From positions 56,916,001-56,980,000 of the forward strand of contig OX597832.1 in assembly GCA_951406725.2 (NCBI GenBank): 64,000 bases of DNA. Direction: 5' to 3'. Positions within the stretch are counted from its first letter, which is position 1, and each line of letters begins with the position of its first letter. A program made the translations under genes and the position numbers. The notes beneath the pieces were generated by a model, which worked only from the letters and a program-made list of their open reading frames with translations, was not told where the DNA came from and made no database searches. Below, piece by piece: positions 1-64,000 of this stretch. Source of the DNA: Octopus vulgaris. Lineage: Eukaryota.

Positions 1-310
1 GAAAAAGTCCTTTTCAAAACGTTTTTACAATCAAATGTTCTTGTTGAAGCCCAAAGGCTCCAGTAAAACTGTTTCATTCTGTGCATTTTTGAAATTGTTA
101 GCTTTTCCAAATCTGTTTATATAATGTCATTTTGTTATAACACGATGTTTCTTAGATGCCTCATAATTTACAAGTATACACACACACACATATGCACACA
201 TGTTGGAGACGAGGAGAAGGGCGCTAAGCCCACAACATTAGAAGCCCCCAAGATGAAATTTGTGAGGTTGAACGAGACCAATGCAGTTAGTAGCAACCCT
301 GAACATAAGT

Positions 311-610
311 CATCATCATCATCATCATCATCGTTTAGCGTCCGCTTTCCATGCTAGCATGGGTTGGACGGTTCAATTGGGGTCTGGGAAGCCAGAAGGC
401 TGTGCCAGGCCCAGTCTGATTTGTCAATGTTTCTACGGCTGGATGCCCTTCCTAACACCAACCACTCCGAGAGTGTAGTGGGTGCTTTTTACGTCCCACT
501 GGCACAGGTGCCAGACGAGGCTGGCAAACAGCCATGATCGGATGGTGCTTTTTACGTGCCACCGGAATGGAGGCCAGGCCAGGCTGGCAACAGTCATGGA
601 TGGTGCTCTT
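311..610 (-). mobile_element. 5'-truncated RTE-type LINE 3' end (family C)
   Basis: Reverse complement of the family-C tail (gttaggaagggcatccag...aacccatgctagcatggaaagcggacgctaaac(gat)n). Matches the longer copy at 3186-3860. Confidence 0.75.
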
Positions 611-719
611 TAGGGTTAGTGGAGGATTGAAATTTGTTTAGGGAGTGCAACTACAGGTAAATAAATTTTTAACAGATAAGGTCGATATTTTTCAGACATA
701 ATATCAAAACAAACACAAA

Positions 720-925
720 TAAAAAAATGGTTTCAAATTTTGGTACAAGGCCAGCAAGTCTGGAGGTGGTGGGGAATCAATTACATCAACCCCAGTACTT
801 TACCGGTACTTATTTTATCAACCGTGAAAGGATGTAAAGCAAAGTTGACCTTGGCAGAATTTGAACTCAGAACATAAAAACGGACAAAATGCTGCTAAGC
901 ATGTTATTTAGCTTGCTAACAGGTC
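720..925 (-). mobile_element. SINE family B, degenerate copy
   Basis: Reverse complement of gagttcaaattc...ctttgcctttcatcctttc...gataaaataagtacc, as in the copy at 17979-18215. Confidence 0.7.
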
Positions 926-977
926 TCTCAGATAGTTGCCTTAAATGATGATGATGATGATGATGATGATGATGTTG

Positions 978-1016
<39 letters not shown>

Positions 1017-1019
<3 letters not shown>

Positions 1020-1586
1020 GCTTTCTAATCAATGTATCAATACCAGCAGATGACAACGTGTCTCTACAGTATAGGCACACACCAGAAAAGGTCACAGAAA
1101 ACGAGAAAGCAACCATACTCTGGGATATGCCAATACACAAAGATAGAGAAATTAAGGCCAACAGACCACATATAGTTGTCAGAGATCATGAAGAAAAAAA
1201 ATGCTTTCTAATTGATGTATCAATACCAGCAGATGACAACGTTTCACTAAATGAAACGGAGAAACTTTCAAAATACAAAGACCTGGAAATAGAGGTAACT
1301 CGAATAGGGAATCTAAAAAGAGAAACAATTCCTATCACAGTAGATGCATTAGGTATGATAAAAAAATATTCAGACAAATACATAAGAAAAACACCAGGAC
1401 TTACAAATAGATATAACATACAGAAAATTGCACTACTGGGCACTGCACACATCCTATGCAAAACAATTTCAATACAGAAACCATAAGAGCATCACAAGAA
1501 ATCACAGCACATACCCAAGACACACAGAGCTGCACTCGGTAGTGAAGTGAAAGCATGCTATAAAAATAAGACTACTGAATAATAAT
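1017..1586 (+). mobile_element. Dong/R4-clade non-LTR retrotransposon 3' fragment (restriction-like endonuclease domain plus 3'UTR)
   Basis: ORF 1058-1486 reads ILWDMPIHKDREIKANRPHIVV..CFLIDVSIP..EKLSKYKDL..IQKIALLGTAHIL, the RLE (RPD..D..K..KY) C-terminus with the catalytic PD changed to PH. Flanked by (TAA)n at 978-1016 and AATAATAAT at about 1578-1586. Confidence 0.85.
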
Positions 1587-1634
1587 GAGGAGGGGGAGGA
1601 GGTGGTGGCGGAAGAGGAGGAGGAGGAGGAAGAT

Positions 1635-1850
1635 CCTTTCTACTATGGGCACAAGGCCTGAAAATTTTGTGAGGAGGAGACTAGTCGATTACATCGACCC
1701 CCAGTATTTCACTGGTACTTAATTTATCGACCTCAAAAGGATGAAATGCAAAGCCGACCTTGACGGAATTTGAACTCGGGATGTAAGTGGCAGATGAAAT
1801 ACCGCTAAGCATTTCACCCAGTGTGCTAATGATTCTCCCAGTTGCCACCT
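1635..1850 (-). mobile_element. SINE family B
   Basis: Reverse complement of the family-B head, B-box and central domain. Confidence 0.75.
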
Positions 1851-1888
1851 TAATAATAATGATAATGATAATAATAATAATGATGATG

Positions 1889-1923
<35 letters not shown>

Positions 1924-2016
1924 TAATAATAATAATAATAATAATGATAATAATTCCTATTATTATTATTATTATTATTATGATTATTATTATTATTATC
2001 ATCATTATTATTATTA
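1851..2016. repeat. (TAA)n switching to (TTA)n microsatellite
   Basis: Read directly; the orientation flips at about 1955. Confidence 0.95.
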
Positions 2017-3185
2017 TTTTATTACATTTGTGCATCAATCAAATCAGATAAATCTAATAATGGAAAAATAATATTTGAAATCGTTCCAAAAATGTTTCTG
2101 AACTTCTTTGTTTTGGTAATGAAATTTTTCAGGAGGATGTTCAAAGTATTTTTTTTTTATTGACTCCCAAAATGTTAGCAGATGCGTTTGCACTTGTGCA
2201 CCCCTGCTTCAAAGCCTACGACCCTGTGCAGTTTACAAGCACACACCTTCATCATTGACACATACATACACCGCATGCATACACTATACATCCATAAACA
2301 TATACACTCCTGCATTCCTCCAACTTTGCTCTCACGGTTCCTTGATAAAAGACTATTCTACCAGGAATATTTCCTGCAATATGCACTTGCATGCATGCAC
2401 ATGTTTTACAGGTAACTCACTAAGAGAAGAAAAAAAATGTGCACAACAAAGTTTCCAAGATAAAACTGATTTTTTTTTAAACTGACAAAAATATTTATAC
2501 AATTTTATAATAAAATCTTAAATAATATATACTCAAAAATGGTGTATATTTACTTAGGTGATAGCTGTGGTGTTTGAGCATTGGTTACTAGCATGCACTA
2601 GTGTAGCTAGAGTGTGTGCCACCCGGGGTGACCCTTCTGTTTGCTGACCCTTGACCCCACATAAAAGACATATTACCTACAGCAGACCCAAAAGTGCCAC
2701 ACCTTTAAAAGTGCTACTCAGGGCGGCCCTTCTATTTCATGACCCTGGATCCCATAAAAAACACATATTTCCTACAGTCTTTATAATTCAGGTCACTGCC
2801 TGGAATCGAACAGGGAATCTTTGGGTTAGTAACCCGAGCTTTTAACCACTACACCACTACACCAGATGAGATCGGATGGTGCTTTTTACATGCCACCGGC
2901 ACAGAAGCCAGTCAAAGCGGCACTGGCATCGGCCACATTCAGATGGTGCTTTTTACATGCTACTGGCACAGGGGTCACAACTACAATTTCCATTTGATTG
3001 GATTTTGATATTGCTTACATTGAACAGAACAACCTATATGTTCTGCCAGCTTTATATTCAAAATGACCGGATCAGGCCTCTCTGCAATATCCTACAATGT
3101 CATTCTAAAAATAAACAATCGCTTCTTTGAGTTCTCAATGCTACAAGATAATTCATGATTAATTTTAAACAATCTGAATAAATAC

Positions 3186-3860
3186 ACATTGCCTCACCGA
3201 GGCAATGACTAATGACCGGGACCTTTGGAAATATGCTGTGCTTGAGAAGACTTGGCAAGCTCAAGTGAGACCATAACCTTGTGGCCTGTGCAAGGGGTGT
3301 AACCAACCCACTTATGCGTACCTTTCCTTCACTGGACACTAAACTCTACTTGTGAAGACCTGTTGAGGCAAGTGAAATCGAAATCGAAATCAAATTCAAT
3401 AACTGGCATCTGTTGCTAGTGGAGCGCTAAGAGTACCATACAAGTGTGATTGTTGCCAAGAGCAACAAGCTGGCCTCCGTGCCGGTGGCACATAAAAAGC
3501 ACCATTTGAGTGTAATTGTTACCTGCGTTGCCTTACTGGCAATTGTGCTGGTGGCACGTGAAAAAACATTCGAGCAAGGTCGTTGCCAGTGCCGCTGTGC
3601 AGGTGGCACATAAAAAGCACCATTTGAGTGTGGCCATTACCAGTACCGCCTGACTGGCCCTCATGCCAGTGGCACATAAAAGCACCCATTACACTCTCGG
3701 AGTGGTTGGCATTAGGAAGGGCATCCAGCTGTAGAAACACTGCCAGATCAGATTTGAACCAGGTGCAGCCATCTGGTTTGCCAGACCTCAGTCAAATCGT
3801 CTAACCCATGCTAGCGTGGAAAGCGGACGTTAAACGATGATGATGAGGATGATGATGATG
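3186..3860 (+). mobile_element. RTE-type LINE 3' end (family C), longest copy
   Basis: Begins with LTEAMTNDRDLWKYAVLEKT, resembling the DR..W C-terminus of RTE ORFs. Followed by a 3'UTR with internal ggtggcacrtaaaaagcacc repeats and a (GAT)n tail. Other copies at about 5488-5850, 10508-10894, 14519-14920(-), 32400-32620(-), 36460-36780(-), 37870-38065, 44656-44810, 46005-46270(-), 53705-53905, 57980-58180(-) and 59965-60195. Confidence 0.7.
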
Positions 3861-4264
3861 AGGCATGATGCATATGATAAGATAACCTGAGTGGTAAAGG
3901 GTTAAGATCCAATGAGGTACGAAGCTATTAGGCCGTTTCTCAGAATATCTTCCTCTTGCCATCCTGTCCCACAGACACGCCAAACTACTTCTTATGTTAT
4001 TTTTACATTGTCATCTTACACTAACCAATGGTGTCAGCTGTCAAAGCTTGCAATGTCTTCAATTCTGACATTTACAATCTCCTACACTTTTAGCAATCAC
4101 CATCAGTAGATTGTCTTGTTGATCAGTACTAACATCTGTTGTCATCTGAAGTGGGGGGGGTTATGTTGGTTTTTAATTTCTTTCTGGATCTTTCTCTCAT
4201 TCTTCGTCATCAACTCCCCCCCCCATTCCACTTCCGTTTTCACAACCTGATTTTTTTATTTCAA

Positions 4265-4295
<31 letters not shown>

Positions 4296-4659
4296 TGTCC
4301 AACTCATTCACAATTTTTTTTGTTTGTTCGGTTTCTTTTTTTTTACCTTGTTATTTTACAATTATCGCCAATTGACTTTAAATAGCTGATTGAAGTTTTA
4401 GCCCAAATAACAAATGAACAATCAAATGTGTGTGTGTGTATTTGTTTGAGTGTGTGTTTGCTTGTGTGTGTGCATGTGTGTGTGTGTGTGTGTGTGTGCA
4501 TATATTTGAGTGTGTGTGTGCATATATTTGAGTGTGTTGGCATGCATACGTTATCAATGCACCTGAGAATGAAAGGCTTCCATTATGTCTTTCGGGTTCT
4601 ATCTCTCATTTTTTTCTCTTAGATCTGAACTAGCATGTTGAATGTATACAATGAGAAGT

Positions 4660-4709
<50 letters not shown>

Positions 4710-5857
4710 TTAAAAGGAAAAATGAAAAGCAAATGCCAGGGAATTTTATCAAGAAGCTGTACTACATAGGGAACCAATAATCATGGTCGAGAAGCGATGA
4801 GGCACAAACCTTTTGGCATGGAACCAGGAAGGAAGCAAAAGAAATTTGGAAGGATTCAACAATACCAAAGCATCCTCTGCTTTACTGTTAGTCATTTTGC
4901 AGGTCTTAGACTGGAACTGTTCCAACTGATGATGGTGCTGGAGGTGGGGAAGAGTATTTTTACCGAATTCTATAAGCAATGTTCTACATCTCTACTGGTG
5001 CAGTGTAGCTTCTATTTGAGAAAAATATATTTTAGGGTTTGAAGGTTGTATGGGTTTTGATTCTGTGCAGGATAGTGAAATCTGAAAACACACATCTAGA
5101 AAGGGGTCTTTGTTCTCTTATGTTATTTATCCCTTTAATCTGTCCGAAATTGTTCTATGTCAGCTGATCCCTTCAATTAAGGTGCTTCATCTCTGACCTG
5201 AGTGTCTCAAAGGGTCAGAGGGTATGGTAACACAAGAAGATGTGATGCGTGCTGCTTTTATTAGGGAGCAATAGCTTGTATGCATTGATCTGTATTGATT
5301 GATTCATGAGCCATCAATACAATAGGGAGAGGGAAGCGATATTAACGGTTGGATAAGGAATAAGGTTTGGGTCTGGAAGTGAAAATGAGGTGGCAGAGAA
5401 TTTGGTGAAGGGGAATGTCTACAGGTCAGTAGTGCATTTATTTATTTAATTACTTTAATGCTTTCATTACCATATTTTTGTGGCGTTAAGAAGGGCCTCC
5501 AGCTGTAGAAACCATGCCAAATCAGACTAGAGTCTGGTGCAGCCCCTCAGCTTATCAGCCCTGGTCAAACCGTCCAACCCATGCCAGCATGGACAATGGA
5601 TGCTAAATGATGATGGTGATGTTGATAAATGACTCGTTAAGCCAAGTGAAATCATAGATGTGTTTGTTGCCAGTGTCATGCAAATGGCACCTGTGCCAGT
5701 GGCACGTAAAAGGCACCCATTATACTTTTGGAATGGTTGGTGTTAGGAAAGGCTTCCAGCCATACAAACCATGCCAAATCAGACTGGAACCTGGTGCAGC
5801 TCTCTGGCTTACCAATTCCAGTCAAGCCATTTGACTCATGCCAGCATGGAAAGCAGA

Positions 5858-6253
5858 CTCTTTTACTTGTTTCAGTCATTTGACTGCGGCCATGCTGGAG
5901 CACTGCCTTTAGTCGAGCAAATCAACCCCAGGACTTATTCTTTGTAAGCCTAGTACTTATTCTATTGATCTCTTTATTTTCTGCCAAACCGCTAAGTTAC
6001 GGGTACGTAAACACACCAGCATCGTTTGTCAAGTGATGTTGGGGGGGTGGGGTGGACAAACACAGACACACAAACATACACACACATATACATACATATA
6101 CGACGGGCTTCTTTCAGTTTCCGTCTACCAAATCCACTCACAAGGCTTTGGTCGGCCTGAGGCTATAGTAGAAGACACTTGCCCAAGGTGCCACGCAGTG
6201 GAACTGAACCCGGAATCATGTGGTTCTTAAGCAAGCTACTTACCACATAGCCA
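5858..6253 (-). mobile_element. tRNA-derived SINE family A
   Basis: Reverse complement of the full-length copy at 17071-17488. Confidence 0.9.
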
Positions 6254-6610
6254 TGATGATGATGATGATGATGAAGAATTTAGTAAAAAAAATAGTATGA
6301 AACTTCGATGGAAGGCTTTGATTTTGATCACTTTAACCCATTTTTTATCATATTTCTGATATTTCTGTTGAAATGCACTAATTTTGTTTCAATTCATTTC
6401 ATAACTAATGCAGGATTGCTTAAAATAACTTGGTCATTATTTATTCGGTGTGGGGAAACAAATTAATGAGGAATCTGATGCAAGGTTTCAATTTAGAGGT
6501 CATGGAACCAGGCATGGTTGGTCTCAGGCTGATTGATATTAAGAGAATTAAACATCCCTGTAAAGCTTGGAAACCGTGATAAACTGGAGAAGGTGGATGA
6601 AGAGGGTAAT

Positions 6611-6945
6611 GACACCCTTCGATCATGAGTAACCAAGGGATTATACCTAGAAAGTTATCCTCAAAGGCATAAGCCCAGGCAAGGTTGTGTACGGAAGACC
6701 AGCAGTCACCCATGGATACAAGCCACCACCTCCTCTCTACACTACTGATGTGATCCAAGGGAAAGGCAAAGGCCGATACAGCATGGCACCAACAACGTCG
6801 CAGTTCATTTCTACAGCTGAGCGAACTGGAGCATCATGAATAATGAAGAGTCTTGCTCAAGAACACAAAATACAGCCTGATCTGGGAATCAAACTCACTA
6901 TCTCATGATTGTGAGCCTGACACTTTAACCACTGAGCCATGTGCC
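6611..6945 (-). mobile_element. tRNA-derived SINE family D
   Basis: Minus strand has A-box tggctcagtgg, a B-box-like gagtttgattcc and gtgttcttgagcaagac. A second copy lies at 14158-14471(-). Confidence 0.75.
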
Positions 6946-7014
6946 GTCATAAGGTATATAATAACACTTACACACAAAAAAAAAGGAAGGAAGGCATTGA
7001 GAAGTGGAAATATA

Positions 7015-7405
7015 AGAAGTGGTTGTGTGGTAAGTAGCTTGCTTACCAACCGCATAGTTCTGGTTTCAGTCCCACTGTGTGGCACCTTGGGCAAGTATCT
7101 CCTACTATATCCTCGGGTGGATTAAAGCCTTGCGAGTAGATTTGGTAGATGGAAACTGAAAGAAGCCCAACGTATGTATGTGTGTGCGTGCGTGTTTGTG
7201 TGCATGCATGTGTGCATGCATGCATGCATGTATGTTTGTGTGTGTCTGTGTTTGTACCCCCAACATTACTTGACAACCAATGCCGGTGTGTTTACTTAGT
7301 GGTTCAGCAAAAGAGACCCATAGAATAAGTACTAGGCTTACAAAGAATAAGTCCTGGGGTCGATTTGTTCAACTAAAGCCGGTTCTCCAGCACGGCCACA
7401 GTCAA
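7015..7405 (+). mobile_element. tRNA-derived SINE family A
   Basis: Matches 17071-17488. Confidence 0.9.
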
Positions 7406-7406
7406 A

Positions 7407-7627
7407 TTAAGAGAAATTCTTTTTATTTTATTTGTTTCGGTCATTCAGAATGAAACAAATAAAATTTCTCTTAAATTTCGTTTTGGATTTGGTTTGTAAG
7501 ATTCTTTATGTGAGTTTGTGTGTTGAAGCGTATTCTGTTGTGTCTGGGGAGAGTCATTCTCTTTTGGTGAATGTGTTAAATTATAAGGCACCAAAAGAGA
7601 ATTACTCTTCCCAGACACTACAGAATA
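7407..7627. repeat. Two adjacent inverted repeats from one repeat family (possibly a Penelope-like tail)
   Basis: Arms 7407-7438/7452-7474 and 7531-7569/7589-7627. The same sequence recurs at about 26630-26682. Confidence 0.7.
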
Positions 7628-7676
7628 TTCTCTTAAATTGTTTTATGGCTTTCTTGAATTGAAAGATCTTACTTAA

Positions 7677-7897
7677 CCCTTTCATCACTGTATTTATTTT
7701 GAGATACTTTGTGTTTCTTTCAATTACTTTAAATATAACAAAGAATTTAGTAAAACAACTTAGTTATCATTCAGCTAGTGTTAGGAATATAAATTGTGAC
7801 TAATGTTTGGTGGAAGATTTTAATTCAAAACTTATGAAAACAAGACATTTGTACTACAGAGGCAGAGCTGGTTTCAGCCAGGTTGGTACCGAAAGGG
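7677..7897 (+). mobile_element. piggyBac-like MITE
   Basis: TTAA|CCCTTTC...GAAAGGG|TTAA. A tandem second copy lies at 7929-8149. Confidence 0.85.
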
Positions 7898-7928
7898 TTA
7901 AGAATCGTTTCTCTATTATATATTTTAA

Positions 7929-8149
7929 GCTTTTTGTCACCATATTTCTGTTGAGATGCTCTGTGTTTCTTTCAATTAATTTTAAATATAACAAAGAATT
8001 TAGTAAAATAACTTAGTTATCATTAAGCTAGAGTTAGCAACATAAATTGTGACTAAGGTTTGGTGGAAGATTTTAATTCAAAACTAATGGAAACAAGACA
8101 TTTATACTCAGAGCCAGAGTTGGTTTCAACTGGGTTGGTAACGAAAGGG
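7929..8149 (+). mobile_element. piggyBac-like MITE, second copy
   Basis: Body closely matches 7677-7897. Ends GTAACGAAAGGG|TTAA; the left TIR is degenerate. Confidence 0.8.
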
Positions 8150-9359
8150 TTAAGAACTGGTGGATTCTTGAAAATATATTCTAACAAAATAATTTCAACT
8201 AACTTGAGTAGTCTAAGATTTTTTAAATGCCCACTCTCTCAGACATAGAGTTTTTGGGGTTCAAAAAAATAAATGCTATCAGGTTTTTGAATAATCTTTA
8301 CAAGATCATAAAAGTGATTCCATACAATCTGTTTATGAAAGAATATAGTTCAAAGGAACAAGGTTGGTTCACAAATGACAAGTTCTTTGTTAACCTCTTG
8401 CTATAAAAGTAGGTGGCAGTACTTAATGGTTCAAAGAATTTAAAATAGCAGTGTGTGTGTGCGCGCATGTGAATGCGTGTGTGTGTGTGTGTGTGTGTGA
8501 AAGAACAAGAGGAAGTTAGAGAGTAAAATAGAGAATTCTAGGAGACACTTGAGAACCGAAAGATGTGGTGGAACGCATGACAGCTGAGTAAATATATTTA
8601 GTTTGAGCATGAAGTGAACTGATCTCTCTTAAGATGGCATTTTTAATGTCATAAATGGTATTATGAAAATAATTACAATGATTACAAATATTGTAATGTT
8701 AGCAAGATCTTTTTTTTTTTTCCCCTGCTTTAATATTTTGATATTTTTCGGTATTTTCTCTATGAAAAAAAGAAAAGAAGAAAATAGAAAATTTTTCATT
8801 TGGGGTTTTTTCTTTTGGGTTTTTTTTCTTTTGGTTTTTAACTGAAATGAATAAAGAGAGAAAAATGGTGTAAAAAAGAGACAATAGATGTCATTATGAT
8901 GTATTTTAGTTGGATATTTCCTCTGGGTATCTTTCATCTAAAAAAATAAAATATTAATGACAATGATGTGAAAAGTGGAATCGTTAAAGCTGAATGAAAC
9001 GTTGACGATGAGATGATAATAATTTGTAATGAAAGTGTTTTAACGAATGCAATCATCATCATCTTCGTCATCCTCAAAGACATCATCTTCTTGATAAAAC
9101 GAAACAATGGCTACTGTTGAATGGAAATCTGGAAGGTAGTGTGTGTGTGTGTGTGTGTGGAGAGAGAGAGAGAGAGAGAGAGGGAGAAGGAGAGAGGCAG
9201 GTTTTGTGTGTCTGAAGTAATATGCAACAAGCGCAGGTAGAGTGAGGACATGGTGGTGGTTGTAACCCACAGAAGATGTAGGGAAGTAGTAGTGAGTTAG
9301 GGAGGGAGTTTTTAACATCAAGTTAGAGGATTGCCGTTTTTTTTGGACGCAGTCTTAAA

Positions 9360-9790
9360 ATGTGCATGCGCATGGATGCATGTGTATGTGCATGCATGTC
9401 TCTGTATGTGTGTATGTGTGGGTATGTAAGTGAGTATGTGTGTGTGTGAGTGTATGTGAGTGAGTATGCGTGTGTGTGAGTGTATGCGAGTGAGTATGCG
9501 TGTGTGTGAGTGTATGCGAGTGAGAGTGTATGTGCGTGTGTATGTGAGTGAATGTGTATGTGTGTGTGTGTGTGCGATTGACAGTATATATGCATGTGTG
9601 TATGTGAGTGTGTGCATGTGTGTATGCGAGTGAGTGTGTATGTGTGTGTATGCGAGTGAGAGTGTATATGCATGTGTGTATGTGAGTGTGTGCATGTGTA
9701 TGCAAGTGAATGTGTATGTGTGTGTATGCGAGTGTGTATGTGTATGTGAATGAGAGTGTGTGTGAGTATGTGTGTGTGTGTGTGCATGCA
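9360..9790. repeat. Degenerate (TG)-rich minisatellite
   Basis: Recurrent gtgagtgtatgcgagtgag units. Confidence 0.9.
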
Positions 9791-11093
9791 AAAGCAACAC
9801 CGTCTCAGATACCACTCCTGTTATTGCACAACAAATATTGACCGCACACTTAATTAACTTTTATTTACCTTAGGTTACATGAAATTACAAAATAGATTTT
9901 AGAAGCCAAACAACGAAGACGAATTTGTGATTAACTAACTAGCGTCACACCACACTTTTCAGACCAAAATTTATTGTAAAAAAAAGATAGGTTGACTTAT
10001 ACAGCAAGACGACTTTTGAGGACCCAAAATCCCTTGTGAAACACAACAAGATCTGTAAAGATTAAGACAATATTTGAAAATTTACACTATATACTACACA
10101 GGGCCAGATTACAACCCCTCGAGGCCCTAAGCACTTAAAAGGTTTTGGTGCCTGCATAAAAGATTATGTAATTCAAAGTATAAACAATAACAAACCATAA
10201 AATAACTTTTTACTTTTCAAAATGAAACAAAACAGTAAGAGGGAAAATAATGTTTATTTTTGTATACTTCCACTTTATTTATATTTGAAAAGTTTCGTCC
10301 TACTTTTTTGAATTGCGAAATCTTTGATCAGACATGCTACCCAAGATTCCAACTCTTTGGCCCCCTCCACTTCCTTGGACCGATACTTGATTCACCAACC
10401 CTGAAACCATGAAAATCAATGTTGCCCTTGCAGGAATTTCAACTTAAAACACAAAGAATCAGAACGGCCATGGTCAAATAAACGAAACAATTAAAAGAAT
10501 AAAACAACGGTGGCACGTAAAAAGTACCATTCGAGCGTGATTGTTACCAGTGTCACCTTACTGACACTTGTGCTGGTGGCACATGAAAAAATATTCCAGC
10601 GAGGTCATTGCCAGTGCTGCTGGACTGGCTCCTGTGCAGGTGGCACATAAAAAACACCATCTGAGCATGGCTGTTACCAGTACCGCCTGACTGGCCCTCG
10701 TGCTGGTGGCACGTAAAAGCACCCACTACACTCTCAGAGTGGTTGACATTAGGAAGGGCATCCAGCTGTAGAAATTCTGCCAGATCAAATTGGCGTCTGG
10801 TGCAGCCATCTGGTTCGCCCATCCTCAGTCAACCCGTCCAACCCATGCTAGCATGGAAAGCGGACGTTAAACGATGATGATGATGATGATGATGACTGCT
10901 AATCATTCAACTGAACAACAAACCAATGACTTGGCTAATCCATCCTTTTGATAATCCAATCTATGTAGGTATGAATGAAAGCCAAAATCATCTCATTTGA
11001 AAATTCTTGAATGAAGAAAAACCCAATCCAGAATGCATAAGTTGCAGTAGAATGCAAAGGTAATTATACACACTAGTTTACCCTACTCACAAT

Positions 11094-12062
11094 TTGGTAG
11101 TTAGGGGTGCTCAGCTCCCACTGCACTTAGCCCAAGACTCCATCCATGACGACCACTCTCTTTCTTTAGAAGTGGAGCGAGAGGGCACCGTGGGGGTGTC
11201 AAGCCCCACACCAGCAGGAGACGAGTTTTCATTATCTATTCCCTGTGCGTCATGCTCCATAGCCTGTCCACTATGTCCTCAGCACTTCTCCTCTCACCAA
11301 CACTGGAGGGAACATATAGATTGTAGGCTGGTCTACAAATGTAGTAAGTGTGATAGGGAGAGCAGACACCTTCATTCACCACCTGTCCAACACCCGTGGA
11401 CATGTTTTCTAACACCCGTGGACATGTTTTCAAAGTCAGGAAACAGCACAGCCCCCATGACTTTTGGAAACATTTTTTCACGCTGAGAGTTGCTGAAGCA
11501 TGGAACAAACTGCTGGCATCAGTTGTTAGTTATTGGAGCACTGCATCCTTCGAAACTTCCATACTTCCTGAGATTCACCAACACTACACCTGATTTTCTC
11601 CCCTCCATACACACACACAAGCATGTATCTGACTCATACACTGTTCACTTTCCAGACATTTGTACATTACTGCATATGCTTTATATGCACTTTTGACAAG
11701 TTGTAGTGCACCTGAGCACTGCATACAATAATTTTATTATTATTATTATTATTATTCTATGAGGTGTCACACTGGCTTATGTGGGGGTGCATCTGGTGTG
11801 CCTGCCCTTGGTCCTACTCAGTCTTTCTTCGGGTGTGACTACTGCAGCTATTCTTTTTTGACGGTTGTAGGTCAATCGCAGCACGTATGCCATAAACATC
11901 CTGTTCCCACCAATGAACGCAGGATCGCTGCTCATAAGGAGCAGCTGGCTAGAAAGTGTGCAGATTGAGTGGCCACTGCTGAGGCCTCTGACTGAAGATG
12001 CAGGGGCTGTTGATCAGACGAGGAAGTAGCGGTCCTTGTCAAGAAGGAAGCTAACATTCTTA
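11094..12062 (+). mobile_element. R2-like retrotransposon N-terminal fragment (3 zinc fingers plus Myb-like domain), interrupted and decayed
   Basis: Motifs in order: CPLC-x12-H; CSKC-x12-H-x3-C (restored across the insertion); CDYC..F.T..GQSQH..HKHP..NERR; then *SDEEVAVLVKKEANIL (Myb-like WS.EE...L...EA). Confidence 0.8.
11378..11757 (+). mobile_element. CR1/L2-like LINE 3' end inserted in the R2-like fragment
   Basis: Translates NTRGHVFKVRKQ..KHFFTLRVAEAWNKL..VV, the post-RT C-terminal motif, then an (ATT)n tail. ATTC occurs at both junctions. The same 3' tail recurs at about 57160-57218. Confidence 0.85.
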
Positions 12063-12840
12063 CAAATAAATAATGGATGTAAAAAACTAATATCATTTGA
12101 TATCTTGTGAGATAAATTTCATGATCTTTGTAAGTTTTTCTCATGAGTAAAGCAATTTTTTTTTTTGAAAAGGATAAAATGTCTTCTTAGAGAGTAAAAT
12201 AAAATAAATTATAGAATTCAGAAATAAAAATATATAATAAATAAAAATGAGAAAATAATTTAATATAAAGTAACTTGCACCCCCATCCACACTCCGTTTA
12301 CATTCTCCTTCCACACACATACATGCATACACACACACACACATTTTGAATTTTCTATCATGGAACTATACATTCTCTCTTCAGGATTTCTATAGAAACA
12401 ATAGATATGCATACGTACGCTTACATATACATAGCTGTTCATATATCTATTTCTATCAATATTTATCTATAACTATCTATGTACATATGTGTGTATATAT
12501 ATATCTATATATATATATATACATAAATATATATATATACATATATATGTGTACATACACACACTCAAACTTGCACACATATATATATACATACATATAT
12601 AATATATATATATATGTCTGTGTGCATACATATACATGTAAACAAAACACACTCACAAAGACACACACCCACACAAGCTTCAGAGGTTCCTAAGTTTCAA
12701 AGAAAAGAAAACGTCATACTTTCTCCTTCTCTCTCCCTTTCTTATTGGTGAGAAGACAATTTATCAAAGTAAGTCAATGATTCATTCTACTGTCAAGCCC
12801 TCACACCTTCTCAGAATGCTTTCACCCACCCACCCTCTGT

Positions 12841-13166
<326 letters not shown>

Positions 13167-13240
13167 GGCTAATTGAAGTGGAAAGTACCTAGAACCACTC
13201 TTATATACATACACACACACAACACAACACAACACAACAC

Positions 13241-13273
<33 letters not shown>

Positions 13274-13540
13274 ACCTAGTAAAGTCCATATTCACTCAGA
13301 CATAATCACACCTGGTTTCATTCATTCATTCATTCATGTTCTGGGCTTATCAATGAGATAGAATTATCCAATGCAAACTATTCCGTACTTGCCTGACATT
13401 AATATCGAGTGTCATTAAAGTTATTGTACAATTACAACTGACAAGAGTGTCAAGTTACACGCCAAACATCACCACCACCACCACCACTACTAATAATAAT
13501 ACAACACACACACACACACCCATGTATATATGTAGGTATG

Positions 13541-13591
<51 letters not shown>

Positions 13592-13863
13592 GTGTGAGTG
13601 AGTGTGTGTATGTATGGAATAAGCAGAGCAAGAGCACATACACAAACATGCGAAGACGGAAAGTGTTGCTGAAGAGGTCACAGGTGTGTGATAAAAGATT
13701 TCTGGACAATGGACATAAGTTAGAATAAGAACAGTAATAAACGAGTGAAGAACTCAATATATAGTGCGTGTGTTATTTGGCAAAAAAAAAAAAGAGACCT
13801 TCCTGAAATACAATATATATGTACTGGCGTTGATGTGGCAACATTTGAAATATTGTCTAGGTA

Positions 13864-13938
13864 AATGCAGCTGATGAAGACTGATCAAATTGACGTTGAC
13901 AAACGTATTTGAAGGGTCAGAAACCCAGGTACTGCATT
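13864..13938 (+). ncRNA. Type I hammerhead ribozyme motif
   Basis: aatgcag-CTGATGA-a[gac..tcaaat..acgtt/aacgt..atttga..gtc]a-GAAA-cccagg-TA-ctgcatt. Stem I is a perfect 7 bp and the core is intact. Confidence 0.8.
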
Positions 13939-14120
13939 ATCCAATTCTGGGTGGTCCATTTATCGAATGTTCTTCCTAGAGATAAGACAAATTTTTTATG
14001 CTTGTTGCACACACACATCTTTGCAAGTATATATGCAGTAAAGCTTTACAATAGCGTCGTATTTGTATTGGCTGCTATTTCCAGTAAATATTGGTGCCTT
14101 GTTGTACCACTCATCTGTAT

Positions 14121-14158
<38 letters not shown>

Positions 14159-14476
14159 GGGAGTCCCCTTTCGGTCATGAATGACCATGGGATTGCACCC
14201 AGAAAGTTACCCTCCAAGGTACAAATCTGGGCAAGATTGTTTATGGAAGGCCAGCAGTCGCTCATGCACACCAGCCTCCATTCTCCATGCCACCAGTGTT
14301 CTCTCCAAAAGAAAGGCAAAGGCTGATACAGCTTGGCACCAGTGATGTAGCAACTCGTTTTTACAGATGAGTTAACTGGAGCAACGTGAAATAAAGTGTC
14401 TTGCTCAAGAACATGACATGCAGCCCGGTCCAGGAATCAAACTCACAACCTCACGATCATAAGCTCGAAGCTTATG

Positions 14477-14521
<45 letters not shown>

Positions 14522-14996
14522 TCATCATCATCATTTAGTGTCCGCTTTCCATGCTAGCATGGGTTGGACGGTTCAACTGGGGTCTGGGAAGCCAGAAGGC
14601 TGCATCAGGCCCAGTCTGATCTGACAGTGTTTCTACGGCTGGATGCCCTTCCTAACGCCAACCACTCTGTGAGTGTAGTGGGTGCTTTTTACATGCCACC
14701 CGCACAGGTGCCAGACGGGGCTGGCAAACGCCCACGGACGGATGGTGCTTTTTATGTGCCACCGGCACGGAGGCCAGTCGGGGCGGCGCTGGCAACGACC
14801 AGGATCGGATGGTTCGCTTACTTGTCACCGGCACTGGTATCACAGCTGCAATTTCCATTGATGTTGATCAACTTCGATTTTGGTTCTGCTTTTGATATCT
14901 GATTTGATTTGATTTGATTTTTATTTTTATTTTTATATATATATATATATACATACATGCACCTTCACATTTATATATACATACATGCGCCTTCAC

Positions 14997-15055
<59 letters not shown>

Positions 15056-15513
15056 CATATATATATGTGTGGATAGTTAAATAGATAAATAGATAGATAG
15101 ACAGATATAGATATATAGGTATCTATGCATGTATGTATATGTCTGTCTTGTTTCAGTAGTTGGAACACAGGGATGATTTATTATTCTTTCGATGCAACGT
15201 AATTCCCCAAGAATACAGGTATTTGATTATGCAAAATTATATCTAGTTGTGATTCCTCAGGTGATATACTAGTGTGGTGTCCATTAGTTTTAAAATTGTT
15301 GACTTCAAGGCCATCTTCTCTGTTCGTTGTGCTTTGAATTTAGTTGCAGCTGATAGACCCATGGTGTTTGTCGTGAGAATGCATTTGACACACTACTATA
15401 ATATATATATATATATTAATAATAGTAATAATATGACAACAAAAGAATGAATGAGACATTAATATAATGTAAATAGAAGAATTTATCTATAAATATATGT
15501 GACAATTAGTTGG

Positions 15514-15589
15514 TTGTCATAATAAAATTCATGAGTTTCTGATGCCGGGGCTGAAGTCTGCTCTGGTATCTCATCAGTTATTATGACAA
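15514..15589 (-). ncRNA. Type I hammerhead ribozyme motif (family H1)
   Basis: ttgtcataataa-CTGATGA-gatacc..ggcatc-a-GAAA-ctcatgaa-TT-ttattatgacaa. Stem I is 12 bp and stem III is near-palindromic. The flank is homologous to 27160-27284. Confidence 0.75.
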
Positions 15590-15694
15590 ACAAAAACGCT
15601 ATGCAAAAAAAAAAAAAACGTTGAATAATGGGAAATTACTCCAATAGGTGTGGGGAAAGTAAATCTTCGTTCATAGAATCTGCATGTGCACACA

Positions 15695-15731
<37 letters not shown>

Positions 15732-15735
<4 letters not shown>

Positions 15736-15976
15736 GCAGCATGGAAGATGTTTATAAGCCATTTAAGAAATACACAAACACTGTTAGATTCACTTCAACA
15801 TTTAAATATAATTTGTCAAAATATTTTCGTCGCTTTGAGACTGCGACCTGTTCACTGACAAAACTTTGTGCTGCAGCACGAAAATATTTTGACAAATCAA
15901 ATTTAAATGTTGAAGTGAATCTAACGGTTTTTGCATGTTTCTTAAATGGCTTATAAACACCTTCCACGCTGCAATT
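15732..15976. repeat. Inverted repeat with ~99-bp arms (Penelope-like terminal repeat)
   Basis: 15732-15830 is the reverse complement of 15878-15976 with few mismatches. It abuts (TA)n. Confidence 0.9.
15812..15862 (-). ncRNA. Hammerhead-like motif with G3-C8 core variant
   Basis: tttgtca-GTGAACA-g-gtcgc(agtctcaaa)gcgac-GAAA-atat-TT-tgacaaa. Confidence 0.6.
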
Positions 15977-16060
15977 GTTTTCGCTCCAGCACACGATCTC
16001 AGATCAAGTCACTCGCTCTGCAAGTACATCTCACAGGGTGAGATATTCAGCAACAGTACT

Positions 16061-16334
16061 TTGTAGTAAAGATTATTTGCCAACATAACATGGCAGTCCT
16101 GGTTAAGGACTACTGTTGCTGTAAATTAGCCCCAGAAATAACCCAGAAACCACGATACACAGATATTGTTTTGAGCTGAGTTGGGATGCTAGATTCCCTT
16201 GTTCAAAAATATAAGGACGCAGATCGTGTTGTATAACCAGCTGGAAACGATGTCTTCTGGGGCTAAATTACAGCAACATTCGTCCTAAACCAGGACTGCC
16301 ATGTTATTATGTTGGCAAACAATCTTTGCTACAA
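16061..16334. repeat. Inverted repeat with ~78-bp arms
   Basis: 16061-16137 pairs with 16255-16334. Ends at a TA tract. Confidence 0.9.
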
Positions 16335-17070
16335 GTATATATATGTTATGCATTTATATACATACGTGCAAACCAAGTTTTCAGTCAAATGAGAATGAGA
16401 TCAGTATAGGAAATATTAGATAAACTCACATCCCCTACATGTTTTCATCCCCTCTCAGCCTCCCACACTGCCAATCTCTCTCATGCTTCTCTCTCGTGCT
16501 TCACAAATCCTGCGGAATGGTAAAGGACTCAACCAGTGTTTTTACTCCAAATGCATTTTAATCATAACAGTAAATAGCGGAATACTGTGTGACAAGCAAA
16601 CAGCATCATTTGATGAGAGTCTGGGAGCAGATAACCAATAGATGAGTCATCAGACAAGAGGTAAGAAGATAAAAGAAAGAGGAAGCGTTTGAGGTTTATT
16701 GCTCTGGTCATCATTATAAATGAATGAGTGACAAGATCAATGAAGCTTCAATAATGTGCTTCAACTGCTGAAGTACCTAAAGTGTGTCATGTGTTTATTT
16801 AAAAAAAAAAAAAAAGATATGAAGCTTTAGAAAAACTGTTCCAGTCTTGGAAAACTGTTTATTCATAATTTTGTTATGATTAAATAGACAAGATAACCAA
16901 TAGTTTTGTTTGTAGATATATATATTTTTTTTAATGAATTTTTAATTTAAGAATTAAAAAAAAAAAAAAAATCTTCAGTGGTTTATAAAGTGGATAGATG
17001 GTTAGACAAGAGACAAGACACACAGACAGACAGATAACTACAAGTTGTATTTTAACCCTTTTGTTACCAT

Positions 17071-17488
17071 AGGCGCAGGAGTGGCTGTGTGGTAAGTAGC
17101 TTGCTAACCAACCACATGGTTCCGGGTTCAGTCCCACTGCGTGGCATCTTGGGCAAGTGTCTTCTGCTATAGCCCCGGGCCGACCAATGCCTTGTGAGTG
17201 GATTTGGTAGACGGAAACTGAAAGAAGCCTGTCGTATATATGTATATATACATATATATGTGTGTGTGTGTGTATGTCTGTGTTTGTCCCCCTAGCATTG
17301 CTTGACAACCGATGCTGGTGTGTTTATGTCCCCGTCACTTAGCGGTTCGGCAAAAGAGACCGAAAGAATAAGTACTGGGCTTACAAAGAATAAGTCCCGG
17401 GGTCGATTTGCTCAGCTAATGGCGGTGCTCCAGCATGGCCGCAGTCAAATGACTGAAACAAGTAAAAGAATAAAAGAATAAAAGAATA
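17071..17488 (+). mobile_element. tRNA-derived SINE family A, full length (CORE-like central domain)
   Basis: A-box tggctgtgtgg, B-box ggttcagtcc, CORE-like cttgggcaagt, an internal (TA/TG)n and a (TAAAAGAA)n tail. About 20 copies or fragments occur in the window. Confidence 0.9.
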
Positions 17489-17978
17489 GAAATCTTCAGT
17501 GGGGTCATAAAGTGGGTGGATGGCTAAACAAGAGACAAGACACACAGACAGACAGATAACTACAAGTTGTCTTTTAACCCTTTTGTTACCTTAATTTTGC
17601 TGAAAAAAAAATTGCCTCTGTTCCAAGTAATTTTGAAAATAATTAACAATTTTGCAATCAACAGCGAGATCTTCAACAGCTAAACACACCATTTGCTCTG
17701 GGGTGTTAAACTCGTTACTCCTCCCCCCCCCCCCATCGTCTGCTGCTTAACCCCCACCTTTCTTTTTCTCGTTTTCTTTGTTTCCTTGTTGAGGTAATTA
17801 TGGAGTGTTTATATTTTTCCACAATAATTCAATCTTTTATACTCTTAATGTTTGGGTTGTTCTTTTCTTCCTGTAAAAATACGTTGATAAAAACAAAGGC
17901 CCCTTTAAAAACAAAAAAAGGGCGATTAAAATAACTCGTTATAAACTGCTTTACTTGTCCTGCATATCTCATGTAATA

Positions 17979-18215
17979 CGGCAAGCTGGTAGAATCATTA
18001 GCACGCCGGGCGAAATGCTTAGCAGTATTTCGTCTGTGGTTACGTTTTGAGTTCAAATTCCGCCGAGGTCGACTTTGCCTTTCATCCTTTCGGGGTCGAT
18101 TAAATAAGTACCAGCTACGCACTGGGGTCAATATAATCGACTTAATCCGTTTGTCCCCTCTGTGTTTAGCCCCTTGTGGGTAGTAAAGAAATAGTAATAC
18201 ACAAGGCATATTCCC
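17979..18215 (+). mobile_element. SINE family B, full length
   Basis: B-box gagttcaaattcc and central gactttgcctttcatcctttcggggtcgattaaataagtaccag (resembles the Meta/MESC SINE domain, from memory). Other copies at 19106-19330(-), 28300-28500, 29295-29480, 42870-43000(-) and 44862-45075(-). Confidence 0.85.
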
Positions 18216-19569
18216 CTGACATCTATGTATCATTCACAGATTTTTCATCCAACGGGGAAACTTAGGATTTGGGAAAAGTAAGCTTGTTATTGCTCAGAAC
18301 AAATGAAACAAGGGATAACTAGAAGTCTGAAACAAAGCAAGGGCATCCAGGACTAACATGAAAATGCTTTGGAGAGGCAAAGAATAATTAAACTGGTGTT
18401 TTGGAACATGGATTAGCAGGAAATTTTAATGGAAGGTTTTAGAATCACTTGGAAACAGAATTTGTTTCATTAGAACTAGGAGTAATTCTTATGTGGCTGG
18501 TACCAAAAGAGTTAAATGTTGTGTTGGGTAAGCTGAAGCTGTGTGTCGGTTGTTTGTCTTGTTTTGCTTCAAGGTTTGTACCAATTCCACAGACTTGTGA
18601 TTAAAGACAACCATTCTCCCTATTTTGTATTTTCACACTACATTATTATGTAATGCAATCCTTCCATTTTTGGGGGTTTTTTTTGAGTGTTTTGAAAGAC
18701 ATTTAGCTGCTAACTCTAGCAAGGTCATGTGACCACATAGAGCTCCCTACTATTGACTTGTGAAAGGTGAATTAAAAGTTTAGTCCTAGGTCAGCCTGAC
18801 TGAAGAGATCTATGGTAAAAGGCATTCCAACTGTGACCATTCCATTTATTTTTCTGTATAAATGTCTGCATTATTCAATGAGTTATTTCCATTTAAGACT
18901 GTAAGGTGTGATTTTGAGAATATACGACTATCATTTCTAGCAGGGTTGGTGACCATATAACAGCTCCTTTACCAGTTTGATCAAACATGCCTATAGTCAA
19001 ACATGTTCCAACCATGACCAACTTAAGTTTTTGTTCATTTAAAGTGTCCTTCCCCCTTTATTAAAAGACGACAAGGGTACAATCTGAAGAAAGTTCAACT
19101 GCCATTTCTTATTTCTTTATTGTCCACAAGGGGCTAAACATAGAGGGGACAAACAAAGGTATTAAGTTGAATACATCGACCCCAGTGCATAACTGGTACT
19201 TAATTTATCGACCCCGAAAGGATGAAAGGCAAAGTCAACCTCGGCGGGATTTGAACTCAGAACCTAATGACAGACGAAATATCGCTAAGCATTTCGCCCG
19301 ACGTGCAAACGTTTCTGCCAGTTCGCCACCTTTTAACTGCCATTTCTGTCACATTGAACAACTCTCATAGACTATTTAGCTGCTATTTCTACCATGTTGA
19401 TATGCAACATATGAGCTCCTAGAAGCTTTGACTGCTATTTCTAGTACATTGATCAGCTACAAACAAACTCTGTTATCAGTTGCCTCATGAAAGAACTGCT
19501 ATAGATGGAAATCAAGAACTCTATATTCTTTGCGTTCGTTCCAGAACATTCTGTATATTAAATGATCTT

Positions 19570-20100
19570 GCCATAACTTTCCATTATCTTTCGGCTTGAT
19601 AGTTATCACCATTTCTATACTGGCACCATTTACTTCATCTGGCGCTGTTTAGATTTCATCTCGGCTCTCTCATATGAAAAGGAAATCAACTGTAAAGCGG
19701 TTAATAAGATTGGCCGTTAATAAGATTGCTTTCCCAGTTTTCAGTCTTGAAATGCTTCTAAGAATATTGTGAAGAATTTAGATGATATAATATCACCAAA
19801 GTGCAAGCAATTCTTGAGAAGGTTTCATCTTTTTAAATGCTTGAACATCTCTCTCTCTCTCTTTTTTCTTCTCTCTTTCTTTTGAAAGATTTCTATTTTG
19901 CAGTTCTATTTCAGCTAACCATTTTGGTGTGAATTCTTTTAATTTCGGCAGTGGTTCATCTCCCGGTCAGACTTGAATAAGTTAACCAATGATCAATGAC
20001 ATTTTAGCTGTGATCATTTCATTAATGTTTATGCGTCTTTCTAGACCATATTTTCCAACATTACCTGCCATTTTTAAGACAACCAAGATATGATTCGAGG
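19570..20100 (-). pseudogene. Highly decayed, internally deleted RTE-like LINE coding remnant
   Basis: Minus-strand peptides VGKYGLERR..LIIG (APE-like), GDIISSKFFTIFLE and DEVNGASIEMVITI (RT-like). Confidence 0.5.
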
Positions 20101-20131
20101 GACATGCAATAGCATTCTGCATATATATATA

Positions 20132-20502
20132 TACTCTTTTACTCTTTTCAGTCATTTGACTGTGGCCATGCTGGAGCACTGCCTTTAGTCGAGCAAATCG
20201 ACCCCAGGACTTATTCTTTGTAAGCCTAGTACTTATTCTATCAGTCTCTTTTGCCGAACCGCTAAGTTACGGGGATGTAAACACACCAGCATCAGTTGTC
20301 AAGCAATGTTGTGGAGACAAACACAGACACACAAACATATACACACACACATACATATACATATGTATACATATATACGACGGGCTTCTTTCAGTTTCTG
20401 TCTACCAAATCCACTCAAAAGGCTTTGGACTGCCCGAGGCTATAGTAGAAGACACTCGCCCAAGGTGCCATGCAGTGGGACTGGACCCAGAACCATGTGG
20501 TT

Positions 20503-20503
<1 letters not shown>
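20132..20503 (-). mobile_element. SINE family A
   Basis: Reverse complement of 17071-17488, 5' end clipped. Confidence 0.9.
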
Positions 20504-20539
<36 letters not shown>

Positions 20540-20620
20540 ATATATATATATATAATAGAAAATTTAGACAAATACGTATAAGTTAGTGTGTTTAAATATT
20601 AAGTAGACCATTTATATAGT

Positions 20621-20658
<38 letters not shown>

Positions 20659-21109
20659 TATAAAAGTATGGGAGGTAACTCCTTACAGGTTCTCGTCGTA
20701 TTAGTCCTCTTCAGCAAAACAGAATTCATCACCAAAATTGCTGAAGAAGTGATAAGAGAATCATTGCATAGATATATGCAATATTGTTGTAATAAACAAC
20801 TAAAAATGAAAATTAACGTAATTTATGGAACAAATTACAGTGCAAAACCATTCATACCTAATGTTGTCTATTCTTATATTTGGTGAAATAATTAAAATAA
20901 TATTATTTTACTTTATTTACAAATATTTCCTTTTCGCCCACAGCATAATTATTTCCAATTAGTTGTTTATAATACTCACTGTATTGAGTACGATGCCGCT
21001 GACTTTACTTACAGTCATAATAAACTGTGTTTTTAAAAGAACTATACCCTGAGACGGCGTTTGAGTTTACACACACATCCACACACACACACACATATAC
21101 ACTCACACA

Positions 21110-21153
<44 letters not shown>

Positions 21154-21221
21154 GACATGTTGAAATTTCATATCTAAGTCAGTGGTAACCATCAAGATGT
21201 GTATATATATATATATATATG

Positions 21222-21252
<31 letters not shown>

Positions 21253-21291
21253 ATGTATATATATATATGTATATATATCTATATATATACA

Positions 21292-21388
<97 letters not shown>

Positions 21389-21498
21389 ATATATATAAGT
21401 ATATGTATATATCTATCTATCTATCTATATATATATATATATATATATTTCGACATGTTGAAATTTCATATCTAAGTCAGTGGTAACCATCAAGATGT

Positions 21499-21539
<41 letters not shown>

Positions 21540-22329
21540 TGTGTGTGCGTGTGTGTATGTGTGTGTGTATGTATGTATGTATGTATGTATTTCTTTATTC
21601 ATTTATTTCTGCATGTTGAATGTCGAAACATCAGCTCCGTCTAGGTGAGAGTCAAAACATCAAAACATCAAGAGATATTTTTATGATATGTGTCAATATT
21701 TCGATATTATCATGTTGTATTCATAATACACTGATAGAAGCCCCATATCAAAGACATAATACCCAAACATCAAAGAAGCAGCGACAAGAATTTTATTTAC
21801 AAACGAACATACACATTATGGTAACTAATAAACTAATACCAAAAAGTTCATTTAGTCAGTGAAAAGTACAGATTAATAACAACCCATTTGCACACACATA
21901 CACATACTAACAAACATATACAAACACAAACACACACACATAAACACATGCATACACACACACATGCACTATAGTACTGAACCAATAATTCCTTGCAGTA
22001 ATCTTAAAGAGTATATTGAACTTCACCCATCTCATTGGTGGTCGATCGAAATTTTACCAGTCTACCAGTTTTGGCTTTATGAATCGAAAGTGGTTGGAGG
22101 GGGGGAAAAAAACTAAAAAAACTAACATCTATCAGCATGTAATCTGAGAATGATTGACACAGACTAACAAGACTAACATTAATTATACAAGCTGTTTTCC
22201 CCGATCCAGTTTAAGAGTTAGCTGTATTGACCAGTCTAGTAGCAAGTAGAAAATGACCAGTAATAACAACAACTGTCTCTAGTCAATAGACTAGGCTACA
22301 GAACAAATTACATACATACATATATATAT

Positions 22330-22396
<67 letters not shown>

Positions 22397-22419
22397 CATA
22401 TATATATATATATATACAT

Positions 22420-22470
<51 letters not shown>

Positions 22471-22624
22471 ATAGTATATTATATTGTTTTATATTATATT
22501 ATATTGGCTGCAGTGGAACACAACATAACAACCAGTTTAGTCAGTGCAAGTGATGTTATCTTCAATGACCTACAAACATTATTGCCACCACCAGTTCAAC
22601 AGGCGGACTAAAACTACATAATAA

Positions 22625-22665
22625 CTATGACAACAGCAACAACAACAACAGCAATAATAACAATA

Positions 22666-22726
<61 letters not shown>

Positions 22727-22752
22727 TAATAATAATAATGATGATAATAATG

Positions 22753-22795
<43 letters not shown>

Positions 22796-22805
22796 TAATA
22801 ATAGG
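22625..22805. repeat. (AAT)n microsatellite
   Basis: Read directly. Also 56620-57080 (degenerate ATT) and 63696-63812. Confidence 0.95.
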
Positions 22806-23545
22806 GCTACTATAACAACAATAATGTTAATAATAGGACAATAAATACCGATAAGAATAGCAATACTAACAATGATAATAATATTAAACCTCCCACCCCA
22901 CCCCCGACGATAGCATGTACTTAGTGAACTTAAGGTTTTTTTTTTACAAAGGAACACAAGGAAAGAAAAAAACTTTACATGCACAAAAGGAAAAACAAAA
23001 TAACAAATATGAATGTGTAATAGATTTTCAGTTGTTATTGTTTTTGTTTAACCCTGAGTAAACCTTGGTTTAGTAGGTCCATTCCATCCTCGACCATCTA
23101 ATGTGTTGCTTGTTCTCTGGGTTTGCTTCTTCGTGTTTTTACGGACAACACGGAGGTGTGGTATATGGTAATTTAGTTGCAGTTTCTAGCAGGTTGAGCA
23201 ACCACACGGAGGCGCGTACCCTCTGCCAGAAAGACTATCTGGATTGTGGGAATTAGTTGAAGAATGAGAAAATATTATGAAATTATATAACCATAAAACA
23301 ACAATGCCAGGCAGAACATAAAACACAAAATTGAACCAGAAATTTCTCACCCACATAACGCAAATATTTATCCCATACAAATTTATTTTCCCCACAGGAA
23401 TAAACCAATGAAGGAGCATGCACAAGGTCAAGAAGTAGCCATCGAATCGCCTTCAAATCACAATTTACTGTCATCATCGTTGTTGTTTTAATGTCCACTT
23501 TTCCGTGCTTGTGTGGGTTGGGTGGAATTTATTGAGGTGGATTTT

Positions 23546-23973
23546 GGATCTTTTTGGTTTGAACGGCAGTTTTTAACATAGTTTCTAGGTAACTAAAAAA
23601 TTTTAAACTTCGTATACTGGTAGAATGTGTTTATAAAACATCTTTTTCTCTTGGCTTTATTGAGAAAATTCTATAGTTTGTAAGATATTTGTTGTTTTTT
23701 TTCTTCAATTTCTGCAATTTCAATCAATCAATGACCGTCTATTGCGGTAAAAAACATTCTGTGCCGTATGAATATGTCTCTCGTTTAAGAAACAGATTGG
23801 GCTTATTTACATTTCTGAAGCAACAAAGATACTCTTACCCCCACCCCTAACCCTAACTAACCCTAACCCTAAAACAGATTGAAATGCAATAGATCGATAC
23901 TAGGGTCATAATTGTGGGTGACAATTTCATATGACACCGCTAGAAAAAACTGTTGTTCAAACCGAAAAGATCC
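23546..23973. mobile_element. TIR MITE containing telomere-like CCCTAA repeats
   Basis: TIRs of about 29 bp (ggatctttttggtttgaacggcagttttt / aaaaactgttgttcaaaccgaaaagatcc). 8-bp TSD tggatttt/tagatttt. It interrupts a family-C-like copy. Confidence 0.85.
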
Positions 23974-24150
23974 TAGATTTTTTCTACAGCCGGATGCTCT
24001 TCCTGTCACCAGCCTTCACCTGTTTCCAAACAAGGTGATACTTTCCCCATGACATATTTTCAGGTAGGATTAGAAGCAAACAACACATCTTGCTCAGAAG
24101 AAAGTCACACTCGTTCATGGCCATCATACGATGCCAAGACAAAGAGACAC

Positions 24151-24526
24151 ACTCTTTTACTTGTTTCAGTCATTTGACTGTGGCCATGCTGGAGCACCAC
24201 CTTTAGTTGAGCAAATCGACCCCAGGACTTATTCTTTGTAAGCTTAGTACTTATTCTATCGGTCTCTTTTTCCCGAAATGCTAAGTAACGAGAATGTAAG
24301 CACACCAGCATCAGTTGTTAAGCGATGTTGGGGGGGGGGGTTACAAACACAGACACACACAAACATATATATGACGGGCTTCTTTCAGTTTCTGTCTACC
24401 AAATCCACTCACAAGGCTTTGGCTGGCCCGAGGCTATAGTAGAAGACACTTGTCCAAGGAGTCACACAGTGTGACTGAACCCGGAACCATGTGGTTGGTA
24501 AGCAAGTTACTTACCACACAGCCACT
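24151..24526 (-). mobile_element. SINE family A
   Basis: Reverse complement of the family-A sequence. A head-to-head partial copy lies at 24612-24765(+). Confidence 0.9.
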
Positions 24527-24560
24527 CTTACACGTGTATGTTTGTGTGTATGTGTGTGTA

Positions 24561-24610
<50 letters not shown>

Positions 24611-25239
24611 TCAGGTGTGGCTGTATGGTAAGGAGCTTGCTTTCCAACCACATGGTTCTGGGTTCAGTCCCACTGCATGGCACCATGGGTAAGTGTCTTT
24701 TATTATAGCCTTGGGCCAACCAAAGCCTTGTGAGTGGATTTGGTAGACGGAATCTGAAAGAAGCTCGTCATCATTACCATCATCATCGTTTAACATCTGC
24801 TTTCCATGCTGGCATGGGTTGGATGGTTTGACCTGAGACTGGCAAGCCAGGAGGCCGCACCAGGCTCCAATTTGATCTGGCAAGGTTTCTCCAGCTGGAT
24901 GCCCTCTGTAACATCAACCACACACACATATATATATATATATGGAAATTGTAGTTGTGGCTGTTACTAGTGCTGGTGACATGCGAAAAGCACCATTCAT
25001 TCACTCTCAGAGTGGTTGACGTTAGGAATTATGGTGAACTGGCAGAACCGTTAGCATGCCGTGGTATTTCATCTGCTGTTATGTTCTGAGTTTGTCCCTC
25101 CTCCCACCATCACTTGACAACTATACAGCTATATAAAATATTTATGCAATATATTATGTATATGTATGTATGTATGTATGTGTGTATGTATATATATATA
25201 TATATATACACACATACACACACATATATATATAGACGT

Positions 25240-25680
25240 AAGAGTGGCTGTGTGGTAAGTAGCTTGCTTATGAACTACATGGTTCCAGGTTCAGTCCCAC
25301 TGCGTGGCACCTTGGGCAAGTGTCTTCTACTATAGTCTTGGGCCAACCAAAGCCTTGTGAGTGGATTTGGTAGACGGAAACTGAAAGAAGTCCATCGTAT
25401 ATATGTATATATATGCATGTGTGTGTGTATTTGTGCATCCTTGTTTGTCCCCCCAACATCGCTTGACAACAGATGCTGGTGTATTTACGTCCCATAATTT
25501 AGCAGTTCAGCAAGAGAGACCAATAGAATAAGTACTAAGCTTACAAAGAATAGGTCCTGGGGTCGATTTGTTCGACTAAAAGCGGTGCTCCAGCATGGCC
25601 ACAGTCAAATGACTGAAACAAGTAAAAGTAAAAATAGAGTTAAAAATAAAGTTAAAAATAAAGGTAAAAGTAAAAGTGAA
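25240..25680 (+). mobile_element. SINE family A
   Basis: Full-length match with an expanded taaaa tail. Confidence 0.9.
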
Positions 25681-26392
25681 AGATCTTCCACTGATCAGAT
25701 CACCAGGAACGCTTGTTATTGTAACTGGAGGAGTGCCAGATATTATCAGTTAGAACTAATACACATTCCAACAAGTTTGGCCTCCAATGATAACACAATA
25801 AGCAATAACCAACAGTGGTGCATTGTGGGTATTGTGATTGTTGTCACATGGTGTGTACTCGAATAATTCCTAAACTTAATACTTTAGCTTCAATATAAAC
25901 AAAAGCAAAGTTATTTCTACACATAATACAACCTCAGTCTGACTTTTATCTTTATTTCGGAAAGTGTATGTGTTATTAGATTTGAAAACAAATTACAACC
26001 AGATTATATTATGGTATTATGGTATTGCAGGAATGGAATTATTTAATAAAGTATAAAGAAAATTTTAGCCTCTTTGGTGGTTTATGTAACATAATCGGTC
26101 AGAACACCCAGAATAAACACCCTTGGTATCCAAACAAACAACTGTCTTCAAAGACATTGGAGAAATAAGTTTTTGCAGTAAATTTGAAAAAGGAAATGTT
26201 TAGCCATTACTATATAAATAATAATATCATAGGGTATGGGGTTTCGGTAGAAACATGTCAATGTTCAGCTTTCATTTTATATACACACACACACACACAC
26301 ACACACATATGCGCACACACACACACATATATATATACTCATATATTTTGCTTTTGTATACACATGCATACATACATATATGCATACACACG

Positions 26393-26426
<34 letters not shown>

Positions 26427-26684
26427 CATACACACACATACATATGTACGTACATGCATACAGCCACGTGTATATGCATGCACACTGACACACACACATG
26501 CACACAAACAAACAAACAAATAGAACACAGCTCCGGTAATGGACAGAGTCAACGACTAATGAAGAGGTTGCAGGAAGCAATGAAAATTCTAGAAAAAATA
26601 AATAAGTGAATGAGTGGAAATCTAACCTGTGAGTGTGTTAATTAATAAGGCATTAAAACAGAATGACTCTCCCCAGACACAATC

Positions 26685-26751
<67 letters not shown>

Positions 26752-26870
26752 GATACACATATATATATATATGCACACATATATATACATATATATATAT
26801 ACATATATATACACACACAAACACACACGCACACACACATATGTAAAATTAATATGTGACAATTATTTGG

Positions 26871-26945
26871 TTGCCATAATAAGACTCCGAATTTCGGATG
26901 TTGGGGTGGAAACCTGCTCCGGCATCTCATCAGTTATCGAGGCAA
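26871..26945 (-). ncRNA. Type I hammerhead (family H1)
   Basis: ttgcctcgataa-CTGATGA-gatgccgg..ccaacatc-c-GAAA-ttcggag-TC-ttattatggcaa. Confidence 0.8.
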
Positions 26946-26978
26946 TCAAAATACATTCATTTTCATAGCATATTTTGA

Positions 26979-27053
26979 TTGCCTCGATAACTGATGAAAT
27001 GCTGGAGCAGGTTTCCACCCCAACATCTGAAACTCTCAGTCTTATTATGGAAA
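26979..27053 (+). ncRNA. Type I hammerhead (family H1)
   Basis: gataa-CTGATGA(26991)-aatgctgg..ccaacat-ct-GAAA(27029)-ctctcag-TC-ttatt. Predicted GUC cleavage after 27041. Confidence 0.75.
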
Positions 27054-27104
27054 CCAAATAATTGTCACATATTATATTACAGATATTTTGTTGTCTTACC
27101 ATAC

Positions 27105-27163
<59 letters not shown>

Positions 27164-27218
27164 CAAAAACAGTAAGATAACAAAAGAAAGAAATAGACTT
27201 CAATATTAATGTAAATTG

Positions 27219-27396
27219 AGGAATTTATCTGTAAATATAATATGTGACAATTATTCGGTAGCCAAGATAAAACTCTGAGTTTCGATGGCCGGATAAGTGA
27301 AGAGATGGTGTTGTGGATTTCCACCTCGGCATCCGAAACTCCGAGTTTTATCTTGGCTACTGAATAATTGTCACATATTATATTTACAGATAAATT

Positions 27397-27399
<3 letters not shown>
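27219..27399. repeat. Inverted repeat of the family-H1 element with a core-mutated hammerhead
   Basis: Arms 27219-27284 and 27334-27399. Motif gataa-GTGAAGA-gatg..catc-c-GAAA-ctccgag-TT-ttatc has C3G without a compensating change. Confidence 0.85.
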
Positions 27400-27440
<41 letters not shown>

Positions 27441-27457
27441 AACATAATATATATATA

Positions 27458-27727
27458 CAGTGAAACTTTGGTTTATGAATTTGATTTATTCCTGAAGGCC
27501 ATTTATTACCCAAAATGTTCATAAACTAAAACTATTTTCTCCATAGGAAATTCAAGAGACAGCATGCTTGTTGTTAACTGTTGTGTGTTCATTTGTGTTT
27601 ATTGTGGCCAGTTGTGCATTCATTATTTGCAACACTGTTTGTCACCTGCGACATTTTATGTTCAAAAAATTATATATAAAACTAATTTGTTCATGATGAG
27701 AGGAATTCATAAATTGTGATTCTACTG
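27458..27727. mobile_element. Tigger/pogo-like MITE
   Basis: TA|cagtgaaactttggtttatgaa...ttcataaattgtgattctactg|TA. Confidence 0.7.
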
Positions 27728-27835
27728 TACATATATATACATACATACACACACACATACACGATATAAATATTTATTTATATTAGTAATAAAAGATGCA
27801 ATGATTTCACAGAGGTTTTTTAAAGTTTCATTATA

Positions 27836-27945
27836 AATTCTACAGCTGTTTCAACAGTTAAAATATAAACGGTATTATTCGTATAATTAAATATATATGA
27901 TTAATTAGTTTAAATGTCACAGATAAATCGTTTTCATCAGGAAAT
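27836..27945 (-). ncRNA. Hammerhead motif with a long stem/loop II
   Basis: atttc-CTGATGA-aaac..(~80 nt AT-rich)..gtt-GAAA-CAGCTG-TA-gaatt. Stem III is palindromic. Confidence 0.55.
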
Positions 27946-30900
27946 AAAATTGCAACACAAAAAACTAAAACTGATGCTAAATTGAAGATATATCCAAAAC
28001 ACACACACACACACAACATGTCAACACTTCCATGTTTGCTTGGGTCAAATGTGTGAGTATGTGTGTGTGTGTATGTGTGTGTATGTGTGTGTGTGTGTGT
28101 ATGTGTGTGTGTGTGTCTAGGCACAGCACATTCACATATCAATTAATTTAATGTATTGAATATATAATTTCTAAATATAATATATTTTATTTATTCATAA
28201 TAACTGGTCATATAAAGATAGAGTTTATATTATTGCTATATCGTTATTTAAATGGATTAATTATCTTAATTGACCCTTTTTCTCTTATCATCATCACGGG
28301 ACGGTGAATTGGCAGAGTTGTTAGAGCAGCAGGCAAAACACCTCGCAGTACTTCTGGCTCTTTATATCCTGAGTTCAATTCCTACCATGATTGACTTTGC
28401 TTTCCCTCCGACCAGGGTATCAATAAAGTAACATAAAATAGGGTCTGATATCAATGGTAGCGATTAACATTCTCCCAGAAATTTCAGGCTAGAAACAATT
28501 CTAAGAGATTACTGATGCCACTAGTTTGGTGAAGATAAAATGCCTGCAATAATGCATTTGCTATTTGTGCCGATCATTTTATTCCATCACAAGAGAACGA
28601 TACAAAACGAATGTGTTTTATATGGTATATGTTAGCACTGTCGAATGACACCATGTGTGATCATATCAAATGTAAAACCATTTGAAGGGCAAAACCCAAT
28701 CACAACAAAAAGAAAAGCCACAGGTGTATTTATATAACAGAAAAAACAAAAATGAAAATACTGAGCGCAGATTTTCTCCCAGCAAGGAAAACGTTCAATA
28801 AAATATTTAATGGAGGAATATCTGAAGAAACAATGGTTTACTCGCATCCTCAGAGATTTCCAAAGTAATTGCGAAAATGCAAAAAGCTAGCAAGCCACAT
28901 AATGACAAGGGAACGAGGGAACGAGGGAACGAGGGAACTTTAGTTTTTCCTGCGGCATCTGTTGTGATTTTCTAGTGCCAGGAAGTCGAGTGCATATTTA
29001 ATTACCAAGGCCGTCCCTTTGTCGTTATCAAAAGTGCATTAATGAAATGACTGAGGATGAGTAAAAAATAAATAAATAAATAAATAAATAAAAACAAAAA
29101 CAAAAACAAACAAACTGTACAGTTGCCAGTTTGCTGTAAATTGATGAATCCATTTTAAGAGATAATAAAGCTCTTCTGATGTTAGGAGTTTGGATGCTAA
29201 ACAGCTTCAAGAGGAAATGCTATATCATTTATCATTAATTTTACATGTTCCAGCCATTGGACCGTGGTCATACAGGGGTACTACCTTGAAGTGTCAGCAC
29301 GCCAGGCGAAATGCTTAATAGTATTTCCTCTGCCGCTACCTCCTGAGTTCAAATTCCGCCAAGATCGACATTGCCTTTCAAGGTCGATAAAATAAGTACC
29401 AGTTACGCACTGGGGTCGATGTAATCGACTTAATCCCTTTGTCTGTCCTTGTTTGTCTCCTCTATGTTTAGCCCCTTCCTTAAATCCATAAAAATGTTTT
29501 AGCCCAAAGGCCGCGGCCATGCTGGGGCACCACTTGTGGACAATAAAGAAATAAAATTGAGGCCCGTTCCGTTGTATTTCAAACCTGGTACTTATTTCCT
29601 CAGTGTGAGTTAGAGAATGTAAACAAACCAACACTGGTTCCAAAATGGTGAGAGACAAACAAAGAACATAGCCACATGCATACTATTTATTGCAGGTAAA
29701 TTTCAACAACTAAATGTTATATGAACCCTTAAGGGTTATATGAATCCCCCTTAAGAACCACTTGCTTAGAGACTAGGTCTCCTATCTGACAAGGACCTGT
29801 TATCCTGGCGATCTGCTACAATGTATAAATCAAACAAGCTTTCCCTAATTTCTCCTAGTCTCAGAGATTCTGAAAAAAGACCCAGCTAGGAGCACTGTCC
29901 CTTTCTTCCCATGACTTAACCACATAATACGAAAAGAAAACAAAACAAGAACAACAACAACAACAACAAAAAAAAATAGAAATCATGTTTCAACCGTGTT
30001 TACTTTGTGCCAATTCTGTCCAGTATTTTCTCCGTGGATATAATTGTGATTTGATAACGGGTTTTTCTCTTAGTCTTGACTGTAAAAACATTCTATTTTT
30101 CCCGAAGTACTGATAAATACAACCTTCTTACAATATCTGTCTGATATTGCCAGTACACTCCACGTACCGTTGCCATTAATTGGCTCTCGTGTTTTTCTAT
30201 CCTCAAAGGTTTCCTTATCTTCTAACTGATTACATAACGCTAACTCGCTGTTGGAACAGCTAAAAGATTGCAGTCTATTATTCTGAATTTATTAGACAAG
30301 TCTGTCTGGAGTGCAAGGCTGGTTAATACATTTATATTATTCCTCCCCCCAGAACACTTCCTTTGTTTGTTGATATCCAAAGACTAATACACACTTGTGT
30401 AATATTAATCTCAAGACTTAAAATATCCTTTTTCTGTTTTTTTTCGTTTTTTAAATGGACTGGTCAGATGAGGAATGGCAGTGTCTATGATTTTACTCAA
30501 GCCTTCCAACTCTAGTGGGAAGAAATCCTCACCCTTTTCCTCTTCCTCCTCCTCCTCCTCCTCATCATCATCATTATCATCAACATCGTCATTGTCATCA
30601 TCATTGCATTCATCAGTGCCGTCATCATCGTTTGTCATCACCATCATCATCATCGTCATCATTGATTGTCCTCATTGTCATCAGCATCATTACCATCATC
30701 GTCATCATTATTGTAGTCAACGTCATTGTCATCATCATCGTCATCATCATCATCCTCATCATCATCACCCCATCATCCTCATCATTGTTGTCATCATTAT
30801 CATCATCATTAATCAATCCCTGGACATTACTATCACAAGTCTTAACACTCACAGAGCCCCTCTACAACAAGAACCTGCTTTCTCCCCTTCTCTCATACTT

Positions 30901-31158
30901 TAATCCCTCATCTTATTACATAATGTCCCTTCCTCCTTCAGGGTACATGGTATTGTTGAGTTGCATAAAAGCCTCACAAGTGCTGGGAACATGAAGGAAA
31001 AAAAAAAAGAAAAAAGCACCCACTTACATGCTACAGAGTGGTTGGCATTTAGGAAGGGCATCCAGACCAAGAAACCACGCCAGAGCAGACAACTGGAATT
31101 GGTGTGGCCCTTAGATCCATCGCATCCTGCCAAACCATCCAAACCAATTATGGTGATA

Positions 31159-31423
31159 ATAATGATTATGATGATGAACAAAATAAACATGATAGTCATG
31201 GTTGGAACAGCTTTGATTATAGGTCTACTCAATCAGAGTTTATAAGGGGTTAAACGACAATAACAATAAGGGCCAAGTTAAAGGAGCGACGAGAAAATAA
31301 TGATTATGATGATGAACCAAAATAAACATGATAGTCATGGTTGGAACATCTTTGATTATAGGTCTACTCAATCAGAGTTTATAAGGGGTTAAAGAACAAT
31401 AACAATAAGGGCCAAGTCAAAGG
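31159..31423. repeat. ~125-bp direct tandem duplication
   Basis: 31159-31284 matches 31297-31423. Confidence 0.9.
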
Positions 31424-33149
31424 CAGGAGAGACTCCAAAAGTCTGCCTTCGTCTCAACATACTCACAACATGCCAACCGTTTTTAATGGCTAAACTCTGC
31501 TTCAGTCTCTTACGTAAAAGACAAAAGTTTCCAGCGCCAATGCATTAGTTCCTTACAAGACTACAGAACATTCACATTTGTTTTATTCTTATTTATATTA
31601 TCAGCACATTATTCATGGTTTAAGTTTTGCAACCGAGCTATACATTCTATGGAATATACACAAAAAAGTCTTTCTGATAATCAATCTCCCAAGAAGGAAA
31701 AAATGCATTTAAAAAAAATAGGAAAACAAAGACAAAACGAAAACAAAACAACAAGAGTTTCCATTTCATGTTTTTTGATAAATCTGAAGTGTTTATGCCA
31801 AAAATGTTGTTATTAATCATTTTTAGCGGTGGAGAATTGGTTTTCTTCAAGAATTCACTGAGAAAATCTTTTGCAATATTAATGCTTTATTAAATTTGAT
31901 TTATAACTTAACTCTTTGGTTGAAAACTGGATAACGACCCTATTTCATGATGGTGCATTGGTACAAAAGTAAGATATTATCAACAAACGTGAAAATTATG
32001 TCTTTGGAATTTCTTGGCATTCATTCTTTTTTTTTATCCTTTATCTTTTGTTTCAGTTGTTGGACTGTGGCCATGCTAGGGCATTGCCTTGAAGGAGTTT
32101 AAGTTAAACAAATCAACCTTGTACTTTTTTCTTTTTTAAATATGGTGCTTATTCAATCAGTTTCTTTTGCTGAACTACTAAGTTATAAAGAAATAAACAA
32201 ACCAACTTCTTAACTACACAACCATGTCTGTAGTAACTGAAAGAATTGATGGAGCATCGGATGAAATAGTTGGTGCTATAATAGCTACTTCTCAATGTTC
32301 TGTGGTCAACAAAGGGAAAACTGCAGCAGTCAAGCAGAGGAATTAGTCTGACCGAGTAAAAATGTCAAAGATACAAACCACAGTCATGCATTAATGAACC
32401 ATCATTATCATCATCATTATCATCATCATCATTATCATCATCATTGTTTAACGTCTCTTTTTGATGATAGCATGGGTTGGACGGTTTGACTGGGGTCTGG
32501 GAAGCCAGGAGGCTGCACCAGGCCACCCATCTGATCTAGCAGTGTTTCTACAGCTGGATGCCCTTCCTAAAATGCCAACCACTCCGAGAGCATAGTGGTT
32601 GCTTCTTACGTGCCACCGGCAAAAGATTAAATGAATAACAAGCTGGCAATGTGGAGATAAATCCACTGTAACACTTCACATCAGTGAGTATGCAACGCAA
32701 TCCACTGTATTAGCAGACATCACCAGTAGATAAGCTACAACCCTTGGTGTTGAGCTTACCTATGTCCTTGTAAGATAGAGCTAGGGTTAGTTATTAGTCA
32801 ACACTAAAACGAAAGTCAATTCTTCTCTGTCGTGCTTATTTACCTAAGTTAATTAAGTATTCTTACATGGTATCATTTATTTATACAACCGACATTAAAA
32901 GAAGATGTAATATGTAAAACCCTATTTGATTTTCTTTTTTCTTCTACATTTTCTTCCTGTCATGTATGCAATAAAGCAACAGATGTTCGCTGGCTGATTA
33001 TAAATTCCTGCACCCTATTCTGTCTCAAGACAAAACTGGTTTGTTACACTCAAGCAATATATTTTCCACATTGCTATCTTAACAAGGAGTGGGGAAGAGA
33101 TAAAGCAATTTTGCCTTTTTCTAGTCATTCTTAACTTTTTGTTACCATA

Positions 33150-33553
33150 GGTGCAGGAGTGGCTGTGTGGTAAGTAGCTTGCTTACCAACCACATGGTTC
33201 TGGGTTCAGTCCCACTGCATGGCATCTTGGCAAGTGTCTTCTACTATAGCCTCAGGCCGACCAATGCTTTGTGAGTGGATTTGGTAGACGGAAACTGAAA
33301 GAAGCCTATTGTATATATGTATATATATATATGTATGTGTGTGTATGTGTGTCTGTGTTTGTCCCCCTAGCATTGCTTGACAACCGATGCTGGTGTGTTT
33401 ACGTTCCCGTCACTTAGCGGTTCAGCAAAAGAGACCGATATAATAAGTACTGGGCTTATAAAGAATAGTCCCGGGGTCGATTTGCTCGACTAAAGGCAGT
33501 GCTCCAGCATGGCCGTAGTCAAATGACTGAAACAAGTAAAAGAGTAAAGAGTA
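33150..33553 (+). mobile_element. SINE family A inserted in a TTAA-MITE
   Basis: Full length. Preceded by ttaactttttgttaccat and followed by the MITE body. Confidence 0.9.
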
Positions 33554-33644
33554 TATTTTCGTTGAAATAACTGAAAGAACATTGCTTTTTGTTTCAATAA
33601 AATTTGAAAATAAAGAAGAATTTAGCAAGATAATTTTGTTATAA

Positions 33645-33871
33645 TTAACTATTTAGCATTTAAACTGGCTATAAGCCAGCTCAAATATTCTACCTGTGTT
33701 ATGCAAAAGCTGGTCAAATTTGGTCTCTCACACCTATCCTACAATGCTGCTCTAAGAATAAGCAATCACATCATTGAGATCTTGGAGCCACAAGGTAATG
33801 CATGATTAATTCAAACAATGTGAATGAATAAGAATACACCCGACAGTGTAATCTGAATGTCAGGGAGTTAA
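33645..33871 (+). mobile_element. Second TTAA-flanked (piggyBac-like) MITE family
   Basis: ttaa..tttagcattta...ctgaatgtcagggag|ttaa. Related copies at 3040-3185, 35905-36095 and 41403-41795(-). Confidence 0.6.
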
Positions 33872-34090
33872 GCTGAGGTTTGGAACATGAATATAAAGGG
33901 CTTTCAATTTCCATCAACCAAATCCACTCACAAGGCTTTGGTTGGCCTGAGGCTATAGTAGAAGACACTTGACCAAGGTACCTTATAGTAGGACTGAACC
34001 TGTAATCATATAGTTGAGAAGCAAACTTGTTACCACACAGCCACCACTATGCTGGAACATGTTAATGTACATATTGTTGTTGAATCAAAA

Positions 34091-34355
34091 AGAGTGCATG
34101 GCCTAATGGTTAAGGTGTTACACCTGTGACCATGAGATCATGGGTTCAGTTCCTAGATAAGGCAGCGTGTTGTGTTCTTGAGCAAAACACTTCGTTTCAT
34201 GTTGCTCTGCAATCGCTTTGACACCTGACATGTGGTACGCTGTGCACCTGTACAGGTAATGTCAATATGATGGAGGAAGTGAACTAAGGAGAACCATAAG
34301 CATTTGATCGCTATAAACAAAACACCTGTGTAGGCTGTTTAGCAAGAAATTATCT
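34091..34355 (+). mobile_element. tRNA-derived SINE (family D-related head)
   Basis: tggcctaatgg..ggttcagttcc..gtgttcttgagcaaaacact. Its 3' part repeats at 34480-34630, and a related copy lies at 39880-40030(-). Confidence 0.7.
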
Positions 34356-36108
34356 TTCTTGGACTCAAGAGACTACCAAGAAGATGTGTGTGTGCATGTA
34401 TGTGTTTGTGTGTGTGTGTGTGCATGTGTGTGTGAGAGAGAGAGAGAGAGAGAAAGTATTCACAATTATGTACATGCAATTACTTTAACACCTGACATGT
34501 GGCACACATGTGCATCTGTACGGGCGAAGTGAATTCGATGGAGGAAGTGTGTTAGTGTACGCCAGAAAAATTTGATCACTATAAACAAAACATTTGTGCA
34601 GGTCGTTCGGCAGAGAAACAGCAGAACCATCTTTCTCAGACTGGAACCACTACCGTTATTATTCATCACGTCTACTGAATAACACCCTGCCACATACCCA
34701 CCTCTGATCAATGGAGCCAGGGTACGGAAAGTAACAGACTAATTTAACACGTCCAGCACATCTGATACATCATTTTTTCCCTTTCATCAGCATCTATATT
34801 TATATATATATATTCTCTCCTGCGATAATTTTAACAAGATGCATAAATCATCTATAGGCAAAGGTTCCCATACACACATCAGTTACATGAAATGCATCTA
34901 CAAACAGACTTTCAGCTTCTTATATAATAATATCAAGGCATTGCATAGACTACCTGCTGAGAGAGGTTTTGATTATCCAGTTTTAGAGAGCAGAACACTC
35001 TACAGATATAAAGTATAAGTTAGTTATATTGATCGAGATCAATATCTGCATAGTAGCAGGTCATCTCCTGCTTTGCCAACTCAGTGATTCACCTTTGATT
35101 TCTGATTATAGATATTTCGCTTTTACGAAAGACATAAACTTCACGACGCCTGCCCACTCCATTCTCCCCACCCTCGCCTACCTTTTAAACTCATGCCAAC
35201 AGATAAGCTCTATTTACTGCAATTGTATTATATAAATAAAATATTGATTTATCACCTGATTGATTAACATCACATTCATTTATTATTGAGGCAAGCGTTA
35301 TCACGAGTACAATGACAAGAAGCTGTAATACCACAGGGTGAACCCATCTCTTTCATTAGTTTCCTCCTCTTTAGATCTAAGTTCAAACCCAACCAGGTTT
35401 GACTATTGTTTTCTATTCCCCACAGGGTTAATAAAATAACTGGTTTCATGTAACACATGTAGTTCTGTTGTTTTAAACAAAATAACTGTCCCTTCGGATT
35501 TATGGTCTGATGCCAACGTAAAAACCAAAACAAAATAAAAATCAATATGGCAGACAACAATAATTACGGTCAGTTTAGATGTTTAAATAATGGTTCATAT
35601 GTAAATTTGTCGATACGAAAGAGAACATGAAATGTGTTTGAAATCATTGTGTAATTTGCCACGGAAGAATTAACGAATTTACATCCTAATTGAAAACAGA
35701 TTGAAAACTTCTTTGGAGAAGAATACTGAATGAATTTGTTTTAGTTAACTCTTCAAATATGACATGGAACAGGTTAAATAGATTATTAGATCGCTGTTCA
35801 CAGACCCATCCTACATGTAGTCATCATCATCAGCATCATCATCATCATCATCATCATCATCAGTGTGCATAGAAATTATTATTATTATTATTTTTTTTTT
35901 GCATTAGGGCTTCATTTAAACTGGTGATATCTGACCAAAATATTCTACCTGATTTAAGTTAAAACAGACCAGATCCAACCTCTCACACGTACCCCACAAT
36001 GTCGTTCTAAAAATATACAATCACATCTTCGCAATATTGAAGCTACAGCATAATGCCTGATTTGGTTCAAAACAGCATGAATGAATAAATAATAAACTGG
36101 ACAAAGAA

Positions 36109-36331
36109 ATCATCATCATCATCAACCACCACCACCACCACCACAATCATCATCATCATCATCATTATCACTACATTCACCACCACCACCACCACCACCA
36201 ACAGCAACACCAACACCACCACCAACACTATCACCATCATCATCACCATCATCATCATCATCATCATCATATTCACCACCACCATCATCATCACCATCAT
36301 CATCATCACTACATTCACCACCACCACCACC

Positions 36332-36395
<64 letters not shown>

Positions 36396-36403
36396 CTACA
36401 TTC

Positions 36404-36434
<31 letters not shown>

Positions 36435-36461
36435 CCACCACCACCACCATCACCATCATCA
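36109..36461. repeat. (CAT)/(CAC)n expanded LINE tail
   Basis: Read directly; contiguous with a minus-strand family-C tail. Confidence 0.9.
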
Positions 36462-37573
36462 TTTAACGTCCATTGTCCGTGTTGGCATGAGTTGGACTGT
36501 TTGACCAGGGCTGGCAAGCTGGGGAGTTGCACCAGACTCTAGTCTGATTTGCCATGCTTTCTACAGCTGGATGCCCTTCCTAACGCCAACCACTCCAAGA
36601 GTGTAATGGGTGCTTTTACATGCCAGTTGCAAGAAACCAGTCTCTGCCACAACTACGATTTCACTTGGCTCGATGGATCTTCTTCTCAAGCACAGCATAT
36701 TGCCAAAGGTCTCGGTCATTTGCCATTGCCTCCACAAGACCCAACACTCAAAAGCTGCTTTTTACATGCTACCAGCACAGATGAAAGTTACTCAACACAG
36801 ATATCGGCCACAGATAATTTTAACATGTCAAGAATTTATGTTATTACAGTATTTGACACACCTGCTCTTGTTCACATCATGTCATTTAATATATGAAAAC
36901 TAAAGGGTTAAAAAAATATATCAAAAGATAATTTAATTTGTCTGAGTTAACAGGTGGCAGACATAATTTGCTGCACAGTTTGATGGCCATCATTAGACCA
37001 CGAGGTGCCTTTTGGGAGAGAGTCCATTCTAGTGCATGCGTTCCCTGGTCTGAGGATAACAGGATATCTTCATGCAGCTGTCCAACAAGCTGCACTTCCT
37101 TCCTCATTTCTATTCCTATTGCTACCAATTTCAGAAACCATGTGGAATGATCACAAGTGCTGGCCTTGTCCTCTAAGGCATAAAAGATTTTTTAAAATCT
37201 CCACTTTTAACTAAATTTTTAAAAGTAAAGCTTTAGGTTAAAAGAGAAAGAAGACCAATTACTTTCCTATTACTGGGTGTTAGTCAAAGGATTGTGGCCA
37301 TGCTGGTGCATGACCATACTGAGGTATATATCAGTGGCTGTGTGGTAAGAGGTTTGCTTCCCAACTACATGGTTCTGGGTTCAGTCCCACTGTGTAACAT
37401 CTTGGGCAAGTGTCTTCTACTATAGCCTCAGGCCAACCAAAGCCTTGTGAGTGGATTTGGTAGATGAAAACTGAAAGAAGCCCATTGCATACATATATAT
37501 ATATATACAGGCACCATGATAGATCATTAGCCACTACACACATTTTTTTTCTCTCCTTGTTTTTTCTGTGTCC

Positions 37574-37609
37574 CTTTCTGTAGAAGAGCGTAGGCTCGAA
37601 ACGTAAAAG
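37574..37609 (+). ncRNA. Minimal hammerhead-like motif, non-canonical core
   Basis: cttt-CTGTAGA-a-gagc(gtag)gctc-GAAA-cg-TA-aaag, within a ~190-bp segment between (TA)n tracts. Confidence 0.45.
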
Positions 37610-39014
37610 ACTTTTTCTATTCCTGAGCATTATACTAATACATCTGTTTGTTTTGTACACCACCTGTCTTCATCTTTTGTTTTTTTCGTAAACTCTCCCT
37701 ATATATATATATATATATATATATTTTATATATATATATACAATGGGCTTCATAGAGTGGAGTAAACGAAGTGATCTTGGAATACTGAAAGCACAAGTTC
37801 TGCTGGGCCAGACATGTTGCAAGGTTCACAGGTGGACAACATATGTGTGTGTGTGTGTGTGTGAGTGTGTAATGCTGGTGCCATATAAAAAGCATGCAGT
37901 ACACTCTGTAAAATTGTTGATGTTAGGAAGGACATGCAGCAGTGGAAACCATATCAAAAGAGACAACTGGAACCTGGTGCAGCTCTTTGGCTTGCCATTT
38001 CCTGTCAAACCATCCGACCCATGCCAGCATTGAAAAACACATGTTAAGTGATGTTGGTGATGATGATCACACACACACACACACACACACAGCAGAATCA
38101 TCTTGATTGCGTGTTTTTACCTCTATTACATTGCCATTTTAATGACAAAGGCATAGTAGCATAATAAAAATAAAAGTCGAAAGGATGATGATGATGATGA
38201 TGGTTGTGATAGAGGTGGTGGTGGTGGTGATAATCCTGGCAGTGATGGTAATTGTAGCAGAGAGGTGATGATGACGACGATGATAATGAAAGCGATGATA
38301 ATGATGACGATGGATGATAGTGATAGTGACGGTGGTGGAGGCGATAAAGGTGATGATGATAGTTAATGGTGGTGACGGGGATGATGGACGATGATGTGGT
38401 GATGGTGGCAGCAAGTGATGATAGCAACAACGATGATAGTGATAATAGCAGCAGCAGTGGTAGTGGTGGTGGTGGTGGTGGTGGTGATTATGATCACGAT
38501 GTCTCTCCTATAAAATCGTTATGCAATTTTTTCCTCACCAAGTAAATAATAAAATTGTCTTGAAACTATCCTAATGTAATTTTTATAAATGTTTAAGAGG
38601 GAGACCATTAAAACCCATTATTAGATTTTCTTTCACTTTTGCAGTAGACTGATAAATTTGTTCACTGAAATTTGTGGAAACAATAAAATTTAGATTTCAG
38701 CTTCTTCAATGAGATAAAACATGGCTCAGCGGCAGAGCAAAACCAAGAGTTAAAGTGTTAATGCAAAGATCGTATTGGGTTATTGTATGAGTTGAGCTAA
38801 TGAAGTGGCCTCTTTTCAGTTTGATTGACCAGTTAAAGATCATCGTCATTGTTTTAACATCCAGTTTTTCAGGTGTACACGAGTCAGGCAAAATTCTTTG
38901 AGATAGATTTTCTATAGCTGGACTCCCTTCTTGTTGCTAGCCTTCAGCTGTTTCCAAGTTGAGTAATATTTTTTGTAGTTCTTTGATTATAAACAGCAGA
39001 ATAATGTAAGGTCA

Positions 39015-39412
39015 CTCTTTAACTTGTTTCAGTCATTTGATTGCGGCCATGCTGGAGCACCGCCTTTATAGTCAAGCAAATCGACCCCAGGACTTATTCT
39101 TTGGAAGCCTAGTACTTATTCTATCAGTCTCTTCTGCTGAATTGCTAAGTTACAGGGACGTAAACACACCAGCATCAGTTGTCAAGCAATGTTGGGGAGG
39201 GGGGGACAAACACAGACACACAAACATATATATACATATACATATATACGATGGGCTTCTTTCAGTTTCTGTCTACCAAATCCACTCAGAAGGCTTTGGT
39301 CGGCCCGAGGCTATAGTAGAAGACACTTTCCCAAGGTGCCACACAGTGGGACTGAACCCAGAACCATATGGTTGGTAAGCAACCTACTTACCACACAGCC
39401 ACTCCTGCGCCT
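39015..39412 (-). mobile_element. SINE family A
   Basis: Full-length reverse-complement match. Others at 44400-44640(-), 48718-49195(+), 53042-53450(-), 55423-55800(+), 57538-57940(-) and 60253-60605(-). Confidence 0.9.
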
Positions 39413-39487
39413 ATTGCAAACATTGACACTAATTGTACGATGGTGCTGTTGATAACTGTCATGTAATGTCAAGACAAGGAGACAGAT

Positions 39488-39520
<33 letters not shown>

Positions 39521-40515
39521 CACAGTGGATTTTCTTTTCATTCTTCAACATTTGAGGTCTCTGAAAAAAGCTGCAGCACCTGTGGTTCTCTACTGCAATG
39601 AGGAGAAAATTGAATACATCTCTATCTGTCCTTACACTTCTGAAGAACTGAGATCATTATTCAGCATTAAGAGGGTAAAAAGACTTTTGAACATCTTAGA
39701 GTGCACGCTATGAACCCACAAATGGATTTTCCTATTTGAAAAGCACTGGTGTGAGAGGCTTGCAATAAAGTGGATAAAATTTGGTACAGCCACTTAAACA
39801 ACGAAATAAAAACTGACTTATTTCAGTTCCTAGTTGAACCAATTCTGACATAAGGAGCTGAAACTTGGACATTAATATGCCATGTGTCAGATGTCAAAGT
39901 GATCTCTAAGTAACAACATGAAAAGAAATGTTTTGCTCAAAAACACAACACACCCTGATAGTCCAGGAATTGAAACCATGATCTCGTGATTATGAGAATA
40001 ACACTCTAACCACCAGGCCACACTACCTCACTTAGGGCCGGTTGTGTCTAGTTAAAATGTTAAAAGATTAAAACAGTACAGTGTGTGTGTGTGTGATTAG
40101 AGAGAGACTTGTTTTGTTTTGACTGCTTTTTCTAGCAGATAAAGTGACCGCCAAGAGGTTCTCCCAGCATGCCAAGAGGGAAGTGGATTGTTAGTTCAGG
40201 TTTATGTAAGATATGATGGCTTGTTAGAATGACAGGTGAAAATAATAGTTTTAAAATTAGATAGAGTTTAACTGGTGCAGAGAAAAATTGCTTGGAAGAA
40301 ACATTTACAATAACATTAATTGCAACTTGAGCAGAGAGGCAGCTTAAGAATAACTGAAGAGATGATTGTTGTAGTTGTTGTTGTTGTTGCTGTTGTTTAG
40401 AAACTGGCTAATTCTGATCTAGGAGACCCTGTGATCTAAGGTATTTCAACTGCAATCACCTGTAGTCTTATTTATTTATTTATTTATTTAGTCACAGTCA
40501 TTCCAGGCATGATAT

Positions 40516-40650
<135 letters not shown>

Positions 40651-42394
40651 TATATAATAATGTAAATATATCTATTGTTATATAATGCATCCATCCTTTT
40701 TAAGATCATAGGTCAGCCTCAATGAAGCAAACATATGATCAAAGATATTCTAACTGTAGCCAATTGTCTTCTCTTTTTATCTTTCTTTACTTCGAGCATA
40801 ATGTATCTAGGACTACATTATTCAATGTCCTCTCCTTTTTTATCTGATCACTTTCATTGATGCCCCCCCTCCCCCAATTGAATTAGCTATCTCTCCTCCT
40901 CCCCCGCCACACTTCTCCCACCCTCATGCACTACATATGCTTCTCTCCACATCTTAATCTTGCAATCTACCGGGGAACATGCCTCTCTCTTGTCCTTCTC
41001 CTGTCTACTGTTTCTTCATTACTTTTCTGCTGTTCAGCACTGTCAGTAATCTACTACTCCCCGTCATTCATTTCTCTCTGGCTCTGTCCAGTCACTTGTC
41101 CTCTCTCTTCTAAATTATCTGAGTAGTCATGTAGCTCTAGTACAGCAGGAAACCTGCTCTGCTCTGCTCTGACCCCCATCTCTCATACTTTTTACCCATC
41201 TTCTATCCCTCATTACCTAGCATACAATTACCACATATTGGGAGTTCCTAGTCTCACAAACAATATGATGGCCTCACTAATGTTGGGCAGTATTGAACAA
41301 AGCACCCCATAGCTGCCATTAGGAAGAACATTTAGTGATAGAAACCTTGCCAAAGCAGACGCTGGAGCATAATGCAGCCCTAATTAGACCCATCAGTTTC
41401 TGTTAACCCTTTAACATTTAGATTTCTCAGTCAAATGTAATGCTTATTTATTCACATTAATAAAAATTAGTCATGCATCATGTCATAGCTTTGAGATTCC
41501 AATGATGTGATTGTTTACTTTTCGAATGACATTGTAGGGTAAGTGTGAGAAGCCTGATCAGGCTGAGTTAAACCTTTAGCATTTAGATTCCTCTGTCAAA
41601 TGTAATTCTTATTTATTTAAATTGATTTGAATTAGTCATGCATTATCTAGTAGCTTTGAGATTTAAATGATAGGATGGTTTATTTTTGGTATAGCATTGT
41701 AGGGTAAGTATGAGAGGCTGGATCTGACCAGTTTGAAGATAAAACAAGTAGATTACTTTGGTCAGTTGTGGTCAATTTAAATGCTAAAAAGTTAAACCAT
41801 TTAACCTATGTCAAGATTGAAAATGGACATTAAATGGTGATGACATCTTGATCGCTGTTGACCTATGACTGAAGATGTTCCAGCTGTGACCATCCCATCT
41901 TTTATTTTTCATAGGATGGTGTACCTAGAAGTACATTATTCAAAACATCCCTTCTTAATTTCTACAAGATCAAAGGTCTCCTTGATCAGAACTAATCTGT
42001 GATGAGAGACATTACAACTGTGACCATTCCATCTTTTATTTTTCATCAGACATTGTATCTACGAGTACCTTATTCAAAAGATCCCTTCTTTTTGTCTGAA
42101 TAATATTAAGAAAATATGTCCTTTCATTTTCTTTTTTTTTTCAAGATCAAAGGTCTCCTTGGTCAGAACTAATCTGTGATGAGAAACATTACAACTGTGA
42201 CCATCCCATCTTATATTTTTTGCCTGACAGTGTATCTAGGACTACATTATTCAAAGACATTAAAAACATTGGGAGTGTGATTAGACTGAGATTTCTGTCT
42301 TACTTCTAGAAGACGGAGCTGTTTTATATATATATATACACACCGTGTGCGCTTAAGAAAGTTAATATGGTTGTTTAAACTAGCAATGAGGAGA

Positions 42395-42427
<33 letters not shown>

Positions 42428-42432
<5 letters not shown>

Positions 42433-42768
42433 GAGCACTCAGAGAGTGCAACCCCCCGCCAAGGCAACACCAATGTCATCTCAATGATTAGCCAGAGATG
42501 ATTTTTAAAATGAGAATATCTGAAATAAACTCTACTGCTCTCACAAATGAGAATACTAAAAATGAACCTGACCACTCTCGAAAATTAAGTAAAAAAACAG
42601 GAAAAATAATCCAAAATCTAATCAGTTCATGCCAGTCACGAGGCCAAACATCCCTGAAAGTTTCATCCAAATTCATCCAGTGGTTCTTGAGATATCTTGT
42701 CAAGGACAAACAAACAAACAAACACGACTGAAAAACAATACTTCCACCTTCGCTAAAGCAGAGGTAAT
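42428..42768. mobile_element. Helentron-derived (HINE/DINE-1-like) non-autonomous element
   Basis: Subterminal repeats (cccccgccaagg near the start, acttccacc..gcagaggtaat hairpin at the end), an internal (CAAA)n and an aaagtttcatccaaat motif. Inserted in (AAT)n. Confidence 0.6.
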
Positions 42769-42784
42769 TATATGAATGATAATA

Positions 42785-42822
<38 letters not shown>

Positions 42823-43082
42823 AATGATAATAATAATAATAACAGTAATAATAATTATAACGATTACAAATCTTGGCACATGGCCAGCAATTTTGGAGTG
42901 GTTGGTGGGGTGGGGGGTAAGTCGATTACATCAACTTCGGTGCTTAACTGGTATGTATTTTATCGACCCTGAAAGGATGAAAGGCAAACCCAACCTTGGT
43001 GAAACAACAACAACAACAGCAGTAGCAACATCAACACCACCACCAACAACAACAACAACAATAATAGTAATGATGATGATGG

Positions 43083-43136
<54 letters not shown>

Positions 43137-43166
43137 CGACGATGATGATGATGATGATGATGTTGT

Positions 43167-43202
<36 letters not shown>

Positions 43203-44109
43203 CGACGACAATGTAAAAGCTTCCCTTCTAATTCATGTAAACTGTAAAACATACAAACAGAAATTTAAAACATTATAACTAGCGAGGTCAACAGCAACCA
43301 TGAACAACGATTTTATGAGAAGGAGATGATAGTCATGGAGTGTGTGGTAGTGGTGATGATAATGATGATGATGATGATGATGATGATGGTGGGGATAATG
43401 ATGGTGATGACGGTGGCATTGGCTTTGTTGCTGATGACAATGGTTAATGATGATGATGATTATGATGATGGTGGTGGTGGTGGTGGTGGTGATGGTGATG
43501 ACGATGATGATTGTGGTGATGCTGATCACGATAGCAAGACTTCTAATTAAAATATATAATTGGTGAAACTCATCAATAAATGATGAAGTAAATTTGCAGC
43601 CAGAGAAATATTTTGTAGCAATTCAGCTTCTAGGACAATCTTGCCTTTCTTTCCTTCTTTCTTTCTTTCTTTCTTTGTTTTTTTTTGTTTGTTTTTTTGT
43701 TTTGCTTTCTTTTTACCTCCTTTCTCTTCTCTTTGGTTAACATCCAAAAAGACAGAAAGACACAGAGAGAGGGAGACAGAGAGAGAAAAAGAGGAGGAGG
43801 AAGAGATAGTGAAAGTGAAAGCATGAGCGAGAGACGGAGACAGAGGAGTATTAACAAAACAAGTAGTTGTGTATTCACGGTAATAACTACCACCAACCAA
43901 TCAATTAATCATCTGTTACTCACACTAAAGCAGCAATTTGTAGCTCGTCAACAGCCATTGAATAGTTGACCTACGGCTAGCTAAGTACCAAACTACCTTC
44001 GCTGCACACACACCGTGCACCATCATTCATTCAAACAGTACAAGACAAAAAACATACATGCACACACATATATAAACATACATTTATAAACACAGTGTAT
44101 TTATGATTG

Positions 44110-44190
<81 letters not shown>

Positions 44191-44194
44191 ATAT

Positions 44195-44356
<162 letters not shown>

Positions 44357-44619
44357 ATATATATACACGTATATACACACACATATATGTATGTATGCAC
44401 TTTACTCATTTACTTGTTTCAGTCATTTGACAGCGGCCATGCTGGGGCACTTCCTTTAGTCAAGCAAATCGTCCCCAGGACTTATTCTTTGTAAGCCTAG
44501 TACTTATTCTATTGGTCTCTTTTGCCGAACCGCTAAGTTATGGGGACGTAAACACACCAGCATCGGTTGTCAAGCGATGTTGGGGGAACAAACACAGACA
44601 CACAAACATATACACACAC

Positions 44620-44655
<36 letters not shown>

Positions 44656-45112
44656 GGCGTTAGGAAGGGCATCCAGCTGTAGAAACACTGCCAGATCTGA
44701 CTGGCCTGGTGCAGCCTTCGGGCTTGCCAGACCCCAGTTGAACCGTCCAACCCATGCTAGCATGGAAAGCGGACGTTAAACGATGATGATGATGATGATG
44801 ATGATGATGATATATATACATACATATATACGATGGGCACGGAAATACAGAAGAAAAATATTTTCTTCTACTCTAGGCACAAGGCCTGAAATTTTGGGGG
44901 AGGGGTCCAGTCGATTAGATTGACTCCAGTATGCAACTGGTACTTAATTTATCGATCCCGAAAGGATGAAAGGCAAAGCTGACCTTGGTGGGATTTGAAC
45001 CCGGAATGTAAAGACAGAAGAAATGCCACTAAGCATTTCGCCCGGTGTGCGAAGCTCGTTTCTGCGAAGCTCGCTGCTTTACAGAAGTAAAGTATTACGA
45101 CAATGATGTTGA

Positions 45113-45146
<34 letters not shown>

Positions 45147-45923
45147 GGTGGTGGTGGCGATGACGATGGTGATAATGATGATGATGATGATTTGTGTGCG
45201 TGCATCCTCGATGAAAATGCTCATTTCATAAATAGCTGTAAATGAGTTTCCTGTGATGAAAATTTTCAGAAGAGAAGAAACAAAACAAAACTATATTTTA
45301 CATACATTCTGTTTGAAAAACATGATACAAATTAAAATTATCATCTTCTTTTCACTTTCATTCTTCATCAATGAGTGCTTGTTGGTTTGTATGTCTTTGT
45401 GTGTGTGAATATTATATACAATCATGTCTATTTCTTGAATGAATGAAAATTGCTTTCCTCTATTGATAAAATAAGAAACAACATTTTTTTTTTTTTTTTT
45501 TCTGTTTTAAGGATTCTAGTACCCAGAAATGCATTGATATTATTATGTGCATATATACATAGACATGTGTCAATGTAAAAAAAAATATGTCTATCACACA
45601 CACACACACTTGCACGTGCACACAAATACACATACAAACACCCATGTATGTATACATATGACAGGATTCTTTCAATTTCTCTCTACCGAATCCACTCTTA
45701 AGGTTTTGGTCGGCCCAAGCCTACAGTTGAAGAAATGCCCAGGGGCCAAGAAGCAAACTTCTTATCACACAGGCACATCTGTACCTCACAGACACACCTG
45801 TACCTCACAGACACACCTTACTACTCTTTTATTTTCAAAATTAATTGAAACAAAGTGCATTTCAACAGAAATACAGTAACAAAAGGATTGAATTTATATT
45901 CGAGAAAAATTCCACACCTCCAC

Positions 45924-45955
<32 letters not shown>

Positions 45956-47527
45956 CATCATAATCACCCCCACCACCACCACCACCATCACCATCATCAT
46001 CATCATCATCATTTAATGTCTGTTTTCCATGCTAGCATGGCTTGGATGGTTTGACAGGAACTGGTAAATCAGCCGACTGCCCCAAGCTCTACTGTTTACT
46101 TTGGAATGGTTTTTTTTATGGCTGGATACATTTCCTAATGCCAGTCAATTTACAGAATGGACAGGGTGCTATTCACTTGACACCAGCACCAGTGATGCCT
46201 CCCTTGGCATGGTTTTTATGGCTGAATGCCCTTCCTCACACTAACCACTTGCACAGTAGGCTGACTGCTTTTTATGTGGCATCCCCACGTTTATTCAAAA
46301 CTTATCGACCAAAATCTACCAGAAATCAGACCCTACCGCCATTAAAAAAAAAAAGAAAAGAAAGGAAATGTTAGATAATGTAGTCCTAGATACATTTCGA
46401 GAGAAGGATCTTGATGATCGGGCTACCCAGGATTTTCTTACATCTAGCCAAGGCCTGCGCAAAACTGGAGAGGACATGAAATGTAAAAACCAGACTGGAT
46501 TAGTTTATGCACAACTCCATTGTCTCCCGAGACAAAAGGATGCCAACAAGATACATTTATATCTGATTAAAAAAACAAGAGGGTCATGGTTGGAATGTGT
46601 TTTGATTATGTGTCTGCTTAGTCAAGTCTTACCTGAGGCTAAACAACAATTCATACAAGAGATAACCTGATGAACACTCTCAAAACAAACATAATTGTAA
46701 ATCAGAAACTAAATTAATCTCTATTTTTCTTTTCTTTCTAAAGCAGAAACAGCCAAATTCATTGCTAATCCTATTGTATTCTCAAGTAAATACTTATTTT
46801 TTTCTTTTTGTTATGGTTTGGGGAAAGCCTGTACTTCATATAATTTATTAGCTGTCAGTATATAAGCTAGGTTAAACTTGAAGGTCAAATTTGTATTTTT
46901 AGCAAACTGGTTTTCTTCTTACCAAGGGCTTCAGCTTATAAAAGCCATGTCATTTATATATATATATATAGAGGGAATTTCTTTTTCCTCTGCACTTTTG
47001 GCTTGTCTGCATCAGGTCAGTAAGTCAGGATCTATCATTTATTGTATAGCTTTTACTACTCTGTGTTTTGTATGTGATGTATATCTGTATTTGCATGCGG
47101 TATCCGTGTGTGGTATGTGTGTGGTCAGCGCTGGATTAGCCATTAAGCAAAATAAGCACAAGCTTAGGGCGGCAAGGGAAGGAGCGGGGGTGGGGAGGGG
47201 GAACCACAGAAATAGTAAATGGCTTACAGCACAAAAGAAATCACTTTAAACTTGCTAAAGTAATATTCGGGATACCTTTATCTCTACTAAGTCTAGATGC
47301 AGATGTGTTACCTAAGATTAATTTTGAGGATCTGACCAAAGACTTTGCAATTCAAAAAAGTAGGAGGAAACTTTTCAAATATAAATAAAGTGGAATTATA
47401 CAAAAATAAACATTATTTTCATTCTTACTGATTATTTTATGGTTTGTTATTGCTTATATTTTAAATTACAATTAAATTTTGATTCTTGATAGACTTATGT
47501 TTATCCTAGTCTTTAGCCATAACTTAT

Positions 47528-47956
47528 TCCTTTATTTATTTGTTTCAGTTATTTGACTGCAGCCATGCTGGAGCACCGCCTTTAGTCGAACAAATCGACC
47601 CCAGGACCTATTCTTTGTAAGCCTAGTACTTATTCTATCAATTTCTTTTGCCAAACCGCTAAGTTACAGGGACGTGAACACACCAGCATCGGTTGTCAAG
47701 TGATGGTGGGGGGGGGGACAAACACAGACATACAAACATACACACAAACACAGACACACTCACACACACACATACGCACACCTATATATACGACATGCTT
47801 CTTTCAGTTTCCATCTACCAAATCCACTCACAAGGCTTTGGTCGGCCCGAGGCTATAGTGGAAGACACTTGCCCAAGGTGCCACACAGTGGAACTGAACC
47901 CAGAACCATGTGGTTGGTAAGCAAGCTACTTACCACACAGCCACTCCTGCGCCTAT
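47528..47956 (-). mobile_element. SINE family A nested in the hAT element
   Basis: Full-length reverse-complement match. Confidence 0.9.
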
Positions 47957-48036
47957 GAACATGTTTGCATATGTATGCCTATGGTTAAACATAGGCAATA
48001 TACCGGTAATGTAATGGATACTTCCATCCCTTAGAC

Positions 48037-48237
48037 CAGTGGTTTTCAACCAGGGTTCCGCCAGTACAGTCCAGAGGTTCCGCAAGAAGTTACAAAACTG
48101 CTAAAATTGGCAGTAACTTTTAATTCTCCTGTGCAGATATGTGTGCATAAGACTATTAAATTATTGCATGGGGGTTCCTCGAGCCAGTGGAATGTTTCCT
48201 TGGGGTTCTGCTCCAGCAAAAAGTTTGAAAAGCACTG
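48037..48237. mobile_element. hAT/Charlie-like MITE
   Basis: cagtggttttcaac...tttgaaaagcactg with a perfect 8-bp TSD CCTTAGAC. Confidence 0.9.
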
Positions 48238-48882
48238 CCTTAGACGGTTATTTTAACTTCTAACTCAACTATTTTGACTTACATAATCTTTTATGGGGGC
48301 ACCAAAATCTTTTAAGTGCTTAGGGCTTGATGGCTCTTAACCCAGCCCTGTGTGTGGTCTTGACATTGTGCAATAGTCGTAAATGATTTTCACTGTCATA
48401 CAAGCAGTGTTTTTCACTCCTAACCTTTCATGGAGAACATGTCCACGTATAGAGAAGTATTATCTTCTTGGGGAACAAATGAAAGCTAGTGACAGAAGGT
48501 AGTCTGACTGTAGAAAATTTACCTAAATGGATTCCATCCAACCCATGCAAGCATGGAAAAATGGACATTAGAATAACATGGCAATGATGAACAAGGCCAC
48601 AAAATCTGTGTGATTAAATCTTCCCCAATATTTGGCTTGGAGCTTTATTTTACTGACCCTTGATGGATGAAAGGTAGACTCAGTTTTGGCAGGATTTGAA
48701 CTCAGAACATAGGTTCAGATGTGGCTGTGTGGTAAGAAGCATGCTTCCCAACCATATCGTTCTGGGTTCAGCCCTACTCTGTGGCACTTCAGATAGAGTG
48801 TCTTTGACTATGGCCTTGCACCAACCAAACCCTTGTGAGTGGATTTAGTAGGCGGAAACTGAAAGAAGCCCATCGTATATAT

Positions 48883-48936
<54 letters not shown>

Positions 48937-49248
48937 GTGTTTATGTATGTGTGTGTTTTGTGTATGTGTGTATGTGTATCCTGTGACTGTCCACAACCAC
49001 TGTTGGACAACCAGTGTTGTTGTGTTAACATCCTTGTAACTTAGTGGTGCAGCAAAAGAGATCGATAGAATAAGTACCAGGCTTTAAAAAAATATGCCCT
49101 GGGGGGGGGGGTCGATTCATTCAACTAAAAATTCTTCAAGGGATTGCCGCAGCATGGCCCCAGTCTAATAATTGAAACAAGTAAAAGATAAACAATAAAT
49201 GATAAAGCAAGCTGATAATTGCTACACTGATTACATACATATGGATAA

Positions 49249-49797
49249 GGAGCATGGCTTAGTGGTTAGGGGCATTCGACTCATAATCATAAGGTCATGA
49301 GTTCAATATCCAGCTGCCTATTGTGTCCTTGAGCAAGACACTTTATTTCACATTTCTCCAGTCCACCCAGCTGGCAAAAATGAGTAGTACCAGTAATTAA
49401 AAGGGCCAACCTTGTCACACTCTGTGTCATGCTGAATCTCCCCGAGAGTCACATTAACCCTTTCATTACCAACCCGGCTGAAACCGGCTTTGGCTCTGTA
49501 CTACAAATGTCTTGTTTTCAAAAGTTCTGAATTAAAATCTTCCTCCAAACCTTAGTCACAATTTATGTTCCTAACACTAGCTCAATGATAACTAAGTTAT
49601 TTTACTAAATTCTTTGTAATATTTAACATAATTGAAAGAAACACAGAGCATCTCAAAATAAACACAGTAACGAAAGGGTTAAGGATATGCGTGTCTGTGG
49701 AGTGCTCAGCCACTTGCACCTTGATTTCACGAGCTAGTTTTTACCGTTGACCAGGTCAACTGGAATAGTCATCGTCATAACCGACGGAGCGCCAGAA
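49249..49797 (+). mobile_element. tRNA-derived SINE (family D head) split by a piggyBac MITE
   Basis: tggcttagtgg A-box, gagttcaat B-box and gtgtccttgagcaagacact. Confidence 0.75.
49458..49678 (-). mobile_element. piggyBac-like MITE
   Basis: TTAA|CCCTTTCATTAC...GTAACGAAAGGG|TTAA; reverse complement of 7677-7897. Confidence 0.9.
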
Positions 49798-50385
49798 CAT
49801 ATATGTGGGACATATATACAGAAATTAATAATATGATGATAAATAAAAATTGCGCTTTGAATTGGTAACCGAAGGTGGTTGAGGGCAGAAGTCGGTAATG
49901 TGGAGATTTGTAATATAATTCATGATGTGAAACTTTGGGACTTTGTCAAATATGCGATGATACAATATTGAAAAGCATGGAAGAATAAGGGTGATTTGTC
50001 CAGCTCAGTCTACCATGAAAATTGTACATTCACACACATTTTTGCTCTCTTTATATATATATAAACATACATACACACACTGACAAAACTGTATGCGTGT
50101 GTGTATGTACATATATGTATACACATAATGCACATTTATAGATATATACATACTTATACAGTACATGTGTATATATATATATATATGTGCATGTATGCAT
50201 ATATGTATATATATATATATATGTGCATGTATGCATATATGTATATATATATGTGCATGTATGCATATATGTATATATATATATATATATACACACACAT
50301 ATATGTATATATATACACACATACACACATGTATGTTTATACATACATTATGTATGTGTGAGTATATATATACACACACACACAC

Positions 50386-50416
<31 letters not shown>

Positions 50417-50851
50417 TATACATATTTGTTTCTCTGTGTGTATGTGGGATGTGTATATATTTATATATACACACATATCTCAATATACACACACATCTCA
50501 ATGTACACGTAATAACAAACTGTAAGGATATCTAATTTAGTTAGAGATATCAACATGTTTATAAATAGAAGCTGGCAAAGATGAGCAAAGTTTGAATATT
50601 AAAAGTAATACCTTTAGGTAATGTTCGATGCTAGCAGAGGATGGCTTTCATGGAATATTTATTGCTAAAGCTAATGCAGCAGAAACTGCAGGTAAATTAC
50701 CTAAAACAGGAACAATGCATTTAACAGAGTGTCCAAGAAATTTATCATATGCTTCATTGGGTAATATTGCCGCAAGCTCACAAAGAATCCACGTATACAA
50801 GTGCTTGTGTTCATACATACATACATACATATATATGTATGTATGTATGTA

Positions 50852-50903
<52 letters not shown>

Positions 50904-51180
50904 TTGATACATATGTATATATACACATTTGTGCATGTGTATGTGTATGTGTGTTCACACACATGTATTTATGTCAAGACATATATACATAGGTATATGT
51001 TGCACACACACACACACACACACACATATTACATAAATACATACACACATCAAGGCATATATATAAGTGTATTTAGATGTGTGTGTAAATATTATATATA
51101 TATGTGTATATATAAAGGAAGCTTATATACATATATAGAAATATATACAAACATGTAGACATACATACATACATACATAT

Positions 51181-51219
<39 letters not shown>

Positions 51220-51304
51220 TGCTAATGTCTACCTCGAGAGACAAAGAGAGATAACAAGTGAGAAAGAAAGAAAATGGCCAAGTGAAAGAGAATAAAAGAC
51301 TAGC

Positions 51305-51341
<37 letters not shown>

Positions 51342-52232
51342 GAAAGATATATATATATATAGAGAGAGATAGATAAATAGATAGATATAGATATAGATAA
51401 AGATATAGAGATAGAGATAGAGATAGAGAAGGATAGGATAGAACAAGGAAGAGACATACAGACAGATAGTATTGGTGACTTATAGATTATAACAGCAGTT
51501 CAGATTTAACAAAAGAATCGAAGAATATTGATTTACAGCTCAGACATATGGAGGCATCATTTTTTTTCTTTTTTGTTTCTTTTCTTTTTTTCTGGAGAGA
51601 GAGCGAGAGAGAGAGAGTCAGAGACAGAAAGAGAAAGAAAGGAATATGAAGTGGTTGTGATGTTCATGCATTTCCCTGCTGTATCAACACTGGAAAATAA
51701 GAGTGTTGAAAAATGGACAGTGACCCAGGATTGGAACCGTGATGAGGGAGGGAGAGAGAAAGAGAAAGACAGAAGAAGAGAGAGAGAGGGGGAAGGGGGA
51801 AGATGGTGAGGGAGGGACAGAGAAAAAGTGAGGAGAAAGAAAGAGAAGAGAAAAGACGATAAGTAGAGGTGAGAGGGGAAGGAGGCAGGGAGAGGAGGAG
51901 AGAGAGAGGCAAAAAGAGCAAAGGAGACAAAAAGAGAGAAGTAAAGAAAGATGAGAGAAAGGGAAGAGAAAGACAGAGGGAGCAGTGAGGGAGAGAGGGA
52001 AGAGGCAGAGAGAGCATGAGAGGGGCGGCAGAAATAATTCCATATGGTTGCTTAACTTGGTGGATATAGCAGCCATACCTCCCTCAAATCACATGCTAAC
52101 ATCTTAATAAAGGGCAGTTTAGATTATACAGTAGCAGGTTTCCTTGTACATAGGGATACGAAGAGAAGGTCGTGGTAGGAATACTTTTGATCATAGCAGT
52201 CAGAGCTGAGCTGGGGTTAACAACAGCAATGT

Positions 52233-52420
52233 GGAGGCACAATGGCCCAGTGGTTAGTGCAGCGGACTCGTGGTTGTAAGAACGCAGTTTCAATTCCTAG
52301 ACTGGGCATTGTGAGTGTTTATTGAGCAAAAGCACCTAAGCTCCACGAGGCTCTGGTAGTGGGGGGAGTGAACCCCGCTGTACTCTTTCATCACAACTTT
52401 CTCTCACTCTTTCTTCCTAC
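52233..52420 (+). mobile_element. tRNA-derived SINE 5' part
   Basis: tggcccagtgg A-box and gtttcaattcc B-box. Confidence 0.6.
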
Positions 52421-53252
52421 TTTTGCCACAAAGCAGAGGAACCATGGTGTAACCCACTATGGTGTGGTAAACTTTCAGACCCTAGTCTAGATTGCGAATC
52501 TTCTGTACCCCAGGATGGTTCAGCTCTCCACCCATTAAAAGCCACCGTTTATGGAATGAGGATAACAACATAGCTTTCGCTAATACAAAAAGGGTCAATA
52601 CAAAAGGGTCAGTTACTTATGATTTTATTCAACATATTCCCTTCTCAGGTTTACACACTTCTGACAGCACCCTTTCACTTTTTCTTATCCCTGTAAAAGA
52701 ACCCAGAAATTTGGGCCTCCAGCTAGGCCTTTCATGATACCCTTAAAGACAGGAACTTTTCTACACCCTCTCGTTTATATGAGACAGACTTATTGCAGCA
52801 GTCCTTCAGTTTTTCAAAACCTTGTAAAAGAACTGAGAAGGTTAGGCCTCCGAGCAAGCTTTTCATGATACCCTACGCAGTTTCCATCTACTAAATCGAT
52901 TCACAAGTCTTTGGTTGGCTCAGGCCTATAGTAGAAGACACTTGCCCAAGGTGCCACATAGTGGGACTGAACTCAGAACCATGTGGTTGGGAAACGAACT
53001 TTGTATCATCTAGCCCTGGCTGAACCTGTTTTTTTTTTTTATACTTGTTTCAGTCACTTGACTGCGGCCATGCTGGAGCACCGCCTTTAGTCAAGCAAAT
53101 CGACCCCAGGATTTATTCTTTGTAAGCCTAGTACTTATTCTATCAGTCTCTTTTGTCGAACTGCTAAGTTACGGGAACGTAAGCACACCACCATCGGTTG
53201 TCAAGCAATGTTGGGGGGACAAACACAGACATACAAACATACACACATATAG

Positions 53253-53292
<40 letters not shown>

Positions 53293-55800
53293 GTACGACG
53301 GGCTTCTTTTCAGTTTCTGTCTACCAAATTCACTCACAAGGCTTTGGTCGGCCTGAGGTTATAGTAGAAGACACTTGCCCAAGGTGCCACGCAGTGGGAC
53401 TGAATCCGGAACCATGTGGCTGGTAAGCAAGCTACTTACCACACAGCCACCCCCGTGGGTTTAACTATTACAATTTGTTGATTTTAAGATGGTTGTTATT
53501 GTTTTACCCCAGATCAGTCCAAATTAAGCAAAAAGATCTTCCTTTATATGCCAAGATATTTTAGATCAGATTTATTTTCCATTGCATGTGGATTATCAAT
53601 GTTTGTTTTTTTCTTTAACAACAAGTGTGATTTGAGGAAGATTTGGCTGATATTTTAAGCAGAATAGGCAACTGATAAGAGACTTTTGCATTATCTTGTG
53701 ACTGTGTGGGTGGCACGTAAAAAGCACCCACTACACTCACGGAGTGGTTGGCGTTAGGAAGGGCATCCAGCCGTAGAAACACTGCCAGATCTGATTGGGC
53801 CTGATGAAGCCTTCCAGCTTCACAGACCCCAGTTGAACCGTCCAACCCATGCTAGCATGGAGAACGGACGCTAAATGATGATGATGATGATATGATGATG
53901 ATGTTGTTGTTGTTGTTGTTAATATAGACAACTTTCTCCCTACTTCACCATTTTAAAGTTCTGTTCATCAGATATCTCACGTAAATGAAAAATGTAAAAC
54001 AATTTCAGCTTCAGGTCTCAAGAAGGTTAAACCTAACTCTATAAACAAACTAAACAGTTGAGATATCATAGTAATAATTATTAAAGAAAACAAAATCACA
54101 CCCAGAAAATGCATGATTTTCAATTTTTTATATTTTTTTTGTCATTAACAGTTTCTTCCATATATTTACATAATGTCTGGCTCTGTTAGTCTGCTGTCTT
54201 CAGCTTTTGAAGAATAACATGTTCCTCTCCAAACATAAATACTTCAAAATTTGACAAGCAATGATCTTCAGAAATGTAGCACAATGGATTAAAATATTTA
54301 ATCTTTACAGCAACTATAACACTCTCTCTCAATCACTTTCTGTCTGTCTGTTTGTCTCTCTCTCTCTGTCTCCACGAAGACCTATTGAAGCAAGTGCAAA
54401 CAAATCAACATCGCTGACGTGGCCAATGACAGCACCACCTGATTGGCACTTGTGCCAGTGAAACGTTAAAAGCACATCCGAGCATGTAGAAAACACTTGC
54501 CCAAGGTGCCACGCAGTGGGACTGAACCCGGAACCATGTGGTTCGTAAGCAAGCTACTTACCACCACCACCTGTAATAGTCTAATAATCACAATCTTTGT
54601 GATTATTTTACCCTCCGGGTCTGTCTGGTTGAGCAGACCTACAATCAATGGTATTCTTGCCATGACCATCTCATTTCATTCCTAGATACAGTGATTTTTT
54701 TTTTAATATATAGCAAAGCAAAACAGGTAGCTATGTGATACATAATTCCCAATAATGATTGTCGTGGTATTTATTTTAGCCCTGATCAAACCTAAGATCG
54801 AAGATCTTCCAGATGTGGCCATCACACTTTCTTCTTAACTGCAGAGAACCTAGAACCGCATTGTCTAATTCTTTTACTTTTCTTAAATGACATCATGCGA
54901 TTCAAAGAAGGCTTGACTTGGCTGCTAATTCTAGCAAGTTGAACCAGTACATAGAAGCCTACATAGACATACACTTGTTTACAGCATAGATGCTACAAGA
55001 AATATAACATCATGAAGCGAAAAATAACAAGGTAACATTTCATTGTATTCGGTTTTGTAAAAAAGTGGAAAATCCCAGCAGAGAGGAAACGAAAATATGG
55101 AGAATTGCAAAGAGAAATGGGGATGAAAAAAAAAAATACGGTTGGAATATTTCAAACCTCTGCTGATAAAACTGATGCATTTTTTTTTAAATAGAATATT
55201 CTATGTTCCTGTTACTATTTACCAAAATATGGTTTTGCAGATATTCTTTCCCTCACCCCCAACCAAACATCCTTTGTTAATAGAATTTGGATGGCTTTCG
55301 AAAACTTGGTTATTATCATAAAATTGTTGGAAAATACATTTAGTCATTACAAAAGGATCTATTTTTCTCCCACATGATCCACCCACGGACAATCCTTATC
55401 TCCTCTATCATTAATTATGAATAGGTGCAGTCATGGGCGTGTGGTAAGAAGTTTGTTCCTTAGCCACATGGTATCAGGTTCAGTCCCACTGCATGGCACC
55501 TTGGGCACATGTCTTTTACTATAACTTCAGAGAGACTAAGGCCTCGTGAGAGTAAATGGTATGTGGAAACTGAAAGAAGCTCATAATCTACATACATATT
55601 ACATATGTGTGTATGCATGTGTGTGTGTGTGTGTGTGAGTGTGTCCCCCAATACTGCTGGACAACTGGTACTGGTGTGTTTATGTCCCCATAACTTAGCG
55701 GCTCAGCAAAAGAGTCTGACAGAATAAGTATCAGGCTTAAAAAAAATAAAAAAGTAGTGGGCTTGATTTGTTTACCTAAAAAATTTTTAAGGCAATTTTC

Positions 55801-56190
55801 AAGTACCAGTGACACTGGGGTCAATGTAATCAACAATCCCTCTTTCGCAAAATTACAGGCATTGTTCCAAAATTTGAAATCCTTATTAACTGCTGTAACT
55901 TTCTGAGTTCAAATTCCACCGAGGTCAACTTTGCCTTTCAACCTTTCAGGTTCAATAAATTAAGTACCAGTGACACACTGGAGTCAATGTAATCAACAAT
56001 CCCTCTTCTGCAAAATTACAGGCATTGTGCCAAAATTTGAAATCCTTATTAACTGCTGTAACTTTCTGAGTTCAAATTCCACCGAGGTCAACTTAGCCTT
56101 TCAACCTTTTGGGTTCAATAAATTAAGTACCAGTGACACACTGGGGTCGATGTAATCAACTACCCCTCTTCCCCCAAATTACAGGCCTCA
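55801..56190 (+). repeat. Tandem array (~2.4 x 162 bp) of a SINE-B fragment
   Basis: aagtaccagtgacac recurs at 55801, 55962 and about 56125, with near-identical intervening sequence. Confidence 0.9.
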
Positions 56191-56222
56191 TACCTTTCTT
56201 TAGTAGAAAAGATTAGCAACAA

Positions 56223-56389
56223 CTGTATTTTCCAGTATAAAAATCAACATCACTATCTTTCCAAACCCTGTTGCATTTTTCACATGGAATTTTGGGGCCT
56301 CCAAACTCACCTTATTGTGTAAGTTGACCCACCTTTCTTGGCTGTAAATTTTGGTCTGCGAAATTCCACTTGTATGCCAGAAAACATGG
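56223..56389. mobile_element. Decayed pogo/Tc2-like MITE
   Basis: Imperfect TIRs ctgtattttccagtata / tgtatgccagaaaacatgg. Confidence 0.45.
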
Positions 56390-56620
56390 TCGTCTACAGT
56401 CAATAGTACTGCCTCTATCCAAATTTGACTTACTGTCACCGAGTGCGCATGTACCAGCAAGAGAAGATGCTATTCTCTAGCTGCTGTCTCTATTAAGTCT
56501 AATATTTTTATCATGCAATTTCGAACAAGAGAAATGAGTTTGGAGTTTTTAAAGAATACACAGTACTCGAAATAATGACATCAAACTTTTACTCTATGCA
56601 TCCAAAAGTCCTCAATTTAA

Positions 56621-56654
<34 letters not shown>

Positions 56655-56655
56655 A

Positions 56656-56709
<54 letters not shown>

Positions 56710-57403
56710 TATTATTATTATTTTATTATTATTATTATTATTATCAATAATGATATTATTTTATTATTATTATTATTATTATCATCATTATTATTATTAT
56801 TATTATATTATTATTATTATTATTAATAATAATATTATTATTATTATTGTTATATATTATTACTATTATTAATAATAATGATATTATTATTATTATTATT
56901 ATTATCATTAATAATAATTATATTATTATTATTATTATTGTTATTAATAATAATGATATTATTATTATTATAATTATTATTATTATTATCAATAATGATA
57001 TTATTATTATTATTATTGTTATATATTATTACTATTATTAATAATAATGATATTATTAATATTATTATTATTATTATTACAATTACATAATTCAAAGTAT
57101 GACAACACATGTATTTAAACATGCACACACACATACACACACACACACACACACACAGGTACTGTACATGCACCTTTGATGAGTTGTAGTGCACCTGAGC
57201 ACTATACACAATAATTTCTACCTTTGTATGCTATGCACATGTCCTCTCTTTTCCAGTGTATACTGGGTATATGTTATTTAAAAAAAATTTTATCATTTCA
57301 TTATTATATGTAAACCTCCACACTTTATGTCTGTCTCTGTACTGTCCACCACATCCTTTGCCCTTGTGGCAAATAAATGAAATCACTAATATTATTATTA
57401 TTA

Positions 57404-57443
<40 letters not shown>

Positions 57444-57459
57444 TATTATGATATATATT

Positions 57460-57491
<32 letters not shown>

Positions 57492-57938
57492 TGTATGTAT
57501 GTATGTATGTATGTATGTATGCATGTATATATTCGTTACTCTTTTACTTGTTTCAGTCATTTGACTGTGGCCATGCTGGAGCACCACCTTTAGTCAAGCA
57601 AATGAACCCCAGGACTTATTCTTTGTAAAGCCAAGTACTTATTCTATCAGTCTCTTTTGCTGAACTGCTAAGTTACAGGGACGTAAACACACAAGCATCG
57701 GTTGTCAAGTAATTTTGGGGAAACAAACACAGACACACAAACACACACACACACATATATACATATACATATATATGATGGGCTTCTTTCAGTTTCCGTC
57801 TACCAAATCCACTTACAAGGCTTTGGTCAGCCTGAGACTATAGAAGAAAACACTTGCCCAAGGTGCAATGCAGTGGGACCGAACCCATAACCATGTGGTT
57901 GGTAAGCAAGCTACTTACCACACAGCCACTCCTACGCC

Positions 57939-57983
<45 letters not shown>

Positions 57984-58294
57984 TCAGCATCATGATCCAC
58001 TAATGTCCATTTTCAATGCTGGCATGGGTTGTGCGGTTTGACCAGCACTAGCAAACTGGAGAGCTGTCCCAGGGTCCAGTCTAATTTGGCTAGGTATCTA
58101 CAGCTGGATGCCCTCCCTATCATCAACCACTTTACAGAATGTTGTGGGTGCTTTTTACAGTGCCACATAAAAGACACCCACCAGACACATGCACACACAC
58201 ACACATATACACACAAATACATATACATACACATATACAAATACACAGACATATATACATACATATATACATACACACAAACACATACACACAA

Positions 58295-58344
<50 letters not shown>

Positions 58345-58351
58345 AAATGAC

Positions 58352-58431
58352 GAATCTCACTGATGATCTGTGAATTAATTATGTAAGTAAACTTGCATAA
58401 TTTATTAACAGTGAAACAATTGTTATTATTC
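58352..58431 (+). ncRNA. Hammerhead motif with degenerate stem I
   Basis: CTGATGA(58360)-t-ctgt..aattatgtaag(taaa)cttgcataatt..acag-t-GAAA(58413)-CAATTG-TT. Long stem II and palindromic stem III, between (TA)n tracts. Confidence 0.65.
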
Positions 58432-58628
58432 ATTTGTCCTGCTCGCTTACGTTCATAGTGTGCTAAATTTTTCTTGAGAACAATTCTTAGTGGTTGAGAC
58501 CCTTGCGGATCTATCTTTAGCGTAAGAGCATCCACTTAGTGGATTCTCTCTCATATTTGTGTGTGTGTATATATATATATATATAGCTATAGATATAGAT
58601 ATATATTATAGATATATATTATAATACA

Positions 58629-58844
58629 TGAGCATGTGCTGAAAAGCTCTTGGGTTTGTGTAACAGAAAATACAGGAGGATCAGTTAATTATGATCTTAT
58701 CCAACATATTCCCCTCTCAGATTCACACATTTATTGCAGCAGTCCTTCAGTTTTTCTGAGCCCTGTAAAAGAACTCAGAAGGTTAGACCTCCAACCAGGC
58801 CTTTCATGATACCCTTAGAGCCAGGAACTTTTCAACACCCCTCA
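58629..58844. mobile_element. mariner-like MITE
   Basis: tgag..gtgctgaaaagctcttgg / ccaggaacttttcaacacccctca|TA. Partial copies at 52590-52875. Confidence 0.75.
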
Positions 58845-58908
58845 TAATACATACATACATGTATACATACATACATGCATATATATATCTATATATATAT
58901 AGAGAGAG

Positions 58909-58957
<49 letters not shown>

Positions 58958-59557
58958 TAGATATAGATATATATATATATATATACAAACACATGTGCAT
59001 GCACATATATTCACATGTATATGTATATATATAAATACACACCAACATACATACATGTATGTACATGTGTGTATATATGTGTGTGCGTATATAAATATAT
59101 AACCTGAAGGAATCAACTTTTCATTTTAATCTTGCAAGATTCCTGAGACACTGCAAAAATATCATCACATTACTTTTCATATGGCATACATATATAAGGA
59201 TGCTTAAGAACGAGAAGGGGGGGGATAGAAGCGGGGAAGACAGAAGCAAGGAAGATAGAGGAGGAAAGAGAGGAAAGAGAGGGAAGAGAAAAAGAGAGAA
59301 GAATCTCCATAACCCTATGAGTTACACTGTTTGCAGGATTTCATATATTTCATCTGATTGGCAAGGTTTCAACTCCTTTGTGTGTGCACATGTGTCTGCA
59401 TCTTTGCACATGTGCGTACGTGCTCACATGCATGTTTATAATGTGCAAGCAGCGATGCTGTCAGTTCACCTGTCGACAGATCACTCCTGCTGTTCACACC
59501 TTTGTGGAATAACCGATCCCTTATTTGAAAAAAAAAAAACGGTTACAGGTAAATGTA

Positions 59558-59750
59558 ACTGTTAGTCTTTTTCACTGAACCACTTTAGTTATGGGGACAT
59601 AAAAACACCGACACCGGTTTTCAAATGGTGGTGGAGGACAAAGAGAAGCATAAAGACACACACATAGAAAAAGACATACCATTTGAAAACCGGTGTCGGC
59701 ATGTTTATGTCCCCGTAACTAAGTGGTTCAGTGAAAAAAACTAACAGTTA
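59558..59750. repeat. Inverted repeat built from SINE-A 3' fragments
   Basis: 59558-59629 pairs with 59678-59750. Confidence 0.85.
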
Positions 59751-60193
59751 GTGAAAGGAAGAGCATTTAACTGTAAAACAAATGCTGCAATAATGCATTC
59801 ATCTAACCCATGCTAGCATAGCAAAACAGATATAAAATACAACGAATTTCCTAACCATATGGTTCTGGGTTCAGTCCTACTGATATATGCATATGTGTGT
59901 GTGTGTGTGTGTATATATATGTATATGTATGTGTGTGTGTGTGTGTGTGTATATGTATGTATGCGAGGTCATTGCCAGTACCGCCTGAATGGCCCTCATG
60001 CCAATGGCACATAAAAGCACCCACTACACTCTCGGAGTGGTTGGCATTAGGAAGGGCATCCAGCTGTAGAAACTCCGCCAGATCAGATTGGAGACTGGTG
60101 CAACCATCTGGTTCGCCAGTCCTCAGTCAAATCGTCCAACCCATGCCAGCATCGAAAGCGGATATTAAACAATGATAATGATGCTGATGATGA

Positions 60194-60252
<59 letters not shown>

Positions 60253-61168
60253 TATTACTTGTTTCAGTCATTAGACTGTGGCCATGCTGGAACACCGCCT
60301 TGAATTTTTAGTCAAATTAATTAACCCCAGTATTTATTCTGTTGTTCTCTTTTGCTGAACCACTAAGTTACAGGGATATTAACGCACCAACTCCAGTAAT
60401 CAAGTGGGGGGGGGGCGAACACAGAAGACACATGCACACATATATACATACGATGAGCTTCTTTCAGTTTCCATCTACCAAATCCACTCACAAGGCTTTG
60501 GTTGGCCTGAGGCTATTATAGTAGAAGACATTTGCCCAAGGTGCCACACAGTGGGATCGAACCCAGAACCATGTGGTTGGGAAGCAAGCTTCTTACCACA
60601 CAACCACGTCTGCAGTATATCTATGTGTGTGTCTTTATGCTTCTCTTTGTCATCCACCACCAATTGAAAACCGGTGTCAGTGTGTTTATGTCCCCATAAC
60701 TAAGTGGTTCAGTGAAAAAGACTAACAAATTAAGTAACAGGTTTAAAAATGTAAGAACTGGGGTCAGTTCATTTGACTAAAAATTCTTCAAGATTGTGCC
60801 CCAGCATAGCCACAGTCAAATGACTAAAACAAGTGAAACTATAAAAATAAAATATGTATAAAATATTTTTTTGTTATTATTTATTAATATTTCAGAGTTT
60901 CTTTGGATTTTTTTTTTTGTTTTTTTTCTTTAATAGCTATTTTTTTTCTTTAATAGCTATTTTCCAAACAAATTAATGAGAGTTATTCTTTTCTATCAAC
61001 AAACTATAGAATTTCAGTTTCATGTTCAGGAGAACTAGTTGTCATGAGAGCAGAAGCAGGTTCAATCCCTAGCAACAGCAGGTGATGTTTCATTTTTTTT
61101 TTTATTATTGATCTATTAATCTCTGTTGATCAGATTGATCTAAATCTAAGACATCACAGAGAGAAAGG

Positions 61169-61207
<39 letters not shown>

Positions 61208-61847
61208 TGCAGGGAAGAGATTGATAGAGAGAGAGAGAGAGAGACATAAACAGATAGATGGAGAGACAGATAAGTAGACAAACAGACAGAAAAAGAGAGA
61301 AATCAAATCGAATTACTTCAGTGACTCAGATATTTAGTGAGGTGTATGTGTGTGTGTATTTGTGTGTGTGTGTATTTGTGTGTGTGTGTGTGTGTGTGTG
61401 TGGTGATTCTTTCATCTGATCTTTGTACCTACTAAACAACTGCTGCTAGGAGATTCCAACTGATATTGGATCCAAAATATGAGCAATTCTAACAATAAGC
61501 TTATGTTACAACTAACATATAAGAACATTTGAATCTACGGGAACACATGATAAGTGAATGAATAGAATTTCAATCGATAAATAGCATGGTTTATACCAGA
61601 GATTGCAGAAGGGCAATTTTGATGTACTAGAAACCTGGCCGAGCAAATTTAATGTAAATATAACACAACATGCTCGTCTCAATTCAGCCTTGGAACTTCA
61701 AAAACATGAATCTGTGATTCCATTCAGGCATGAAAAGTAATTAATGCTATTCTCATCATTACTGGAAATGCAACAAATGAATCACAAAAGTAATAGAAAA
61801 ATGGTTTGGTTTATGGGGTACTGTTTTATCTGTGTGTGTATATACAA

Positions 61848-61892
61848 GAGAGAGAGAGACAGAGAAAGAGATAAAGAGATAAAGAAATAGAA

Positions 61893-61944
<52 letters not shown>

Positions 61945-62092
61945 ATGGATGGATAGATAGATAGATAGACAGACAGACATTTAGATAGACAGACAGAGAA
62001 AGAGAGAGAGACAGAGAGAGATAAAGAGACAGATAGATAGATAGATAGATAGACAGAGAAAGAGAGAGAGAGACAGAGAGAGATAAAGAGAC

Positions 62093-62123
<31 letters not shown>

Positions 62124-63062
62124 CAGAGAAAGAGATAGATATACAGACAGAGAGAGAGACAAAGAGATAGATAGATAGACAGAGAGAGAGAAAGAGATAG
62201 ATAGATAGATAGATAGAAAGGGAGAGAGGTGAAGTGTTTTTGAGAGAGTGTATGAGTAAGTGTTTGCATTTTTGCACGTGTATGTGCATGTTTGAATACA
62301 TGTGTGTGTGTGTGTGTGTGCATGCACATGTTGGAGAGTACATGTGTGTTTGAGAGTGTACAAGTTTCAGTGTGTGCATGGTTGAACGTGTTTGAGAGTG
62401 TGTTTGATGATGCATGTGTGTCGGAGAGTGCGCATGGGGTTTAAGAGTGCATGCCTGTCTGAGGGTGCGTGCATATTTGGGTGGGTGCATGTGTGTATTT
62501 GAGAGTGCATGTGTGTTTGAGAATACATACATGTTCGAGAGAGTGTGCGCATGTTTGAGAATGTGTGTGCATATTGCATATGCGCATATGTGAGTGTTTG
62601 AGAGTGTGTGCATGTCTGAGTATGCACATAAGTGCTTGAGTGTGTTTGAGTGTGTGTGTGTGTGTCTGCGCATGTGTATTTGAGAGTGTGCATATGTTTG
62701 AGTATGTGTGTATGTGAGTGTGTGTATGTTTCCATATGTGTGTAGGTGTCTCTCTGCATCTGCATGCACATTTGTGTCAGCATATGCATACAAGTATTTG
62801 AGTGTGTGTGTGTGTATGTGTGTGCACATGTGTATTTGAGAGTGTGCATATGTTTGAGTATGTGTGTATGTGAGTTTGTGTGTATCTGAGTGTGTGTGTG
62901 TGTGTGTGTGTGTTGTGTGTGTGTGTGTGTGTGTGTGTTACCATATGTGTGTAGGTGTCTCTCTGCATCCGCGTGCACATTTGTGTCAGCATATGCATGC
63001 ATGTATTTGTACATGTGCGTGTGAGCATCCATGTATATTCGCACTTATGTGTGTGCATCTGT
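61848..63062. repeat. Compound (GA/GATA/GACA)n tract followed by a degenerate TG minisatellite
   Basis: Read directly; includes a duplicated ~60-bp unit at 62731 and 62941. Confidence 0.95.
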
Positions 63063-63368
63063 GCGTATATCATCCGAAATGTTAAATTCCGTAAATGAAT
63101 CACTATTAGCGTTGGTTGCCAAGCACTAAGTTCTTCATTCACTTTAAATGACTTGCTGCTGTTAAAACACTTAATGAAATAGCAAACACTTATAGTTTTA
63201 GAAATCAACCAAGTTATTTGAATATCTCCTTTTAAAAATCCAAAAACTCCATTCAAATTCTAACAAATTATACATTTTATTTAGAATGTACACATGCCAC
63301 GCACAACACTCATTGCATATATATGTATGTATGTATGTATGTATTTATGTGTGTATGTATGTGTATGT

Positions 63369-63414
<46 letters not shown>

Positions 63415-63501
63415 ACATACAGACCACATAGAGATGCATGCATACATACACATGCCCACATATATATATATATATCATACACACACATAAACATACATGC
63501 C

Positions 63502-63564
<63 letters not shown>

Positions 63565-63569
63565 AGATA

Positions 63570-63604
<35 letters not shown>

Positions 63605-63695
63605 ACATATATATATGCATATCTATACATACATATATACAGACGCACATACACACATGTATATATATATATATATAAATGTACACACACACATA

Positions 63696-63747
<52 letters not shown>

Positions 63748-64000
63748 GTAATAATAATAATAATAATAATAATAGTAATAACAATAATAATAATAGTAAT
63801 AATAATAATAATAGAGAAAAAGAGAGACAGCAATAAAGGAAATGCTTATTGTTTTCCGTGGAATTTTCTGATAAATATAAAGTAATATATGAGTTAATAA
63901 GAAAAGGTTCAAAGCAACAAGTCTCCTAACTGTCGAGACATCAGCAGGCAAGCTTACCAATTCCATAATGGCATCACTTAATACCTTTAAAATAAAAATA

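What the first reader, a model, noticed from the sequence alone, without database searches (positions are those of the whole stretch)
15812..15862. Candidate natural hammerhead with a swapped catalytic-core pair (G3-C8)
Seen, on the minus strand: tttgtca-GUGAACA-g-gucgc(9 nt)gcgac-GAAA-auau-UU-ugacaaa. It has a perfect 7-bp stem I, a 5-bp GC-rich stem II, an exactly placed GAAA..UH and a palindromic mini-stem III (AAUAUU). The 7-nt core differs from CUGANGA only at positions 3 and 8, and one extra nucleotide follows A9. Established: positions 3 and 8 form a Watson-Crick pair in the active hammerhead, and compensatory swaps can retain activity. Penelope-type minimal hammerheads have palindromic stem III and can act as dimers. 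Inference: this may be a retroelement family whose ribozyme is missed by standard CUGANGA searches.
Basis: partly seen in the sequence, partly recalled or inferred. Interest (0 to 1): 0.85.

Follow-up and report, generated by a model that had tools for sequence, protein, structure and literature searches.

The report
Octopus retrotransposon hammerhead with swapped core
This is one of about 8,000 copies of an octopus Penelope-like retrotransposon whose hammerhead-ribozyme motif has the core C-G pair flipped to G-C, a swap so far found in print only as a lab-made rescue mutant, and it likely still self-cleaves weakly as a dimer (untested).

Summary
The motif is there as described and is not chance (0 hits in 200 shuffles). 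It is the minimal type I hammerhead in the pseudo-LTR of a young Penelope-like element (RT plus C-terminal GIY-YIG, Nematis-type linker). A full-length copy carries it twice, 4.26 kb apart, around the ORF. G3-C8 is the family norm: 7,710 of 8,483 exact-pattern copies and 19 of 19 motifs beside long ORFs. Two sister families in this genome have C3-G8 at the same place; relatives from metagenome contigs have C3-G8 (4) or U3-A8 (1). So the swap is a derived, compensatory change. Lab work shows C3G/G8C partly rescues cleavage, also in a Penelope hammerhead; my searches found U3-A8 but no G3-C8 reported from nature (one key paper unreadable). Against activity: about 245 mismatched G3·G8 copies also transposed, copy 5' ends pile at the likely transcription start and not at the cut site, and U17 is a weak site. 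This window copy is a truncated insertion whose inverted arm would trap the motif in a long hairpin. Verdict: new variant of a known kind; cleavage about 60% likely, untested.

The parts
15812..15862 (-). Minimal type I hammerhead motif with G3-C8 core, extra G after A9, palindromic helix III (AAUAUU), predicted cut after U17 (15819)
15733..15877 (-). Sense pLTR arm of family A: starts just inside the common 5' boundary (AGAUG, likely transcription start), holds the motif, ends at the fixed pLTR end against a (TA)n tract
   Evidence: 85% to the full-length copy L135
15878..16035 (+). Inverted, 5'-truncated second arm carrying the ~60-nt 'tail'; it pairs with the sense arm over ~100 bp
   Evidence: 90% to L135
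15700..15732 (.). (TA)n microsatellite at the insertion junction, the usual target of this family
13655..13830 (+). Decayed copy of sister family C (canonical CUGAAGA core; GAAA mutated in this copy); not part of the insertion, used as comparator

Best explanation
The motif is the hammerhead of the pseudo-LTR of a young Penelope-like retrotransposon family, in which the ancestral C3-G8 core pair is replaced by G3-C8 in about 91% of copies, and it likely still cleaves slowly when two copies pair through the palindromic helix III, probably with help from the element's protein. Shown: place in both pLTRs of the element, link to the RT/GIY-YIG ORF, fixation of G3-C8, C3-G8 in sister families. Inferred: transcription starts at AGAUG 59 nt before the cut site; a lone motif does not cut, so short capped RNAs are copied whole and give the thousands of short insertions like this one; in full-length or tandem transcripts two motifs can form the double hammerhead, cut after UUU, and separate the capped leader from the ORF start (~55 nt downstream) and units from tandem RNA. 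The window copy itself is predicted to be trapped in its hairpin.
For: Full-length copy L135: motif at 3235 and 7496, pLTRs 199/200 identical, ORF pieces between. RT motifs with YVDD and Pfam GIY-YIG (E 9e-5, above cut-off). 12 of 12 long-ORF loci carry the motif ~1 kb after the stop, 19 of 19 identical. Exact counts: G3-C8 7,710; G3 with other 8: 495; not G3: 278. Family B (53% protein identity) and family C have C3-G8, with stem II pair G-C changed to A-U and stem I and helix III re-paired; C3 in 34 of 38 family C hits. Of 10 metagenome relatives, 5 show a motif after the ORF: 4 C3-G8, 1 U3-A8. Quick tree: A and B are sisters (SH-aLRT 97), all outgroups lack G3-C8. Within A, loop II varies (4 of 7 non-CpG columns over 10%) versus 12 of 133 outside (p 0.003), core 0 of 11; the one common stem I variant keeps a U·G pair. 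Stems I and II form with probability 0.7-1.0 in the 208-nt transcript. C3G/G8C partly restores cleavage in the Anolis Penelope hammerhead (PMC11167929) and was the only rescuing double mutant in the CUGA region of a full pairwise scan (PMC9901934). Rough arithmetic: two core changes falling on exactly positions 3 and 8 (1 in 55) and staying complementary (about 1 in 3) is under 1% by drift.
Against: 259 copies have G or U at 3 with G8, 94 of the first 100 being G3·G8, far more than the reciprocal G3-to-C change (14 of the first 100 of 278); some insertions have it on both arms, so templates with a broken pair transposed. Only 1 of 70 sampled arms starts within 5 nt of the cut site. The model pairs G3 with U17 (0.67), an off-path pair like the inhibitory C3-G17 one. 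Helix III is worth only -0.2 kcal/mol and the double-hammerhead fold is 4-5 kcal/mol above the best dimer fold. Core conservation inside A (0 of 11) is not by itself significant at a ~10% background. Sister family B is very young yet has A9C. Penelope minimal hammerheads cut poorly even as dimers (PMC4209133), and cutting was not needed for insertion in vitro.
Confidence: 0.6

Rival explanations
1. The motif descends from a hammerhead but no longer cuts to any useful degree; the fold is kept as a structural or protein-binding element of the pLTR RNA, and the 3-8 swap arose through a tolerated mismatched state and was fixed by drift or weak selection on folding.
For: About 245 G3·G8 copies spread over several subfamilies; no pile of 5' ends at the cut site; family B thrives with A9C; Naiads spread without canonical hammerheads (PMC8557442); catalytic mutants still insert in vitro.
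Against: The 3-8 pair is a contact of the active core (PMC3884650), so keeping it complementary in three states (C-G, U-A, G-C) points to the active fold; the other nine core positions are intact; the youngest subfamily had 0 G8 copies against 11 C8.
Confidence: 0.36
2. The locus is a MITE or foldback DNA element and the hammerhead look is a by-product of its palindromes.
For: The window copy is a near-perfect 245-nt hairpin and draws weak miRNA-hairpin hits in Rfam.
Against: The arms are unequal, one with a 60-nt tail; the inversion point varies between copies; the same sequence is the direct terminal repeat of an RT-encoding element; homologous canonical motifs sit at the same place in relatives.
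Confidence: 0.02

Closest known systems
Minimal hammerheads of metazoan Penelope-like elements (Cervera and de la Pena 2014, PMC4209133; parts 1-2 of 4 read)
   Same: Type I, in the pLTR, extra nucleotide between 9 and 10.1, G10.1-C11.1, short palindromic helix III, thousands of mostly solitary copies
   Different: Core pair is G3-C8; the parts read report only U3-A8 (Schistosoma Cercyon) as core covariation
PAc (Poseidon_Ac) hammerhead, engineered C3G/G8C mutant (Frangieh et al. 2024, PMC11167929; parts 1-2 of 4 read)
   Same: Same core pair; same pLTR layout with two fixed 3' ends (pLTR end and tail) downstream of the motif; partial, protein-assisted activity shown there
   Different: There it is a lab rescue mutant; here it is the natural sequence of the family
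Natural U3-A8 hammerheads (Perreault et al. 2011, PMC3088659; section 8 and passages read)
   Same: Natural compensatory change at the 3-8 pair
   Different: U-A needs two transitions and can pass through a U·G wobble; G-C needs two transversions and has no paired one-step intermediate from C-G
Nematis-clade EN+ Penelope-like elements (Craig et al. 2021, PMC8557442; introduction, passages, supplement part 54)
   Same: RT then C-terminal GIY-YIG, CxxC linker with a short spacer, cysteines between GIY and YIG, tail, inverted 5'-truncated arm, (TA)n targets
   Different: Clade assignment rests on motif spacing by eye, not on a tree with named Nematis members
Non-LTR retrozymes (bioRxiv 10.64898/2026.07.22.740005; abstract passages only)
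   Same: Head-to-tail arrays of pLTR-sized units each with a hammerhead exist in family A (L160: 8 units, 166-192 nt apart)
   Different: Most family A copies are single or inverted pairs and an autonomous partner exists

Membership tests
EN+ Penelope-like element | Single ORF with RT and C-terminal GIY-YIG endonuclease | tested here: met
   Open frames of 646-1025 aa with YVDD and VYQIKC..YIGET; Pfam GIY-YIG above cut-off, no Pfam RT hit; homologues named RT-domain proteins
EN+ Penelope-like element | Direct pLTRs flanking the ORF; inverted 5'-truncated arm; optional tail | tested here: met
   L135 direct repeats 4,261 nt apart; window and most of the 30 best loci show inverted arm plus ~60-nt tail
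Nematis clade | CxxC linker with short spacer before the GIY-YIG domain; placement with named members | tested here: inconclusive
   C-x3-CxxC-x7-C spacing matches the Nematis rows and not the Neptune rows of the supplement alignment; no tree with named members
Hammerhead ribozyme (type I, minimal) | Three-way junction with stems I and II | tested here: met
   stems re-paired between families
Hammerhead ribozyme (type I, minimal) | Consensus core CUGANGA | tested here: not met
   GUGAACA in 7,710 of 8,483; hence filed as a variant
Hammerhead ribozyme (type I, minimal) | Watson-Crick 3-8 pair; U4 G5 A6 A9, G12 A13 A14, A15.1-U16.1, H17 | tested here: met
Hammerhead ribozyme (type I, minimal) | Stable helix III | tested here: inconclusive
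   Not possible in the monomer; 6-bp palindrome allows the dimer but is weak in the model
Hammerhead ribozyme (type I, minimal) | Site-specific self-cleavage after H17 | not testable with these tools
   Needs an assay; genomic 5' ends show no peak at the site; only contigs, no raw RNA reads, were offered
Rfam hammerhead families | Score against Rfam 15 models | tested here: not met
   No hammerhead match at E up to 10 for the window, a young A copy, or a canonical family C copy
MITE / foldback DNA transposon | Fixed symmetric terminal inverted repeats, no RT parent | tested here: not met

The most novel reading that the evidence does not exclude
First natural, lineage-fixed G3-C8 hammerhead: an active ribozyme in a currently spreading retrotransposon that crossed a two-transversion valley at the catalytic core, with the mismatched G3·G8 intermediate still recorded in a few hundred genomic copies, and with U17 (instead of C17) as the enabling background that avoids an inhibitory G3-C17 pair.
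Probability: 0.4. Interest if true: 0.72.

Novelty: new variant of a known kind. Interest (0 to 1): 0.58.

Why it matters
It would complete the natural covariation of the hammerhead's 3-8 pair (C-G, U-A, now G-C), a contact first seen in a crystal structure and tested only with lab mutants for G-C. Descriptors that demand CUGANGA or UUGANAA miss whole families, so statements that some Penelope clades lack hammerheads may need re-checking. It also bears on the open question whether Penelope hammerheads do anything: three sister families in one genome (G3-C8, C3-G8 with A9C, canonical) plus natural mismatched copies form a ready comparative panel for cleavage and transposition assays.

Tried and rejected
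Intron idea: the sequence before the motif looks like a 3' splice site (..CUAAC..UUUCUCAG/AUG), but no matching donor lies upstream and no shared exon 1 appears among 34 short copies; a start site with a cap-derived G fits better. MITE idea: rejected. An older C3-G8 subfamily inside family A: not found; the one C3-G8 hit in the first 100 of 278 belongs to family C. One origin for G3·G8 copies: not supported; 39 G8 copies scatter among 73 C8 copies in a low-resolution tree, richer in the older GGAAU subfamily (10 against 2) and more diverged (p 0.002), so intermediate versus recurrent mutation is unresolved. Expression: no RNA holder listed; contigs of four runs show no variant at 3% or more at positions 3 or 8 but cannot show RNA ends. 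Rfam: no hammerhead hit. The look-up of contigs encoding named homologues was closed, so hammerheads of the nearest non-own relatives (P0002, P0004) were not seen. The careful protein tree did not finish; the quick tree is cited. Lunse et al. 2017 (PMC5785218), Przybilski and Hammann 2007 (PMC1986816) and Nelson and Uhlenbeck 2008 (PMC2151028) were not held; supplements of PMC4209133 and PMC3088659 were not read. Earlier scan notes: nothing found.

Full report
Observation. A relaxed hammerhead descriptor finds only this site in the window and none in 200 dinucleotide shuffles. Its 3' half is also part of a ~100-bp inverted repeat: 15730-15980 folds as one hairpin at -140.7 kcal/mol, and in a read-through RNA of 15733-16035 stem I has probability 0.0.

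What it belongs to. The genome is 2.8 Gb in 227 contigs; a protein that NCBI names Octopus vulgaris matches it at 100% over 312 residues. The stretch is a repeat (3,428 first-look candidates, 40 scored). Copies share two fixed 3' ends, one ~90 nt after the motif and one ~60 nt further (the tail), mostly against (TA)n, and often an upstream inverted arm cut at varying points. [quoted passage not shown] The top 150 protein matches are 80-100% identical, with open frames up to 1025 aa. All 12 long-ORF loci that I fetched carry the motif ~1 kb after the stop, 19 of 19 occurrences identical. L135 is full length: motif at 3235 and 7496, pLTRs 199 of 200 identical, ORF from an AUG about 55 nt after the cut site, broken in this copy. 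This is the pLTR-ORF-pLTR layout with tail and inverted arm described for Penelope-like elements (PMC8557442, passages and introduction; PMC11167929, parts 1-2). The short CxxC linker fits the Nematis rows of that paper's supplement alignment by eye.

Is the swap a family trait? Exact patterns with fixed flanks give G3-C8 7,710, G3 with another base at 8 495, and not-G3 278; backwards controls 0, 0 and 1. These are lower bounds and count arms, not insertions. Among 275 copies held (partly chosen for having the motif), G3 is in 195 of 200 and C8 in 203 of 211 covering copies. In the 106 copies from loci chosen by a downstream anchor, no core column varies over 10%, loop II does in 4 of 7 non-CpG columns against 12 of 133 outside (p 0.003), and the one common stem I change keeps a U·G pair. 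Contigs from four runs labelled as four organisms show no variant at 3% or more at positions 3 or 8.

Is it a real hammerhead homologue? Sister family B (53% protein identity, copies 97-100% alike) has GGACCA CUGAUGC G GUCAC (6) GUGAC GAAA GAAC UU UGGCC at the same place. Family C, which also has a copy in this window and ORF remnants upstream in L323, has a canonical core with C3 in 34 of 38 hits, G GUCAC (6) GUGAC GAAA GAUU UC. Of 10 metagenome relatives, five show a motif after the ORF (three by script, two by eye): four C3-G8, one U3-A8 with A9C; five had none or ended too early. A quick 27-row tree joins A and B (SH-aLRT 97) with all these as outgroups (careful search unfinished; family C not included). 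So G3-C8 is derived on the A branch, with compensatory changes also in stem II and stems I and III between families. The extra base after A9 and the palindromic helix III are listed features of Penelope minimal hammerheads (PMC4209133, parts 1-2).

How it likely works. Of 70 arms taken in chromosome order by a downstream anchor (7 of 77 dropped as identical over 120 nt), 26 start within -6 to +3 of AGAUG, 59 nt before the cut site, one extends further up, and one starts within 5 nt of the cut site. Of 34 copies starting there without the upstream flank, 23 have a G where the element has C or T (some may be microhomology). I infer a capped transcript starting at AGAUG, copied whole from the tail sites, which is what a monomer-inactive motif predicts but also what a dead one predicts. 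In the 208-nt transcript stems I and II form (0.7-1.0), G3·U17 competes (0.67), and the double-hammerhead fold is stable (-23.8 and -27.2 kcal/mol) but 4-5 kcal/mol above the best dimer fold. Dimers could form between the two pLTRs of a full-length RNA or in arrays such as L160. Cutting would remove the capped leader ahead of the ORF and divide tandem RNA (inference).

Biochemical precedent. G8C lowers the rate 10^5-fold and C3G partly restores it (PMC8495972, passage). In a full pairwise scan the G:C swap was the only rescue in the CUGA region (PMC9901934, passages). In the Anolis Penelope hammerhead C3G/G8C partly restores protein-assisted cutting, yet cutting is not needed for insertion in vitro. 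A G3-C8 variant is said to be less active with C17 than with G17 (PMC3884650, passage, data not shown); family A has U17, shared with family B, which may have allowed the swap (inference).

Against. 259 copies have G or U at 3 with G8, 94 of the first 100 G3·G8, about six times the reciprocal change at position 3 (14 of the first 100 of 278). Some insertions carry it on both arms (L212), so mismatched templates transposed. They are richer in an older subfamily, absent from the youngest in my sample (0 against 11), and scattered in the tree: an intermediate, a long-lived polymorphism or a mutation hotspot. Family B is younger still and has A9C. No data here show cleavage or expression.

Novelty. 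Natural U3-A8 is known (PMC3088659 section 8). Full-text searches for hammerhead with G3-C8, C3G plus G8C, GUGANCA/GUGAACA/G3C8, C3-G8, U3-A8, and octopus plus Penelope returned only engineered G3-C8. The library lacks most subscription papers; Lunse et al. 2017, with about 150,000 Penelope-linked variants (number recalled), could not be read, and supplements of the 2011 and 2014 surveys were not seen, so a prior sighting is possible. Verdict: a new variant of a known kind; hammerhead ancestry about 97%, retained cleavage about 60%.

Noticed in passing
window 13655-13830 (+): Decayed copy of sister family C with canonical CUGAAGA core; 3,373 first-look candidates in the genome.
   Followed up: yes
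L276, L288 and other family B loci: Very young Penelope-like family (open frames up to 1312 aa, copies 97-100% alike) whose hammerhead has A9C and a non-palindromic helix III (AGAACU); A9C also occurs with U3-A8 in metagenome locus L375.
   Followed up: partly
L160 (and L159), contig C28: Head-to-tail array of at least 8 pLTR units, 166-192 nt apart, each with the G3-C8 motif and a (TA)n spacer: retrozyme-like, a natural tandem substrate for dimer tests.
   Followed up: no
family A 5' boundary (window 15877 region): Untemplated G before AGAUG in 23 of 34 short copies, likely a copied 5' cap marking the transcription start.
   Followed up: partly
L130:7981-8035, run X9: Seven A-to-G differences in one run guessed to be RNA against one in the other three runs; would fit A-to-I editing of hairpins from inverted copies, but no matched DNA.
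   Followed up: no
L137:8300-10000: A family B insertion (inverted pair) sits directly at the tail of a family A element.
   Followed up: no
L215, L209, L258: Older, more diverged motifs related to family A; L215's inverted arm reads GUGACCA (G3-C8 with C7), hinting that the swap predates the present subfamilies.
   Followed up: no
window 16057-16335: A second, unrelated element with ~75-bp inverted ends directly beside the tail; not identified.
   Followed up: no
window 6052-6303, 17069-17382, 20132-20580, 39015-39451 and others: Two abundant SINE-sized dispersed repeat families with 6-11 copies each in the window (D15-D19).
   Followed up: no
L092:3026-5465, L097:8549-9998: Another RT + GIY-YIG family with a long linker (Neptune-like by eye) near family A copies.
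   Followed up: no
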